64,000 nt of DNA from a virus (IMGVR_UViG_2706796244_000001:9883-73882), one strand, 5' to 3'. Numbered from the stretch's first letter, positions 1 through 64,000 are shown. Notes: a model not told the origin generated them from the sequence alone. Numbers and translations: made by a program.

Positions 1-777
1 TCCGAGGCCGTGCCCAAGGAAGTCTTCGGCGAAGGCCTAGCACTCCAGGTCTTCTACCGGGTCATGCAGACCGTGGCGCCGGCAGCATGGGAGCTGAACG
101 AGTCGTTTCTGTCCATGTGGGATACCGAAGCCACCGAGTACGAATGGATCCTGCCCGACAACTTCCATGTACGCACGAAGGTCATGACCACCGTGACGAA
201 CGTGGTCCAGTGGTTCGGTGCTCCTGTGGAAGTGACACACCAGATCAACGCTCCCAAGGAGAAGGGCCGTTCGCTCGGCGCCAACTGCATCCACTCCGTG
301 GATGGTTTTGTGGTGCGTGAAATGGTGCGTCGTTGCAGCTACAGCAAGAAGCGTGTCAACGAGGTGCTGCTGGCCCTGGATCGTGCCCGGGAGGAATGGG
401 AAGTAGACGATGAGGATGCCCGCATGGTGCAGATCCTCATGCAGCGCTACCGCGAGAGCGGCTTCTTGTCGGCTCGAATCCTGGACCACATCACCGTGGA
501 CAACGCCATGCTGGTGGACAAGCAGGCAGTGCGCGATCTGATCGATGAACTGCCGAGCAAGCCCTTCAAGGTGCTGACGATCCACGACTGCTTCCAGTGC
601 CTGCCCCACTACGGGAATGACCTGCGCAAGCAGTACAACCTGATCCTGGCCCACATTGGCGCCAGCGATACGCTGAGCTTCCTGCTCAGCCAGATTCTGA
701 AGACAGAGTTCAAGGTGCCCCAGCTGGATCCCCAGATGTGGTATGAGATCCTGGAGTCGGAGTACGCACTTAGCTAA
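1..777 (+). CDS. RNA polymerase II subunit 2 (N4 gp16-like, T7-type RNAP C-terminal half), 5'-truncated by the window edge
   Basis: Frame is open from base 1. Contains SLGANCIHSVDG (cf. T7 PNFVHSQDG) and motif C TIHDCF. Followed by an Ig-domain gene as in N4. Confidence 0.93.
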   Translation, partial: SEAVPKEVFGEGLALQVFYRVMQTVAPAAWELNESFLSMWDTEATEYEWILPDNFHVRTKVMTTVTNVVQWFGAPVEVTHQINAPKEKGRSLGANCIHSVDGFVVREMVRRCSYSKKRVNEVLLALDRAREEWEVDDEDARMVQILMQRYRESGFLSARILDHITVDNAMLVDKQAVRDLIDELPSKPFKVLTIHDCFQCLPHYGNDLRKQYNLILAHIGASDTLSFLLSQILKTEFKVPQLDPQMWYEILESEYALS

Positions 778-780
778 AAT

Positions 781-816
781 GGCCAAACCTCGCAAGAGGT
801 TTGGCCTTTATTTTTT
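781..816 (+). terminator. Rho-independent terminator after RNAP2
   Basis: GGCCAAACCTC-GCAA-GAGGTTTGGCC (11-bp stem) followed by TTTATTTTTT. Confidence 0.9.
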
Positions 817-834
817 ATCAGATAGGAACCCTCC

Positions 835-1380
835 ATGGCTGCTACTCACAAGATCACCTACAACCCCCTGACCCGTGAGGCTCAGGTACTGCCACTGGCA
901 ACTGCCAATCCGGCAGGCTTCACCAAGATTGGTGAATTCGACAGCGAGACGCTGAAGCAGTACCCCGTCTGCCTGCACGTCCGCGATGCCCTGTACTTTG
1001 TGAAGCACAGCACGAATCCTCCGACTGCCGGCTTCTGGCCCGAGAACGAGACGGACATGGCACGCATCACCATCACGATGCCCACGGCACCTGCCGTGAT
1101 TCCCGTCGATTTCATCTCGCCCAATGAAGCGACCGTGACGGTCAATGTGGGCGCCACGCACCAGAACGCGATCTTCTACAACCCCGAAAACGCAACCGTG
1201 AAGACCCTCACGGTCTCTTCGTCTGCCCCGGGCGTAGCCACGGCGGTCTTTGACGGTCCTCTTGGCGGCGGCAGCCAAGCAACCGGCGTGACGGTCACGG
1301 GTGTGGCAGCAGGTGAAGCCACTATCACCCTCACCACCAATAACGGCAAGACTGCCACCTTCACGGTTACGGTTTCCTAA
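835..1380 (+). CDS. Ig-like (Big_2) domain capsid decoration protein (N4 gp17-like)
   Basis: C-terminal Thr/Val-rich Ig signature (TVSSSAPGVATAV...GVAAGEATITLTTNNGKTATFTVTVS). Lies immediately after RNAP2 as in N4. Confidence 0.8.
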   Translation: MAATHKITYNPLTREAQVLPLATANPAGFTKIGEFDSETLKQYPVCLHVRDALYFVKHSTNPPTAGFWPENETDMARITITMPTAPAVIPVDFISPNEATVTVNVGATHQNAIFYNPENATVKTLTVSSSAPGVATAVFDGPLGGGSQATGVTVTGVAAGEATITLTTNNGKTATFTVTVS

Positions 1381-1446
1381 GTCAAGCCGCACCCTTGAGT
1401 GCTTTTTTGGTTGGGTTCGCCTAGCTGAACTATCTCTCTTCTTGCA

Positions 1447-1479
1447 GCCCCCTCGCCGAAAGGCTTGGGGGCATTTTTT
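1447..1479 (+). terminator. Probable terminator
   Basis: GCCCCC-tc-GCC-GAAA-GGC-tt-GGGGGC followed by ATTTTTT. Confidence 0.65.
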
Positions 1480-1512
1480 ATGGACCAACAACCCATCTTC
1501 AAGGAGATCCTC

Positions 1513-1953
1513 ATGAGCAAACCCCGCAAGGGCATCAACCTCTTCAAGGAGGCCCTGCAACACATGCCGCCCTGCCGATCCAAGGAACGCCACTGGCTGA
1601 CCAAAGGCATGGATGGCATCTACGCACTGAGCATGGAAGGCGCACTGCAACGTGCTGCCCATCGCATCGACAACCATCCGGTGCGCTCCGCAGCATTGGC
1701 CCGCAAGTTCCGACTGCACATCCAGCGCTGCCTGAACGGCGGCCGGACATATCGCCAATGCGGCCAGCAGATCCGCTACGTCTCGCTGAGCCAGTGGCTG
1801 ACCGACTGCCACAAGCCCTTCCGTGATTGGGAAAAGCGGCAGGACTGCCACCGCGATGTGATGTACGCAATCCGCAACCACTCCTTCGATTGGATGTGCC
1901 ACCTGGCCGACCAATGGGAGCGCCGGGAGATCATGTATGGCGGCCGCAAGTAA
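1513..1953 (+). CDS. Hypothetical protein (146 aa)
   Basis: AAGGAG at 1501 precedes ATG 1513. Phage-like codon usage. Confidence 0.7.
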   Translation: MSKPRKGINLFKEALQHMPPCRSKERHWLTKGMDGIYALSMEGALQRAAHRIDNHPVRSAALARKFRLHIQRCLNGGRTYRQCGQQIRYVSLSQWLTDCHKPFRDWEKRQDCHRDVMYAIRNHSFDWMCHLADQWERREIMYGGRK

Positions 1954-2404
1954 CCCCTTCACCAAGGCCCGCCAGCACCTGGTGACGCTGGAGGAATCGG
2001 ACCACCTGCGTTCGCTGAAGTCCCGTTCCCGTGAATGGGCCGAGGCATCTCGCCAATTGGGCTCCATCAAGAGCCTGGAGATCACTGGGGCACTGCACCG
2101 TGCACGCATGTGCGCAGGCATCGGGGAAGACCTGCTGATGCTCCGTATGGCTCAGCAGTACGTCTACAACCTCCAGGGCAACTACTTCATCTCGGCATTT
2201 CTCATCCGGGCTGGAGTGCCCCGCAAGCAGATGCTGGACCGCGGCGCCGTCCAGGTCTACCTGCACCGCTGGCTCACCCACCTGGAAGGCCAGTACCGCA
2301 GCGGGCAACTCCCTTTTGGCCGCCAGCGTCCTTCCCCCGTGGTTCGTGCCCGGCCTGTTCCTGTTCCTGTTCCTGTTCGTCTTCAACAAGGAGCTCAGCA
2401 ATGA
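1937..2404 (+). CDS. Hypothetical protein, possible paralog of the upstream gene
   Basis: Overlaps both neighbours. Shares GAL.RA and W..HL..Q motifs with 1513-1953. Confidence 0.7.
   Translation: MAAASNPFTKARQHLVTLEESDHLRSLKSRSREWAEASRQLGSIKSLEITGALHRARMCAGIGEDLLMLRMAQQYVYNLQGNYFISAFLIRAGVPRKQMLDRGAVQVYLHRWLTHLEGQYRSGQLPFGRQRPSPVVRARPVPVPVPVRLQQGAQQ
2354..2377. repeat. (CCTGTT)x4 microsatellite encoding PVPVPVPV
   Basis: Four exact 6-bp copies read directly from the sequence. Confidence 0.9.
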
Positions 2405-2769
2405 ATTTCCGTCCCCTCCCCAAGTACAGCAGCCAGGCGATGCTGCGTGCTGCGTGCATAGATATGCAGGCGGCGAACCAACGCACCTACAACCTGGCTG
2501 TCTACTACCGCGACCGGTTCCTTGAGCGCTCCCAACGCCCCAAGGACTGGGATGCCATCACCGGCTCCACCAAGCAGGCGGCCATCACCAGCCAAGGCAT
2601 CCTCCGTGAGCGATCAGCCCAAGAGCGCTACATGCGTGGCCTGGATGAAGGCCTGGTGCTTGATGACCCGGGCCCGGCCTGCTCCGTCTGCGGTGGCCAC
2701 AGCAACGTCGTGCACATGGGCGGCTCGATCCCCTATCTGTGCGACAACCCCGAGTGCATCCCTTTCTGA
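2401..2769 (+). CDS. Hypothetical protein with C-terminal zinc finger
   Basis: AAGGAG RBS before ATG 2401. CSVC...CDNPEC motif. Confidence 0.72.
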   Translation: MNFRPLPKYSSQAMLRAACIDMQAANQRTYNLAVYYRDRFLERSQRPKDWDAITGSTKQAAITSQGILRERSAQERYMRGLDEGLVLDDPGPACSVCGGHSNVVHMGGSIPYLCDNPECIPF

Positions 2770-2785
2770 ACCAAGGAGAAAACCT

Positions 2786-3034
2786 ATGGCATTTGCCATC
2801 ATGAACATCGTCCTCGCGCCGATGAAAGACTTCCCGAAGGACAGCGCTCCCCGGGACTACTACGTCCTGCGGGATATCGACGGCGAGTACGACGTGGTGC
2901 TTGCGTACCGCGACTACCAAGGCCGCTGGCGTTCCTATGACGACTGCGAGAACATTCCAGGTGAAGTCCTGGCCTGGGCCAACGTGCCGTCGCAGGAAGA
3001 GCTCAAGGAAATGCTTGCAAAGGTGCAATCCTGA
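2786..3034 (+). CDS. Small hypothetical protein (DUF551-like)
   Basis: AAGGAG RBS. The pattern VVLAY...WRSYD...EVLAW resembles small phage DUF551-type domains. Confidence 0.65.
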   Translation: MAFAIMNIVLAPMKDFPKDSAPRDYYVLRDIDGEYDVVLAYRDYQGRWRSYDDCENIPGEVLAWANVPSQEELKEMLAKVQS

Positions 3035-3276
3035 TGGCCCGTGCATACGCAGTCTTCATTGCCATCCTCGTCCTGATCGTCGTGCTGTTCCAGCTGGCGA
3101 TCAACGAGGTCCAGGCCAAGAAGCAATCACCTGTCATCAACCGCGTAGAACCCCGAAACCATGGCATGGAGTCCATGTGTTTCGAGGGTGTCTACGTGTT
3201 CATCAACAACCATGGCCACATGTTCCAGCCCGTAGGCCACAAGGGCAGTGGCATCTTCTGTGAGGACCGCCCTTGA
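3034..3276 (+). CDS. Small membrane-anchored protein
   Basis: N-terminal hydrophobic helix AVFIAILVLIVVLFQL. TGATG coupling to the previous gene. Confidence 0.7.
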   Translation: MARAYAVFIAILVLIVVLFQLAINEVQAKKQSPVINRVEPRNHGMESMCFEGVYVFINNHGHMFQPVGHKGSGIFCEDRP

Positions 3277-3293
3277 ACATCCGCCCCCGTCCC

Positions 3294-3425
3294 ATGAAAC
3301 CCCATCTGGCGTGGGATGCCAGCCTGAAGTGCTGGCTCGTCCGCCCGAGTTCTTGTTTGGTTGGGCACTACGCAAAAGCGCTCGACTTGACCCTCACCAT
3401 CAACGCTCTCAATAGGAAGCACTGA
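3294..3425 (+). CDS. Possible 43-aa ORF (MKPHLAWDASLKCWLVRP...)
   Basis: Below the ORF-track cutoff. Fills the gap and ends 1 nt before the next ATG, but has no clear RBS. Confidence 0.3.
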   Translation: MKPHLAWDASLKCWLVRPSSCLVGHYAKALDLTLTINALNRKH

Positions 3426-3426
3426 A

Positions 3427-3774
3427 ATGAAAAACACCCGTATCGCCGGCATCATGTCCCTGGCCGCTGGCCTTGCAGCATCCGCTGGCGCAGGCATTGC
3501 CAACTTCTTCACCGGCTCGGGCCCGACAGCCTCGCTGGTCAAGCCCGTGAAGACCGGCTCCGGTTCTCGTGCTGCCCGTTCGGCCCGCTTCCAGGCCAGC
3601 CCCGGCATCTTCAGCAGTGAATCTGCCCGTGGCATGCCCGTGGCGCCGTTCTACCAGCGTCCGCACTACGACACGCCGGCTGATCGTGCCCGCATCCAGG
3701 CGGCGCAGGACAAGCGTGACCGCAAGGCCGCCAAGCGCCGTGCCATCCTGAACAAGCAGGGCATCCTGGCATGA
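3427..3774 (+). CDS. Hypothetical basic, Ala/Gly-rich protein
   Basis: AGGAAG upstream, phage-like codon usage, ATGA overlap with the next gene. Confidence 0.7.
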   Translation: MKNTRIAGIMSLAAGLAASAGAGIANFFTGSGPTASLVKPVKTGSGSRAARSARFQASPGIFSSESARGMPVAPFYQRPHYDTPADRARIQAAQDKRDRKAAKRRAILNKQGILA

Positions 3775-4499
3775 AGATCGTCGCACTCATCGGTGATCGT
3801 GGCACCGGCAAATCCCGAGCCCTGTACCACATCGCTTCTGCCACAGGTGCCTGCATCCTGACCAACAGCGATAGCGATTCAGCCAAGCTGAATGCGCTGC
3901 GCCAGCATGCTGCCTCGGGCCGTCCCATCGGCTACGTGGCAGTGCTGGACGAGGCCAGCAGTCCCTCCATCCAGTTCCTCCAGAACCTGGACGGCTACGA
4001 CGAGTACACCGTCTACGTGGTGCCTGCTACCACCGCTGCCCACGACCTGCTGGGCATCGAGACCGAGGCCATGCGTGAAGAGCAGGACTCGCTGGTGCCG
4101 GCCAAGGGTGAGCCTGCCAAACCCGAGTACGTGACCGGCTACGCCGCCATGCTCATACAGCCCATCAGCTGCGATGAAGTGGCCCTGGCAAATTCCCAGC
4201 TGGAAACGGCCTACGGCATTGACGACAGCTGGGACTTCCGTTTCAGCGTGTCGGACGATGGCTGCCTGCTCTTCGCCAAGCACACCTACAACAGCGCCAG
4301 CAACGAGATCTTCTCGGTGCTGCCTGGCGTGGAAATCCCCCGTGTGCTCACCGCCATCCAGGCCGTGACGGAATACGTCGGCGGCCACGACTTCAACGTC
4401 GTGCCGTCCAGCGTGCAGCCCATCGCCTCCACCCGTGAAAAGGTCGGCCACGTCTCGCTGGCCAACTTCTACAAGCTCTCGAAGGGCATGGACATCTGA
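3771..4499 (+). CDS. P-loop NTPase-domain protein with an unknown C-terminal domain
   Basis: Walker A GDRGTGKS at the N-terminus and Walker-B-like VAVLDEA. Confidence 0.7.
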   Translation: MKIVALIGDRGTGKSRALYHIASATGACILTNSDSDSAKLNALRQHAASGRPIGYVAVLDEASSPSIQFLQNLDGYDEYTVYVVPATTAAHDLLGIETEAMREEQDSLVPAKGEPAKPEYVTGYAAMLIQPISCDEVALANSQLETAYGIDDSWDFRFSVSDDGCLLFAKHTYNSASNEIFSVLPGVEIPRVLTAIQAVTEYVGGHDFNVVPSSVQPIASTREKVGHVSLANFYKLSKGMDI

Positions 4500-4501
4500 C
4501 C

Positions 4502-5131
4502 ATGACGCATCTCCACAACCTACACAAGCGTGGGGATGCCTTCGGGCAATCCCACGCACAACTGCTGGACTATGTGCTCCAGTTCTCCACGGCCCGTCTG
4601 CTGCCCAACGGCGCACGGTTCGCATCATCGCCCTTCCAGGACTGCTCTTTGAGCGATCTGCGCAAGGGCGATCTTGTGCTCACCATGTGCCATTCGGTGC
4701 ACGACTTCCGCCTCTCCTGGTTCCTGGGAGAGACCCGTGAAAACGGGCAGGAGATCCTGCTGAAGTCCACCCGCACCGGCGAAGAAGTCTGGTGGTCCAG
4801 CATCAGCGTGGCCCGCTTCAGCAAGCCCGAAGAGATCATGGACCGCTGGCGCTGGACCAACGAGCAGCACGAATTCAACAAGCGTTGGGTGAAGGCCTGC
4901 AAAAGCGTTGACAGCTTCATGCGTCCCCACGATCCCAAGTTCGACAAGGACACCGGCCTGGTGTACCTGGGCGTCAGCTACCGCTTCGGCATGGGCCCTG
5001 AAGGCGGCTTCTTTGACGAACTGCCTCGCGAAGGCCTGGACTGGAAAGCCCTGGTCAAGCAGGTGAAGGCCTTCAAGGCCAAATACGAAGCCTGGTGCGA
5101 ACAGCGCAAGGCACACATCACGAACCAGTAA
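4502..5131 (+). CDS. Hypothetical protein (209 aa)
   Basis: Tightly packed ORF with phage-like codon usage. Confidence 0.7.
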   Translation: MTHLHNLHKRGDAFGQSHAQLLDYVLQFSTARLLPNGARFASSPFQDCSLSDLRKGDLVLTMCHSVHDFRLSWFLGETRENGQEILLKSTRTGEEVWWSSISVARFSKPEEIMDRWRWTNEQHEFNKRWVKACKSVDSFMRPHDPKFDKDTGLVYLGVSYRFGMGPEGGFFDELPREGLDWKALVKQVKAFKAKYEAWCEQRKAHITNQ

Positions 5132-5141
5132 GGAAAAACCA

Positions 5142-6221
5142 GTGTCCAAGAATCCCACCGCCAATGCGTATGCGGTCACACCCCGAACGGCCATCCAACA
5201 GATCCAGCTTGTGCTGGCAGGTGGCCGTGTCCCCTATCTCCGTGGCTCGCCGGGTATCGGCAAGAGCGCAATCGTTCGCAAGATTGCGGCCATGGCCAAC
5301 CTCCTGATCATCGACCACCGCCTGTCCACCAGTGCGCCCGAAGATCTCTCCGGCCTGCCCCGCTTCGATGCGGACGGCAAGGCTCGCTTCAGCCCGTTCG
5401 CTGACCTGTTCCCGCTGGAAGGTCAGGCGCTGCCCGTCAACCCGGCGACAGGCCGGCAATACAGCGGCTGGCTGCTCTTCCTGGACGAGTTCAACTCGGC
5501 TTCCAAGGATGTGCAGGCGGCAGCGTACAAGCTGATCCTGGACCGCATGGTCGGCCAGCACCGCATCCACCCGGACTGCTACATGGTGGCAGCCGGCAAC
5601 AAGGACACCGACCGTGCCATCACCAACCCGATGAGCACGGCCATGCAGTCCCGGGTGGTCCACCTGTTCCTGGAGTTCAACTTCAAGGAATGGATGGAAG
5701 ACGTGGTGGTCAGCCAGAAGTGGCACCCCACGGTGCGTGCATTCCTGGAGCAGGCCGGCACTGCTGCCGCCTACGACTTCAACCCATCGAACCAGGAAGC
5801 CACGTACTGCTGCCCCCGAACCTGGGAGTTCATGAGCGACTTCATGTACCAGATCGAAGACCTGGCTTCGGCCAAGGAATTCACGCCCACGTTCGCAGGC
5901 ACCATCAGCGCCAACATCGCCGTGCAGTTCGTCACGTTCACAGGCAACTTCCTGAACTTGCCGTCGTTCTCCGAGATCCTGAAGGATCCGAAGAATGCAC
6001 CGATCCCGTCGTCGGCTGGTGAGCAGTACGCCATCATTTCCATGGCCTCCATCAGGGCCAACAAGGATGAGTTCGACGCACTCATGGAATACGCCATGCG
6101 GTTCCAAGTCACCTTCCAACTGATGTTCTTCCGTTCGAGTCGCCTGACGTACCCGGACGCCCGCCGCCACAAGTCCTTCATGGATGCGGCTGTCAAACTG
6201 GACCAGTACCTCCATGACTGA
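5142..6221 (+). CDS. MoxR/CbbQ-like AAA+ ATPase (N4 gp24-like)
   Basis: Walker A GSPGIGKS, Walker B LLFLDEFN, sensor-1 AAGN, and CPRTWE. AAGGA RBS with GTG start. Confidence 0.88.
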   Translation: MSKNPTANAYAVTPRTAIQQIQLVLAGGRVPYLRGSPGIGKSAIVRKIAAMANLLIIDHRLSTSAPEDLSGLPRFDADGKARFSPFADLFPLEGQALPVNPATGRQYSGWLLFLDEFNSASKDVQAAAYKLILDRMVGQHRIHPDCYMVAAGNKDTDRAITNPMSTAMQSRVVHLFLEFNFKEWMEDVVVSQKWHPTVRAFLEQAGTAAAYDFNPSNQEATYCCPRTWEFMSDFMYQIEDLASAKEFTPTFAGTISANIAVQFVTFTGNFLNLPSFSEILKDPKNAPIPSSAGEQYAIISMASIRANKDEFDALMEYAMRFQVTFQLMFFRSSRLTYPDARRHKSFMDAAVKLDQYLHD

Positions 6222-6597
6222 AGCACGAGCAATCACCCATCTCATCCGCATCACGGATGACTGGCAGGAAACCTCTGTTGGCGCCAGCCTGCGCATGAGC
6301 GTGGAACGCTTCCGCATCCTGCGCCGCACTCCAAAGGGATGCTGGATCGAAGCCAATGGCCGCAAGGCTGAACGCTTTGTGCTGGACGGCAACGGTAAGC
6401 GCTTCGCCTACCCCACGCTGGAGTTGGCCATGGACAGCTACCGCATCCGCAAGCGCCGCCAGATCCAGTATCTGGCTGCCCAGCTGGAGCGTGCCGAAGG
6501 CTACGGCAAGATGGCCGAGGCCACCAAGCAGGGCATGAAGATCGTGCCCGGCGTCTTCGGCCTCGAATGGGTCGAACCAGTGGAGAAGGAGCAGTGA
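6214..6597 (+). CDS. Hypothetical protein (127 aa)
   Basis: ATG 6214 overlaps the AAA stop. Phage-like codon usage. Confidence 0.65.
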   Translation: MTEARAITHLIRITDDWQETSVGASLRMSVERFRILRRTPKGCWIEANGRKAERFVLDGNGKRFAYPTLELAMDSYRIRKRRQIQYLAAQLERAEGYGKMAEATKQGMKIVPGVFGLEWVEPVEKEQ

Positions 6598-6872
6598 GTA
6601 CCAATCCCTATGCCCAGTACACCGGCAGCGGGGATTGCGATGGCAGCGTGCAGCATAACGCTGTGCCTGCCAGCAAGGTGCCCGCATTCGTCACCCTGCT
6701 GAACGGCCTGGCCTTGCGGTTGGGCTCGGTCAACAAGGCCTGCAACGTGATCAAGGTGCCCATCACCCGGTGGAACCAGATCGCCGCAGGTGATCTCCCG
6801 CTGACGGACCTGATTGCCCGGCGCATCCTGGCGGCGCACAAGGCCCACAAGCACCTGAAGCCCAAGCGGTAA
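6594..6872 (+). CDS. Small protein with a possible HTH fold
   Basis: GTG start after AAGGAG. GSVNKACNVIKVPITRWNQIAAG resembles an XRE-type HTH. Confidence 0.55.
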   Translation: MSTNPYAQYTGSGDCDGSVQHNAVPASKVPAFVTLLNGLALRLGSVNKACNVIKVPITRWNQIAAGDLPLTDLIARRILAAHKAHKHLKPKR

Positions 6873-6882
6873 GGAGAACCCC

Positions 6883-8100
6883 ATGGACACGAAACCACCT
6901 GTCGAGCCGGCAGTCATTGCCGACCTGAGCACGTTGGATCCGAACATGCTCCAGCGCTCGCTGGACATTGCAAAGACCGCGGCTTTCCTGGGGAAGACTG
7001 GCGCCTTCCTGGGCACGATCCTATGCGCTACGCCATGGATCTGGTCCAAGGAACTGGACACCGCAGGCACTGATGCCTACAGCATCGTCTGCGATCCCCA
7101 CTGGTGGCTGAAGCTGCCCAAGGCCACCCAGGCATTCATCCTGCTGCATGAGATCTGGCACATCGCTGCGCTGCACAGGCTGCGCAGAGGCCACCGACAC
7201 CACCGGGTCTGGAACATCGCCTGCGATATCTGGATCAACAACCGGCTGCGCAAGGACGGGTACACCAACGTCGGCTTCGACGGATGGTTCCGTGCCGGCC
7301 TGCCGGACGAGATGACCGAAGAGGAAATCTACGATCTCCTGATGGAGGAAGCCGGCCACGACCCGGACCACAACTTCAAGGATTCGCCTTGGGGTCTGGT
7401 CAACGTGCCCAACAAAGGCCCGACCGATGTGGGTGATCTGATCCCTCCTGTCGAGGAAGAGGAAGACGATGCGGGGATCATCCACCGAGTCGTCAGCGGC
7501 ATCGTTGCCCAGCAGACCATGAGCTCGGCAGCCAACCTGCCCCCGGCCATCGAGAAGCTGGTGAACACCTGGTTGAAGCCTGTGGTGCCGTGGGAAAGCG
7601 CACTCCAGCGCTGGCTCACTGAATTGCAGGAGAGCGGCCACACCTGGCGCCGGCCCAACCGTCGGTACTCCGACATGTACCTTCCGTCCCGCACGGAAGA
7701 GGATGGCAAGCTGCGGAATATCCGCGCCTACATCGACGTGTCGGGTTCGATTGACGCCGCTCAGGCCACCCGCTTCTTCAGCGAGATGCGCTTCGTGAAG
7801 GACTGGTTCAAACCGGACACCCTCACGCTGGTGCAGTTCGATGACAACATCCGCTGCGAGGACGTGATCGGCCCCGACCAGACCATCGAGAAGATCGAAC
7901 TGGTAGGCCGGGGTGGCACCGACCTCGAACCAGTTAGGAAGGATATCGAAGAGCACCGCCCGAGCGCCGTCATCATCTTCACCGATGGTGGCTGCAATCT
8001 CATGGCAGAGCTTTCCTGGGATTGCCCGCTGATCTGGATCATCATCCGGGGCCCACACCACCAGCCGATCCAGGGCAAAACCTTCCACATCATGAACTAG
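6883..8100 (+). CDS. Metallopeptidase-like + VWA domain protein (N4 gp25-like)
   Basis: HEIWH (HExxH), MIDAS DVSGS, GRGGTD and FTDG motifs. Confidence 0.87.
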   Translation: MDTKPPVEPAVIADLSTLDPNMLQRSLDIAKTAAFLGKTGAFLGTILCATPWIWSKELDTAGTDAYSIVCDPHWWLKLPKATQAFILLHEIWHIAALHRLRRGHRHHRVWNIACDIWINNRLRKDGYTNVGFDGWFRAGLPDEMTEEEIYDLLMEEAGHDPDHNFKDSPWGLVNVPNKGPTDVGDLIPPVEEEEDDAGIIHRVVSGIVAQQTMSSAANLPPAIEKLVNTWLKPVVPWESALQRWLTELQESGHTWRRPNRRYSDMYLPSRTEEDGKLRNIRAYIDVSGSIDAAQATRFFSEMRFVKDWFKPDTLTLVQFDDNIRCEDVIGPDQTIEKIELVGRGGTDLEPVRKDIEEHRPSAVIIFTDGGCNLMAELSWDCPLIWIIIRGPHHQPIQGKTFHIMN

Positions 8101-8109
8101 GAGAGCTCA

Positions 8110-8622
8110 TTGATCATCAACCGCCAGTTCCTCCGTCGTCTGCGTCCCATCATCGGGATGCTGACCGGCAAGACACAGGCCCATGGCGTGAGCCACGGCC
8201 TCAGTGAGGCAGGCTACGACATTCGCATCGCAGAGAACGTGCTGCATGTCCCCATGCTGGGGCTGCTGCCGTTCACCCTGCGGTGGGGTGGCGCCGGCCT
8301 GCCGTCGATCCGTATGGGTCGATTCATGCTCGCCAGTGCCATGGAAGAGTTCGACATGCATCCGTCCCTTGTGGGCGTAGTGCACGACAAGTCTTCCTGG
8401 GCCCGCCGCTGCATGACCGTCTGCAACACGGTGGCCGAGCCAGGCTGGAAAGGGTTCCTCACGCTGGAGCTCATCTTCCACTCCTGGCTCATCCCCGTGT
8501 TCGTCCGTCAGGGCTCGGGCATTGCCCAAGTCCTATTCCATGAAGTCGCCCAACCTGCGAAGTACGCAGGCAAGTACCAAGGGCAGGAAGCCGGCCCACA
8601 GGCCGCAAGGAAATCCAAATGA
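8110..8622 (+). CDS. dcd: dCTP deaminase (N4 gp26-like)
   Basis: GYDIR, KSSWAR and AEPGWKGFLTLEL motifs. TTG start. Confidence 0.88.
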   Translation: MIINRQFLRRLRPIIGMLTGKTQAHGVSHGLSEAGYDIRIAENVLHVPMLGLLPFTLRWGGAGLPSIRMGRFMLASAMEEFDMHPSLVGVVHDKSSWARRCMTVCNTVAEPGWKGFLTLELIFHSWLIPVFVRQGSGIAQVLFHEVAQPAKYAGKYQGQEAGPQAARKSK

Positions 8623-8855
8623 ATGAAGCTCTGATCGTTCTGACCGCACTGCACTCCAGCGCTGTTGTTCTGCAATTCGACGTGGCCCGCATCGGTATGG
8701 TGTGCACTGCCAGTTCCGGCCTGAAGAAGGACGGCACCGTGATCGAATACATGGTGAACGGCGATCTGCGCGTGTACCATGTCCGCGAGACCGTGACCGA
8801 AATCACCAAGCGCATGCAGGTCGCAACGCAGCAAGCCATGAGCTTGCGCCGCTAA
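8619..8855 (+). CDS. Small hypothetical protein
   Basis: AAGGA RBS and ATGA overlap. Confidence 0.6.
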   Translation: MNEALIVLTALHSSAVVLQFDVARIGMVCTASSGLKKDGTVIEYMVNGDLRVYHVRETVTEITKRMQVATQQAMSLRR

Positions 8856-8888
8856 ACGCCACAGCTGGTGTTTGGTTTGTAGACCCTG

Positions 8889-8920
8889 AATGGGCCCCAA
8901 TCCGGGGCCCATTTTTTATT
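8889..8920 (+). terminator. Rho-independent terminator
   Basis: AATGGGCCCC-AATCC-GGGGCCCATT followed by TTTTATT. Confidence 0.85.
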
Positions 8921-8943
8921 CATCCGTTTTCCGAGAGGAACCC

Positions 8944-9318
8944 ATGAGCCAATATTTCACCGTCAATGCCATCGTCAAGGTTCAGGCTTGGGATGGCAAA
9001 GCCCGCTTCAGCGACCGTGTGCTGTTCCATGAACGCATGGTTCGCACCTACGAATACCTGAGCATTGCCGCCAAGGCAGAGCTCGCTGGCCTTCTGCGTC
9101 AGCGCCTGTCCGAGACCCCGATCACTCCGGCCATCCAGCCGGATGAAGATGCCTACGTCTGCATCTTGGCTGCGGGCGAGACCTACTTCTGCCCCATCGA
9201 CAAGAAACCCATAGTCCTTCTCCACTGGTTCAAGGCTGTGCGCCTGGGCGGCAAGACGGCTGCCCACGAGCTCAGCGTCCACTGGCGCGGCCAGGGCACA
9301 TCGAGCGACGGGAGCTGA
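8944..9318 (+). CDS. Hypothetical protein (124 aa)
   Basis: GAGAGGA RBS before ATG 8944. Confidence 0.7.
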   Translation: MSQYFTVNAIVKVQAWDGKARFSDRVLFHERMVRTYEYLSIAAKAELAGLLRQRLSETPITPAIQPDEDAYVCILAAGETYFCPIDKKPIVLLHWFKAVRLGGKTAAHELSVHWRGQGTSSDGS

Positions 9319-9320
9319 CC

Positions 9321-9743
9321 ATGGACCTGACGCACGACGACATTCTCAGCGCCACTATGAAGCTGGACACCAACCAGAAGGTGCAGGACTTCGCTGAACT
9401 GGAGAAGCGCTTGGTAGCTTTCATGATGGCCTCGAAGGCCAACGGCAAGGCCTACGACTTCGTGGTCTGGAAGTCCCCCACCGAGTGTGTGGGCTACAGC
9501 ATTCAGAACGGCGAGATGCACGCAGTCACCATGTCTGAGCATGAGGTGAAGGGCAAGAATCACCGCCTACTCATCGTGGATGATCTGGTGCACGAGTCCA
9601 TTGTCACCATGCAGCGTGGACAGTCCAAGAATCGCATGCTGACCGATTTGCTGGCCCAGGCCGCCATCGCCATGAGCTCCCAGATTGACCCTCCGAAGAA
9701 GGGCAAGACCCTTCCCTGGTTCCACGGAAAGCGGAGGTTCTGA
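9321..9743 (+). CDS. Hypothetical protein (140 aa)
   Basis: GGGAG RBS, packed between neighbours. Confidence 0.7.
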   Translation: MDLTHDDILSATMKLDTNQKVQDFAELEKRLVAFMMASKANGKAYDFVVWKSPTECVGYSIQNGEMHAVTMSEHEVKGKNHRLLIVDDLVHESIVTMQRGQSKNRMLTDLLAQAAIAMSSQIDPPKKGKTLPWFHGKRRF

Positions 9744-9744
9744 C

Positions 9745-10254
9745 ATGCGCTGCTACGTCTGCCAACGCTCTGTGCGTGACTTGGTGGAGATCCCCACGGA
9801 TATCCCCGGAGAGATCTGCGTGGAGGCCCGCTGCCACGGTGAGCGCCGCCAGTACCGTTTCGGCATCTCCTTCCTGCGTGAGATGGAAGCCAAGGGCCAG
9901 AAGCCTGACAACTTCGTGGCCTTCGGGCCTACCCGCCGCAAGGAAGATCCCCGGCCAAAGACTGAACCAGCGAAGGGGAATCCCGTCGATACCTTGCTGG
10001 ACCTGTACCGCCCTGGGTGGCGCAATGGGCCCGGCGATACACCAAGTCGCCGCCTCCAGGCTGTCAAGGGTGCTCTGGCCGCCCAGCGTGTGATGCTCCA
10101 GTGTGCCTCTGCTGTGCAGATGCAGAACGGGGTGCTGCGCTCTGTGCTGGACCAGCTGAAAGCTGCCGGCCTGGAGAACGAGTACGCCCGCAAGGTGGCC
10201 GACCAGCTGCATGCGGAATTTGCAACCGTCCCTAATGGAGAAATTACCGAATGA
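9745..10254 (+). CDS. Hypothetical protein with N-terminal CxxC...CH zinc-binding motif
   Basis: GGAGG RBS. MRCYVC...EARCHG. Confidence 0.68.
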   Translation: MRCYVCQRSVRDLVEIPTDIPGEICVEARCHGERRQYRFGISFLREMEAKGQKPDNFVAFGPTRRKEDPRPKTEPAKGNPVDTLLDLYRPGWRNGPGDTPSRRLQAVKGALAAQRVMLQCASAVQMQNGVLRSVLDQLKAAGLENEYARKVADQLHAEFATVPNGEITE

Positions 10255-10616
10255 GCTTCTTCGAGACCCTGGGCCGGGCCATTGCCTGGCTGTTCAAGTG
10301 GCTGATCATCGCGGCCATCTGCGCAGCACTACCCACCTGCATGTACTTCACTGAGTTCAGCGAAGGTGCGCAGGAACGCAAGGCCCAAGAGGCTGAGCAG
10401 ATTAAGCGCGACAAGCTGCCCCGCTACGTCAACGACAGCGGTGGCTGCGAGGTCTGGGCCTTCAAGCCCAACGACCGCTGGCTCTACTTCACGAAGTGCG
10501 GCTCCGCCCGCACCGAGACGAAGAACACCTGGGAAGAATGCCGCCAGAGCGGCAAGACCCGGACTTGTACCAACCAAGAGATGGCGATAGCCTCTCATCC
10601 CAAGGAGAAACCGTGA
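10251..10616 (+). CDS. Membrane-anchored protein with a Cys-containing exported domain
   Basis: N-terminal TM helix (AIAWLFKWLIIAAICAALP). GGAG RBS. Confidence 0.7.
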   Translation: MSFFETLGRAIAWLFKWLIIAAICAALPTCMYFTEFSEGAQERKAQEAEQIKRDKLPRYVNDSGGCEVWAFKPNDRWLYFTKCGSARTETKNTWEECRQSGKTRTCTNQEMAIASHPKEKP

Positions 10617-10960
10617 GCGAACGCCCCACCTACTGCCCGGAATGCGCCATGCCGCAATTCGAGACCCCGAGTGGCATGACCTGTGCCAACGGCCACGGCG
10701 GCCTGCAAGGTGTCGAGGTCGAGAACGACAACCTGGTGGCGCTACTGAAGCGCCTGCACCCGGCACACATCCAGCATGCTGTGTCCTTGAACTGGTGCTG
10801 CTCCCCGCCGCCTGCTGACGTGCACTCTGCCGTCATGACCTCGTTGCACGTCCTGGGCTACAAGGATCTGACCCGACAAGATGCCAAGGTATTGGCGTAC
10901 TGGTGGCTGGGTCAGACAGCCTTGGGTCCGCTGATCCAGAACCAGAAGGAAGAAGGCTGA
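10613..10960 (+). CDS. Zinc-ribbon protein
   Basis: GTG start after AAGGAG. YCPEC...CANGH. Confidence 0.68.
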   Translation: MSERPTYCPECAMPQFETPSGMTCANGHGGLQGVEVENDNLVALLKRLHPAHIQHAVSLNWCCSPPPADVHSAVMTSLHVLGYKDLTRQDAKVLAYWWLGQTALGPLIQNQKEEG

Positions 10961-11181
10961 TGCAGAAGGCAGGCACCCGGTGCCGTCACGATGGCGCCAA
11001 GCTGCGGGTCATTGCTACCGAAACTGGTGATGGCCTGCCGATCATGGTCTACCGCATACGAGAATGTCCCGTATGCAAGGACCGCACCGTAACCGTGGAG
11101 ATCCCCTACAGCGGGGATTTCCCATACTCGAAAGTGAAGGCGCTGGCCGCCTCACGCAGAAAGGATGACGATGAGCAATAG
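10960..11181 (+). CDS. Small zinc-ribbon protein resembling the NrdR N-terminal ribbon
   Basis: C..D...RVI.T........RIRECPVCKDRTVTVE pattern. TGATG coupling. Confidence 0.55.
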   Translation: MQKAGTRCRHDGAKLRVIATETGDGLPIMVYRIRECPVCKDRTVTVEIPYSGDFPYSKVKALAASRRKDDDEQ

Positions 11182-12118
11182 CGAAACCGCCCACAACAAC
11201 ATGAAGCCCTACATGGATCTGCTCCACCAGATCTACTACCAGGGCGAGGGCAAGTCTGACCGCACTGGCACAGGCACCAAGTCCGTATTCGGTGCCCAGA
11301 TGGAATTCGATCTGCGTGAGGGCTTCCCCCTGCTCCAGAAGAAGACCACCCCCTTCACCACGATCTTCACCGAGCTCTCGTGGATGATGCAGGGCCTGAC
11401 CAATGTGAACTGGCTACAGCAAAAGGGCTGCCACATCTGGGACGAATGGGCTGGTCCTGATGGCGGCCTCGGCCCGATCTATGGTGCCCAGTGGCGCAGC
11501 ATCCAAGGCCCCGATGGAAAGAACATCGACCAGCTGGCCAAGGCACAAGAGCTGCTGCTGAACGACCCGGACAGCCGCCGCATCATCGTGAATGCCTGGA
11601 ACGTGGCCGAGCTCGACCAGATGGCCCTGACACCGTGCCATGCGATGTTCCAGTTCTGGACCCGCAAGCTGACGCTCACCGAGCGCATCAACCTGGCGCC
11701 GATCCCCGAATACCAGCGCAATGTCTGGTTCTCGGGCCTGGCCTCGGACACCCTCCATGAGAAGCTGGCGCTGCTGTCCGTGCCGGAGCGTGCCCTGAGC
11801 TGCAAACTCTATCAGCGCAGCGCTGACATGTTCCTGGGCGTGCCCTTCAACATCGCCAGCTACGCGCTGCTGACGCACCTCATGGCGGCCACGGTCGGCA
11901 TGCAGGCCGAGAAGTTCATCTGGTCTGGCGGTGACTGCCACCTGTACTCGAACCACATGGACCAGGCCAAGCAGCTGATGGACCGTCCAACGGTCATCGG
12001 CAACCCGCACCTGTTCGTCATCCGTGCACGCGAGTTCGTGGCCGACTACAAGCGCGAAGACTTCGAGCTCATAGGCTACAAGCCTGCGGGGGTGATCTCC
12101 GCTCCCGTTGCCGTGTAG
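11171..12118 (+). CDS. thyA: Thymidylate synthase (ThyA type, N4 gp30-like)
   Basis: DRTGTG, LGPIYGAQWR, SRRIIVNAWN, ALTPCH, YQRSADMFLGVPFNIASY and GDCHLYSNH motifs. ATG 11171 is better spaced from AAGGA than ATG 11165. Confidence 0.97.
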   Translation: MSNSETAHNNMKPYMDLLHQIYYQGEGKSDRTGTGTKSVFGAQMEFDLREGFPLLQKKTTPFTTIFTELSWMMQGLTNVNWLQQKGCHIWDEWAGPDGGLGPIYGAQWRSIQGPDGKNIDQLAKAQELLLNDPDSRRIIVNAWNVAELDQMALTPCHAMFQFWTRKLTLTERINLAPIPEYQRNVWFSGLASDTLHEKLALLSVPERALSCKLYQRSADMFLGVPFNIASYALLTHLMAATVGMQAEKFIWSGGDCHLYSNHMDQAKQLMDRPTVIGNPHLFVIRAREFVADYKREDFELIGYKPAGVISAPVAV

Positions 12119-12120
12119 CG

Positions 12121-12357
12121 TTTTTGTGGTTGTGGCCCGGTGAGCATCTGAGATGCATCGGGCACTAGGCTGACAACCACCGGCCAGCGTTTGCGAAAGC
12201 AGCGCTGGCCACCTTTCGACAGAGCACTGTCGTGGGAATGCTGGAGCCAAACTCTAGACCTATCCTGTGGCTCGGGAGAAGTCCAAGGGGCCAGTTTCCC
12301 TACGAGAGTGCTCTTTAAAGAGGCAGTACACTAGAGTTTTCTTAGGAGAACTCTATG
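12121..12357 (+). ncRNA. Candidate structured RNA leader / cis-regulatory switch (unnamed)
   Basis: Non-coding gap containing at least five helices, plus two mutually exclusive pairings around the downstream RBS (see findings). Confidence 0.55.
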
Positions 12358-12669
12358 GCTGCACAACGCTCTTCCCGAAAGGCATCCGACGAGGATTTGA
12401 TCCGACTGAACTCCATGGGCCTGTCCCTGGGGACCATCGGGCGAATGCTCGGCGTACACCCAACAACCGTCACCATCCGGCTGCAAAACCTGGGCATCCG
12501 AGTGGCGGACACCCGGCGCACCTTCATGGAAGACGTGCTCGGGACTCTCCCTCCAGCGACATGTGATTGGGTGGCCGATCAACTCGGCCCTCACCACAGC
12601 ATCGCTGATTTCATCCGCAATCTCCTGACCGAAGCCTATGTGCGACGGAACCAGAAAGGAAACCCGTGA
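12355..12669 (+). CDS. HTH DNA-binding protein conserved in N4-like phages
   Basis: GLSLGTIGRMLGVHPTTVTIRL helix-turn-helix and ADTRRTFMED. AGGAG RBS. Confidence 0.8.
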   Translation: MAAQRSSRKASDEDLIRLNSMGLSLGTIGRMLGVHPTTVTIRLQNLGIRVADTRRTFMEDVLGTLPPATCDWVADQLGPHHSIADFIRNLLTEAYVRRNQKGNP

Positions 12670-13073
12670 AAGCTGTCCTTCTCGCCCTCGTGGCTGCACT
12701 GTCCCTGGGCGCCTGCAAAGACGATGCCACCGTGGCGTCGGCCAACCTGTCCAAGGCCGCCGACAACTTCGAGATCAATCGCCGCATCGTCTTCTTCAAC
12801 GGCATCACCGACAGCTACCTGCTGTCGATTGAAGGCCGCTGCTCCTTCGTGGTCGAGTCGGCCCAGAAGGTTGCTGTGACCTGCAAGCTGGGCCGCGATC
12901 AGTACAAGAAGCACACCCTCGGCCTGTCCGACAACGTGAGCTTCTTCAGCGAGCAGCTGGACTCAGCCGACGTGTCGGTCTACCACTACCGCGTCACCTT
13001 CAAGCCGCAGTCCATCATCCGCGATATTGACTTTCGCGGCTCGACCACGGACCTCCCCCGCAACCAACCCTGA
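12666..13073 (+). CDS. Phage lipoprotein
   Basis: Signal peptide with lipobox LGA-C. ADNFEINRRIVFFNGITD is typical of a widespread phage lipoprotein family. Confidence 0.78.
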   Translation: MKAVLLALVAALSLGACKDDATVASANLSKAADNFEINRRIVFFNGITDSYLLSIEGRCSFVVESAQKVAVTCKLGRDQYKKHTLGLSDNVSFFSEQLDSADVSVYHYRVTFKPQSIIRDIDFRGSTTDLPRNQP

Positions 13074-13091
13074 ACCAGAAGGAAACTCTCA

Positions 13092-13685
13092 ATGAGCGAA
13101 GCTCCCATCATCGGTGTCAACTACGCCGAATTCGTCAAGTCCCGTTTCAAGACAGGCATCGCCACTGCCGACGACATTGCCAACAAGGTGGTGCCTTCCC
13201 AGCTGGCTCGTCTGCATGCAGCCATGGGCCTGCTGGGCGAAACCATCGAAGCCTGGTGGAGCGACAGCCGCGAAAACCTCGAAGAGGAACTCGGCGACCT
13301 GGTGTTCTTCCACGAAGCCATGGGCCAGTGCTTGTGGCCGCAATTCCAGCCCGGCGTTGGCCTGGGCACGTTGATCACTCCACCACCTGGTGGTGCCGAA
13401 AGCATCGACGTGTGCTGGTGCAACATGGTCAAGCTGGCCAATGTGATGCACGATCTGTCCAAGAAGGAGACGATCTACGCCAAGGAATTGGACGCAGACC
13501 AGACAGGCACGTATGCCAGCGCCTACAACGCTTTCGCCGTGTACCTGGACCGTCAGATCGGCAACTTCGGCTTCACCCTCCAAGGCCTGCGTGACAGCAA
13601 CATCGCCAAGCTGACCAAGCGCTACAAGACCGGCTACAGCAACAAAGCTGCCGCCGAACGTGCCGACAAGCCGGCTGGCGAATAA
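13092..13685 (+). CDS. MazG-like nucleoside triphosphate pyrophosphohydrolase (N4 gp35-like)
   Basis: LHAAMGLLGETIE...EEELGDLVFF and NIAKLTKRY motifs. Confidence 0.8.
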   Translation: MSEAPIIGVNYAEFVKSRFKTGIATADDIANKVVPSQLARLHAAMGLLGETIEAWWSDSRENLEEELGDLVFFHEAMGQCLWPQFQPGVGLGTLITPPPGGAESIDVCWCNMVKLANVMHDLSKKETIYAKELDADQTGTYASAYNAFAVYLDRQIGNFGFTLQGLRDSNIAKLTKRYKTGYSNKAAAERADKPAGE

Positions 13686-13706
13686 TCCAACCTCCCTCAT
13701 CAACCT

Positions 13707-13733
13707 GGCCCCACTTCGGTGGGGTTTCTTTTT
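13707..13733 (+). terminator. Rho-independent terminator
   Basis: GCCCCAC-TTCG-GTGGGGT followed by TTCTTTTT. Confidence 0.85.
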
Positions 13734-13740
13734 GCCTCAA

Positions 13741-15051
13741 ATGACTCAGCAAAAATTCCCCCCGAACGAGGGCCAAGCCAAGGCCATCGAAGATTTCTTC
13801 AAGTTCATGCTCGACCCCTACGCCAAGCGCCACATCCTGTCTGGCCCTGGCGGCGTCGGCAAGACCTTCACCATGGGCGAGATGATCGACACGGTGATCC
13901 CCCGCTACATGGAAATGTGTCAGCTGCTGGGCCTGCCCATCGAGTACGACAACGTGGTGATGACGGCCACCACCAACAAGGCGGTGGAAGCACTGTCCAA
14001 GGCCACTGGCCGCCCGGCCAAGACCATCCAGTCGTTCCTGTGCCTGCGGCCCAAGGAGAACTACCAGACCGGAGAGATGGACCTGATCCGCACTCCCGGC
14101 TGGATGGAGCATGACCGTCTGGTGATCTTCATTGATGAATGCTCCATGATCGACCGCAACCTGTTTGACGAGATCGAAGCGGCCACGGCCCGCTGCAAGG
14201 TGGTCTATGTCGGCGATCATGTGCAGCTGCCGCCTGTCAAGGAAACGCTGTCCAAGATCTACAGCCAGAAGTACGGCATGAGCGAGCTCACGCAGCCCAT
14301 GCGGACTGATGTGCCCGAGCTCCAGGCGTTGAACGAACAGTTCCGCCAGGTGGTGCTGACCGGCGTGCACACGGATATCAAGATCGTCCCTGGCATCATC
14401 GACTGGATGGGCGAGGACGAGGCCATGGATGAGATCGACCGTGCCTTCACCAACGGCAACAGGGAAGACCGCATCCTCTGCTACAGCAACCCCCAGGTGA
14501 TGGCCATCAACGACTACATCCGCAGCCTGCGCCAGCTGCCTGCGGAGTTCGTGGTTGGCGAGACCCTGGTATCGAACTCGGCCTACCAGAACAGCAAGAA
14601 GAAGGACGCTCCCCGCATCAGCATCGAAGACGAGCTCGTCGTGCTGGAGGCAGGCAGCATTGTCCAAAGCGAGCTGTACGAGGATGATATCGCCATCGAA
14701 TTCCGGGACTATGTGATGGAGACGCCCTACGGTGAACGCATCAACGTGCCTCAGCCGGTGGACCGCGACTACTTCAACCAGTGCCTGGCCTACTACAAGG
14801 GCAAGAAGAACTGGCGGGTTTTCTACAAGCTGAAGGAGACCTACCCGGATCTGCGCCAGCGTGATGCAGCCACGGTCCACAAGTCGCAGGGTTCCTCGTA
14901 CACCACATCCTATGTGGACCTGGGCAACATCTCGACCTGCCATCTCCCCGGCATGGCCGCTCGCCTGATGTACGTGGCATTCAGCCGTGCCCGCAAACGT
15001 GTCGTCCTGTTCGGCGACCTGCACCCGAAATTCGGAAAGCTCATCTTCTAA
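13741..15051 (+). CDS. SF1B (Dda/RecD-like) DNA helicase (N4 gp37-like)
   Basis: GPGGVGKT, FIDECSM, GDHVQLPPV, TVHKSQG and YVAFSRAR motifs. Confidence 0.93.
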   Translation: MTQQKFPPNEGQAKAIEDFFKFMLDPYAKRHILSGPGGVGKTFTMGEMIDTVIPRYMEMCQLLGLPIEYDNVVMTATTNKAVEALSKATGRPAKTIQSFLCLRPKENYQTGEMDLIRTPGWMEHDRLVIFIDECSMIDRNLFDEIEAATARCKVVYVGDHVQLPPVKETLSKIYSQKYGMSELTQPMRTDVPELQALNEQFRQVVLTGVHTDIKIVPGIIDWMGEDEAMDEIDRAFTNGNREDRILCYSNPQVMAINDYIRSLRQLPAEFVVGETLVSNSAYQNSKKKDAPRISIEDELVVLEAGSIVQSELYEDDIAIEFRDYVMETPYGERINVPQPVDRDYFNQCLAYYKGKKNWRVFYKLKETYPDLRQRDAATVHKSQGSSYTTSYVDLGNISTCHLPGMAARLMYVAFSRARKRVVLFGDLHPKFGKLIF

Positions 15052-15060
15052 GGAGGCCCT

Positions 15061-15579
15061 ATGTCTGATCCCACTCGCCGAATCGACGGAGGCGAACTGG
15101 TCATCACCATCGTGTCGAAGCTCTTTGAACCAGAGGAAAGACGGATGCTGGACGAGATCACCCAGCTCGTGCAGCAGAACAACGAAGTGCGTGGAGCGGC
15201 TGATGGCTGCTTCATGTACGCCGGGAAGTATTTCATGGCCCGGGGCCAGTCCCAACTTCCCCCTTCTGGTTCAAGGCCTGCCCTGGATTACTCGTTGCTG
15301 CCGCGCATGCGCAAGCATGTGGCTGACCGCAACGAGCTCACCCAGGACCGCAATCAGATCCAGCAGATGCTCTTCAAGATCACCAAGCCCTGCAAGACGG
15401 CTCAGGACTTTGTGGATGCGTTGCCTGATACCCTTCACCGTTTTATCGCGGAACTGAACGGCATACCGCGGACTCGTCCGCAATGCTGGCCGGTTCTGGA
15501 TGATGAGCGCACCATGCGCCAATTCGCCAACATCGAGCCCAAGATTCGTCTGTACTCGGTGGCGGCATTGCTGTACTGA
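15061..15579 (+). CDS. Conserved hypothetical protein (N4 gp38 position)
   Basis: AAGGAGG RBS. Syntenic between helicase and polymerase. Confidence 0.75.
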   Translation: MSDPTRRIDGGELVITIVSKLFEPEERRMLDEITQLVQQNNEVRGAADGCFMYAGKYFMARGQSQLPPSGSRPALDYSLLPRMRKHVADRNELTQDRNQIQQMLFKITKPCKTAQDFVDALPDTLHRFIAELNGIPRTRPQCWPVLDDERTMRQFANIEPKIRLYSVAALLY

Positions 15580-15590
15580 AGGAGGACTGC

Positions 15591-18245
15591 ATGCACCATC
15601 TGCTCTTCACCGAGCACACCTACCCAGAGTACCCCATCTGCATCCTGGCCCACAGGTTGCAGCAGGGTCCGATGGAGGATGCCTACATCAAGCCCTTGGG
15701 GCTTGATCCGGCCAACGTCATGGCGCTCACCACCCATGTGAGTGAGACCAAGAAGAAGACCCCGGCTGCTGAAATGCAGGCCTGGATCGCGGAAGAGCTC
15801 ATCCCCGTCTTGAAGGAAAACGGTGTCCAGTACATCCTGTGCACGGACGCCGCCTACTTCAAGGAGCTCACGAAGTCGCAGAACGCCCCGGCCATGCTGG
15901 GGTACGTGCTCGACTGCCACTACGACGACGATATCAAGGTGGCCTTCGCCCCGGCGCAAACCACCAAGTTCACCGATCCGGTGAACGTGCAGGCCCGCAT
16001 CGACCGTGCAGTGAATGCTCTGCTGCTCCATGCCCAGGGCCTGTACCGGCCACCTGGCGCCGATATCATCCACTACGCCGACTACCCGGACACCGACGAG
16101 GCAATCCAAGCCTGGCTGGACAAGCTCCTGGAGATGGACACCGATCTGTCCTCGGACATTGAGGCGTTCGATCTGCACCCTGTGCATGCCGGCATCGGGA
16201 CGATCACCTTCTGCTGGAACCAGCATGAGGGCATCGCCTTCGCGGTGGACTACGAAGAGATCCCTGGCGCAACCAAGGCACCGTTTGGCCGTCAGGTCAA
16301 AAACGAGAAGCGCCGGGCCATGCTGTTGGATTTCTTCCGCAAGCTCCGAGCCAAGGGGAAGAGGCTGCTCTTCCACAACATCTCGTTCGATGCCACGGTG
16401 CTGATTTATCAGCTGTTCATGAAGGACATTCTGGACACCACCGGGCTGCTCGACGGCATGGCCACGCTGCTTGCCAGCTGGCACTGCACGATGCTCATCA
16501 CGTACCTGGCCACCAACACCTGCGCCGGGAACAAGCTGGGCCTCAAGGACCAGGCTCAGGAGTACAGCGGCAACTGGGCGGTGGATGAGATCAAGGACAT
16601 TACTCGGATCCGGCTGCCGGACCTGCTCCAGTACAACCTGGTGGACGGCATCTCCGCCTGGTACGTGTTCGACAAGAACTACCCCAAGATGGTGGCCGAC
16701 GAGCAGGAAGAGGTCTACACCGGCCTGTTCCGCAAGGCTACCATCGACATCATCCAGATGCAGCTGACCGGCATGCCGATCAACATGCGCACCCTGCGAA
16801 AGAACAAGGCCAAGCTCGTGGCCCTGGAGCAGGACAGCCTCAACAGGCTGTGCAACTCGGAGATCGCCCAGGAATTCAACTACTGGCTCACCGAGAAGCA
16901 TGTGGAGAAGCGCAATGCTGCGCTGAAGAACAAGCGCATCACGATGGCCGACGAGCCCCAGTTCTTCAACCCCAACTCGGGACCGCAGCTCCAGCAGCTG
17001 CTGTTCACCCAGCTGGGGCTGCCGGTGATCAACACCACGAAGACTGGCCAACCCAGCACCGATGCTGACACCATCGAGCTGCTGGAGAAGCACCCCCTGG
17101 TGACAGGCAATCCGAAGGTCAAGGCGTTCATCGACGCCCTTCAGGATTACGCCAGCGTCAACAAGATGGTGACTTCGGTGATCCCTGCTCTGGAGAAGGC
17201 TGTGCCAGGCCCGGATGGCTGGCACTACCTGCTGGGCAATCTGCGGCTGGGCGGCACCAAGTCCGGTCGGCTGTCGAGCCAGAAGCCGAACCTGCAAAAC
17301 CTGCCGGCATCCAGCATCTATGCCAAGCTCATCAAGGAGATCTTCGAGGCCCCGCCTGGATGGATCTTCTGCGGCCTGGACTTCGCATCGCTGGAAGACC
17401 GCATCAGTGCCTTGACCACCAAGGATCCCGAGAAGCTGAAGGTGTATACCGACGGCTACGACGGCCACTGTCTGCGGGCCTATGCCTACTTCGGCGACCA
17501 GATGCCGGATATCGTGCCCACTTCGGTGAGTTCGATCAACAGCATCGCCAAGGCCTACAAGAGCCTGCGCCAGGACTCGAAGGCACCGACCTTCGCACTG
17601 ACCTACCAAGGAACGTGGTCCACGCTGGTGAAGAACTGCGGCTTCACGCCGGAGGTGGCCAAGGCCATCGAGATGCGCTACCGCAAGCTCTATGCCGTGT
17701 CCATCGCATGGGTGAACGCTCGCCTGGACGAAGCTGCCAAGACCGGCTACGTGATCACTGCCTTCGGGCTGCGGTTACGCACACCGATCCTCGCGCAGGT
17801 AGCCCGGGGCGGAAAGTACACACCGAAGGAAGCCGAGGCAGAAGGCCGCAGTGCAGGCAATGCGCTGGGCCAGGGATGGTGTCTGCTGAACAACCGGGCA
17901 TGCTCGGAGTTCATGGACAAGGTGCGGGAGTCCCAGTACCGCCTGGATATCCGCCCCTGCAACCACATCCACGATGCGCAGTATTACCTCATCCGTGAGG
18001 ACATGGACGTGCTGCATTTCGTGAACAAGCACCTGGTGGAAGCCGTAAACTGGAACGACCACCCGGATATCTATCACCCCGAAGTTGGTCTTGGGGGTGA
18101 GGTCTCGTTGTTCTTCCCCACATGGGCGAATGAGATCGAGATCCCCAATGGCGCCACCACCGAGCAGGTGGAGGAAGCCATCCGCGTCTCCATGGAGGCG
18201 ATTGAAAAAGCCAAGGCGAAAGCGGCAGAAGCCGTTCCAGTCTGA
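15591..18245 (+). CDS. DNA polymerase family A with 3'-5' exonuclease (N4 gp39-like)
   Basis: Exo motifs SDIEAF, FHNISFD and YNLVDG. Polymerase motifs A LDFASLEDR, B RQDSKAPTFALTYQG and C HIHDAQY. Confidence 0.96.
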   Translation: MHHLLFTEHTYPEYPICILAHRLQQGPMEDAYIKPLGLDPANVMALTTHVSETKKKTPAAEMQAWIAEELIPVLKENGVQYILCTDAAYFKELTKSQNAPAMLGYVLDCHYDDDIKVAFAPAQTTKFTDPVNVQARIDRAVNALLLHAQGLYRPPGADIIHYADYPDTDEAIQAWLDKLLEMDTDLSSDIEAFDLHPVHAGIGTITFCWNQHEGIAFAVDYEEIPGATKAPFGRQVKNEKRRAMLLDFFRKLRAKGKRLLFHNISFDATVLIYQLFMKDILDTTGLLDGMATLLASWHCTMLITYLATNTCAGNKLGLKDQAQEYSGNWAVDEIKDITRIRLPDLLQYNLVDGISAWYVFDKNYPKMVADEQEEVYTGLFRKATIDIIQMQLTGMPINMRTLRKNKAKLVALEQDSLNRLCNSEIAQEFNYWLTEKHVEKRNAALKNKRITMADEPQFFNPNSGPQLQQLLFTQLGLPVINTTKTGQPSTDADTIELLEKHPLVTGNPKVKAFIDALQDYASVNKMVTSVIPALEKAVPGPDGWHYLLGNLRLGGTKSGRLSSQKPNLQNLPASSIYAKLIKEIFEAPPGWIFCGLDFASLEDRISALTTKDPEKLKVYTDGYDGHCLRAYAYFGDQMPDIVPTSVSSINSIAKAYKSLRQDSKAPTFALTYQGTWSTLVKNCGFTPEVAKAIEMRYRKLYAVSIAWVNARLDEAAKTGYVITAFGLRLRTPILAQVARGGKYTPKEAEAEGRSAGNALGQGWCLLNNRACSEFMDKVRESQYRLDIRPCNHIHDAQYYLIREDMDVLHFVNKHLVEAVNWNDHPDIYHPEVGLGGEVSLFFPTWANEIEIPNGATTEQVEEAIRVSMEAIEKAKAKAAEAVPV

Positions 18246-18250
18246 ACTTC

Positions 18251-18276
18251 GGGGGCAAAGGCATGCCCCCCATTTC
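18251..18276 (+). terminator. Hairpin / weak terminator after DNA polymerase
   Basis: GGGGGCA-aaggca-TGCCCCC followed by ATTTCT. Confidence 0.5.
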
Positions 18277-18296
18277 TGAACCAAGAGGAAAACCCA

Positions 18297-18680
18297 ATGA
18301 GCGAAGCTACCCGCAACGAAGTCGTGTCCGCCGAAAAGCCCGCAGCTGTGCCCTTCCACCATCACCTGGCCGCCGTGCAGGTCATGTTCCATGCCAAGGG
18401 CTCGGCCATGCCCAGCGCCATGCCGGTCAACGTGGTGTTCACCACCACGGACGGCGTGATCAATGGCCGTGACCTGCAAGAAATCGGCATCATGGGCCAG
18501 AAGGAATTCTTCCGCGGCATCCCCCAGACCGAGCAGGCCCAGTACGAGGTCTTCCGCACTGCCATCCTGGACATTTCCTACCTGGGCCTCCAGAGCATGG
18601 AAAACTTCGCTGGCGTGACCGTGGGCGAAGCCGCTGAAGCACCGGCCGCTGCCAACGACGGCGTGGGCACCGAGGCCTGA
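18297..18680 (+). CDS. Hypothetical protein (N4 gp40 position)
   Basis: GAGGA RBS and synteny. Confidence 0.75.
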   Translation: MSEATRNEVVSAEKPAAVPFHHHLAAVQVMFHAKGSAMPSAMPVNVVFTTTDGVINGRDLQEIGIMGQKEFFRGIPQTEQAQYEVFRTAILDISYLGLQSMENFAGVTVGEAAEAPAAANDGVGTEA

Positions 18681-18682
18681 TC

Positions 18683-19543
18683 ATGGGCAGCAAGCACGCT
18701 CACTACTTCAAGGACGTTGCCGACCTTGATGAACTCGACGTGTACATGGTGTGCGAGCTGTTCGGAGTCCAGGACTCCAGCGGCGCCACCCAGCATGCGC
18801 TCAAGAAGCTGCTGCTGCCCGGTCAGCGTGGCGCTGGCAAGGGCCTGATCCAGGATCTGAAGGAAGCCAGCGACAGCATCATCCGTCGCATCGCCATCCT
18901 GGAATTCCTGGAGAAGCGCGAGGGCGCTGTGCTGTCCCAACTGGACCAGGCCGCCTATGAGGAAATGCATGCCGCTGTCGTGGCCGCACCTCTGCCGGTA
19001 GAGCCTGCTGGAGATACCGAGATCCCGGTGTTCCAGCGCGTGATGCGTAGCCGTTCGTCTGGCCAGTGCAGCCCTGAACCTCTGCAGTACGAGGGCCACG
19101 GCTACCTGTACTTCCCGCTGTATTCGCAGGAAGACCAGCAGCTGCACACTGACCAGGGCCGCATGACCGTTCCCAAGCACTGGAAGACTGGTCAGAAGAC
19201 CTTCGCCGGCATGCACCACGAAGCCATCGTGGTTGCCTACCCCAAGGGTAGCGGCGATCCTGTGCGCGGCATGGCCACCGAGATCGAGTGGGACAAGATG
19301 GGCGAGTACCGTCTGGCCACGCTGGATGAAGGTGGCTGGTGGCGCTGGGATCCCAGGCATGACAGCAAGATGCCGAGCCAGCTGGCCAAGGATGATCTGG
19401 TGCTGGTGTCCTCGAATTCCGGCGACATTGATCGCCGTGCTCGCACGGCTGACAGCTGGACCTGGTACTGCGGTGTCACCGACAGCGCCCTGACCGTCAT
19501 CAACCGCTGGCGCTACGCCAACCCCGGCCCGATTCTGGGCTAA
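18683..19543 (+). CDS. DUF3310-like N-terminal domain fused to an unknown C-terminal domain (N4 gp41 position)
   Basis: SKHAHYFKD...QHALKKLLLPGQRG.GK..IQDLKEA pattern. Confidence 0.7.
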   Translation: MGSKHAHYFKDVADLDELDVYMVCELFGVQDSSGATQHALKKLLLPGQRGAGKGLIQDLKEASDSIIRRIAILEFLEKREGAVLSQLDQAAYEEMHAAVVAAPLPVEPAGDTEIPVFQRVMRSRSSGQCSPEPLQYEGHGYLYFPLYSQEDQQLHTDQGRMTVPKHWKTGQKTFAGMHHEAIVVAYPKGSGDPVRGMATEIEWDKMGEYRLATLDEGGWWRWDPRHDSKMPSQLAKDDLVLVSSNSGDIDRRARTADSWTWYCGVTDSALTVINRWRYANPGPILG

Positions 19544-19547
19544 ACCC

Positions 19548-19586
19548 AGAAGCGTCCCTACAGAAATGTGGGGGCGCTTCTTTTTA
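19548..19586 (+). terminator. Rho-independent terminator
   Basis: AGAAGCGTCCCTAC-agaaat-GTGGGGGCGCTTCT (14 bp including G-U pairs) followed by TTTT. Confidence 0.85.
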
Positions 19587-19601
19587 CTTGGAGGCCTCAC
19601 G

Positions 19602-20549
19602 ATGGCACGACTGACAAACTCCCACGGTATTCCTCTGGCTCTGGCCCTGTGGGCCGTGGATGATGACTACGACTACAACGACGACCCCAGCTACATCAGC
19701 GCCACCTCGCTGCTGAAGCCGCTGCGCGAGATCACGCTGCGCCCCCGGGTTCCGTTCGAGCTCAAGAAGGTGGAGGACGTGGCCGACTACCTGGCCCGAG
19801 CCATGGGCAACTCCATCCACGCCGGTGTGGAGATGGCCTGGACTCACCGCTACGTCAGGAACCTGCGCAAGCTAGGCTACGACGAAGACACCATCGCCAT
19901 GGTGCAAATCAATCCGCCGAAGCCTATCCCCGGCACCATCCCGGTCTACATCGAGCAGCGCAATGTGCGCGAACTGGGCAAGTGGAAGATCGGTGGCAAG
20001 TTCGACCTCTGCATTGAAGGCGTGCTGCACGACACCAAGACCGCCAGCACCTTCAAGTACCGCAAGGGCGACACGAAGGACTACATGCTCCAGGGCTCCA
20101 TCTACCGATGGCTGCACCGCGACAAGATCACCTCCGATGTGATCCGCATCTGCTTCGTATTCACGGACTGGCAGGCCTTCCGCGCCAAGCAGGATCCCGA
20201 CTACCCGCAGACCAAGGTGCTCAGCATCGACGTGCCGCTCATGAGCATCGAAGAAACCGAGACCTGGATTCTCCAGCGGCTCAGCCTCATTGAGCAATTT
20301 TCTGGGGTGCCTGAACGGCAGCTGCCGGCCTGCACACCCGAAGAGCTCTGGGTGGAGCCCACCCAGTACAAGTATTATTCCGACCCCATGAAAACGGAAC
20401 GAGCGACCAAGGACTTCAAGACCGACAAGGCAGGCGCCTACGCCTACCTGGCCTCGAAGGGCAAGGGAATCGTGAAGGAAATCGTGGGAACCCCGAAGCG
20501 CTGCGGCTATTGCAGTGCCTTCCCAATCTGCACCCAAAGGACCACATAA
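19602..20549 (+). CDS. PD-(D/E)xK Cas4-like exonuclease (N4 gp42-like)
   Basis: ISATSL, GNSIH, GGKFD...HDTKT, Q.SIY and C-terminal C...CGYC...C cluster motifs. GGAGG RBS. Confidence 0.85.
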   Translation: MARLTNSHGIPLALALWAVDDDYDYNDDPSYISATSLLKPLREITLRPRVPFELKKVEDVADYLARAMGNSIHAGVEMAWTHRYVRNLRKLGYDEDTIAMVQINPPKPIPGTIPVYIEQRNVRELGKWKIGGKFDLCIEGVLHDTKTASTFKYRKGDTKDYMLQGSIYRWLHRDKITSDVIRICFVFTDWQAFRAKQDPDYPQTKVLSIDVPLMSIEETETWILQRLSLIEQFSGVPERQLPACTPEELWVEPTQYKYYSDPMKTERATKDFKTDKAGAYAYLASKGKGIVKEIVGTPKRCGYCSAFPICTQRTT

Positions 20550-22724
20550 ATGATCGACCTTACCGGAGTCGAGCACCATCCCATCCTCGAAGAGATCGTG
20601 GGCGTGATGTGCAAGAAGACTCAGAACACCGACCGGAAATTCTTCCGTGCGGCCACCGCCTACTTCTTCGGGAAGATGGCGGCCAACCAGCGTGCTGTGA
20701 TCTACACCAAAGACCGCGGCAACATACCAGTGAACATCTACTCGATGGCGCTGGCTGAGTCCGGCTTCGGCAAGGGTCACAGCGTCGGCATCTTCGAGAA
20801 CGAGTTCCTGGCAGGCTTCAAGAAGCGATTCTTGGAAGACACCATGCCGGTGATCGCGGACAAGAATCTGATCGCCATTGCCACCGAGCGTGCCTTGCGC
20901 AACAACTCGGACCAGGCCGAGGAATACGAGACGGTCAAGAAGGAATACAACCTGGCCGGCGCATACGCATTCACCTTCGACTCGGGCACCTCGCCTGCGG
21001 TCAAACAGATGCGGCGCAAGCTCATCCTGGCCAATTGCGGATCCATCAATCTCCAGATCGATGAGATCGGCTCCAACCTGGTCGGCGAAGAGGAAATCAT
21101 CACCCTTTTCCTGGAGCTCTATGACCAGGGCCTGGTGAAGCAGAAGCTGACGAAGAGCACCTCGGAGAATACCCGGGGTGAGGAAATCGATGGCAAGACG
21201 CCCACCAACATGCTGCTGTTCGGCACGCCCTCCAAGCTGCTGGACGGTGGCCTGGTCGAGAGTCAGTTCTACACCCTGCTGGAGACCGGCTACGCACGCC
21301 GCTGTTTCTTCGCTCTGGGTCAGCAGGACCGCAAGGCCTTCCACGAGCAGACGGCTGAAGAGATCTTCAGGGCCCTGATCGAACCCGAGAACCAGGAGAG
21401 CGTGGACAAGTGGGCCGACCACTTCCACAGCCTGGCCGATGCCACCAAGTACGGCTGGACCATGACGATGGCAGACGAGGTGGCCATCAAGCTGATCGAG
21501 TACAAGATCAACTGCGAACGGGCTGCCGACAAGCTGGCGCTGCACGACTCCATCCGCAAGGCAGAGCTCGGCCACCGCTACTTCAAGGCCCTGAAGCTGG
21601 CCGGCGCATACGCTTTCGTGGACGAGTCCAACGAGATCGAAATGTCGCACCTGCTCCAGGCGATCAAGCTGGCCGAGGAATCAGGTGAATGCTTCCAGCA
21701 GATCCTGACACGCGAGAAGGCGTACCAGAAGCTGGCACGCTACATGGCCGAGAAGGACGAAGACCTGACCCACGCTGACCTGAAGGAAGCGCTGCCGTTC
21801 TACCCGGCATCCGCTGGAGCCAGAAGGGAAATGATGGACCTGGCCACCGCCTGGGGCTACAAGCAGCAGATCGTGATCAAGAAGAAGTACATCGACGGTA
21901 TTGACTTCTATCGCGGCGAGAGCCTGAAGCCCACGGACCTGGATCAGCTGATCGTCAGCTACTCCAACCACTACGCCTACAACTACCTTAGCGAGCCGAT
22001 GGCATGGGACAACGCCCAAATGCTGTTCCAGGCTGCCGGCGAGAACTGGGTGAACCACGCCCTGGTAGGTGGCGGGAATGGCAATGGCCATCGGGCGGAA
22101 GAGAACGTGGTGTCGGGCTTCAACCTGATCGCCATCGACGTGGACGGAGGCCCTGCGCCGGAGCTCGTGAGCGATCTGCTCAAGGAGTACCGGCACATGA
22201 TCTACACGACCAAGAGCCACGACCCGGCCAACAGTGAGAACCGCTACCGGCTGATCCTGCCGACCAACTACGTGCTGCACCTGGACACGGACGACTACAA
22301 GGAGTTCATGAACGGGATCCTGGCATGGCTGCCATTCGAGACGGACGAGACTGCCAACCAGCGGGCCAAGAAATGGTCCTGCCACGCTGGCGGCGAGTTC
22401 ATCAAGCATGACGACGGCCAGCTGTTCGACGTGGTGCCCTTCATCCCGAAGACCACGAAGAACGAGCAGTTCAAGAAGGCGAATGCCGAGCTCGGAAACC
22501 TGGGCAATCTGGAACGCTGGTTCGCTACTCGCATGGTCGAGGGCAGCCGCAACAACCACATGATCAAGTTCGCGCTGGCGCTGGTCGATGGCGGCCTGTC
22601 CTTGCAAGAGGTGCAGGCACACGTCAACGACTTCAACTCCCGCATCCCGAATCCTCTGGATCAGGACGAGATCGACAAGACGGTCATGGTGACTGTGGCC
22701 AAGCGCTATACGCGCGTGGTTTAA
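20550..22724 (+). CDS. DNS protein / primase (N4 gp43-like)
   Basis: AESGFGKG P-loop, IAIDVD and YTTKSH primase-polymerase motifs, and C-terminal GSRNN (PriCT-like). Confidence 0.88.
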   Translation: MIDLTGVEHHPILEEIVGVMCKKTQNTDRKFFRAATAYFFGKMAANQRAVIYTKDRGNIPVNIYSMALAESGFGKGHSVGIFENEFLAGFKKRFLEDTMPVIADKNLIAIATERALRNNSDQAEEYETVKKEYNLAGAYAFTFDSGTSPAVKQMRRKLILANCGSINLQIDEIGSNLVGEEEIITLFLELYDQGLVKQKLTKSTSENTRGEEIDGKTPTNMLLFGTPSKLLDGGLVESQFYTLLETGYARRCFFALGQQDRKAFHEQTAEEIFRALIEPENQESVDKWADHFHSLADATKYGWTMTMADEVAIKLIEYKINCERAADKLALHDSIRKAELGHRYFKALKLAGAYAFVDESNEIEMSHLLQAIKLAEESGECFQQILTREKAYQKLARYMAEKDEDLTHADLKEALPFYPASAGARREMMDLATAWGYKQQIVIKKKYIDGIDFYRGESLKPTDLDQLIVSYSNHYAYNYLSEPMAWDNAQMLFQAAGENWVNHALVGGGNGNGHRAEENVVSGFNLIAIDVDGGPAPELVSDLLKEYRHMIYTTKSHDPANSENRYRLILPTNYVLHLDTDDYKEFMNGILAWLPFETDETANQRAKKWSCHAGGEFIKHDDGQLFDVVPFIPKTTKNEQFKKANAELGNLGNLERWFATRMVEGSRNNHMIKFALALVDGGLSLQEVQAHVNDFNSRIPNPLDQDEIDKTVMVTVAKRYTRVV

Positions 22725-22790
22725 CCCCGGCCTGGGCCTGGAGCCTTTGTTTGGTTTCAGGCCCTTTGGCCTGCTTTGAGGAAGGAAAAA

Positions 22791-23540
22791 ATGGAAGCTG
22801 ACCAATTCGATCCCGATGAGCTCAACCAGCTGGTGCTCATCTCGGGCAAATCTACAGCTGGCAAGTCGATGAGCTTGCGCAACCTGCGCGATCAAGAGCG
22901 CTGGTACAACTTCATCACCGAGGCCGGCAAGCGTCCGCCGTTCCGCAACAAGTTCAACAACGTCCGTGTGAAGGATCCCTATGAGGTGATCGATTACATG
23001 GACGAGCTGATTGCGAACCAGGCGGATGTGTCCGGGGCCATCCTGGACACGATGACCTTCTGGATGGACATGATGGAAATCATGTACGTCATGGGATCGA
23101 CCAACACGCAGCAGGCGTGGGGCGAGTACGCGATGCTGCCCAAGACGCTGCTGCAAACGAAGGTGGCCGCATTCGGCAAGCCTTTCCTCTGCCTGGCTCA
23201 CGTCAAGGACACCATCGACAAGGACATGAACCGTGTCACCGCCGTGCCCATCAAGGGTTCCATGGCGAACAACGGTGTGGAGGCCTACTTCTCCACCGTG
23301 GTGATGGCCAAGCTCATGACCATCAAGGATCTGGAAAAGTACAAGGACAACGGCCTGCTCACCTTCAGCGAAGATGAGCTGGAGCTGGGTGTCAAGCACG
23401 TCTTCCAGACCCGGCAGACGCCGGAAACCCTGGGCGAGCGCATCCGCTCTCCCTACCAGATGTTCAGCCGCGATCAGACCTACATGGACAACGATGCGCA
23501 GCTGCTGCTGGACCACATGCACGAGTTCTACAACGGCTGA
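22791..23540 (+). CDS. AAA-family (Sak4-like) ATPase (N4 gp44-like)
   Basis: GKSTAGKS Walker A and ILDT Walker B. GAGGAAGGA RBS. Confidence 0.85.
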   Translation: MEADQFDPDELNQLVLISGKSTAGKSMSLRNLRDQERWYNFITEAGKRPPFRNKFNNVRVKDPYEVIDYMDELIANQADVSGAILDTMTFWMDMMEIMYVMGSTNTQQAWGEYAMLPKTLLQTKVAAFGKPFLCLAHVKDTIDKDMNRVTAVPIKGSMANNGVEAYFSTVVMAKLMTIKDLEKYKDNGLLTFSEDELELGVKHVFQTRQTPETLGERIRSPYQMFSRDQTYMDNDAQLLLDHMHEFYNG

Positions 23541-23593
23541 CCGTTGTGACCCCGTGAGATCTTTTTCCCCTTTCACCTTTTAAGGAACATGCC

Positions 23594-24355
23594 ATGAGCA
23601 ACAATCCCTTCGCAAAATTCTCGAACGACGGCCTGGAAAAGGCCAAGGACACCCTGGGCGGTGGCGGCTTCATCAAGGACAGCGACCTGTACAAGGGCGC
23701 CATCCGTGAGTTCTACGCCACCCAGTCCGAGTCGGGCTCGATGTTCGCCCACTTCACCATCGAAATGGCCGATGGCAGCAAGTACAGCGACCGCGTGTGT
23801 GTGGCCGGCAAGAGCGGTGACAACTTCTACCTGAACAAGCAGGACAACACCAAGAAGGTGCCGCTGCCCGGCTACCTGATCGCCGAGCACATGGCGCAGA
23901 TCGCCGTGGGCAAGTCGCTGAACGAGCTGGACTTCCAGACCAAGACCATCACGCAGCGCAACTTCGACACCAAGAAGGACGAGCACGTCGATGTGCAGAT
24001 GGCCGTCGAAATGCTGGGCAAGGTCGTGGAACTGGGCGTGCTGAAGGTCCGCACCAACAAGAAGGGCCCGGCGCCGGACTACGCCCTGACGAACGAAGAA
24101 AAGTTCGAGAACGAAACCGACAAGGTGTTCCACCCCGAATACGGCATCACCGTGGTCGAGGCCGAGAACGAGATCTCCGAACCGCTGTTCCGCAAGGGCT
24201 GGCTGGAACGCAACAAGGGCCAGATCCGCGACAAGTTCAAGGAAGTCAAGGGTGCCGGCGCAGCAGGCGCTCCGCAGCGTCCCACTCCCTCGGGCGGCGC
24301 AGCTGCCGGTGGTGCCCCGGCCCGCAAGTCGCTGTTCCCCAGCAAGTCGGCTTGA
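23594..24355 (+). CDS. ssb: Single-stranded DNA-binding protein (N4 gp45-like)
   Basis: Synteny. DTLGGG, NFY.NK, LPGY and NETDKVFH motifs typical of N4-type SSB. Low-complexity C-terminal tail. Confidence 0.88.
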   Translation: MSNNPFAKFSNDGLEKAKDTLGGGGFIKDSDLYKGAIREFYATQSESGSMFAHFTIEMADGSKYSDRVCVAGKSGDNFYLNKQDNTKKVPLPGYLIAEHMAQIAVGKSLNELDFQTKTITQRNFDTKKDEHVDVQMAVEMLGKVVELGVLKVRTNKKGPAPDYALTNEEKFENETDKVFHPEYGITVVEAENEISEPLFRKGWLERNKGQIRDKFKEVKGAGAAGAPQRPTPSGGAAAGGAPARKSLFPSKSA

Positions 24356-24358
24356 TAG

Positions 24359-25477
24359 GTGGACGAGCGCTACGACATAGCGCTCCCCCTGCGCATCGAC
24401 TACGGGAAGAAGAAGGTCAGTGAATTCATCCTGAACCTGAACCACTACAGGAACGCTCACCAGCGAGTCCTGGCTGCGGCGAAGGTGGCCTACACAGAGG
24501 CCATCCTTCCCCTGGTTCAGCATCTTCCCGTGTTCAGCACTGTCCGCCTGGTCTACACGCTGTACGTCAAAAACGCGCAGCTGTGTGACACGAGCAACCC
24601 ATGCTCGATCATCGACAAGTTCTTCAGCGATGCGCTGGTGGACGCCAAGAAAATCGAGGACGACAACTACACCATCGTTGAAGGTGTTGATTACCGCTTC
24701 GGCGGCATTGACCGCGAGAACCCTCGCTGCGTTGTCTCCATCATCCCAACCGGACCCCTGAAAGAAGATCCCATGAAGATCGTGACCATTTTTGACGCGG
24801 ACGACGTTCGCGCCGCACTGCTGGCCTACGCAGGTAATGCCCTGCCGGAAGGCCACACCGCCCACCTGGATCTGCCCGACGACTTCGAGCTCCAGATGGA
24901 AATCCTGCCTGACGGCGTGGCGCCCACTGCCGGCCCCAACAAGGCGAACCCCCTGGGCCTGGCCGACAAGATCAAGACGGCTCGCAAGCCTCGTGGCCCC
25001 AACAAGGCCAAGGAAACGGCCCAGGACGCTCCGAAGCCCGATGCCGCTACCCAGACCTCGACTGGTCCTGGCGACGGAACCAGCACCCCGCTGAGCCCTT
25101 CCACGGGCCCGCAAGAAGGTGCCAAGGCCAACGAAGGTGGCAGCGAGTCCCAGGCTGACGGCCAGACCGGCGAACAGACCCCGCCGTGGGAAGGCGAAAA
25201 GCAGGAAGCTGCTGCTCCCGCTGCTCAGCCCCCGGCACCTGCACCCGAGCCGGAACCTGAGAAGGAAACCCCTGCTCAGGAACAGGCCCAGGCTGCTGCC
25301 GGCCAACGCAAGTCGCTGTTCGCCCCCAAGCCCCAGACGGCTGCTGATCCGGCTGACGACGTGCGTGACCCTCCTGGTGCAGCTGCGGCGACTGGCACTG
25401 CCCCAGCTGCGGCCAATGGTGAGGGCGCTCCCCGCAAGTCGCTGTTCTCCGGCCTCGGCAAAGTGAAGAACGACTGA
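24359..25477 (+). CDS. RusA-like Holliday junction resolvase (N4 gp46-like) fused in frame to a long Pro/Ala/Glu-rich region, with a likely internal start at 24773
   Basis: LNLNHYRN, D.SN..S..DKFF.DAL and I.DDN motifs. No stop before MKIVTIFD at 24773. Confidence 0.8.
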   Translation: MDERYDIALPLRIDYGKKKVSEFILNLNHYRNAHQRVLAAAKVAYTEAILPLVQHLPVFSTVRLVYTLYVKNAQLCDTSNPCSIIDKFFSDALVDAKKIEDDNYTIVEGVDYRFGGIDRENPRCVVSIIPTGPLKEDPMKIVTIFDADDVRAALLAYAGNALPEGHTAHLDLPDDFELQMEILPDGVAPTAGPNKANPLGLADKIKTARKPRGPNKAKETAQDAPKPDAATQTSTGPGDGTSTPLSPSTGPQEGAKANEGGSESQADGQTGEQTPPWEGEKQEAAAPAAQPPAPAPEPEPEKETPAQEQAQAAAGQRKSLFAPKPQTAADPADDVRDPPGAAAATGTAPAAANGEGAPRKSLFSGLGKVKND

Positions 25478-25662
25478 TGGATGGCGGGACGATCCTGATA
25501 CTGATCGTCCTGGGCATTGCCGCGTGGATGCTCATCACGCAGGCCATCGTCGTGATCGCCCCCTACATTGCAGGGGGCGTCATCATCCTGGCGGTCGGGG
25601 GGTTCGTGTGGTTTGCCAGCCGAACCCAGCGCAATGAGCAAAACGAAGAAGGCCCCGAATAG
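25477..25662 (+). CDS. Small membrane protein (two TM helices)
   Basis: Hydrophobic 61-aa ORF with TGATG coupling. Confidence 0.7.
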   Translation: MDGGTILILIVLGIAAWMLITQAIVVIAPYIAGGVIILAVGGFVWFASRTQRNEQNEEGPE

Positions 25663-25673
25663 GGGCCTTTTTT
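25649..25673 (+). terminator. Rho-independent terminator
   Basis: AAGGCCCC-GAATA-GGGGCCTT followed by TTTT. Confidence 0.85.
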
Positions 25674-25692
25674 ATGAACCAAGGAGAAAACT

Positions 25693-25890
25693 GTGAAGCA
25701 CTTCGAGATCCCTCTGCGGGTCAACATAACGGTGCTGGCCGAGTCCCGCGAAGAGGCGATCTCGCTTGCCCAGCACGTCATCTCTGCCGGTGTCGAAACT
25801 GTGGGTGAGGCAGCGGGTAGCCAGCTGCTGTCCACCTCCACCGTGATCGACCACCCCAACATCAAGGAAAAGGAGAATCCCTATGTCTGA
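25693..25890 (+). CDS. Small hypothetical protein
   Basis: AAGGAG RBS with GTG start. Confidence 0.65.
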   Translation: MKHFEIPLRVNITVLAESREEAISLAQHVISAGVETVGEAAGSQLLSTSTVIDHPNIKEKENPYV

Positions 25891-26590
25891 GCAACGGATG
25901 CCCAAACCCCTGTCTGTTCCCGCTTCCGCCATCGACTCCAGTATCTCGGTCTTGGACTCGCTGGCCAAGGTCGATGGCCAATCTCGCCACGTCATGCCCA
26001 ACGTTGCTGTGTCCATCCGCGACACCATGGAGGCCATGCAGCGAGAGCTAATCTACCTGCGTGCCCTGGCGGCAACACGCACCGAGACCACTCCCGGCGT
26101 GGAAGCCATCCAGCTCATTCGCAGCAAGCAAATCAGCAAGGGCTACACGGCTGCGTCCGATTTCGGTGAGCGCTCCCGCCGTGGCGATGTGCTGATCCAA
26201 GCGGCCATTGCACTGCTGTGCAACCCGTCCTCTGTGCGCCCTTCCCGTGGTTCGGGCTGGCCCTGGGACGACATGTTCTGGCCTCAGCAGGGCGGCAAGC
26301 GTGGACGCATCAGCCATGCCGGTGCATTGATCGCTGCCCACCTGGAGATGGAATTCGAGCACGACAAGACCCGCACCTACGTGCTGCGCGATACCACCAT
26401 CACCGGCGACAAGATGGCCTTCGTGGACATGGACGCCGGCCGCACAACGCTGCTGGACAGGGCCAACATGTACGGCCTGAAGGATGCCCAGGAACAGTGC
26501 CGTGGCAACCCGGACCTGGAAATGTGGCCGGTGGATCAGCTGGAGAAGATCGTTGTCCGCACGATCCCCTCCACCACGCAGCCGGAGTAA
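25883..26590 (+). CDS. Mosaic hypothetical protein with two recognisable phage modules
   Basis: KQISKGYT...AAIA...WPWD..FW...RI..AGALIAA module plus a YVLRD...TT.L.RA..Y module. AAGGAG RBS. Confidence 0.72.
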   Translation: MSEQRMPKPLSVPASAIDSSISVLDSLAKVDGQSRHVMPNVAVSIRDTMEAMQRELIYLRALAATRTETTPGVEAIQLIRSKQISKGYTAASDFGERSRRGDVLIQAAIALLCNPSSVRPSRGSGWPWDDMFWPQQGGKRGRISHAGALIAAHLEMEFEHDKTRTYVLRDTTITGDKMAFVDMDAGRTTLLDRANMYGLKDAQEQCRGNPDLEMWPVDQLEKIVVRTIPSTTQPE

Positions 26591-26593
26591 GCC

Positions 26594-26902
26594 ATGGCCC
26601 ACCCTGCTGACAAAGAGTGGGTCGAACAGGTAAAGGCGGAGTACCGTGAGAACGGCTTTCTGCACGATGGCAAACCACCCATTCAGGGATCGATTGCCCG
26701 TCGCATTCGTGGCCGTGCCTACCTGCTCGCCTATGCCCTGTCCCGCAACAGCCTGTGCTGGGGCCGCCTGACCGCAGAAGGCTCCTTCCACAGTGTCTGG
26801 TTCGGCCTGGCCCACAACGTGTTCATGTGCGACCTCACAGGTGCCATGCACATGTATACGCTGCATCTGGGCCCGCTGACCATCACCTTCGGGAAAGACT
26901 GA
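26594..26902 (+). CDS. Hypothetical protein
   Basis: GGAG RBS, packed ORF. Confidence 0.65.
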   Translation: MAHPADKEWVEQVKAEYRENGFLHDGKPPIQGSIARRIRGRAYLLAYALSRNSLCWGRLTAEGSFHSVWFGLAHNVFMCDLTGAMHMYTLHLGPLTITFGKD

Positions 26903-27081
26903 TGGACGGCCTACTCAAGCTCATTGGCATCGTGTGCATAGTTATGTGGATCGCCGGTGAGGTGATCCCAGGCTGGCACTGCCACATCATCTTCGGCGGC
27001 GATGAGTTCGCTGCTGAAGCCCATGAAACCATGGCTCGGGAGATCCGGGCCAAACTGAACCAAGGAGAAAGCAATGAATGA
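26902..27081 (+). CDS. Small membrane protein (59 aa)
   Basis: TGATG coupling. LLKLIGIVCIVMWIAG TM segment. Confidence 0.6.
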   Translation: MDGLLKLIGIVCIVMWIAGEVIPGWHCHIIFGGDEFAAEAHETMAREIRAKLNQGESNE

Positions 27082-27370
27082 GCGTCCGAACTGCTTCAGC
27101 GAAGCATTGCAGCTGCTGAAGGACGGCTACTACATGCGCCGCTCGGGCTGGAATGGCTCGGGCATGTGCGTGCAGCTGGTCCGTCCTGGCCAGACGTCTC
27201 GCGGCGTGGCCAGTGTGCGCCACGGCCACGATACCAACCACACCGTGCTGGAGCCCTTCTTCGTGATCGTCAAGTCCCAGGGCAGCGGCGACAACGTGAA
27301 GCGCACGGCCAACACCTGGGTGCCCAGCGTGTCGGATCTGCTCGCCGAGGACTGGGAGGAAGCTCCATGA
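27074..27370 (+). CDS. DUF2829-family protein, Tad2-like (candidate anti-Thoeris nucleotide sponge)
   Basis: FSEALQLLKDG...RRSGWNG and W.PS.SDLLAEDW signature motifs. Confidence 0.82.
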   Translation: MNERPNCFSEALQLLKDGYYMRRSGWNGSGMCVQLVRPGQTSRGVASVRHGHDTNHTVLEPFFVIVKSQGSGDNVKRTANTWVPSVSDLLAEDWEEAP

Positions 27371-28233
27371 GCGACACCTTCAACACCGAGCTGGTGGCCG
27401 GCTCCATCAAGCGCCACCTGAACTCGTCCAACGGCGTATCGTCCGGCGACTTGTTCAAGATCCCCCGGGACAAGATCCACGTCCTGCCAGGTTACAACGT
27501 CCGTGAGCAGCGCAGCCCCAGCTACCGCCAGCGCATCCGTGAAATCGCCGATTCCATGGTGCGCAATGGCTGGCTGGTCACTGAGCCCATCAGCGGCTTC
27601 GTGGCCCGTGAAGGGGAAGAGGACATCTTCTACCTGGTGAAGGGCCACACCCGCCTGGAAGCCTACGACCTGGCCGTCTCGGAAGGTGCGAAGCTGGGAA
27701 CCATCCCGGCCATTCCGCAGCCCCGAGGCACGGACATGCGTGCGCTCAACAACGACCTGGTGATCAGCAACTCCGGTGCCCGGCTGGCGCTGATCGAAGT
27801 CGGCACCGTCTGCCAGCGCAAGCTGCGCAATGAAGGGCTGACCGAGGCCGAGGTTGCCGCCGACCTGGGCCTGACGGTCAAGCAGGTGGAAGACGCCGTG
27901 GCGCTGCGCACCAGTCCCAAGGGTGTGCAGGAGCTCGTGATCCTGGAGAAGGTTTCGGCCACCACGGCACTGGCTGCACTGCGCAAGCATGGCAGTGGCG
28001 CTCTGGCTGTGCTGCAGGCCGGCATCGCCAAGGCAGAGAGCCAGGGGAAGGAGAAGGCCACGCCCAAGCACTTCGCACCGCCGAGCTGGAATCGCAAGGT
28101 GGTCGAGAAGAGCATGACGGCGTTCCGTGATCTCCAGCGCCAGCGTGGCCTGGAGCCCATCCCCGAAGATCCGACCGAGGCCTTGCAGTTCCTGATGAAG
28201 AAGGCCTACCCGGACCTGGTGGACCTGCAATGA
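27367..28233 (+). CDS. ParB-like (ParB/Srx fold) protein with HTH
   Basis: YNVR, LVKGHTRL (GxxR) and a downstream HTH (TEAEVAADLGLTVKQV). GAGGAAG RBS. Confidence 0.8.
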   Translation: MSDTFNTELVAGSIKRHLNSSNGVSSGDLFKIPRDKIHVLPGYNVREQRSPSYRQRIREIADSMVRNGWLVTEPISGFVAREGEEDIFYLVKGHTRLEAYDLAVSEGAKLGTIPAIPQPRGTDMRALNNDLVISNSGARLALIEVGTVCQRKLRNEGLTEAEVAADLGLTVKQVEDAVALRTSPKGVQELVILEKVSATTALAALRKHGSGALAVLQAGIAKAESQGKEKATPKHFAPPSWNRKVVEKSMTAFRDLQRQRGLEPIPEDPTEALQFLMKKAYPDLVDLQ

Positions 28234-28562
28234 GCGGCATGCTCAAGAATGGCAAGTACGTCGTCACCGAGTACGAGAAGATCCTGGCAGCCGCCATGCG
28301 GCATGTCGAGAAAGTCACGGACCAGGTGGCGGCGGATGTGCGCCGGATGCACGTCATCCCCTACTGCGACAAGCACAACCTCAAGTTTGTCGCCGGCATG
28401 GGCATGTGGATGTTCGTCACCACCAAGGGCGAGATCCTGAAACCCGACAAACTGCCAAAGCGGCTGGCGCACCTGATGTACGCATCCACGTACAGCCAGG
28501 CCAATAGCTTGGGCAGCCTCATCCAGGACTACACGCCGAAAGGCTTCAAGGAGGATTCATGA
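28230..28562 (+). CDS. Hypothetical protein
   Basis: ATGA overlap, phage-like codon usage. Confidence 0.68.
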   Translation: MSGMLKNGKYVVTEYEKILAAAMRHVEKVTDQVAADVRRMHVIPYCDKHNLKFVAGMGMWMFVTTKGEILKPDKLPKRLAHLMYASTYSQANSLGSLIQDYTPKGFKEDS

Positions 28563-29077
28563 AAAGACCCATCACCAAGCACGAAGTGCTCATCTGCCTG
28601 AAGCAGGCCACAGCCCCCGGCGACACCAGCGTTACAGCGCTGCTCCTGTCTGGGCACATGGGCGTCTCAACCAATGCCGTGGCCCAGGCTCTTCGCCCTC
28701 TGGTTCGTGAAGGCCGGGCCGGCGTCGTCAAGGATGGCGGCCGGTCCTTCTACTATTGGATCTCCGACAAGATCCAGGAGGACAGACTGCAACCGCTGTT
28801 CAAGGGCTTCGACTTCATGGACAGCCGGGCCTGGGTCAGCGATGAGCAGATCGTCAAGGCGTTCACGGGAACAAACTTTGGACCTAACTCACTGTCCTAC
28901 CATCGCACTCTGCTGGAGAAGGCCTGCGTCAAGAAGTCCCAGGCCTACCACTGCGGCGGCACCATCACCCGCATCATGCTGGAGATGGGGCTGATCCACC
29001 GCAATGAGACCCTGACTGCCCTGGGCAAGCAGGTCAGCCGGTGCGCTCTGCACAAGTACCTGACGGACGCACCGTAG
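28559..29077 (+). CDS. Winged-HTH protein with an unknown C-terminal domain
   Basis: TALLLSGHMGVSTNAVAQALRPLVREG wHTH pattern. AAGGAGG RBS. Confidence 0.7.
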   Translation: MKRPITKHEVLICLKQATAPGDTSVTALLLSGHMGVSTNAVAQALRPLVREGRAGVVKDGGRSFYYWISDKIQEDRLQPLFKGFDFMDSRAWVSDEQIVKAFTGTNFGPNSLSYHRTLLEKACVKKSQAYHCGGTITRIMLEMGLIHRNETLTALGKQVSRCALHKYLTDAP

Positions 29078-29143
29078 GCGCTTCAGCGCTTTTGTGGTAA
29101 AAACCGTTTTCTGTCCTGAAGACCAACCCACCGGAGACCACCC

Positions 29144-29152
29144 ATGAAATAA
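29144..29152 (+). other. Possible minigene ATG-AAA-TAA with its own SD
   Basis: GGAG at 29133-29136, 7 nt before the ATG, and upstream of the terminator. Confidence 0.3.
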
Positions 29153-29178
29153 CCTGACCTCCCCCTGATGCAAGACGC

Positions 29179-29208
29179 AAAAAGGCCCCTCAATGAGGGG
29201 CCTTTTTT
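29179..29208. terminator. Bidirectional terminator between the middle (+) and late (-) blocks
   Basis: AAAAAGGCCCCTC-AAT-GAGGGGCCTTTTT at the convergence point. Confidence 0.93.
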
Positions 29209-29224
29209 ATTTTCACCGCGGAGG

Positions 29225-32200
29225 TCAGCTCACGAGAGCCATAAACGGATTCAGCGTCGGTGCACGCATTCCCATGCCAGGCCCGATGGAGTTGCCCAGA
29301 CGACCCTCGGCCATGGCCGTGAACAGGTTGTCTTCGAGGGGCAGGCCCACATCAGAAGGTTGGGGAATGGTGCCGGCCAGCAGCGCATGCAGCGGATTGT
29401 TACGCAGCGTGCTCAGGGCGATCTTGCTGATGCGGATCTTGAAGTTGTAGAACCACAGCAGGCCCACCGATTCAGCATAACCACGGGTGCGACCAGGCAG
29501 ACGGTCGTAGTTCACGAACTCTTCCGTGACCCGAGCCAGAGCATCTTCGGCGCTCATCTTCTTCCGCTGGGTCAGGTCATCGAAGATGATGGCCTTGGCC
29601 AGGAAGTCGCCGAAGTCCACAGCCTTCTGGAGGCCCTGGAACAGTGCCGTGTCCTTGGTGATCAGCGCGTACTTGCCAGCCGTCTTCATGGACTCGGGCA
29701 GCCGGTCGGTCAGCGCCTCAACGTAGGAGTGCAGGCGGCCTTCCGACAGCATGCGCTCTTCCACGCCCAGGGCGGCATCCGAGATGGCAGCGAACTCGCC
29801 AGCCTGAACCAGAGGGAAGATGCTCAGCCGAGTCCAGCCATCCTTGATCGCCTTGATGCGGTTGTTCAGCACCAGTTCCTTCGAGGGGTTGCCCCGGGCA
29901 GCCAGCAGATCAGCCTCCAGGCGGATGACTTCGGAGCGGCCATCGGTATAGGCCTTCACCTCTGCCATCTTCTTGGGCACGCCCCGGACGATGTTGCCGA
30001 TGGGTACACCACGCGAGATCAGCTGATAGACGTTCGAGATCATGTTCGCCCAAGGCACGATCATGGACTTCACCACGATGATGGTCTTGGCATCGGCCAC
30101 GAAATTCTTCAGCACCTGCTCGGAATTCACCATGTAGCGGTAGGCATCGTTACCGAATACTGCCGTGGCGATATCGGTCACACGCTTCTGCGTTGCTTCG
30201 CTCCAGCGGGTGTTGCCGGTCCAGGCGTCACCGATGGATGCAGCACGGTAGCCCATGGCGTCGTCCAGCATGTCCTTGCGCACCCAGAACTCACCCTCGC
30301 CGAAGCGGGCTTCGATCTGTGCGACCTGGGCTTTGTTCAGCAGATTCACCGCGTCACGCAGCACAGGATCCTTTACCGGGCCAGCCAGGTTCACGTACTG
30401 GTCCTTCTTGCCATCGGCCAGGTCACGCTCCCACATGTCGGCCAGACGATCCACCAGCACCTCGTTAAAGGCAGTGCCCTGCACCTCTTCGACCTGACGG
30501 CCACGCCATTGACCGATTGCACTGGCCAGGTTCTTCTCTTGGTTCAGCAGCGCCAGCTGAGCAGGATCCACAGCACGCTCCAGAGCCACCACCTTGCCGA
30601 GCTCATCGTAGACGGGGATCAGCGAGCCGGCGCCGGTATCCCGGTCCAGCCACTTCGCCAGATCCTTCACCTTCTGGGGATCGGTGATGCGGCCACCAGT
30701 CATGCCTTGGCTGAAGCCGTTCAGGGCATCCACACCGCCAGCAGTCATGCGGACGTTCTGCATGATGCCCTGGGCGAAGGCAGCCTTGGCGCTCACCGGG
30801 GCGAAGTAGTAGCCACGGCTGCGGGCACCACGGTCCAGATCCGATCCCACGAAGTCAGCCACACGGGTGTAGCTGCGCTCGGCCAGGCTGGCGAACTCGG
30901 CATCGTCGGCCACCACCAGGGACACACCGGCCTGGGCAGGCGAAGGCAGTTCACCCTTCAGGGCGTTGTACTTGGCCATGGGGTATTGGGCAGCCTTGCG
31001 CTCTTCTTCCACACGCTGGCCCATCAGGTAGGAGATGGCGAAGTCGATGCCTTCGGCCTCTTGTTGAACCAGAAGGGAAGTGGAGTTGGTGGCGGGTAGA
31101 GAGTCCAGCGCGTACAGGCTCACCAGCTTATCGATGGCGGCGATGCCGTCAGCGTTGCCCATCAGCTTGGGGTTGGCCACGGCCAGATCCCAGATGGCGC
31201 TGGCGTTGCGCAGCAGACGTGCACCAGCCTTGGCGCCCATCATGTAGGCAGCCAGCTGCTTGGCCTTCTCGATACGCTTGGCAGCGCCAGCGCCGTCGAT
31301 GCTCTTCACCTCGGCTTCGGCAGCCTTGATGGCAGCAGCCCGAGCCTTGGGATCGGCAGCCAGGCGGCGAGCTTCCTCAACGCTGGTGGCCTGGGCCAGT
31401 GCAGCGATATCGGTCTTGCCCAGACCCTGGTGCAGGTCAGCCCACTCGGTAGCCGTCAGGTCACGCGAGAACTTGCCACGGATGATGGCGGGCACCTCTT
31501 CACGGAACTGCTGGCGGGTCTGCTGAACCGTGGAGCGCACCAGCTTGATCAGGTCGTACACCGCAGCATTGCTGCTTGTGCGGCCAGACAGGTCGTTCAG
31601 CAGATCGAAGGCAGGCTTCCACAGGTTTGCTGCATTGGCCATGCCCATGATGCCTTCGGCCACAGCCTTGCCATTCTTCTCGCTGGTCAAGGCAGCCACA
31701 CCACGCAGGATGGATGCGCCGGTCTTCTCCACGATGTTGCCTTGGGCCAGCTTTTCGCCAGCGGCCAGAGATGCATCGCTCAGGGCCTGAAGGCCTTCCA
31801 CCATCTTGTCGTTCACCGTGTCGATGACGCCACCGGCAGCCGAAGCAGCAGTGCTCAGGAAGTTGGCACGTTCCTGGGCCACCTCGGCAGCATGCAGGCT
31901 CAGGGAGTCGGCAATGTCGCTCAGGGTGTTGCCCTTCACGCCACCCACGGCACGGCCCAGGCGGAACATGGCGTCCTCGCCTGCATTGCGCAGCATGGTG
32001 TTCAGCGTGCCATCGGTGCCCTTGGCAGCCTTGGGCAAGGGCAGCTTGGCCAGCGCTTCACGCATCTCGGGGCTGGTGACGGCCAGGGCCAGGAAGACAG
32101 GCATCAGGGTCTCACGGCCCAGGGCATCCTTGACCTCACGGGTGTTGCCGACCACAGCGTCGTACTTGCGCTTGGCGTTGTAGTAGGCACCGGGGTCACG

Positions 32201-35200
32201 GCTATCCGGGTCGGCCATGAAGTGCTCAGGCTCCAGGTTCTTCAGCACATGCTGGTACAGGGCATCAGCCTCGGCCATGGAGTTGGGATCCAGCTTGGCC
32301 TGGGAAGCCATGGCGGCCACCATGTTGCGGAAGGTGGTCATCTGCTGGGCGCTCATCACGAAGCCTTGGCCGGCAACCACCAGGCTGGCATCAGCTGCGG
32401 TCTTCAGGGCCTGGTTGATCTTCGGGTTCACTGCCGTGGGGGCGATGGCCTCCAGGCGTTGCAGTGCCTGGGCAAAGCCACGGTTGATGGTGTCCAGGCG
32501 GGTGTCGTCGCCGTAGGCTTGGTTCTGCGCCAGCGCAGTGTCGGCCACAGCATCGCTCACGGCCATCTGGCCACGCATCACCACCATGGTGTTGAACAGC
32601 AGGTTGGATGCCACATCGCTACCGGGTGCAGTGGCGGCTTTGGCCCTACCCCACACCAGCTTCTTCAGGGCAGCCACAGCAGCCTGTGCCAGGCGAACCA
32701 GGGGGGAAGCAGCAACCGCCTTGGCAGTGCTCACCAGATAGGTGTTGGCCAGGGTCCAAGCCATGAACTCGTTGGTGGCGATGGCCTGGCGCTCATCAGC
32801 ACCCAGCTCACGGTTGCGCAGAGCACCCAGCACAGCAGCCTTGGCGTCCATGAAGGAGCGAAGAGCCACAGGGCCGGCAGCTGCTGCGGCAGAGCTGAAG
32901 TCGCCATTCAGGAACTGCTCACGCAGGGCCTTGATACGTTGCACGGCTTGGTTGGTGGCAGCATCGTTGAGCTCGGGGGCCATCTCAGCAGCCAGCACCT
33001 TCTCGTAGGTGGCAGCGTGCACGATCTCATGCACCAGGGTCTCGACGGTAGGCGATGCCAGCAGGATCGTCTTCACGCCGGGCAGGGTGACACCGCGGTC
33101 TCCAGCATTCAGGCCGGCAGGCATGCCCTTCTCGATGGCATAGGCGTTCAGCTGCTCTTCCGTGCCGAAGACCACCTTCCAGCCAGCCAGGTGCTTGCCG
33201 CGCATGGCTTCACCGTACAGCTCGGCCTGCTCGGGGCTCATGGCCAGAGCCTTCCCCACCTGGTTCAGTGCCGTAGGCGAGAGCTCACGAACACCAGACT
33301 TCAGGGCACGGCCAGCATTGCCGATGGCATCCAGGGCGGACTGGCCAGCAGCTGCTTCCTTGGCCGGCTTCACCCGGGCCTTGGCCTTACGCATGGTGGC
33401 CTGCTCTTCCGCCAGCAGGGCATTCAGCTGGGAAGCGATCTCCTTGGGGGAGCCGTCCAGCACGACAGAGCCCTGGTTGTGGAAAGGTGCGCCAGCGGCA
33501 GCCATCTGGTCCACGCTCATGGCGACACGGGACAGCACACGATGGCGGGCCTCTGCCGAGTCAGCCACCGCAGAGAGGCCGTCACCCAGCAGACGGATTT
33601 CCTCTTCCAGCTGGTCCACGGTGAAGCCGGCTTCGGCTTGCTTCTTGCCCAGCACAGCCTCGGCCAGCTTCTTCAGACCTTCGGGCCGCATGCTGACCAG
33701 ATCCAGCTTCTCCAGGGTCACGGCGAAGGACTTCTGCACGGCGGCCAGCGGGTTGCGCTGCCACGATGCGTACACCGCTTGGTTGGCCATGCGGGAGTTG
33801 TCCATCAGATGATCCAGACGGAAGTTCACGCCGTCGAAGATCTTCAGGTTGTCGCCGGGAGCGCCAGGCATGGTGCTCAGATCTTGCATCAGCATGCCGT
33901 CTCCAGAGCCGATGGTCATGAACGGGATGCCCGCCACACCAGCATTGGCCGGGCCAGGTGCCGATGCTTCGATCTCGAACGTGCCATCCAGTGCAGCAGC
34001 AATGGAGGTGTTGGTCACAGGCGAGTTCTGGGAGCCGGCGATGAAGTAGGTCTGCTTGCCATCCAGGCTCACGAAGGGAGCCAGAGGAAGAACAGCCTGC
34101 AGGGCCTCGTCCAGCTGCTCGCGCGAGAGGAAGTCACCCTTGCGGTACTCGGGCTTCTTGGCTTCCTCGGCCATCATTTCATCGACCTTGCGGGCGAATG
34201 CATCTTCCAGGATCAGGGACTGGATCTGGGTAGCGTCACGCAGGTAGGCCACCGAGCTCATCACGCCTTCACCCACCGTGGTGTTGATGGCTTGCACCAT
34301 CGGGCCCACAAACAGGTTCAGCATGTTGTCGGTCAGGGCCGAGATGGACGGGCCATCCAGCTTGAAGGTCTTCGGGTCGAAGGTGGCAGGCAGGGACGAT
34401 TCCGTGTCCAGCAGCATCCACTGGCCCTTCTTTTTGGAGTAGACGGCCTTCTTGGTCAGCAAGGCATGCATGCCGGCCCAGAAGCGGTCGTACTTGGCCT
34501 CTGCATCAGCGTTGTCGCCGAACATAGCACGAGCGCTGTCCAGGCCAGGGTTCTTCGCCTGGGCTTGGAGCATGGCGCTCATCTTCTCGTAGACCTCATC
34601 CATGACGTTGCTCACCAGCTTGCCGGCGATACCACGGGCACCGGAGCCGTAGATGGTGATCGTCAGCGGATTCTTGGCGATGCCGCGCTTCATTTGCAGA
34701 GCACCGTCCTTGAAGGTCAGATCCTTCAGGAACAGCTCCATCAGGCTTTCCAGCTGGGACAGCTGCTCAGCCACTTCAGGTGCAGAGCTCAGCTCGCTAC
34801 GCAGGGTAGCCAGGTTGCGGGTCAGTTCATGGGTAGAGGCCTCGTACATGTCCACCGAGTCATCGTTGGAACGGTGCTGGTTCATGGTCTTCTCGGCTGT
34901 GCCGAAGAACATGCCGCCCTTGCCGATGTTCTTCACCCAGCCTTCGGTGAACAGGCCAGAGGTCATCAGGGCCATGGCATTGATGGGGCCGTTGGTCACG
35001 CCGTCAGCTTCCACGTAGACACCAGTACGGAATGCGCTCTTATCGTCGGCCATTTGCAGGCGGGCCCAGTCCACCAGGGCGTGGAAGCCCACGTTCGTCA
35101 GGTCAGCACCGGCTGCCTTGAAGTTGGACTTCAGCTCCTGGATCTGCTCGGGCGTCAGGCGGCCACCGGCCAACACATCACGCAGGATCTCGGTCGAGGG

Positions 35201-38200
35201 AGCCAGGTCGGAAAGCATCTTGCCCAGCTGCTCGCGCATCACCTCACGAGACACGTTGTGCACCTTGATGCCAAGGCCTTGGGCCAGACCCAGGCGGAAC
35301 AGATCCATCTGCTCGCCATCCTTGCTCAGGTCCAGGGTGCTCCAGGTGGGCAGCAGCATTTCGCGGATCAGCTTGTTGGACTGCGGGTTGTGCTTGCCCA
35401 GCATCTGCATGCGGTTCACGCGGGTGAAGTTGTAGGCGAAGCGCACAGGCACTTCAGTGATCGGGCGACCACCAGCCACAGCTTCGAGCTCAGCCAGCAT
35501 GGTCTCCATGTGGTCGAGACCTGCCACCACGGAACGGTTCTTCCCTTCCTGGCTCTGGTAGTGGGTTTCGTTCGTGGTCTCGGGATCGATGTTGCCGTGG
35601 CCAAACAGCTCCAGCACGCCATCAGTGCCCAAGGCACGGTACACGTTCACCATGTCCTGGTCCACGAAGTAGGCCGTGGCCTGGTCATGCTCCAGGGCCT
35701 TCTTCTGGTCAGCGGTCAGCTTCACCGAAGGATTGCGCAGCTGGCTGGTGGCCACCGGGGGCACAGCAGTGTCGAAGAAGAACTGCTCAGGCGGGTCGGT
35801 CAGCACGGCATGGTCGATGGCGCCGGAGAACTCACGCTTCACGTCATCCTTGTCCATGCCCTTGGGCACGAAACGGTAGAGAGTGCGGTAGGCGTCCGTG
35901 CTCTTGGTGTCGGCAGGCAGCACCATGCCATCGGAGTTGATGTGCGTGACCTTCTGCTCAACCAGACCTTGGGCCACCATGGCACGCAGGAGCTCGGCAC
36001 CGATGGCCATGGGGATACCTTCGGTGTAACCCTGGGCAATGTCCTTGCCGGCAGGCACCACACCCCAGTAGTCAGCGACCTTCTGGCCCAGGCTACGGAT
36101 GGCCTCACGCATGCTCATGCCCTCGTCCAGGATATCCACGAGGTGATCCACCTGGTCCATGGGCAGGCCGGTCATGGCAGCCACGTCAGCAGCATCAACA
36201 TGCGTGCCCATGGAGTCGGCAGTCAGCAACCACTGTGCGCCAGCCAGGCCGGCAGCTTCCACCAGAGCAGGCTGATAGAACAGGTTGCCATCGGCATCTT
36301 GCGCCAGGGCGTTGAAAGCCTTGCCTTCAGTCCAGCGCTGGGGATCAGTCAGCTTACTGTCCAGCACCTTCTGCTGGACAGTAATGCCCTTGCTATCTTT
36401 CTGGGCCAGCTTGGCAGCCATCTGCTCTTCCAGCTGGGCCACCAGACCACCAGCAGTGTCCACGGTGTAGTCGCGGAATGCCTTGGCCAGATCGCCGCTG
36501 AAGTCTCGGGTCATGGCCTTGCCGGTGAACTGCGCCAGCTTGGAACCAGAAGAGAAAGCACCCAGCACCGAGGCAATGGGGTTCTCTTCGCCGATCAGAC
36601 GAGACTTGGCTTCGGCGGGCAGCTTGAAGGCCTTCTCCAGCCAGTTGGTCTTGGAGACGCCCATTTTGATCAGGCCCGGGAAAGCAGCAGCAATAGGAGA
36701 GACAGGCTCAGCAGCCACGGCAGGAGCTTCTTCAGCGACGGCTTCAGCTCGCTCCACAGTAGGCACAGGGTCAGCAGCAGGCTCTCGAACTTCGGGAGTC
36801 GATTGGGTTTCTTCATTCTGTTTCACTTCCTCACGAACTGGTTGGCGTGCCCCCGTATCATCCGTGGTAGGCGCTGCGTCCACCTTGGATGCGGCTTCTT
36901 CAACCACCGGCTTCGCGGCAGGTTGCTTCTTGGCAGCGGACTGGCTACGAACGTAGGCTTCACGCAGGTTCCGGGGAGTGTCCGCCAGCAGGGCCGGATT
37001 CAATTCCACAGGAACCTTATGCGCAACACCAAGCTCACTGAACGCACCCGCCAGGCCATTGAAGATATCCGTCAGGGCCTGAGTTTCAAACCCAACCTGC
37101 TGAGCAAGCTCGATGCTTTTCTCTTGCAGGAGATTGACGTACATCGGCTTCTTGGCTTCCCGCAGCGAACGGTTCGGCATCAGTGCCATGTAGGGGACAC
37201 CATCAGCGTTTGGGTTCCCCGCAGCGAAGTGTTCGTTCAGGGCGGTGACTTTGCGGCCCATGTGATCGACAAAAGCCCCGAAGTCGTTAAGACGCTCCCG
37301 GGCAAGGTCGAAGTTTCCTGCACGCATCGCCGATGCAATGCCGCGAGCATGCTGTACCGCCGACTGCTCGCCAGCGCCCGTGCGGCTATCGTCCGTCTTA
37401 ATCTGCTTTGAAACGATGTCAATCTTGCGGTTGTGGCCGGCAGCTTCAACCTGGGCATCGTATGCCTTGGCTGCTTCCACGACCGACTGGGCAACCTTCA
37501 GCGACTGATACTGTGCATTGGTCAGCGCAATCTCACCAGACTCGGCCTGCTTCAGCACAGCAGCGACTGTAGCAGCCGGCATTTTCTCAGGTGCCACCTG
37601 AGCCACCAGCACAGCAGCCTGAACCTGCTCAGGCGTGGCAGCCACACCCTCAACAACAGGTGCAGCCTCCATCTGGGCAACCACCTTCGGCAGCAGCTTA
37701 CGTTCCACGAAATCGTAGGCCTGCTTCACCTTGGGGGTGTTGTCCATGTTCGCCAGCACACGGTCAAACTGCTGGAGTGCAGCCACCGACTCAGGGCTGC
37801 CCATGGCGGCACGGATGTTGTCCTCGTTGGCGTTCTCTTGCAGGGCCGTGATCGGCTCGACCTGCATGTACAAGGCATAGGCCATGGCCACCTGGTCCTG
37901 CACATTGTCCGAGGCGGCAATGGAACTGGACAGGCGCTGGATGGCATCAGCCCGGGAGGTCGAACCTTCCAGGGCAGCAGCGACGACAGGGGTGATTCCC
38001 TCTTGGTTCACGAACTCGGGGTCGTAGGCCACCGTGGAGGCAATGTCCTGCACGTACTGGTGGACCTGGGCCTTCACTTCGGGGGCAGCATCAGAAGCGT
38101 CCACAGCGGCAGCCATGGTCTCGACAGCGGCCGGTGCAGCCTGTACAGCAGCTTCAGCGGCAGCAGCTACCTTGTCGTCGGCGATGGGGCTGGCCTTGGC

Positions 38201-39466
38201 ATTGCGATTGCGAATCTTCTCTGCACGGGCAGCTACGGTATCGTTCACGGCAGCAGCACCGGCCATCAGGCTCTTGCCTCCACGGATCACTGCACCGCCT
38301 GCCAGGCTGGGGGTCTGCATGGTGCCGGCTGCCAGGGAGCCCAGCAGTGCACCTTCACCCGTCTGCTCGCCAACACCCTCCAGCAGATCTTGGCGGTTGT
38401 CCGCCAGGGACTTACCCACGTTGCCTGCAATGGCGCCGGAAGCGGACTGAGCACCTTCCTCAAGGAACTCACGGCCCACGTTGGCCAGGGCCTCACGGCT
38501 TGGAACCACGGAAAGAGGATTGCCCTCGAACTTGGAGACCAGCTTGCCAGTTGCCGCGGCAATCGGAGCTTGGATGGCACCAGAGACCTGGGCAGCTTGC
38601 CAGGCCAGTGCACGCTTGGCACGGTCGGGGGTCAGGCCTTGATCCACCAGAGCACGGAAGTGCTCGGAATTCTTGGCCAGATCATCGGTGCTCATCTTCA
38701 TGATCTCGTTGGCCGTGCCAACGAATGCGCCGCCGCCTTCCATGGCGCCGATACCAAGAGCCACACGGCCACCAGTGGCGAGTGCGGCAGTCGGGGCAGC
38801 AACGATAGAGCCCACGGCTTGACCAACACCGGCAGCAGCCAGGGCCGAGTCATCGGTCAGGCCTGCCATACCATCCAGAACACCCTGGCCGATACGCTTC
38901 AGGTTGCCGATGGTCGTGCCATCGTTGGCATTGTCGGCATCACGCTTACGCAGGGCAGCACGGACAGTGCCGGCAGCCTTGCGCTCATTCATATTGGTCG
39001 TGTTCAGGGTGTCGAGTGCCTTATTGGCCTCATCCACCTTGGCAGCCATGGCCAGCCCTGCATCCTTGTCGAACCAGCTGGTGCCCCAAGCGGTCATGCC
39101 GCCCAGAGCATTGACAGTGCCTCGGCCAATTTCAGTCACCAGATCCGCAGCCATGTCTTCGCCGGTAGCGAAGCCACGTTGGGAGTTGGTGTAATCCACC
39201 AGGGCATTGGCCTGGTCGGCAATGGCGTTGGGCGCAGTACGGCCCATGGCAGAAGAGATCTGCGCAGGATCGCCAGTGGCAAGGAGATTTTCAGCGGGAG
39301 TTGCGGATGCTGCACCCAGTCCAGTGAGGCGCTGGACAGCCGGGAGAATACCGGCAGCGTTGGCGTCCAAACGTGCTTGCTTGTCAGCGGCGGCGCTGGA
39401 TACCGCATCCGTCTTGGATTGCGTCCCGAAGGCTGCACGCTGGAGCATATCAAGGTAGTTGGCCAT
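29225..39466 (-). CDS. Virion-encapsidated RNA polymerase (N4 gp50-like), 3413 aa
   Basis: Motifs A EADGVTNG, B RGIAKNPLTITIYG and C KIFDG. I saw no Cys in the translation. Size and synteny match. Confidence 0.97.
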   Translation of the reverse strand: MANYLDMLQRAAFGTQSKTDAVSSAAADKQARLDANAAGILPAVQRLTGLGAASATPAENLLATGDPAQISSAMGRTAPNAIADQANALVDYTNSQRGFATGEDMAADLVTEIGRGTVNALGGMTAWGTSWFDKDAGLAMAAKVDEANKALDTLNTTNMNERKAAGTVRAALRKRDADNANDGTTIGNLKRIGQGVLDGMAGLTDDSALAAAGVGQAVGSIVAAPTAALATGGRVALGIGAMEGGGAFVGTANEIMKMSTDDLAKNSEHFRALVDQGLTPDRAKRALAWQAAQVSGAIQAPIAAATGKLVSKFEGNPLSVVPSREALANVGREFLEEGAQSASGAIAGNVGKSLADNRQDLLEGVGEQTGEGALLGSLAAGTMQTPSLAGGAVIRGGKSLMAGAAAVNDTVAARAEKIRNRNAKASPIADDKVAAAAEAAVQAAPAAVETMAAAVDASDAAPEVKAQVHQYVQDIASTVAYDPEFVNQEGITPVVAAALEGSTSRADAIQRLSSSIAASDNVQDQVAMAYALYMQVEPITALQENANEDNIRAAMGSPESVAALQQFDRVLANMDNTPKVKQAYDFVERKLLPKVVAQMEAAPVVEGVAATPEQVQAAVLVAQVAPEKMPAATVAAVLKQAESGEIALTNAQYQSLKVAQSVVEAAKAYDAQVEAAGHNRKIDIVSKQIKTDDSRTGAGEQSAVQHARGIASAMRAGNFDLARERLNDFGAFVDHMGRKVTALNEHFAAGNPNADGVPYMALMPNRSLREAKKPMYVNLLQEKSIELAQQVGFETQALTDIFNGLAGAFSELGVAHKVPVELNPALLADTPRNLREAYVRSQSAAKKQPAAKPVVEEAASKVDAAPTTDDTGARQPVREEVKQNEETQSTPEVREPAADPVPTVERAEAVAEEAPAVAAEPVSPIAAAFPGLIKMGVSKTNWLEKAFKLPAEAKSRLIGEENPIASVLGAFSSGSKLAQFTGKAMTRDFSGDLAKAFRDYTVDTAGGLVAQLEEQMAAKLAQKDSKGITVQQKVLDSKLTDPQRWTEGKAFNALAQDADGNLFYQPALVEAAGLAGAQWLLTADSMGTHVDAADVAAMTGLPMDQVDHLVDILDEGMSMREAIRSLGQKVADYWGVVPAGKDIAQGYTEGIPMAIGAELLRAMVAQGLVEQKVTHINSDGMVLPADTKSTDAYRTLYRFVPKGMDKDDVKREFSGAIDHAVLTDPPEQFFFDTAVPPVATSQLRNPSVKLTADQKKALEHDQATAYFVDQDMVNVYRALGTDGVLELFGHGNIDPETTNETHYQSQEGKNRSVVAGLDHMETMLAELEAVAGGRPITEVPVRFAYNFTRVNRMQMLGKHNPQSNKLIREMLLPTWSTLDLSKDGEQMDLFRLGLAQGLGIKVHNVSREVMREQLGKMLSDLAPSTEILRDVLAGGRLTPEQIQELKSNFKAAGADLTNVGFHALVDWARLQMADDKSAFRTGVYVEADGVTNGPINAMALMTSGLFTEGWVKNIGKGGMFFGTAEKTMNQHRSNDDSVDMYEASTHELTRNLATLRSELSSAPEVAEQLSQLESLMELFLKDLTFKDGALQMKRGIAKNPLTITIYGSGARGIAGKLVSNVMDEVYEKMSAMLQAQAKNPGLDSARAMFGDNADAEAKYDRFWAGMHALLTKKAVYSKKKGQWMLLDTESSLPATFDPKTFKLDGPSISALTDNMLNLFVGPMVQAINTTVGEGVMSSVAYLRDATQIQSLILEDAFARKVDEMMAEEAKKPEYRKGDFLSREQLDEALQAVLPLAPFVSLDGKQTYFIAGSQNSPVTNTSIAAALDGTFEIEASAPGPANAGVAGIPFMTIGSGDGMLMQDLSTMPGAPGDNLKIFDGVNFRLDHLMDNSRMANQAVYASWQRNPLAAVQKSFAVTLEKLDLVSMRPEGLKKLAEAVLGKKQAEAGFTVDQLEEEIRLLGDGLSAVADSAEARHRVLSRVAMSVDQMAAAGAPFHNQGSVVLDGSPKEIASQLNALLAEEQATMRKAKARVKPAKEAAAGQSALDAIGNAGRALKSGVRELSPTALNQVGKALAMSPEQAELYGEAMRGKHLAGWKVVFGTEEQLNAYAIEKGMPAGLNAGDRGVTLPGVKTILLASPTVETLVHEIVHAATYEKVLAAEMAPELNDAATNQAVQRIKALREQFLNGDFSSAAAAAGPVALRSFMDAKAAVLGALRNRELGADERQAIATNEFMAWTLANTYLVSTAKAVAASPLVRLAQAAVAALKKLVWGRAKAATAPGSDVASNLLFNTMVVMRGQMAVSDAVADTALAQNQAYGDDTRLDTINRGFAQALQRLEAIAPTAVNPKINQALKTAADASLVVAGQGFVMSAQQMTTFRNMVAAMASQAKLDPNSMAEADALYQHVLKNLEPEHFMADPDSRDPGAYYNAKRKYDAVVGNTREVKDALGRETLMPVFLALAVTSPEMREALAKLPLPKAAKGTDGTLNTMLRNAGEDAMFRLGRAVGGVKGNTLSDIADSLSLHAAEVAQERANFLSTAASAAGGVIDTVNDKMVEGLQALSDASLAAGEKLAQGNIVEKTGASILRGVAALTSEKNGKAVAEGIMGMANAANLWKPAFDLLNDLSGRTSSNAAVYDLIKLVRSTVQQTRQQFREEVPAIIRGKFSRDLTATEWADLHQGLGKTDIAALAQATSVEEARRLAADPKARAAAIKAAEAEVKSIDGAGAAKRIEKAKQLAAYMMGAKAGARLLRNASAIWDLAVANPKLMGNADGIAAIDKLVSLYALDSLPATNSTSLLVQQEAEGIDFAISYLMGQRVEEERKAAQYPMAKYNALKGELPSPAQAGVSLVVADDAEFASLAERSYTRVADFVGSDLDRGARSRGYYFAPVSAKAAFAQGIMQNVRMTAGGVDALNGFSQGMTGGRITDPQKVKDLAKWLDRDTGAGSLIPVYDELGKVVALERAVDPAQLALLNQEKNLASAIGQWRGRQVEEVQGTAFNEVLVDRLADMWERDLADGKKDQYVNLAGPVKDPVLRDAVNLLNKAQVAQIEARFGEGEFWVRKDMLDDAMGYRAASIGDAWTGNTRWSEATQKRVTDIATAVFGNDAYRYMVNSEQVLKNFVADAKTIIVVKSMIVPWANMISNVYQLISRGVPIGNIVRGVPKKMAEVKAYTDGRSEVIRLEADLLAARGNPSKELVLNNRIKAIKDGWTRLSIFPLVQAGEFAAISDAALGVEERMLSEGRLHSYVEALTDRLPESMKTAGKYALITKDTALFQGLQKAVDFGDFLAKAIIFDDLTQRKKMSAEDALARVTEEFVNYDRLPGRTRGYAESVGLLWFYNFKIRISKIALSTLRNNPLHALLAGTIPQPSDVGLPLEDNLFTAMAEGRLGNSIGPGMGMRAPTLNPFMALVS

Positions 39467-39491
39467 GGAGGTTCCTAGAGATATGATGAAC

Positions 39492-39507
39492 TAACACCGG
39501 GAGTGTA
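39492..39507 (-). promoter_or_regulatory. Candidate late promoter (TACACTCCCGGTGTTA on the - strand)
   Basis: -10-like TACACT 36 nt upstream of the vRNAP ATG. Near-identical copy at 63343-63358. Confidence 0.5.
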
Positions 39508-39514
39508 CCCGGAA

Positions 39515-39541
39515 TTGAAAAGAGCCCCGAAGGGCTCTTTC
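39515..39541 (-). terminator. Rho-independent terminator after gp51-like gene
   Basis: - strand AAAGAGCCC-TTCG-GGGCTCTTT followed by TCAATT. Confidence 0.85.
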
Positions 39542-39553
39542 TATTGTGCCAGC

Positions 39554-41692
39554 TTACCGGCTGAACAGCGCTGCCAGTCGGCGTGCTTTCTGGACCTGCC
39601 GCTCTGCTTGCGCATAGGCCTGAGTGCCGGGAGTGGCATTTGCCAGGGCAGCCTCGGCACGGCGAAGGTCAGCAGCTGCACGGCCACCGGCAGAGTCGGC
39701 ATCAGCCTGGGCTTGCGCCTGCTGCTCCACGGATGGGCCGCCAGATGCCTCAATGGCAGCAGGCTCCATACCACGGTTGCCTGCATTCTGGTAGCGGGGG
39801 CGGAGGTTCGTGCTGCGCTCCTGAGCATCCAGTGCACTGGCCAGAGCTTGCTCTGCCTTGGTGACGTTGGCTTGCAGCGGAGCCAGGCCGGAAGCAGCGC
39901 CCGGGCGGCCCTTCACACGTTCCTTGCCGGCAGCCAGTTCGGCCTCTGCATCCTTCAGCGCCTTCTGTGCCGAGCTCACCGTCTTGCCTGCATCCTGCAC
40001 CAGGTCACGGTTGGCGTCGATCACGGCTTGACCACCGGAGTTCACCAGCGCACCCAGAGCGTCGAGCTCCTTCATGTTCACCATGTCCCGGATGTTGGGG
40101 GAACTCAGCCACTGGAAGGGCTTCCAGCGGTCATCGCCCACACCAGCACGCTGGATGATGGCAGCGGCCACGGACGGCTGCACCTTGTACTTGGTGCCGA
40201 CTTCAGCAATCAGCTGAGCCATATCCGAAGACTTGGCGCCAGAGAATGCACCTTCCTTGCCGGTCATCTTCTGGGCCAGCTCCATGCGGCTGGACTGATC
40301 CTTCTCGATTTCCGACAGGTTGGGAATACCGGCTGCTGCCATCTGCGCATCACGGCTGGCGATGGAACGGCCAGCCCAAGTGCCGGCCATCTGCATTTGG
40401 GCGTTTGTGCGTTGGCCGCCATCAGCAGCTGCTTGCTCAGCATTCGGAGGCACATCGGAAGACTCCCGACCGGCACGGCCCATGATGTTGGGCACGTACT
40501 TCTGGGTTTCCTGGGGCAGAGCCTTGAGCCATGCACCCGTGTCCTTGGAACCTGCGGTGGCAGCAATGGCCTTGTCCACCCGGCCAGGGCCAGCGTTGTA
40601 GGCGGCCAGAGCCTTCTCTTCGTCGCCGCCGTACTTGTTGAGCATGCTCGTGAAGTAGGCCTGGCCCAGAGCTTTGTTGTAGGCAGGGTCGGTCTTGTAG
40701 CGGTTCTCGTCCCAGGGCAGGCCAGCCATACGAGCAGCTTCGGGAGCAGTGTCAGGCATGACCTGGGCCACTCCGATTGCACCCTTCGAGCTGGTCTTGA
40801 CGGAGCCATCGGCGTTGAACTGCTGGCCGCCAGATTCCTGGAACAGGAGCGAGTCCATCAGCTGGTTGATACGGGCTGCACTGCCAGCCGGCGCTGCGAC
40901 GGCACCACCTGCTTTACCCTTGGTTCCACCTGCGGTGCCCGAACCAGAGGAAGAAGTACCGGCAGGGGCTTGCCCCCACTGGTCCAATCCTGCCTGCTTC
41001 AGCATCTGCATCTTTTGCTGGGGAGTTGCCTTCGGGTCATTGATGATTCGGGCAGCAGTCTCGGCAGGGCCAAAGTCATTGGCCAGGGCATCAGCACCGA
41101 ACTGCGCAACTGCCGCGGCATCTGCCAGCTGTTGGCTACGGCCACCGGATGCCTGAGCAGCAGCGACGTTCGACTGGTTGCCAGAGAGGATGCCCTGCAG
41201 CTTGTCGGCGGGGATACCGTTGAAGGCGCCTGCCTTATAGGCCTCGGCCTGAGCCTGCTGATACGCCGGGTAATTGCCGGAGGCGGCAGCCTGCTGCATG
41301 GCCTGGATGTACGGGCTTGCCGCGTCCAGCGCCTGATCGGTACGGACGGTGCGGCCCATGTCATAGGCACCCTTTTGCACAGCCTGGGCGATCTGCGTCT
41401 GGCGCATACCGTTCAGCTGATTTTCTTGGATCTGCTTCAGGGTGCCCATGTTCAGGGTCGAAGGATCGACACCGCGCATCATGGCTTCAGCAGCCGCAGG
41501 GTCACGGCGAGCCATGTCGTTGAGCATGGCCGAAGTGCCAGCCTGGTCAGCCTGATTCTGGCGCCAGCCAGCAATGGCGTTCTGTCCGGCTTGCGCTGCA
41601 TTGTTGAGCAGCGTGCCGAAGGTGGAGAGTGCGGAGGCGCTGCCCGAGAAATTCGGTGCAGACACCTCACGCCAGGTGAGGGGTCCAGCCAT
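39554..41692 (-). CDS. Ejection protein with a lytic transglycosylase (SLT) domain (N4 gp51 position)
   Basis: QESGG...GAIGVAQVMP...ALAAYNAGPG SLT motifs. Cys-free and Ala/Gln-rich. Confidence 0.87.
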   Translation of the reverse strand: MAGPLTWREVSAPNFSGSASALSTFGTLLNNAAQAGQNAIAGWRQNQADQAGTSAMLNDMARRDPAAAEAMMRGVDPSTLNMGTLKQIQENQLNGMRQTQIAQAVQKGAYDMGRTVRTDQALDAASPYIQAMQQAAASGNYPAYQQAQAEAYKAGAFNGIPADKLQGILSGNQSNVAAAQASGGRSQQLADAAAVAQFGADALANDFGPAETAARIINDPKATPQQKMQMLKQAGLDQWGQAPAGTSSSGSGTAGGTKGKAGGAVAAPAGSAARINQLMDSLLFQESGGQQFNADGSVKTSSKGAIGVAQVMPDTAPEAARMAGLPWDENRYKTDPAYNKALGQAYFTSMLNKYGGDEEKALAAYNAGPGRVDKAIAATAGSKDTGAWLKALPQETQKYVPNIMGRAGRESSDVPPNAEQAAADGGQRTNAQMQMAGTWAGRSIASRDAQMAAAGIPNLSEIEKDQSSRMELAQKMTGKEGAFSGAKSSDMAQLIAEVGTKYKVQPSVAAAIIQRAGVGDDRWKPFQWLSSPNIRDMVNMKELDALGALVNSGGQAVIDANRDLVQDAGKTVSSAQKALKDAEAELAAGKERVKGRPGAASGLAPLQANVTKAEQALASALDAQERSTNLRPRYQNAGNRGMEPAAIEASGGPSVEQQAQAQADADSAGGRAAADLRRAEAALANATPGTQAYAQAERQVQKARRLAALFSR

Positions 41693-41701
41693 TGTTGCTC
41701 C

Positions 41702-42109
41702 TTACCGCGTCAGGCGGTTCTTTTCGACGTAGGCATCAGCACTGGCCTGATCACGGCCCTCAGTGAATGCACGAGCACGGGCACGATCTTCCAGTGCCGT
41801 GTTGTAGCTCTTCAGCTGAGCGCCCAGATTGGTCTCGGTGACACCCTTCTGGAAGTTGAACTGGTCACGAGCCAGCTTATTCGCCTGGAAGGCACCGTAC
41901 AGGCCACCCAGGGATTGCAGCATACCCATGCCGAACTGTGCCGTGGGCATGTTGAAGCCGAAGCCCTGGGGTGCCTGTGGCTGATACTGGCTGGGTGCGT
42001 AGCCCGGCATCTGGATGCCTTGGGCACCACCCATCATGGGCAGGCCAGCAGCACCAGGCATTTGCAGGCCGTAGTTGGCCATGGAAGAAAAGTCGTATGG
42101 GCTGGCCAT
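41702..42109 (-). CDS. Small virion/ejection protein (N4 gp52-like)
   Basis: Gly/Gln-rich. LGGLYG.FQANKLARDQFNFQK...YNTALEDR.R. Synteny. Confidence 0.8.
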   Translation of the reverse strand: MASPYDFSSMANYGLQMPGAAGLPMMGGAQGIQMPGYAPSQYQPQAPQGFGFNMPTAQFGMGMLQSLGGLYGAFQANKLARDQFNFQKGVTETNLGAQLKSYNTALEDRARARAFTEGRDQASADAYVEKNRLTR

Positions 42110-42121
42110 GGGCCACCTCCT

Positions 42122-44887
42122 TTACTGGTTGTCCAGAGCCAGGGTGAGCTCTGTGAACTTCGAGATCATAGCGAGCGACATTTCTGCCACGTCGCTACCT
42201 ACCATCAGGGTCCGCCCCAGGAACCCATCTTGCCGCTCGAAAGAGGCAAGGCCAGCCTCCGTCAGCCGCATCGGATCGAACAGGTTGTCGGGGCTGCCGA
42301 TGTTGGCGTCCCAGGCATCCTTGATCTTCTCCATGGTGCTATTGTAGTTTTCCAGCAGGTTCTGGGTATCCCGCAGGATCTCCGCAGTATCGGCTGCCAT
42401 GTACCGGGTCAAGGCGTCGATGCCGCTCAGGCTCAGCTTCATCAGGTTGTCGGCCCGGAACAGGGAACCCATGTTCAGGACGAAGCCCTTGCCGTTCATC
42501 AGGTTGGTGCCGACCTGAATGGCCACGATGGAAGCGATGGTGCCGATGATGGCGCCCAGCTTCTCACCGAACACCGCCACCGACACGGCGCTGATCATCT
42601 GGGTCAACAGCATGGCGGCCAGGGCATTGGCCACGGCGCCCACAATGGTGGCAGCCAGACCTGTGAAGCCCAGGGCAGCACCCACCGTGGCATTGGCACC
42701 GAGCAATCCATAGCCGGCCCCCGGCGCATAGAAGTTGATCACGATGGCGATGATCACGATGAAGACCTTGAACAGGCCCGACTGATACCACTTCTGCTTC
42801 ACCACCTGGTAGCAGTTGAACACCAGGAAGGAATTGGCCGTGCTCATCTGGGTCTGCTTGACCAGGCTCATCTGCTTCAGGATCTCAGGGTGCACCGGCA
42901 CAATGAATCCCGACTCTTCCTTGTCGTCCAGAGCCTCCCAGGCAGAAATCTCCACCGCCTTATTGCGGTAGATGTTGTTGCGGTGCTTCAGGCCCCACAG
43001 GCTCAGGATACGCCAGGTGCTGCTGCTGTCTTGCCAGCAGATTTGCACCTTCTCGATATCCCGGTAGCCGGTGTAGAAGTTGTCCTCGGACTGGAACGTG
43101 AACGGGAAACGGTCGGTGCCGGCCTTGCGCAGCTCCATGTCCCCCTTCTTGGCTCCAGCCTTGTAGGTGCCCTTGCCGGTGAGCTCGTCCATGCCGACCC
43201 ATGTGACCAGCACGTCATAGTTCATGACCGGCATGTCGCCGCTCATGATCCGCACGTTGAAGTCCGGCAGGATCGGGTAGTTGGCCCGTGGTGGTTCGGG
43301 CTGGCCGAACTGGTCATCGTTGGGGTCACGCTGGCCTTGGAACCAGCGGCGCCACACCTGCATGCGGTAGTTGGCCTCGTTCCACTGCTCCACCCACTTC
43401 TGGTAGTTCAGGTGGCTACCGCCCGGCAGCCGAGTGCGCAGGTAGTCGAAGAAGGTATACAGGTATTCCCTGCAGGCCTTCTCCACCACATTCAGGCTCA
43501 CCCCGAACATCACGTAGGCGTAGTCGATATCCTTCAGCGACTCGTTCTTCTTGATGTTCTTCTCCACCTCATCGTACTTGGCGCCGATGGCCTTTTTCAG
43601 GGCCCGCTTGCACATCTTCAGGGTATCAGGCGGCAGAGCATTTTCCATCTCCGACACCATCTTGTTGTCCAGGCGGAATGGGATGGGCGGCAGGAACTTG
43701 CCCATGTCGATGTTGTTGCTGAACATCCGATCCAGGCCGGGGGTGCCACTGCCCTTCTTGTAGATGAACTTGCGGTTCTCCGACCAGGCCTTGACCAGCT
43801 CGAACTGCTCAGCTCCCCACCAGTTGAAGTTGGTGTCCACGATGGGATCCTTGAGGACGTGCCTGTAGTGGCGAGTCCAGCCAGCGCCCAGATCTTCAGT
43901 CCAGCTGTCGTGCTGCTCCACAAACGAAGATTCCCGGGGCTTCCACTGTCGGCGGTGATACCGCTTCTCAACGCGCCACTTCAACTCAGCACCTTGCAGG
44001 CCGACGAAGAAACGACGTTCGTACACGTCCACCGTGATTTCTGCTTCCCAGGGATCCACGTTCCATTGCTTGTAGAAACTTAGTTCAGGGCGATCCTGAT
44101 ATTCCCCATTAGGGCCGGTATCCCACACCTGCTGTTGCTCGAAACCGATGAAGTAGTACCCCTCATATTCAGGCGGCCAGCTATTGAGCTGGCGCCAAGT
44201 ACCCTTCTCAGGATCATCCTCCAGAGGTGGGAAATTCTCTTCCGTCAGCCCCAGGTAGTTGGGCTCTTCAGCCGAACCAGAGGAAGAGATAGGCGTGATG
44301 CTCGGGTACTGGATCAGGATGTAGTCGCAGTAGATGTACCAGCCGTCAGGGTCGAAGTCATCCGGCGCAGGAATGATGAGCTCCTGCTGGGTAGGCCAGT
44401 GCCAGCAACGCCAGGTGCCATTCTCCTTGGGGTAGATCTCCCAGTTTTCAGTGGTGCGTCCCTTCTGATTCTTGTAGAGCCACCGGGCCAGGAACTGCTG
44501 TGGATCAGCAGGGCCGATATGCGCCAGCTGAGCCTGGGGGTAGGCTTTACGCCATTCGTTGGTCGTCTCATCGAAGATATCTTCGTGGGGGATGTACGCA
44601 CCGATCTGGTTGGGATCGATGGTCTTCTGGGCATTGATCGTGCCGTTGGTCATCCCCATGAGAGAGTTGAATCCCTGCACATCGCACCAGCGTGCGAACG
44701 AGCGGAACTTGATGCCGGGCCCATTCAGGTATGCGCCCTGGATGGTGTCACCCATGCTGAAGCCATTCTGGCCGATGACGTTGGAAATCACCGTGGTCTT
44801 CAGGTAGTTCGGTCGATCCTTTTCGGGCCCAGCGAGGTTGTACGCCACGCTGGACACGTAGACCTTTTCACCGCCAAAGATCCCCAT
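42122..44887 (-). CDS. Virion structural protein (N4 gp53-like)
   Basis: MGIF...YVSSV.YNLAG N-terminus and Ala/Gly-rich hydrophobic C-terminal stretch. Size and synteny. Confidence 0.82.
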   Translation of the reverse strand: MGIFGGEKVYVSSVAYNLAGPEKDRPNYLKTTVISNVIGQNGFSMGDTIQGAYLNGPGIKFRSFARWCDVQGFNSLMGMTNGTINAQKTIDPNQIGAYIPHEDIFDETTNEWRKAYPQAQLAHIGPADPQQFLARWLYKNQKGRTTENWEIYPKENGTWRCWHWPTQQELIIPAPDDFDPDGWYIYCDYILIQYPSITPISSSGSAEEPNYLGLTEENFPPLEDDPEKGTWRQLNSWPPEYEGYYFIGFEQQQVWDTGPNGEYQDRPELSFYKQWNVDPWEAEITVDVYERRFFVGLQGAELKWRVEKRYHRRQWKPRESSFVEQHDSWTEDLGAGWTRHYRHVLKDPIVDTNFNWWGAEQFELVKAWSENRKFIYKKGSGTPGLDRMFSNNIDMGKFLPPIPFRLDNKMVSEMENALPPDTLKMCKRALKKAIGAKYDEVEKNIKKNESLKDIDYAYVMFGVSLNVVEKACREYLYTFFDYLRTRLPGGSHLNYQKWVEQWNEANYRMQVWRRWFQGQRDPNDDQFGQPEPPRANYPILPDFNVRIMSGDMPVMNYDVLVTWVGMDELTGKGTYKAGAKKGDMELRKAGTDRFPFTFQSEDNFYTGYRDIEKVQICWQDSSSTWRILSLWGLKHRNNIYRNKAVEISAWEALDDKEESGFIVPVHPEILKQMSLVKQTQMSTANSFLVFNCYQVVKQKWYQSGLFKVFIVIIAIVINFYAPGAGYGLLGANATVGAALGFTGLAATIVGAVANALAAMLLTQMISAVSVAVFGEKLGAIIGTIASIVAIQVGTNLMNGKGFVLNMGSLFRADNLMKLSLSGIDALTRYMAADTAEILRDTQNLLENYNSTMEKIKDAWDANIGSPDNLFDPMRLTEAGLASFERQDGFLGRTLMVGSDVAEMSLAMISKFTELTLALDNQ

Positions 44888-44899
44888 GTCCAGCTCTCC

Positions 44900-45802
44900 T
44901 TACAGACCGTTCTTCGTCTTGATCGAGGTCATCACCTGATCGACAGAAGCATTGGTGAACATGTTCGGAGCGAGCACCGCTTCGTCAATGGTCTTCTGGG
45001 TGATCCAGGCATCGGTCCACATCTTGGCAGCCTTCAGCTCGGAGTCGCGCTTGTAGCTCTCGATCTGCTGGGTGTAGAGATCCTTCTGCTTACCAAGCAC
45101 GCCCATGACGGGTTGGCCATCGGTGCGGGTGTCAGAGGTCTGGCCACGTTGGGCTTCTTTCTGCTCCTTGACCAGGCCCTGCTGTTCCGTCAGCAGCTTG
45201 GTCTGTTCCTTCTGGCCATTGATCTGCTCGGTCAGCAGAGAGGCATTCTTCGGCAGGATGTTTTCATGCGTGAACTTGCCCTGGCAGTAGTTGATATCCT
45301 CGGTGGCCATCTGCATGATGGTCAGGCCGTAGCGTGCCTTGTTCGTCAGGGCCTCACCCTTTTTGGCGGCGAACTCCATCTTGGCCACGGCCAGGTCCAC
45401 GTTACCGCGGATGGCGGCCACCTGGGCATTCACACCAGACCAATAGGCTTGGTCCTTGCCCAGCTGGAACTGGACAGCACCTGCAATGCAGGCCTCGGTC
45501 ATGGCGATCCAGGTCTTGGAGAACTCGGCTGCCGTGATGCGGCCAGACTTGTACTCGCGGTCGAGCCAGACACTGGTGCCCTTCATCAGGTAGTCGAAGG
45601 TGCCTTCGCCATCCACCTTGCGTTCGGTCAGGTCTTCGTTCGTGACACGCTTCACGAACTCGAACATGGGATTGGCAGTGCCGCCAGGGATCTCGTACTG
45701 GCCCCCCGACATGTCAATGTCTTGGAAGTCGAAATTCAGACCCTGGGTGATATTGGCAAGAGCAATCTTGCCGGCGCTATCTGCTCCACAGCTCATGATC
45801 AT
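44900..45802 (-). CDS. Tail/structural protein (N4 gp54-like)
   Basis: G.G.FD.LM, G.IT..E and G..GKQKDLY.QQI.SY motifs. Synteny. Confidence 0.82.
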   Translation of the reverse strand: MIMSCGADSAGKIALANITQGLNFDFQDIDMSGGQYEIPGGTANPMFEFVKRVTNEDLTERKVDGEGTFDYLMKGTSVWLDREYKSGRITAAEFSKTWIAMTEACIAGAVQFQLGKDQAYWSGVNAQVAAIRGNVDLAVAKMEFAAKKGEALTNKARYGLTIMQMATEDINYCQGKFTHENILPKNASLLTEQINGQKEQTKLLTEQQGLVKEQKEAQRGQTSDTRTDGQPVMGVLGKQKDLYTQQIESYKRDSELKAAKMWTDAWITQKTIDEAVLAPNMFTNASVDQVMTSIKTKNGL

Positions 45803-45820
45803 TTCCTCTCTGGTTCAATG

Positions 45821-45853
45821 AAAAAAGCGCCCCGCAGTTTCCTGTCGGGGCGC
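45821..45853 (-). terminator. Rho-independent terminator
   Basis: - strand GCGCCCCG-a-CAG-GAAA-CTG-CGGGGCGC followed by TTTTTT. Confidence 0.88.
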
Positions 45854-45870
45854 CTGCTCAGCGGTCTAGC

Positions 45871-46668
45871 TTAGCCGACCTGACTGGTGCCTGCTGCAAT
45901 CTGGGCCTTGCCCAGTTGTTTCAGCTGTTCGGGGGTCAGCGGGTCCAGCACTTCGATGTTGAACTCGCGGGGCCAGAAGTTGTTGTCCACGACGGGAATG
46001 CCGTTGACCTTCTTGCCAAAACGGACCTGGAGATAGCGCTTGGACTTGAGGTGGTTGAACATCACCAGCGGGATGTGCCAGCCGTTCTCTGTGGCCTCAC
46101 CATACGGCACGAACATGCGAACGGTGCCCAGCACACGGTTGCTGATGGTGTGGAACTCGCCGGGCAGGTTCTGCTTGGCGGGGTTCATGACCGAGATGCG
46201 GCAGCGGACCAGCACCATCTGCTCATCACGCAGCAATTGCGCCAGCGAGGTGTCCTTGATACGGGGCTTGGCCGCCACAGCTGCACGCAGATCTGCCATG
46301 GTCTGGGGCTGGGCGGTATGCAGGTGCTTGTCCAGTTCTGCCGAGCGAGTTACCAGGCCCTTGGGATCGTCCAGCTTGGCGGGGGTAGGAGACGAACCAG
46401 AGGGAGAGGCTTCTGCCTTGCCTGCGTCCACGCCCAGGCGGGCATCAATGGCAGCTTCGGCCTGGGCTTCAAAGGATGCGGCGACGGAAGCCTGCTCTTC
46501 GGCTTCTTCGGCGGCCTGGGCACCCAGGTGGTCGTTGATACGCTTGCGCAGGGTATCGACGGAAATGTTGTTGCTGAAGGAAATGCCCAGCATGGTGGCC
46601 TTCTGCTTCAGGTGTGCCAGCTCATCGACTTGTTGGGCGGCTTCGGTGTTGACGTTCGAGTGATCCAT
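45871..46668 (-). CDS. Conserved protein (N4 gp55-like)
   Basis: LKQKA..LGI..SNNI..DTLR.RI and LVRCRI..MNP.K motifs. Follows MCP. Confidence 0.82.
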   Translation of the reverse strand: MDHSNVNTEAAQQVDELAHLKQKATMLGISFSNNISVDTLRKRINDHLGAQAAEEAEEQASVAASFEAQAEAAIDARLGVDAGKAEASPSGSSPTPAKLDDPKGLVTRSAELDKHLHTAQPQTMADLRAAVAAKPRIKDTSLAQLLRDEQMVLVRCRISVMNPAKQNLPGEFHTISNRVLGTVRMFVPYGEATENGWHIPLVMFNHLKSKRYLQVRFGKKVNGIPVVDNNFWPREFNIEVLDPLTPEQLKQLGKAQIAAGTSQVG

Positions 46669-46688
46669 TTTCTTCTCCGGGTATTTGT

Positions 46689-46713
46689 GGAAGAAGGGGC
46701 CGGAGCCCCTTCT
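46689..46713 (-). terminator. Hairpin / partial terminator downstream of MCP
   Basis: AGAAGGGGC-TCCG-GCCCCTTCT with a poor U-tract. Confidence 0.55.
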
Positions 46714-46729
46714 CTAGCTCACCTGCCGA

Positions 46730-47965
46730 TTAGCGGGGTGCGACGGTCTTGATGATGCCGATGCGCTCGGGGCGCAGGAACAGGATGCCGTACCACCACT
46801 GCACGGACGAGAAGCCGACCTTGCCGTAGGGATCGTTGCGATCCATGGTTTCCTTGCCAGGCATCTTGGTGTTGACCTCGAACTTCAGCGTGGAGCCGTC
46901 GGTCTGGAAACCGATGGTCGTGAAGGACTCGGCGCCCACCACCATCAGCGGGTACACGTCGTACTTTTCCTTGCCGTCAGCCGGGTCCACGCTGGAGCGG
47001 AAGCCGGGGTTCGCCGTGACTTCAGCACCGGCGTGGGCGAAGTGCAGCATTTCCTGCACACGGATGATACGGAACATGCCGACTGCGCCGACTTCGTTCT
47101 TCATCAGGGCCGTGGCCGCGCCGTACTTGTGCACGGGGATGAACGCCGGATCGCCGAAGTTGTCACGCATGCGCTTGATGTGCGGCAGCAGGTCATTGCT
47201 GCAGTACATGATGCGCGTTGCACCCACGGTGTTGGTGTCGATCTTGGTCGAACCCGTGATGATGGTGACGTGCGTGGGGGTACGGTTGTCGGTCAGGATC
47301 TGGTCCATGCGCTCGAAGTCATCGAACGTCAGGGTGGACGCAGGGATCGTGATCGAACCAGCCGTGGTTTCTTCGGCGGTCACTTCGCTGTCCTGGGTGG
47401 CGGCACCGCAGTACAGGATCGTGGTGGCGCCCAGCAGCAGGTCACGCTGCAGCGTGGCTTCGGTCAGCTGGTTGCAGGCGTTGATGGTCTCGCGGGCCAG
47501 GATTTCGCGCAGCTGATCGTCGGAGTCGAAGTTCAGCGAGTCGCGGGTGAACTCGTAGAACAGGCCGAAGTTGAAGATCGTGCCTTCACGCTCCAGACGG
47601 GTGAAGCCGATGCGGTTCACACGGCCACCGTTTTCAGACAGGTGCGGCAGCTTGCCGGTAATGGTGCCCACGTCACGGCTGGAGCCGTACAGGTTGCCGT
47701 TGACCGTGCTCACGCCGTTGGCGTCGATGCCCTGGTCGTTGATGTTGCTGTCGTGCAGAACCGGCAGGTACTCGTAGACCTTGATGGTCTTGCCGAAGTG
47801 CATCGGCATGTTGGTCACGTCGGCCAGGGGCATGAACACCTGGTCCTTGACCGCATGGCGGATGGACTTGCGCAGCCAGAAGTAGGAGCGCATCTGGTCG
47901 GCATTGCCGCCCTTGTCGATGCTGGACTTTTGCCCGTCAATCGGGGCGTTGTAATTCAGAGCCAT
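46730..47965 (-). CDS. Major capsid protein (N4 gp56-like)
   Basis: [36 protein letters not shown] and DPYG..GF.S..W.YG motifs. Confidence 0.95.
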
Positions 47966-47985
47966 GGTTCAGGTTCCTTCTTGGG

Positions 47986-48831
47986 TTACGGGAGAAGTCG
48001 AGGATCGAGCTTGTCGATTTCCTCATCGGTCATGCGAGTGAGATCCGCCATGGTCAGCTTCTGTTGAGTTGCCGACGCACTGCGGGACGGAGAAGCAGCA
48101 GCTGCCGCTTTTGTTGCGGCCGGAGGCTTGGCCACCGAACGCACTGCCAGCGGTTGCCGAGCTACCGCAGCCGCAGTGGCCGTAGTACCAGCATTGCCCT
48201 GGTCAGGGATCTGGGTAGTTGCCGCAGCAGTACCCGTGTTTTCCTGCTGGTTCGTCTGCACCGGAGGCTGACCCTTCGGCACCAGTTTGCCAGCAGCGTG
48301 GAGCTCATCGCCAACAGCCTTGTAGCTGTGGACGAATGGTTGATTGGGGAGTTGCCCCAGGGCCTGGCGCCGTGCCATTTCAGCAGTGATCACGTCGTAT
48401 GCGCCGATCTCACGATGCTTGGTGAACATGGCGAGCATGCCCGGGGTTTCTCCGAGAATGTTCTGCGATTGCGCATCCCAGGTTTGGGTGATCGCCTGGA
48501 TCATCGCCTGGCCGTGCTCGGAAGCCTTGGCTTCTGCGATCTCGTCGGCGAACCGGAGATCATCGTCGCTGGGAGGCGCAATCTGCGGAACGTATGCAGC
48601 GGACTGTTCAGGATCCAGGGAAAGAGGATCGACCTTCTTGTCCTTCAGCAGTTTCTGGATGGCGGCAGGGTTGCCCTTGCTCACCTCGATCAGGTGCATG
48701 ACCTGATCCATCTCCGTCAAACCTGCTTGCTGGAGAGCGGCGACCAACTTTCGCTGGGGTGCCAGTTCCTGCATGCGGCGGGTGTAGCCCACACCCTTCT
48801 GCATCAGAGTCCGGGCTTCTTCGGGAGTCAT
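47986..48831 (-). CDS. N4 gp57-like protein (tape measure/scaffold), C-terminal part
   Basis: PEEA..LMQKG..YTRRMQ.L and H.LI...KG.P.AI.KL.KD..VDP motifs. Position upstream of MCP. Confidence 0.8.
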   Translation of the reverse strand: MTPEEARTLMQKGVGYTRRMQELAPQRKLVAALQQAGLTEMDQVMHLIEVSKGNPAAIQKLLKDKKVDPLSLDPEQSAAYVPQIAPPSDDDLRFADEIAEAKASEHGQAMIQAITQTWDAQSQNILGETPGMLAMFTKHREIGAYDVITAEMARRQALGQLPNQPFVHSYKAVGDELHAAGKLVPKGQPPVQTNQQENTGTAAATTQIPDQGNAGTTATAAAVARQPLAVRSVAKPPAATKAAAAASPSRSASATQQKLTMADLTRMTDEEIDKLDPRLLP

Positions 48832-49181
48832 CAGCTGATCTCTTGGCCGCCCGCTTTGAACGGCGCCATGATTGCTTCGTACTTCGCCTTGTAGTCCGTG
48901 GTGTCTTCCGCAGCAGTTGTTGCGCCATCTGCTGCGGAACCTTGACCTTCTGCTTCGGTGGTCTGGGTTTCACCCGCGGGGGTAACTGTAGCAGAAGTTT
49001 CTGCCGCAGTTTGTTGCTGCTCGCCTTCGGCGGCAGCTTGGGTTTGTTCGGTTTGCTGGGTTTCGGCCTCACCCTCAGCCGACGCATCGGCCTTCAGGGT
49101 GTCGCCGGCAACCAGCGCATCGAACTCTTCGTCCGAGAGCTCGTAGATGTTCTCGGGCAGTTTGGAGAGGTCGAATGGCAT
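48831..49181 (-). CDS. N4 gp57-like protein, acidic N-terminal part (separated by a frameshift)
   Basis: Ends DYKAKYEAIMAPFKAGGQEIS*. One extra base would join it to the downstream ORF. Confidence 0.75.
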   Translation of the reverse strand: MPFDLSKLPENIYELSDEEFDALVAGDTLKADASAEGEAETQQTEQTQAAAEGEQQQTAAETSATVTPAGETQTTEAEGQGSAADGATTAAEDTTDYKAKYEAIMAPFKAGGQEIS

Positions 49182-49193
49182 GGTTGCGGTTCC

Positions 49194-49610
49194 TTACTCG
49201 GCGGATTCGTCGCGGTTCTGGGCAGCGACGGCAGCCTTCTGGGCTTCGTCAATGGACTTGAGCTCGGCCTTGGCACCTTCAATGGATGCTTCGGCACGGT
49301 CAGCCGCCGACAGGATCTGGGCCAGGTAGCCCTTCAGGTGGGTGGCTGCCTTGGCGGAAGCATCGGCCATGGCGGCAACATGCGCATCTTCGTGGGTGGC
49401 GGCGATGCCCAGGCTGCGCAGGGCGTTGTCCTTCAGGAAGCCTTCCTGGATCACCAGCTTGAAGTCTTTGCTGCCCATCAGGCGACGAAGTGCCTGGCCC
49501 AGCTTAAGGTCGGCGGTGCGATGTTCGATGAACTCGTGGAGACTGGCAACGCTGCCAGCTTCCGACTGCTGCATCTCCGAGTTGTCGAGGAAAGGATTGT
49601 GATTACTCAT
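49194..49610 (-). CDS. Conserved protein (N4 gp58-like)
   Basis: ALRRL...DFK.VI.EGF pattern. Lies between portal and gp57. Confidence 0.78.
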   Translation of the reverse strand: MSNHNPFLDNSEMQQSEAGSVASLHEFIEHRTADLKLGQALRRLMGSKDFKLVIQEGFLKDNALRSLGIAATHEDAHVAAMADASAKAATHLKGYLAQILSAADRAEASIEGAKAELKSIDEAQKAAVAAQNRDESAE

Positions 49611-49622
49611 TTGCGTACTCCA

Positions 49623-51923
49623 TCAAACTTGAGCGTTCAGGTTGGTCGCGGGATCCAAGGCCGGGTCATAAAACTGCGACCCCAGGTTATATCGCGGATC
49701 GACTTGCGCAGCTGCATCACGTTGAATTGCGTTAGCAGGTTGCGCAGGCGGAAGTGTATCAGCTTTGCTGAGCTCATTAAAACCGATAGCAGCTTCAATA
49801 TCGGGCGCCTTTTCACCTTCCTTTGTTGGGGTAACGAGTGCCTTGGTGATATCGCGGGCTTGGTTGCCTTCAGCCTGGGCCTGTTGGCGCTGCATATCCC
49901 GAGCATGCTTGGTGCCGGTTTCCTGCTCCACATAATCGAGGTCAGCTTGCTCCGCACGAGCCAAGGAAAGACGAGCATCTGCCTTGGCCTTCTCGGCACG
50001 GGCAAGCATCTCTTCCACTTCAGCCTGCTTCAGCTGCATCTCCAGTTCCTTCATCTTTTCCGCTACGGGATCAGGTTCAGGCTTGAAGTTGCGCAGCTTA
50101 TGGGCCAGCTCAGGCATACGCTTCAGCTCAGCGATCTCAGCCAGGATCAGGTACACCATATCAGGCGGCGAGTTGGGGCCCAGCGTCTGGAGCATGAACG
50201 CCAGGTCCGATGCCTTTGCGCTGTCTACCTCGGCAGTCGAGATATCCACCTTCAGGTGGAACTGGCCCACCAGGTCTTCCTTGGAGATTTCCACGAACTC
50301 TTCATTCGTGACCTGCACCACTTCCTTGGCGTCCAGGAACTCCTTGTTCATGGCGATGATCTTGGCAGCGATCTCCTTCATGCCTTCAGCCAGCCGGCGC
50401 AGGATCGTCATCTCCCGCTTCGATGCAGCATCCAGCACACCACGAATACCGGCAGCCACATCGCCAAACGCCTCACCAGACATGCCACCGGAGAACGCCT
50501 TCACCCCGGACATGGACTCTGCCTCCTGGTTCTGGATCTGGGCCATGACCAGCGCAGACTGGGAGATCTCAGGAGTCTTGTGCAGCACAAGGCCACCAGC
50601 TTCCGGGTTCATGTTCGGGTTGAACTCGTAGTCCTCGCCTCGCTGGAACTTGCGCAGGTTCACCGGGTCGAGCATGCCCTTGGCGATACCCTGCTGTGCG
50701 TTGGCACTGCGGGCCAGCAAGTCGATCATGCCGCGCATCACAGCACCCAAGGTTGCCTGGTTGTCGGCCAGCAGCTCAGCGTCAGGTTCGCCGTACAGCT
50801 TGCGCTTGATCGGGCGGTACTTGGAGATCACATACGGCGGCTTCCGGTCGGGGTACGGATTTTCCTCCAGACGGATCATCACGTTGCCGATCCAGGTGGC
50901 AACGATGGGAGTCAGCTCGCCATTCCCGTGCACGTCGTAGTAGCCCCAGTATTCATGGGCGATGACCTTTTTCCGCGCCTTGTCGCTGAAGTAAAAGTTC
51001 TGGGGCGTGTTGGTAGCGTGCTCGGGGTTGTTGATCGGGCCTGCCGATTCCCAGTTGATCAGGTCCAGGTTCTGGTAGAGGCCGGTCTTCGACAGCTGGC
51101 TGCGGTTCACCTCGAACGTCTCCACCACGAACATGGCCTTGTTCAGGTCGCCCTGGCAAGACGGGTCGATGATGATGTTCTGGGGGTTCTTCACCTCCAG
51201 TGTCGGGTAGTTGGCGATGACCTCTTCGACTTCCTGCTGCTCAGTGCCGGTCTCCACCGCGTAGTTGGGCACCTGGGTTTCCATGAAAAACTCCACGGCG
51301 GCCTTCAAGGCCGGAGACACCTTGGCCTCATAGTCCCGGGGAGCGTCCACCTGCAGGTTCAGGGCTTCCATCAGCTGAGCCTGCTGCTCTTCCGTCTCGA
51401 TAGGGTAGTAGGCATAGACCGGAAAAGCCTTCATTACCCGGCGCACCTCACGGTGCCAGCCCAGACGGACGATGGCAGAACCCTCATCCACGTTGGCACG
51501 GACGTAGTTGTCGATGAAATCCACACGGTTGATCTTCGTGCGGAATTGCCAGTTGAGCAGGGTGGCGTTCTGGCGTGCACCGGCTGCATCAGCATGGGTG
51601 GCAGGTTCGACCTTGAAAGTCTTGTCGCCGGCCACGAATGGTTCGGACAGCGCTGGGTAGCGCCACTCGTTCTGCCGCTTGATCAGCTGGGGCTGCACAT
51701 TGGAACGGCCCGCTACCTTTTCAGGGCGGGCCTTGCCGGTCGTGTTCAGCAGGTCATTCCAGCGGTCAATGTCCTTCATCTGGGCATCGTGGGCTGGCTT
51801 GGCCAGGTCAAAATCCTTCTTCAGCTGGTCGATGCGGGGAGCATTTTTCCATTCCGGCTGAAGGGATGCTTGGCTCGTGGGGTCGAGCTCTTGCCGGGAG
51901 GTGGGTTCACCGTTGACGCTCAT
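49623..51923 (-). CDS. Portal protein (N4 gp59-like)
   Basis: GRS.VQP.LI..Q.EWRY.ALSEPF, ENPYPD.KPP and SGVKAFSGG motifs. 766 aa. Confidence 0.94.
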   Translation of the reverse strand: MSVNGEPTSRQELDPTSQASLQPEWKNAPRIDQLKKDFDLAKPAHDAQMKDIDRWNDLLNTTGKARPEKVAGRSNVQPQLIKRQNEWRYPALSEPFVAGDKTFKVEPATHADAAGARQNATLLNWQFRTKINRVDFIDNYVRANVDEGSAIVRLGWHREVRRVMKAFPVYAYYPIETEEQQAQLMEALNLQVDAPRDYEAKVSPALKAAVEFFMETQVPNYAVETGTEQQEVEEVIANYPTLEVKNPQNIIIDPSCQGDLNKAMFVVETFEVNRSQLSKTGLYQNLDLINWESAGPINNPEHATNTPQNFYFSDKARKKVIAHEYWGYYDVHGNGELTPIVATWIGNVMIRLEENPYPDRKPPYVISKYRPIKRKLYGEPDAELLADNQATLGAVMRGMIDLLARSANAQQGIAKGMLDPVNLRKFQRGEDYEFNPNMNPEAGGLVLHKTPEISQSALVMAQIQNQEAESMSGVKAFSGGMSGEAFGDVAAGIRGVLDAASKREMTILRRLAEGMKEIAAKIIAMNKEFLDAKEVVQVTNEEFVEISKEDLVGQFHLKVDISTAEVDSAKASDLAFMLQTLGPNSPPDMVYLILAEIAELKRMPELAHKLRNFKPEPDPVAEKMKELEMQLKQAEVEEMLARAEKAKADARLSLARAEQADLDYVEQETGTKHARDMQRQQAQAEGNQARDITKALVTPTKEGEKAPDIEAAIGFNELSKADTLPPAQPANAIQRDAAAQVDPRYNLGSQFYDPALDPATNLNAQV

Positions 51924-52419
51924 CGTGCGCCTCCATGAGTTTGCGGTCTGCCAGGATCTGCTGGCCCAGTTGCTTCAGTTGTTGGTCACGGAGTCCAAGA
52001 GCTGCTTGGAGTTCTGCGACCACGAAGATGCCTTCTTCAAGAGCTGCGTCGAGTCGGGCTGCGTGCTCTGCAAGACGGACTCGCTCAGCGGCGTCGGCTT
52101 GGGACATACGTTGGTAGGCACCAGCACGGCTTTCGGACTGGCGCAGCCGGCCAGCGTACTCGCTGCGAGCAGCAGCCAGAGCAGCATCGGATTCATATTT
52201 GGCGGCTTCAAGGGCACGATTGATCTCCTTCTGGTTCGATTCGTGGATGGTTTCGAGTTGAGAGTTGAGGATGTGCAGAGCATCCTCCTTGGCCTTCAGT
52301 TCGGCCATCACCTCGGTTCGCTGACGCTCACCTTCGGCGCGGCCTACCTGCTGGCCAAGGAGGAAGGTGAGGGAGAGGATGGCGGCTGCACCGCCGAGCT
52401 TATACAGGAGGCTTTTCAT
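51907..52419 (-). CDS. Rz: i-spanin (Rz-like)
   Basis: N-terminal TM helix followed by a long coiled coil. Downstream of endolysin. Confidence 0.85.
   Translation of the reverse strand: MKSLLYKLGGAAAILSLTFLLGQQVGRAEGERQRTEVMAELKAKEDALHILNSQLETIHESNQKEINRALEAAKYESDAALAAARSEYAGRLRQSESRAGAYQRMSQADAAERVRLAEHAARLDAALEEGIFVVAELQAALGLRDQQLKQLGQQILADRKLMEAHDERQR
51975..52196 (-). CDS. Rz1: o-spanin lipoprotein (Rz1-like) embedded in Rz
   Basis: Lipobox LAG-C and Pro-rich linker (CPKPTP), fully embedded in an alternate frame. Confidence 0.82.
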   Translation of the reverse strand: MNPMLLWLLLAASTLAGCASPKAVLVPTNVCPKPTPLSESVLQSTQPDSTQLLKKASSWSQNSKQLLDSVTNN

Positions 52420-53005
52420 TGCACTCTTCCAGCGGCACATGGCCGATTCGATTGGTCATCCAGCCGTAGGTGAAGTCGGTCATCTTCTCCAGGCTCATGT
52501 AGTGCATGGTCTGTTGGCCGTCGATCAGTTTGATCATGACCTGGCAGGCTGCCACCCGGCCACGCTTCTTCTCTAGTCCAACATAGCTCGCTATTGTGCC
52601 AGGTCCGATGTTGCCGTCCACGACTACCTTCGGGAAATCCTTGCCGTCCCGGCTCACGGCATTCAGCCCACGCTGGAACCAGAGGGACATTTGCCGTGTG
52701 CCTACGTTTACGCCACCGTCGATCACCCGTTTGCCCAGCGCAGGACTGCGGGCCACGATCTCGGTGAAGCCCGGCTTGTGCACGTAGCTCTCGGCGTAGA
52801 TATCCAGGGCAGTCTCCACCGGCAGGTCTCGCATGTCGCCGGTGTAGTCGTGGGCCCGAGCCACCTTCTCGGTGATGCCGTGATTGGTGGCACCGCCAGG
52901 ATCTTTCGGGTTGTTGGAGTAGCCCTGCTCCAGAGCCACCGTGCCTCCAAGGATGGAGGCGATGATGGCGGCAATGCCGCCTGCTTTCTTGGGAGTCATC
53001 GCCAT
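52400..53005 (-). CDS. SAR endolysin, GH108-type muramidase with PG-binding domain (N4 gp61-like)
   Basis: Gly/Ala-rich N-terminal anchor, then LEQGYSNNPKDPGGATNHGIT, D..VN.G and DG.IGP.T. GAGGT RBS. Confidence 0.9.
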   Translation of the reverse strand: MAMTPKKAGGIAAIIASILGGTVALEQGYSNNPKDPGGATNHGITEKVARAHDYTGDMRDLPVETALDIYAESYVHKPGFTEIVARSPALGKRVIDGGVNVGTRQMSLWFQRGLNAVSRDGKDFPKVVVDGNIGPGTIASYVGLEKKRGRVAACQVMIKLIDGQQTMHYMSLEKMTDFTYGWMTNRIGHVPLEECNEKPPV

Positions 53006-53012
53006 GGCTACC

Positions 53013-53339
53013 TCACTTACTGAACCAGCCGAAGATGGTGTCCTTGAAGAATACGGCGACGGAGAGCACGGCCACCACGCCAGACCAGATATAAGTGCCG
53101 GCCCGGCCAGCACCCACAATCTTGTGCTTGACCTCGATGTAGTCGTTGAGGGTAGGCTGTGCCTTGGCCAGGGCGGCATCCAGATTGTCCAGCCGACCTT
53201 CCATCTTCGTCACCGCGGTCTTCGTGTCACCTGCCGACTGCTGAATTTCACGGACCATGGTGAAAAGGGTCTTCATGTTCTCTTCGTAGCGGGCCTCCAG
53301 CACCGCCATCTGTCGAGCAATATCGGGATGATCACTCAT
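53013..53339 (-). CDS. Putative holin (coiled coil plus C-terminal TM helix; N4 gp63 position)
   Basis: IWSGVVAVLSVAVFF TM segment. First gene of the lysis cassette. Confidence 0.6.
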   Translation of the reverse strand: MSDHPDIARQMAVLEARYEENMKTLFTMVREIQQSAGDTKTAVTKMEGRLDNLDAALAKAQPTLNDYIEVKHKIVGAGRAGTYIWSGVVAVLSVAVFFKDTIFGWFSK

Positions 53340-53353
53340 TACGAGCTCCTATG

Positions 53354-53374
53354 AAAAAGGGGCCAATGGCCCCT
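53354..53374 (-). terminator. Rho-independent terminator
   Basis: - strand AGGGGCC-ATT-GGCCCCT followed by TTTT. Confidence 0.8.
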
Positions 53375-53384
53375 GGGTTGAGGT

Positions 53385-54635
53385 TTAGCAGCCGCAGTCT
53401 CGCAGACGCTGCATGACGATATTATCCCGCATCACCTGCGTATAGCTCCAAAGGTACTTGTACGGGATCTGCGCTTCAATGGCCAAGCCCAGAGCCTGGT
53501 CACAAGTTCGCCAGATATAAGCATCCTCGGCCTTGAGCACAAAGCCGATGAAGTAATGGACCTCGCTCAGCGGGTAGTTCAGCAGATTGGTGGCTGCATC
53601 GAACGTCTTGGGCACCAGCTCGATATCCCCGGCAATGATCCAGTCGTAGTCCTCAATCTGCACGAAGTCGTAGTTGGGGTAGCTCCACTCGGCAATGGGG
53701 AAGTTCAGCCGGTAGGTCAGCTCCGACGCCGGGCTCATGATCTGCGGGGTAAAGAACAGCAGCGTGGCCTTGGAACCAGGGATGAGAGACTTCACCCGGT
53801 CACGGATGTAGTTGGTGCTGTCCCCCAGCTTCTTTCGCAGCCAGTCCACATACGGCCACTGGTTGCTGGCCACCGGGTCGAAGATGCTTTTGATGTAGGG
53901 AGTCGGCACCTGGTTGCCGGTCTCGGCCTCGTACAGGACCATCGTCGCAGGATCGTACAGGCAGGGTGCATTCTTCCCTTCCCCGGTCGAGTAGCTGCCG
54001 TCCCACCACCATGGTTCGCCGATCTGGAACAGCGGCTCCATGCCCAGGGCTACAGCCTCACGCAGGATCTGGGCCTGCACCGCAGAGATGTAGTTCAGGG
54101 CGTCGAAGTTGGTCGGCTGAATGAATGCCGATGGCGGATACCAGCCGGACAGGCCCGGGTTGCCCAGGAAGTTGCGCTGCTTCCAGGCTTCAGGATGGAA
54201 GAAGTCCAGGATCTCGTAGGCCACCGAGTTGACGAACTTGAACTCCCGTTCATGCAGCAGCTTCAGGAACCGACGGTAGTAGTCCATCGTGGCCACGTTC
54301 ACCGGCTCGGTCTCGAAGTCCGCCTCCGGGTAGAGCTCACCCATGAACCAGTAGTCATCCGGGTTCGGCTTCAGTGTCGGCGGGTTCGGATACACGTTGC
54401 CCAGGGCAGCTGCCAGGCTGGCCCCCAGATCCTTGCCGATCTTGTTGGCCGTGGCCGCCGTGTAGTGAATCTGGCCCAGGCCAGGCTCGAACGTGTATTC
54501 GTCGGGGCCGTACTGCGTGGTCTGCGCACCGACGATCACATCGCTCATCTCGGCAGCCAGCTCAGCCTGAAGTTGGCGGATGCCAGCCTTCTGGGCATTG
54601 AAGTCTGGTTCCGGGATTACGGAAATCACACTCAT
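53385..54635 (-). CDS. Tail sheath-associated protein (N4 gp64-like; C-terminal half of a TIM-barrel module)
   Basis: WKQR...[18 protein letters not shown] and D..QIEDYDWI motifs. 416 aa. Confidence 0.82.
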
Positions 54636-54670
54636 GGTTTTTGTCCAGCCCCTTGCGGGGCTGGGTTCCT

Positions 54671-57600
54671 TTACACGTTGGCCCAGGAAATGGGCATGAG
54701 GAAGGTTGCTTGCGGGGATGCCGCTCCGTCTGCACGGAAGGCCACCACACGCCAGCTTGCCATCACCGGCTTTGGATCACCGTTATAGGCTGCCTCGTTC
54801 TCTTCCTTGGACATGAAGGCCCGGGGCTCCGTCACGATGACCGTCTTCAGCAGACCTCCTGCCGGGTAGTGCTGGATCTCCACTTCCCAGCGGATGCCGT
54901 CGCTCTTCGCCCAGCTGTACGTGACGTTGCCCACCGAATCGCCCATGGCGTAGGGATTGTAGGGCTCCGTCGCCGTGCTGGTCTGGCCGTTGTACTCGGC
55001 TGCCGGCCCAGATTGCTGGGTAGCAGGGTCGTACTCCATCACCTCGAAGATGACGTTGCTGACGCCGAAGCCGTACTTGGCGGTCTGCTCCTGCAGCGTG
55101 AAGTCCACCTGGGGCTGGCTCAGGATCTTCTCCCAAATCAGGCTGCGGTCGATCACCGACAGGTTGCGCACCCGGTACTGGTAGGTCAGCGAACTGGTCG
55201 AGTCCCAGCGGAAGCGGATATCGCTGAAACCGGGGTTGCCCAGCGACACGGCCTCCAGGCCGGTAGGCGTAGCGAACTGCGCAGTCTCCCGCACGGCTTC
55301 ACCACTGAAGGTGGTGTACGGGCCGCTGAGCCAGGTGGAAGGATCGAACTCGCACACCTGGAACTGCACCCAGCTCGCCTCGTTGCCATAGTAGGCCACC
55401 TGCTCCTGACGGGTCCAGATGTACTCGCCGGTGTTGGTCTGGTCTGCCTTGATGGTGGCCAGGTTGCCGCTGCGCACGTCCAGGTTGTAGAAGTAGAAGT
55501 TCGTCCAGCCGTGGCTCGACTCCCAGGTGAAGTGAATATCGCCGTTGAACTTCTTCTCTGCCTTGAGGTTGCGGATCGGCAGCAGACCTTCACCCGAACC
55601 CACCTGCTGGTTGTAGATGGCAGCCGGGCCAGCCTCACCCTTGGCGTTGTCGTATTCGGCGATCATGCAGTACATGAGCATCGTGTCCGCGTTGTAGGCA
55701 TCCCGCTGCTGCTCCACCGTGAACAGCCACTCAGGGGAGCTCACCACATCCTGGCTGATAACGGCCCCGGTGTCCAGGCGCATGTTCGTCACCTGCCAAT
55801 GGGTAATGCCGGCTCGGGCAGTCCACGTCATGCGGATATCCATGTTCGCCAGCTTGCCGCCCTTCACATTGGCCGGAACCATCATCGTGGTCCAGGTCGG
55901 CGGATTCTCTGCCCGGTTGATGTTCAGGGCCATGGCCTCACCCATCTCCCGTGCAGCAGCATGGTAGGCGTCCAGAGAATAGTGCACCCAGCCGAGACCC
56001 ATGGTCATCTCGTTCAGGTAAGCCCGGTACGTGTTGGCGCCGGGGACGTAGCTGCCCATCTTGAAGCCATAGCCTTGCAGTGCCATGTGGGTCTGCTTGT
56101 TTCGCAGCAGCATGGCACCTTCAGCGTTCACATCCATCGGCGGGATCTCATTGCCCCAGAAGGAAGTAGTCGCACCTTGGAACCAGATCTCCAGATTTGG
56201 ATTCCCCCAGTTGGCTCGCATCCACGCCAGCATGGCCAGGTTGGAGGATTCCCACGCAGCCAGGATCGCAGGACGATCAGCCTCGGGAGCATAGGCAATA
56301 CCCGTCGTCTCGCCAGGGCCGGACTCCACAAAGAAACTGGGCGCCATGCCCAGGGCACGAACATCAGGATCAATGAGCTGGAGGTTCGGGCCAGGCGAGT
56401 TGGTCGGGGCATCCCACCAGTAGTTGTCCAGGGGGAAGCCTTCCTGATACGGCATGGGGTTGATCGGGCTGGAACCCACCACACACATGAAGGGCATGAC
56501 CTGCACATCACGTAGACCTGCCTTGGCAGCGAACTCCTTGCGGAAGGTCGATGCGGCGATCACGTCCTTGCGCCCAGGGCGGCCAGTTCCCCCATGGTTC
56601 AGCGGATCGGAGAGGTCATTGAAGTAGCCGCCGATCAGCGAGTTGATACCCATGAGGCAGAGCTTCTTCACGATGGCCGGGTTATCGATGGGCACCTCAC
56701 CGTTGAAGTCCTTGGACCGGATGGATGCGTTGTCGGCACGCACCACACGCCAGCGCAGGAAGCCCCAGGGGAATTGATCACCGAACCGGGCCACTGCCAG
56801 AGGGACGTTGATCTCGTTGGGCCAATCGGCGTACATCCAGTCGCCATCCTGCTGGGTGCCTGGCACCGTGGTCTCCCAGATAATGTCCTGGTCCGTGTCG
56901 CCCATGACGATTACCCGGTAGCTGAATGCCGAGGGGTCAGCGTGGTAGCTCTTCCAGCGGAAGACCACATCACCCCAGGTATTGCGGCGAGCATCCAGGA
57001 AAGTAGGCTGGCCATACTGCACCGGCAGGTTCGGCTGATTCGGATCGGTCAGACCCCAGCCATGGCCCTGCTCTTGGATGATGATCTTCAGGTCCGCACC
57101 CCACAGGCTGCGCATGTGCTCGAACACCTTCTTGGTCGCTGCCTTCGTCCGAACCAGAGAGGGAACAGGGACACGGTTGCCGGGGAAAGCAATGGCAGCC
57201 GCATCCTGATTGCCCTGGCACCAGACCACAGCCTTGGGCACCAGATCCCCACATTCCTTGATGGCGTTGAGCAGAGCTGGTCCAGGCTTGTCCGCCTCCA
57301 GATCCCACCACCACAGGCCGCCCCGAGCCAGCCATTGATTGGGATCCCAGACTTCGGAGTTCGGGTTGACCGAGCACATGCGGTCGGCAGCCGTCGAGCC
57401 CACTGCACCGTTGATCGGGTTGATGCCGCCGTAGCGGATGCCCAGCTCAGTGGTCAGCTTCTGCTGGAAACCATCCACACCCCGGTTGGGGAACTGGCCG
57501 ATGTTGAAGTGCACCGCGGCATTCGACTCGCCGCAGAACAGCACGTCGTAGTGCAGCACCCGGGCGTTGTCGATTTTTTCGCCCGTCACCTTGTCGAGGT

Positions 57601-58837
57601 AGGCAGTCCGGGCCTTGAAGTAGTGGGACATGCCGATGTACTTGGTCCAGTTCTCCCGGTAGCCCAGGTCGTAGACCATCTCCACCGCACGCTCAGGGGT
57701 GAGGTTGTACATGTCATCGAAGCCAGAGGTCATGCCCAGACCATGGGGGGTCTGCACATACCGGCGCTTACCGATAGTCTTGTGCCCCGTGCCCGACAGC
57801 TTCATGTCGCAGAAGTAGAGCTTCGTGGTCTTCACGCCGTAGGGAGTGGCGTTCTGGAGATACCGGCCATAGAAGGCATCGGCACCGACAAACGGGCCGG
57901 GCATCTGGCCTTCGCAGATCACGGAGAACGCACCCGTGCCGAAGCCGGAATAGCTCACCACCTTGAACTCGTCCTCACGAGCCACCTGGTAGCCATCTGC
58001 ATGCCAGTAGCGGTAGATCACCTGAAGCACGTCACCCGGCGTCAGCTGGGCATTCGTATTCACCGCGCCCACTTCAATGCGGATACGGTTTCCCGGCTGG
58101 TTCTCCATGGCGTGGCAGGTGGCGTACTTGCCCAAGCCGTGGGCATCCGTCACGCAGTCGAAGCTGATCATGCGGATATCCCGGGCCGACAGGATCTCAC
58201 CCTTGAACGTTGCACCCAGCTGGAGATTGTTGAAGTCCAGGATGAAGATGTAGTCCTTGCGGCCCCAGGCCTCCACGATCTCATCCTCGGGGATGAGGTC
58301 CACTGGATCGCCAATCACCTGCGGAGGGTAGGTCCGGTTCGTGCCGTACTTCTTGTCCAGGCATTCCCACAGGCCAGAGGTCGGGTTGAACGCATACGGC
58401 GCCAGCCGGTAGGTGGCAGGCTTGTCACGGCCAGGTACATCCAGCGTCACCGTGAACTTCTCGGGATCCTCGGGGTTGTGGCGAAAGGCCAGCACGCAGC
58501 CACGGTAGTCCACGTTCGTGGCGTACTTGAACAGGGTATGGCTCAGGTTGTCCTCGCTCATCCAGCGCACGCCGAGGAAGTCGGCATTGGTGCGCCATTC
58601 GGCGGGCACGTAAAAGCTGTGGTCGCTGATCGGAATGATCGTGGCCACCATCAGGGCGTTGTAGTCCACCACCCAATACTTCGGGTCGAAGCGGGGAATG
58701 GTCTCGTTGAACGGACGGTTGTAGACCTTGGCCAGTTCAATGTGCTCGCGCTTGTCCACTGCCGGTCGATCCCACACACGGGAGGATCGAGTCGGCATGG
58801 TGTAGCGCTGCTTGTAGTTAAGCAGTTTGGCGCTCAT
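54671..58837 (-). CDS. Non-contractile tail sheath / receptor-binding protein (N4 gp65-like), 1388 aa
   Basis: N-terminal RFDP.YW.VD...W.SED..H..F.Y.T..DY module, MTSGFDD.YNLTPER...MSHY, SGNH-like GESN/WCQG, and C-terminal FN3-like repeats. Confidence 0.85.
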
Positions 58838-59240
58838 GGTTGATGTTCCAGAAAATGGGGGAGTTTTGCAGTTCGGTCGGGGCAGTGGACTTCAGCATCA
58901 GCTGGAGCTTGCCCCCGGTCAGAACCTGGGTCCAGTGGCCAGAGGTCTGGTCCCACAGCACCAGATTCTGGTCACGGACCTGCACCGTGTAACCCACCAC
59001 CGTGGTGGCTGGGATATCGGCTGGCAGATCCAGCTCGACAGTCATTCCCTTCAGCCAGGTAGAGCCCTTCACCAGCGTAGAGCTGATGGCACCTGGAACC
59101 AGACGGAGAAGAGCGTCCATGTTGTTGGCCACGTACTGCACCGTGGGGAATGCATCCCCCAGGCGCTTGTCCACCACAGGCGTGCCCGAAGGATCATCCG
59201 TGGTCATAGGCCGGTCAAACGTTGGTCGAAGAAAGCTCAT
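58818..59240 (-). CDS. Short appendage/fibre-anchor protein (N4 gp66-like N-terminus)
   Basis: VVDKRLG.AF..V..VA.N N-terminal anchor pattern. Position after gp67. Confidence 0.6.
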   Translation of the reverse strand: MSFLRPTFDRPMTTDDPSGTPVVDKRLGDAFPTVQYVANNMDALLRLVPGAISSTLVKGSTWLKGMTVELDLPADIPATTVVGYTVQVRDQNLVLWDQTSGHWTQVLTGGKLQLMLKSTAPTELQNSPIFWNINHERQTA

Positions 59241-59941
59241 ACCCAACCTCCCTTGTCAAAGCGGCCATTGGCCAGTGTCACCGTCTGCGCCAGCGTGTCA
59301 CGATTTTCAATCTCGCCGCACAGTTCCTCGTAGATGCCCTTGTGGGCCGCAGCCGCAGCCACCGACCCGTCGCTCATCATGCCGGTGTAGACGTGGTAGC
59401 CGATGAACGAGTAGAGCGCATCGTGCAGGGTGTCCGGCAGATCGATCACGTCACCCTCTTCATCGCAGGCCACCTTCGGATGCATCGCCTGGTAGGCCAC
59501 GGACAGCTGGACACCCACCTTGGGGAACGGCACCTGAAGGGTCTTGGCCTGGGGCGTGAACACCGAGGACCACTGAGTCTCGTCGTTGATGGGCAGCTCA
59601 CGACCCAGGTTGTTGAAGACGGCCATGATCTTGATCACGTCCTCTTCAAATTTCTCCCGGCCCAGGTCCAGGATGTAGGGGCGATTGCCCGAGCTCGGGT
59701 CATAGCTCTGCTCGGCAAACTCCTTGCGCAGGTGGTAGAAGGTAATGTCCTTCTGGAGCGCGATGATCACGTCCTTCTGCTTGAGCACGAAGCGCTTGTA
59801 CAGCCGAGCCAGGCCGGCGTTCAGCGCGAGCACCACCTGCGGACGAAACTCCGCATGGATCGTGCTGTTCGGCTGGTCGGCCATTGCCAGGTTGGCGAGC
59901 GCACCATGCGACAGAGCACAGTACAGGTCTTCCAGGGTCAT
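59237..59941 (-). CDS. Head-tail adaptor (N4 gp67-like)
   Basis: L..GAL.NL, N.GL..LYKRF.L, F.EDVIKI..V and F.KGGWV motifs. Confidence 0.85.
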   Translation of the reverse strand: MTLEDLYCALSHGALANLAMADQPNSTIHAEFRPQVVLALNAGLARLYKRFVLKQKDVIIALQKDITFYHLRKEFAEQSYDPSSGNRPYILDLGREKFEEDVIKIMAVFNNLGRELPINDETQWSSVFTPQAKTLQVPFPKVGVQLSVAYQAMHPKVACDEEGDVIDLPDTLHDALYSFIGYHVYTGMMSDGSVAAAAAHKGIYEELCGEIENRDTLAQTVTLANGRFDKGGWV

Positions 59942-59951
59942 GGGTTTCTCC

Positions 59952-61562
59952 TTATCCCAGGTACGAGTTGATGCGGGCCTCGCCTTGCTCTGCCTTCTGC
60001 TGGATCCAGAGCTCTACTTCCGTAGGCTTGGCAGGTGCGTAAGCGGCGGGCTTCCATGGATGGAGACTGCCCAGCATGCTGATGCCGTCGAGTGCATCGT
60101 CCTTGCCCTTGATCCCAGAGTGGGTCACGAGCGAGATCTGCTGCATGATGATGGCCATCATTTTGCCGGCACGGATTTCTTCCGGGAACCAGAACTTTCC
60201 CATCTTGAACAGCGGCACCACCAGGTTGAAGTTGCGCAGCTTGTCGCCGTCACGTCGGATACCCGGGGCGCCGCCATTGTTGGCCGAGGCCAGATGGAAG
60301 AAGCAGTTGGTGCGGATCATCCGTTCCTGAAGAACCGAGATGAAAGCTCCCTGCTGGCCGTTCACTTCAATGCCCACCTCTTGGAGGCCGGTGTTGTATT
60401 CCTGAACCAGACGGAAGAGATCATCCAGGGTCTGATCGAAGGACTGCTTCTCAACAACGCCATCGACCAGGAACCAGTCCCCGTTGGAATTGTAGGCCCA
60501 CACCAGAATCACGGTGAAGTCGGCAGTGGTCTTCTTGCTGGTGGCGAAGTCGGTGGTGATGTAGAAGTTGAAGGCGTGCTTGTTCTCCATCAGGTTCTGG
60601 CGCTTGTACCAGCGGATCTCCGCGTCCTGCACCACACGTTCTTCGTTGCTGGTGATCCGCAGCATGAACTCTCGGTTGAAGGCGTTCATCTTCCCGTTGG
60701 CCACCATGAACTCGTACTTCTCCAGCATGGCGTCATAGTCGAAGCGGTCAGGCCAGGCCCCGTCGAATTCCTCCCGGGTGCATGGCCACTTGGCGCACAT
60801 GGGCCAGACGTTCACGTCCCAGCCACCGGACTCGACCGCACCGATCATCACGTCTTCGGAGTTGAAGGGCGTACCATTGAACAGCACCATGAACTTGCTG
60901 GGGTGCAGCGCCGGGAACACGCCGTCATAGATCGTATCCTTGATGGTCTGCATGGCAGTCGGGCTCTTGGAGTCGTCGTCGCTGATCAAGTCGTCCAACA
61001 CCGCCAGCTGGGGACGCAGGCCGAAGATCTTCGTACCACGAATACCCGTCTTCGCACCGTACATCCGAATGCCCAGCTTGTGACCATCCCGGTTGGTGAA
61101 CTCCAGATAGGCATCGGTGAACTTCGCCTCGGGGATCCAGTATTGGAGGAAGGGGGAGTTGTTGTAGCGGGTCTCGATGTTTTTGCGTGCCGACTTCACA
61201 CCGTTCTCCATGGTGTCGGATACATAGATCATCCCGCTCACCTTGCCTAGGTTCGGCAGCACACCGAAGTGGGCCACGAACAGCGCCAGGTACTCAAACA
61301 TCAAGGTGGTCTTGGCAGCCCCCCGGAAGCAGAGGTTGGCGATGAACTTGGACACCCCGGCGCTGATCTTGTCCAGCATGGCCAGGTGAACAGGTGGGGT
61401 CAGATTGTTCTGGGTGGAGTTGCCCTCAACCAGCTTGATCCAGTTCATGAACGTCAGGCTGAATGCGGACGGCATGTACTCGGGGCCGTTGAGATAGGCA
61501 TAGTCCACATCATCCAGCCACTGGTCCAGGGTTTTCTTTACGAGCTTGCGAGGTTCAGACAT
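59952..61562 (-). CDS. terL: Terminase large subunit (N4 gp68-like)
   Basis: CFRGAAKTT, RPQLAVLDD, YITTDFA and KDDALD motifs. Confidence 0.95.
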   Translation of the reverse strand: MSEPRKLVKKTLDQWLDDVDYAYLNGPEYMPSAFSLTFMNWIKLVEGNSTQNNLTPPVHLAMLDKISAGVSKFIANLCFRGAAKTTLMFEYLALFVAHFGVLPNLGKVSGMIYVSDTMENGVKSARKNIETRYNNSPFLQYWIPEAKFTDAYLEFTNRDGHKLGIRMYGAKTGIRGTKIFGLRPQLAVLDDLISDDDSKSPTAMQTIKDTIYDGVFPALHPSKFMVLFNGTPFNSEDVMIGAVESGGWDVNVWPMCAKWPCTREEFDGAWPDRFDYDAMLEKYEFMVANGKMNAFNREFMLRITSNEERVVQDAEIRWYKRQNLMENKHAFNFYITTDFATSKKTTADFTVILVWAYNSNGDWFLVDGVVEKQSFDQTLDDLFRLVQEYNTGLQEVGIEVNGQQGAFISVLQERMIRTNCFFHLASANNGGAPGIRRDGDKLRNFNLVVPLFKMGKFWFPEEIRAGKMMAIIMQQISLVTHSGIKGKDDALDGISMLGSLHPWKPAAYAPAKPTEVELWIQQKAEQGEARINSYLG

Positions 61563-62241
61563 CGATCACCTCCCCTTGGTTCGCATGGCCCAGCTTCATC
61601 GCCGACAGATCCTTGGCCGTGGTGCCCAGTCGGATCATTTCCTGCTGCTGGAGAACCAGCTGCTCCAGTTGACCGGCCAGTGCCGCGGTGCCGTCGTTGT
61701 TCACCGTGATGCTGATGGCCGGCGCGGCATCCTTCGGCTTTTGCAGGTGGGTCAGGATGGAGTTGGCCGCCTGGGTGCGCACCAGCTCGGACTGGGCATT
61801 ACGCATCAGGTCCACCTGGGTCATGATGGCCTCCTGATAGTAGGGGGCGTTCAGCACCCACATCGGCACCAGGCTCTGCTCAGTGATCATCATCACCAGC
61901 TTGCCCTTGGCGTAGCCGGACGTGTACGCGCTCATGGTCTTGCTGTCCGTGCCCTTGGCAACCAGGTCAGCGTACTTCTCGGGGTTCACCATGGCATAGG
62001 CCTCGGTGTTGGTCTTGCCCAATCCCTTCAGCGTCACGAAGGTGACGGCCTTCAGGTAGTCATGCATCTTGAACTTCCCGGACTGCAGCACGCCGGCATA
62101 GGCCAGGAAGTTGTTGCGGATGCTGTCCGACATTTCATCGTCAGCCCCGATGTTATTCAGCAGGTGCAGCAGCTCAGGGGTAGCTGCCCGCTTGTGGGAT
62201 GCTGGCAATGCATCCACCAGATCGTTCATCGTCATGCTCAT
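61555..62241 (-). CDS. N4 gp69-like protein (putative terminase small subunit)
   Basis: GKFK..DYLKAV.FVT.K, Y.KGKLV..I.EQ.LVP and AA..IL.HL.KP motifs. Overlaps the terL start. Confidence 0.8.
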   Translation of the reverse strand: MSMTMNDLVDALPASHKRAATPELLHLLNNIGADDEMSDSIRNNFLAYAGVLQSGKFKMHDYLKAVTFVTLKGLGKTNTEAYAMVNPEKYADLVAKGTDSKTMSAYTSGYAKGKLVMMITEQSLVPMWVLNAPYYQEAIMTQVDLMRNAQSELVRTQAANSILTHLQKPKDAAPAISITVNNDGTAALAGQLEQLVLQQQEMIRLGTTAKDLSAMKLGHANQGEVIDV

Positions 62242-62262
62242 AGTGTCTTGTCCTAAATAAGT

Positions 62263-62280
62263 TGAGGCCCGAAGGCCTCA
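62263..62280 (-). terminator. UUCG hairpin / weak terminator
   Basis: - strand TGAGGCC-TTCG-GGCCTCA followed by ACTTATTT. Confidence 0.55.
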
Positions 62281-62295
62281 TTGTCTCATTGCAAA

Positions 62296-63318
62296 TTAGC
62301 TGCGGATGTAGAGATCATCGAAGTTCACCCAGCGCACGGACGTGCCGAGAACACAGGTGGTCTTCACCCGGGTCTTGCCTTCACCGTAAGGGTCATGACG
62401 ATCAGACACACCCTTGGGATTTTGCACAATCTCGCCGGCATAGTAGACCGGCTCACGCTCGAACCACATGCCTTGGCCATCTGCCGTGCCCAGGTGCGGC
62501 TTGCGAACCAGAAGGGGAACGCCCGCCAGGCCCTTGACCATGCCGAGCATGATGGCCCGCACAGACGAGTTAGCGCGGAACAGTGCGTTCTCTTCCTGGT
62601 TCCAAGGCATGAACGTGCCGTCCACCTTGAGCATGCCGACACGGTTGGCTTCTGCTGCAGGGGAGGTAGCTGCCGGCTGGGTCTCGGTCGCCCCATCCTT
62701 CGCCGCAGCTTCTTGCGGCTGCGCCGCGAAGCCTTGGCTTGGATGAGCTCCCGTGTAGAAAAGGATATCTTGTTCTACGAACCACTTCACGTCCGCCCAT
62801 GCCTTGGCCTTGCCGCGGACCATCTCCTGGTAGGCCCGGCTCATGGTGGGGAACGTCCGGCTCTTCATCTCCAGAGTCGTTTGTTCCAGCTGCTGGGAGG
62901 CCAGAGCCACATGCTGGCGCAGTGCATGCAGATAGGTGGTGATGCCGTTGGCCTGGTCTTCCTGTACCCGGGCGGCCACTGCCTTCACTGCCTTCACTGC
63001 CTTCACTGCCTTCACTGCCTTCACTGCCTTCACTGCCTTCACTGCCTCGTTGTCCGCATGCAGCTCAGCTGCCAGCTTCACGCCCAGCACCTGCCACAGC
63101 TTGTCCACCGCATTCTTCTCGGCCCACTTCTCGCCCTCGGCCTTATCGAAGTTCCGGGGATCCACGCACGCACTGTGGCCGTCCACCGAATACAGCCCGT
63201 CCCAGAAAGTCAGCTGACAAATAGTGGTCTTGCCGTCCGGCAGTACCGTGAACGTCTTGCTCGCAGACGCAGCCAGCTGGGCAACTGCTTCCTTGGTGAC
63301 GGAGGGAAATTGCTTCAT
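62296..63318 (-). CDS. N4 gp49/Sf6 gp66-like domain + (AVK)n linker + unknown C-terminal domains (340 aa)
   Basis: TTIC.LT...G..V.G.SACVDP.NFD.A.G.K.A..NA..KLW..LG signature. AAGGA RBS before ATG 63318. Confidence 0.8.
   Translation of the reverse strand: MKQFPSVTKEAVAQLAASASKTFTVLPDGKTTICQLTFWDGLYSVDGHSACVDPRNFDKAEGEKWAEKNAVDKLWQVLGVKLAAELHADNEAVKAVKAVKAVKAVKAVKAVKAVAARVQEDQANGITTYLHALRQHVALASQQLEQTTLEMKSRTFPTMSRAYQEMVRGKAKAWADVKWFVEQDILFYTGAHPSQGFAAQPQEAAAKDGATETQPAATSPAAEANRVGMLKVDGTFMPWNQEENALFRANSSVRAIMLGMVKGLAGVPLLVRKPHLGTADGQGMWFEREPVYYAGEIVQNPKGVSDRHDPYGEGKTRVKTTCVLGTSVRWVNFDDLYIRS
62977..63047. repeat. 9-bp tandem repeat (CACTGCCTT)x7.9 encoding (AVK)7 on the - strand
   Basis: Seven exact copies plus an 8-bp partial copy, read directly. 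Confidence 0.97.
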
Positions 63319-63342
63319 GATCTTCAGTCCTTTTGTGGTTGG

Positions 63343-63358
63343 TGACGCCGGGAGTATA
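63343..63358 (-). promoter_or_regulatory. Candidate late promoter (TATACTCCCGGCGTCA on the - strand)
   Basis: 13/16 identical to 39492-39507. The -10-like hexamer is 35 nt upstream of ATG 63318. Confidence 0.5.
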
Positions 63359-63460
63359 GCCTTTAGGTTTGTTAGAACCAAGGGGAAAGAAACCGAACCG
63401 GCCGACCTTCACATATTCCGAGTGATCGGATGCCATCGCTGCCCTGACCAAGCAGCTTTC

Positions 63461-63509
63461 GGGGGATAGCTCAAGATAGTTCGCTATATAGGCTATCCCC
63501 CAATTTTTT
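63461..63509 (+). terminator. Long hairpin terminator in the genome-end spacer
   Basis: GGGGGATAGC...GCTATCCCCC 10-bp stem with inner ATAG-TTCG-CTAT, followed by AATTTTTT. Confidence 0.7.
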
Positions 63510-63681
63510 CGTAGCGGAAAAGTTTCGCTGGTATGTCTGAGAACACGGTGTGGTGCGGCCACACTGGCCCACACCTCACACACCCCCCCGGGTCGTTGCT
63601 GCCTATGCATGCACCCTACCCCCGTCATGTGCTGTCGTCCACACATCCACACCGTCATGCTTGCGGTACGTCTGTGCCCTC

Positions 63682-63700
63682 GGCCCTTGCGGGCCTGTTG
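63682..63700 (+). promoter_or_regulatory. Candidate vRNAP ssDNA-hairpin early promoter
   Basis: GGCCC-TTGC-GGGCC-TGTT-G: 5-bp stem, 4-nt spacer, then G, 49 nt before the first + gene. Geometry resembles N4 early promoters, but the loop is 4 nt rather than 3. Confidence 0.4.
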
Positions 63701-63748
63701 AGCGTGTTGTGGTGATGCGCTCTTATCTCATTAACTAAGGAGTATTCA

Positions 63749-64000
63749 ATGGCATCCACTCGTATGGCTTTCGGTTCGATCATGTCCACCATCTCTGGTG
63801 TGGCTGATTCGGCTGTGGCAATTGTCAATGTGGGCAACACCCTCGTGGCAAAAGCTCAGCTCGCTGCTGACGATTCGCTGAAGGCACAAACTGTGCGCAG
63901 CAAAATCGGCAATGCTGTCCTGCAAGAAAACGCTATCCGCGAAGCTGCAATGGAACAGGCGCTCTCTACGATGAACATCAAGCAGTTCCAGGCTCAGTCT
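63749..64000 (+). CDS. First early gene (N4 gp1-like, tentative), 3'-truncated by the window edge
   Basis: TAAGGAG RBS. MASTRMAFGSIMSTISGVADS... is open to the window end. Strand switches to + after terminase. Confidence 0.7.
   Translation, partial: MASTRMAFGSIMSTISGVADSAVAIVNVGNTLVAKAQLAADDSLKAQTVRSKIGNAVLQENAIREAAMEQALSTMNIKQFQAQS

What the first reader, a model, noticed from the sequence alone, without database searches (positions are those of the whole stretch)
12121..12357. Highly structured 235-nt leader with mutually exclusive RBS-sequestering helices (riboswitch-like) upstream of an HTH gene
Seen in sequence: H1 outer helix GTGGTTGT 12126-33 / ACAACCAC 12173-80, enclosing GCCCGGT/ATCGGGC and GCATC-tga-GATGC. 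H2 GGCCAGCG..TGC-GAAA-GCA..CGCTGGCC 12182-12210. H3 CGACAG-agca-CTGTCG 12217-32, whose AGAGCACT (12221-28) is also complementary to AGTGCTCT (12307-14), giving a possible pseudoknot or alternative pairing. GGGAGA/TTTCCC 12274-12300. The key feature is TAGAGTTTTC-ttag-GAGAACTCTA (12332-12355), which buries the AGGAG SD and the A of the AUG. AAACTCTAG (12249-57) can instead pair with CTAGAGTTT (12331-39) and free the SD. Inference: this anti-anti-SD layout is how translational riboswitches and protein-responsive leaders work. It controls a conserved HTH regulator and sits right after thyA, so autoregulation, nucleotide sensing or a stand-alone ncRNA are all possible. I could not match it to a named family.
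Basis: partly seen in the sequence, partly recalled or inferred. Interest (0 to 1): 0.78.

Follow-up and report, generated by a model that had tools for sequence, protein, structure and literature searches.

The report
Structured RNA leader masking gp35 start

Summary
Eight close relatives and one divergent relative (L043) carry the same spacer. It is more conserved than synonymous sites, and 10-12 base pairs show compensatory changes.

The RNA has four modules:
- D1: a variable hairpin.
- D2: a GNRA-capped hairpin.
- D3: a 111-nt rod, whose tip probably forms an H-type pseudoknot.
- D4: a hairpin that buries the Shine-Dalgarno sequence and the start codon.

The proposed switch is not supported. 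The "anti-anti-SD" helix is weakened in L043, while the competing D3 pairing of the same bases is compensated. Forcing that helix costs about +20 kcal/mol.

D4 is a local variant of a hairpin, U-run and SD element found upstream of gp35 homologues across Schitoviridae. D1-D3 matched no Rfam family and were found only in this small thyA-carrying clade.

My best reading is a plus-strand cis-acting leader that keeps gp35 translation low by default, with D3 as a binding or processing platform. That function is inferred.

The parts
11165..12118 (+). thyA (thymidylate synthase), the upstream gene. The structured spacer was found only in phages that carry thyA at this position.
   Evidence: Pfam Thymidylat_synt E = 1.1e-95. 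Relatives with thyA upstream carry the spacer. Relatives with rIIB upstream have only a 30-90 nt spacer.
12126..12180 (+). D1: a branched or irregular hairpin just after the thyA stop codon. The hairpin is kept but its sequence is variable.
   Evidence: -26.1 kcal/mol. In L036 a different 9-bp hairpin sits at the same place (-19.9). In L043 the outer stem is kept with changed pairs. It has no U-run after it.
12182..12210 (+). D2: a 12-bp GC-rich hairpin capped by a GNRA tetraloop.
   Evidence: -23.0 kcal/mol, z = -5.3. Three pairs have compensatory double changes in L036 or L043, and the loop stays GNRA (GAAA or GAGA) in all seven sequences. It is not followed by a U-run.
12213..12323 (+). D3: a 111-nt rod. 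About 22 bp of nearly continuous helix (12221-44 with 12291-314) sit on a short basal helix.
   Evidence: -50.3 kcal/mol, z = -4.3. L043 folds independently into the same shape. Compensatory changes occur at columns 124/184, 125/183, 130/179 and 141/174.
12244..12289 (+). Apex of D3, a probable H-type pseudoknot. Stem 1 is 12244-49 with 12268-73. Stem 2 is 12252-59 with 12281-89. The loops are 2, 8 and 7 nt. This region also holds the most sequence-conserved stretch of D3.
   Evidence: Stem 1 is paired in all 7 sequences, with two double compensatory changes in L043. It is the best-scoring non-nested helix among 56 candidates. The pseudoknot model gives 12 covarying pairs and 96.0% pairing, against 10 and 95.8% for the nested model. 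Stem 1 duplex energy is -8.7 (window) and -10.8 (L043), against -5.4 and -3.9 for the competing small hairpin.
12324..12362 (+). D4: the hairpin that masks the ribosome-binding site. The core is 12334-41 with 12346-53, the full stem is 12332-41 with 12346-55, and an outer helix reaches codons 2-3. The SD is at 12344-48 and the start codon at 12355-57.
   Evidence: -12.8 kcal/mol for the hairpin alone and -22.3 for positions -40 to +20. The 8-bp core is invariant in 7 sequences. D4 is 93% identical to L043, against 54-55% at third codon positions. It aligns with the loop, 3' arm, U-run and SD of the hairpin found upstream of gp35 homologues in other Schitoviridae.
12355..12669 (+). The gp35-like HTH gene whose start region is masked. 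It is the first gene of the replication module (NTP pyrophosphohydrolase-like, helicase and DNA polymerase genes follow).
   Evidence: 59% identical to N4 gp35, with homologues in 158 GenBank phages, nearly all N4-like. Weak Pfam HTH_38 match. The AlphaFold model has pLDDT 81, and its weak Foldseek matches are nearly all to small HTH or winged-HTH DNA-binding regulators.

Best explanation
The spacer encodes a plus-strand structured RNA that acts in cis as the leader of the gp35-like HTH gene on transcripts reading through from thyA.

Shown:
- The fold is exceptional for this genome.
- It is conserved beyond neutral expectation.
- It covaries.
- It ends in a stable hairpin that buries the SD and the start codon.

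Inferred mechanism:
- The default state is OFF or low. D3 closes co-transcriptionally, so the segment 12331-41 can pair only with the SD region. gp35 is therefore translated poorly from read-through mRNA.
- D1 and D2 are stable hairpins without U-runs. They most likely protect the 3' end of thyA mRNA or mark a processing boundary.
- D3, a rod of about 22 bp capped by a pseudoknot with conserved loops, is most likely a recognition platform. The candidate partners are a double-strand-specific RNase (RNase III type) or a phage protein. Its action would set how much gp35, and possibly the downstream replication genes, is made.

D4 is the local version of a regulatory hairpin that precedes gp35 homologues throughout Schitoviridae. 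The thyA-carrying clade added D1-D3 upstream of it. It is not a two-state riboswitch that uses 12249-57 as an anti-anti-SD.
For: Structure:
- z = -6.4, and rank 1 in the 240-nt, 40-nt-step scan of the window.

Conservation:
- The spacer is 67% identical to L043 (D4 93%), against 54-55% at third codon positions and 63% for thyA overall.

Covariation:
- 10 pairs (nested model) or 12 pairs (pseudoknot model) have changes on both sides, against 2.0-2.2 +/- 1.2-1.3 in shuffles and 0-5 in slid controls. Cells paired: 95.8-96.0%.
- Window D3 and L043 D3 fold independently into the same shape.

Strand:
- The plus-strand MFE is 13 kcal/mol lower than the minus strand.
- Five one-sided changes are G.U to G.C or A.U exchanges.
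- There are 53 G.U cells against 5 A.C cells.

RBS masking:
- The 8-bp core is invariant.
- The start region is among the least accessible in the genome.
- SD-containing hairpins with different stems also occur in Achromobacter phage JWDelta and Burkholderia phage HN01.
- In most other family members the SD pairs with a pyrimidine stretch 5' of the conserved hairpin.

Family element:
- The hairpin arms covary across 16 phages, including N4.
- The element is single-copy per genome.

Not coding:
- Relatives carry 1-nt and 2-nt indels inside the only sizeable ORF of the spacer.
Against: - Only two divergent lineages (L043, and L036 for D1/D2) inform the covariation. The shuffle control does not correct for relatedness.
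- No transcript ends, cleavage sites or binding partners are known. The roles assigned to D1-D3 are inference.
- D3 is unique in the genome, unlike the repeated RNase III sites of T7.
- The G.U-versus-A.C count is partly circular, because the structure was predicted as plus-strand RNA.
- The D4 changes seen in relatives are uncompensated: an A.C at the outer pair in four sequences and a G.A in L040. Selection there may therefore act on sequence, for example a DNA operator or promoter, as much as on RNA pairing.
- Palindromes fold equally well as DNA.
Confidence: 0.5

Rival explanations
1. DNA-level element or elements rather than RNA. D2 would be a hairpin promoter for the phage RNA polymerase II, as described for LUZ7 middle promoters. 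Alternatively or additionally, the D4 palindrome would be an operator for the gp35-like HTH protein (autoregulation), or a cruciform that exposes single-stranded template.
For: - LUZ7 middle promoters are GC-rich hairpins with a stem of at least 6 bp and a 3-4 nt loop, about 15 bp upstream of a G start (PMC9163698). D2 has that shape, and a start 15 nt downstream would fall at the 5' end of D3.
- N4 RNA polymerase II needs single-stranded, AT-rich promoters (PMC4496689).
- D4 is a near-perfect 10-4-10 palindrome overlapping the start of an HTH gene.
- The family-wide element is conserved in sequence, loop included, far beyond what a stem needs: 41 of 42 bases are identical between phages of Pseudomonas and Achromobacter. 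It is single-copy.
- D4 changes are uncompensated.
- The minus strand also folds well (z = -5.9).
Against: - The one-sided changes in D1-D3 are of the G.U type, which would be mismatches in DNA hairpins.
- The pseudoknot stem covaries, which has no obvious DNA meaning.
- No other copy of a D2-like hairpin was found in this genome by the covariance model.
- No sigma-70-type promoter was found in 11000-13500.
- LUZ7-type phages did not appear among the gp35 homologues listed, so the LUZ7 promoter rule may not transfer.
Confidence: 0.2
2. D1-D3 (about 200 nt) is a stand-alone non-coding RNA, made from its own promoter or cut out of the thyA transcript. It would act in trans on a host or phage target. 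D4 would be a separate, ordinary leader.
For: - D1-D3 form closed, independent domains.
- D3 ends 8 nt before D4 and shares no pairs with it.
- D1-D3 are confined to one clade, whereas D4 is family-wide.
- The conserved apical loops could be a seed or a binding site.
- Small RNAs derived by processing are reported for the N4-like phage LUZ7 (PMC9163698).
Against: - No promoter or intrinsic terminator flanks D1-D3.
- There is no Rfam match.
- No target was sought.
- The module always sits directly upstream of the gp35 leader in all nine sequences.
Confidence: 0.15
3. One reading: a ligand- or protein-responsive translational switch in which 12249-57 captures 12331-39 and frees the SD.
For: - The two helices share 12331-39, so they are mutually exclusive by geometry. 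The alternative helix is a perfect 9 bp in the window group.
- Its two arms resemble the two arms of the family-wide hairpin.
- Three of the genome's 13 CTAG sites lie in the spacer, two of them in these arms, despite 20-fold avoidance of CTAG.
- The pseudoknot apex with conserved loops looks like an aptamer.
Against: - The alternative helix is weakened in L043 (-3.9 kcal/mol), while the competing D3 pairs are compensated.
- Forcing it costs +20 to +27 kcal/mol.
- D3 forms first during transcription.
- It matches none of the Rfam riboswitch classes.
- No ligand is implied by the genes beyond proximity to thyA.
Confidence: 0.1
4. A non-functional scar: leftover flanking sequence of the thyA cassette that happens to be GC-rich and palindromic.
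For: - The element occurs only where thyA has replaced rIIB upstream of gp35.
- D1 has been swapped for another hairpin in L036.
- Its oligonucleotide usage is atypical for the genome (CTAG sites).
Against: - It is conserved above synonymous sites.
- It has compensatory changes in D2, D3 and the pseudoknot.
- Its fold is the most extreme in the window.
Confidence: 0.05

Closest known systems
Hairpin upstream of gp35 homologues in Schitoviridae (annotated as 'stem_loop' in G7C and 'putative terminator' in JWDelta)
   Same: D4 and the 8 nt before it align with the loop, 3' arm, U-rich tract and SD of this element. In both, the gp35 SD is base-paired.
   Different: In most phages a 10-16 bp hairpin lies 30-90 nt after rIIB, and the SD pairs with a stretch 5' of the hairpin. 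Here the 5' arm is not adjacent, the conserved segment pairs with the SD region itself, and about 200 nt of extra structure precede it. To my knowledge no function has been tested for the family element.
RNase III-processed intercistronic hairpins of phages (T7 R sites, lambda N leader)
   Same: A long irregular double-stranded rod (about 22 bp) sits between genes of a polycistronic phage mRNA, next to a masked ribosome-binding site. In those systems cleavage alters translation or stability (from my own knowledge of those systems).
   Different: No cleavage data exist here. There is a single copy in the genome rather than a repeated device. The pseudoknot cap has no counterpart in T7 sites.
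T4 gene 32 translational operator (5' pseudoknot plus downstream RBS)
   Same: An H-type pseudoknot lies in the leader of a phage replication-module gene, upstream of its RBS (from my own knowledge).
   Different: The T4 operator uses an unstructured AU-rich tract between the pseudoknot and the RBS, and is bound by the single-strand-binding protein that the gene itself encodes. Here the intervening RNA is folded and the gene encodes an HTH protein.
Translational riboswitches with SD sequestration (for example the pseudoknot classes preQ1 and SAM-II)
   Same: A conserved folded domain with a pseudoknot lies upstream of a sequestered SD.
   Different: There is no Rfam match at E <= 10. The aptamer-like domain and the SD hairpin share no nucleotides. 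The only candidate switching helix is not conserved and is energetically far out of reach.
LUZ7 middle-promoter hairpins (PMC9163698)
   Same: D2 is a GC-rich hairpin with a 4-nt loop in the middle-gene region of an N4-like phage.
   Different: The stem is 12 bp. No transcription start is known. D2 varies through G.U-type changes. No gp35 homologue of LUZ7 was among the listed hits.

Membership tests
Any Rfam family (riboswitches, ribozymes, introns, sRNAs) | Score against the family covariance model | tested here: not met
   cmscan at E <= 10 on 11000-13500 gives nothing inside 12119-12354. The gathering-threshold scan of the whole window gives 0 matches.
Translational riboswitch | Two mutually exclusive, evolutionarily conserved pairings, one of which frees the SD | tested here: not met
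   The alternative helix 12249-57 with 12331-39 is not kept in L043. It costs +20 to +27 kcal/mol. The competing D3 pairs covary.
Translational riboswitch | Ligand-binding aptamer | not testable with these tools
   The conserved pseudoknot apex is compatible with an aptamer but does not show one.
Intrinsic (rho-independent) terminator | GC-rich hairpin followed directly by a U-run | tested here: not met
   D1 and D2 have no U-run. The genome's clear terminators do have one, for example at window 781-806, 8889-8913 and 25649-69. D4's 5' arm is followed by a short U-rich tract, but that tract lies inside the hairpin.
N4-like hairpin promoter (LUZ7 middle type) | GC-rich stem of at least 6 bp and a 3-4 nt loop | tested here: met
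   D2 has a 12-bp stem and a GNRA loop.
N4-like hairpin promoter (LUZ7 middle type) | Transcription start (G) about 15 nt downstream | not testable with these tools
   No transcript data are available.
RNase III processing site | About two turns (20 bp or more) of nearly continuous double-stranded RNA | tested here: met
   D3 has 8 + 9 + 5 bp, interrupted only by single-nucleotide loops or a bulge.
RNase III processing site | Cleavage in vivo or in vitro | not testable with these tools
   This needs an experiment.
tRNA / tmRNA | Cloverleaf detected by ARAGORN | tested here: not met
   0 genes in the whole window.
Schitoviridae gp35 leader hairpin | Position directly upstream of the gp35 homologue, with a conserved loop/3'-arm motif, U-rich tract and SD | tested here: met
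   Alignments. The nhmmer hit for L043 is only marginal (E = 0.058 in a tiny database), but there is a contiguous 13-14 nt match to the family consensus.
Schitoviridae gp35 leader hairpin | 5' arm adjacent to the loop, forming a 10-16 bp hairpin | tested here: not met
   In the window the only complementary segment is 73 nt upstream, and it is engaged in D3.
Protein-coding gene in the spacer | Open frame conserved in relatives | tested here: not met
   The 47-codon frame 12191-12334 is broken by a 1-nt indel in all close relatives and a 2-nt indel in L043.

The most novel reading that the evidence does not exclude
D3, with its pseudoknot apex, is the sensor domain of a new class of phage cis-regulatory RNA. 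It would bind a metabolite of thymidylate or folate metabolism, or the neighbouring ThyA or gp35-like protein. Through that binding it would gate translation or processing of the leader, and so couple the start of the replication module to the nucleotide supply.
Probability: 0.15. Interest if true: 0.8.

Novelty: new variant of a known kind. Interest (0 to 1): 0.5.

Why it matters
gp35 homologues are core genes of N4-like phages with no assigned function, and they open the replication module. Their ribosome-binding site turns out to be structurally masked across the family. One clade has added a 200-nt covarying RNA with a probable pseudoknot. Together these give a concrete handle on how middle-gene expression is tuned after transcription in a phage group whose middle promoters and regulators are still poorly defined.

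If D3 binds a protein or a small molecule, it would be a new regulatory RNA class. If it does not, the element is still a clean case of a leader built by adding modules to an older regulatory hairpin.

Tried and rejected
- Rfam at permissive and gathering thresholds: nothing.
- tRNA/tmRNA search: none.
- Sigma-70 promoter scan: none. The only terminator-like site is a weak one at the thyA stop codon.
- Second copies in the phage's own genome: none.
- Covariance model of D2+D3 against 45 other N4-like loci (about 450 kb): only the known clade members match.
- Conserved-motif patterns in viral contigs and metagenome contigs: nothing.
- The same pattern in 185,579 prokaryote genomes: one match inside a coding region of an Acidobacteriota MAG. 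The model does not support it, so it is a chance hit.
- Protein-guided searches for more relatives in IMG/VR and JGI metagenomes: only distant phages without the element, or nothing.
- thyA homologues: nothing above 54% identity outside the phage's own cluster.
- blastn against GenBank phages: no hit in the spacer.
- A search for a shared promoter motif among 30 intergenic regions: only a recurrent RBS-type motif, nothing that includes the spacer's conserved parts.
- Helices considered and rejected as conserved structure: the local hairpin 12217-32, the pairing 12274-79 with 12295-300, and the alternative helix 12249-57 with 12331-39.
- Foldseek on the HTH model: only weak hits.
- The look-up of encoding contigs closed, so the contigs holding P0247, P0246 and P0242 could not be fetched.

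Full report
**Context**

The window is bases 9883-73882 of a 73,882-bp IMG/VR virus record with direct terminal repeats. Gene order and protein matches place it among N4-like phages (Schitoviridae), but it is divergent. Its helicase is at most 51% identical to any other IMG/VR contig.

The finding lies between thyA (11165-12118; Pfam E = 1e-95) and a 104-aa HTH gene (12355-12669). That gene is 59% identical to N4 gp35 and has homologues in 158 GenBank phages, nearly all N4-like. Downstream come a VG64-like lipoprotein gene, a MazG-like gene, the helicase and the DNA polymerase. In a crude gene map, the 236-nt gap is the longest real intergenic gap in the tightly packed replication region.

**Observation**

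- The plus strand folds to -112.7 kcal/mol, against -82.0 +/- 4.8 for shuffles (z = -6.4). The minus strand folds to -99.4 (z = -5.9).
- In a GC-corrected scan of 240-nt plus-strand windows every 40 nt across the 64 kb, 12121-12360 ranks first.
- Rfam gives no match in the spacer at E <= 10 and none in the whole window at gathering thresholds.
- ARAGORN finds no tRNA, and there is no sigma-70-type promoter.

**Relatives**

HTH homologues from assemblies brought in eight near-identical phages (L036-L042) and one divergent phage (L043; HTH 78% identical in amino acids, thyA 56%). All have thyA upstream, and a spacer of 225-236 nt wherever the contig reaches it.

All other N4-like phages examined have rIIB, or a small ORF, upstream of the HTH gene and a spacer of only 30-90 nt.

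- A covariance model of D2+D3 found only the clade members in about 450 kb of N4-like loci.
- Motif patterns found nothing in viral or metagenome contigs, and one chance hit in prokaryote genomes.
- A second protein-guided metagenome scan found nothing.

**Conservation and structure**

Against L043 the spacer is 67% identical, and the last 28 nt are 93% identical. Third codon positions of the flanking genes are 54-55% identical, and thyA as a whole is 63%.

RNAalifold on seven spacers gives four modules:

| Module | Coordinates | Description |
|---|---|---|
| D1 | 12126-80 | Variable hairpin |
| D2 | 12182-210 | GNRA-capped hairpin |
| D3 | 12213-323 | Rod |
| D4 | core 12334-41 with 12346-53 | SD-masking hairpin |

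- On this structure 95.8% of cells are paired.
- Ten pairs changed on both sides, against 2.0 +/- 1.2 in shuffles and 0-5 when partners are slid.
- D2 keeps a GNRA loop and has three compensated pairs.
- In L036, D1 is replaced by a different hairpin at the same place.
- Window D3 and L043 D3 fold independently into the same shape.
- Five one-sided changes are G.U to G.C or A.U exchanges. G.U cells outnumber A.C cells 53 to 5. Together with the lower plus-strand energy, this points to selection on plus-strand RNA. The G.U count is partly circular, because the structure was predicted as plus-strand RNA.
- The only sizeable ORF in the spacer is broken by indels in the relatives.

**A probable pseudoknot**

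I scanned the alignment exhaustively for runs of four or more column pairs that are paired in every sequence. The best helix outside the nested structure is 12244-49 with 12268-73: 6 bp, paired in all seven sequences, with two double compensatory changes in L043.

Together with 12252-59 paired to 12281-89, which itself has a compensated pair, it makes an H-type pseudoknot with loops of 2, 8 and 7 nt at the tip of D3. Replacing the small apical hairpin with this stem raises the count to 12 covarying pairs and 96.0% pairing. The stem is also more stable than the hairpin it replaces.

The evidence rests on a single divergent sequence, so it is suggestive only.

**The proposed switch**

The helix 12249-57 with 12331-39 is a perfect 9 bp in the window group (-11.1 kcal/mol). 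In L043 it takes a C.A mismatch (-3.9), while the same bases keep their D3 pairing through a compensatory change.

Enforcing the helix costs +20.4 kcal/mol of ensemble energy in the window and +27.5 in L043. D3 is complete before 12331 is transcribed. The local hairpin 12217-32 and the pairing 12274-79 with 12295-300 are also lost in L043. I therefore reject the two-state model as stated.

**The masked start**

The D4 core is invariant in the seven aligned spacers. The partial sequence L040 carries a G.A mismatch in it. The hairpin alone is worth -12.8 kcal/mol, falling to -9.4 and -5.1 in variants with uncompensated changes at its edges. The region from -40 to +20 folds to -22.3.

The start region is the third least accessible of 83 in the genome, and the two below it are doubtful start calls.

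**Family context**

Upstream of gp35 homologues in N4, G7C, ECBP1, KP8, Zuri, inbricus, Axy22 and nine metagenomic phages there is a 10-16 bp hairpin. Its arms differ between lineages but stay complementary. It is followed by a U-rich tract and the SD.

- The loop and 3' arm are conserved in sequence. A 17-mer is identical in phages of Pseudomonas and Achromobacter, and it is single-copy per genome.
- In most of these phages the SD pairs with a pyrimidine stretch 5' of the hairpin.
- In JWDelta, HN01 and the window clade, the conserved segment pairs with the SD region directly.
- The window's 12324-48 aligns with the loop, 3' arm, U-tract and SD of this element.

D4 is therefore an old, family-wide device, and D1-D3 are a clade-specific addition that came with thyA.

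CTAG is avoided 20-fold in this genome (13 observed, 266 expected). Three of the 13 sites lie in the spacer, and the one shared with L043 is in the family motif.

**Mechanism**

Shown: a conserved, covarying plus-strand fold that ends in a stable RBS-masking hairpin.

Inferred:
- Translation of gp35 from read-through mRNA is low by default.
- D1 and D2 stabilise or delimit the thyA message. They lack the U-runs that the genome's real terminators carry.
- D3 is a recognition platform for an RNase III-type enzyme or a protein.

Rivals are listed with odds in the rival explanations. The strongest is a DNA-level reading, with D2 as a LUZ7-type hairpin promoter and D4 as an operator or cruciform. 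It draws on PMC9163698 and PMC4496689, on the uncompensated D4 changes, and on the loop-level sequence conservation of the family element.

**Verdict**

This is a real, previously unnamed structured leader with a narrow distribution and an unknown trigger. I class it as a new variant of a known kind (a structured translational leader or operator). It is moderately interesting, and more so if D3 proves to bind something.

Noticed in passing
Loci L004, L006, L007, L009, L012, L013, L018, L029, L044, L045, L052, L053, L055-L057, L059, just upstream of the gp35 homologue (for example L059:1090-1143 in N4): A hairpin, U-rich tract and SD element precedes gp35 homologues across Schitoviridae. The arms covary between lineages. 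The loop and 3' arm are nearly identical across genera, and a 17-mer is identical in phages of Pseudomonas and Achromobacter. The element is single-copy per genome. In most of these phages the SD pairs with a pyrimidine stretch 5' of the hairpin. It is annotated only as a stem-loop or putative terminator. It looks like a gene-specific regulatory site (operator, promoter or translational operator).
   Followed up: partly
Whole genome (window plus the 9,882 bases before it): CTAG is 20-fold under-represented (13 observed, 266 expected). TTAA, TATA and CGCG are also depleted, while GATC and CATG are enriched. Three of the 13 CTAG sites lie in the 236-nt spacer (window 12165, 12254, 12331). This suggests restriction or repair avoidance, with local constraint in the spacer.
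   Followed up: partly
window 12666-13073 (+): A 135-aa protein with a lipoprotein-type signal and a strong Pfam Phage_VG64 match (E = 3e-52) sits between the HTH and MazG-like genes. It is absent from the near-identical relatives (L036-L042), where the HTH gene is followed directly by the MazG-like gene. It is probably a recent insertion, possibly a superinfection-exclusion lipoprotein.
   Followed up: no
window 11165-12118 (+): ThyA is 317 aa, against about 264 aa in bacteria. Outside its own cluster it is at most 54% identical to any of about 8,000 scored homologues. Between the window and L043 it is only 56% identical, although the neighbouring HTH is 78% identical.
   Followed up: no
window 781-806, 8889-8913, 25649-25669, 29179-29207, and 1,386-1,403 bases before the window start: Canonical GC-rich hairpins followed by U-runs sit 20-35 nt upstream of the next gene's start. 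These terminator-then-RBS junctions have the same layout as the family-wide gp35 junction. The one before the window is followed by a second small hairpin that presents the SD in its loop.
   Followed up: no
window 18275-18290, 25673-25690, 27054-27070, and 541 bases before the window start: A recurrent start-region motif of about 16 nt, ending in the SD, precedes four genes. A degenerate copy without a start codon lies inside D3 at 12282-12290.
   Followed up: no
L054:386 (Burkholderia phage vB_BpP_HN01): The gp35 homologue is annotated as starting at L054:440. The family-conserved N-terminus begins at an ATG at L054:386, directly after an SD-containing hairpin, so the deposited start is probably 18 codons too far downstream.
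   Followed up: no
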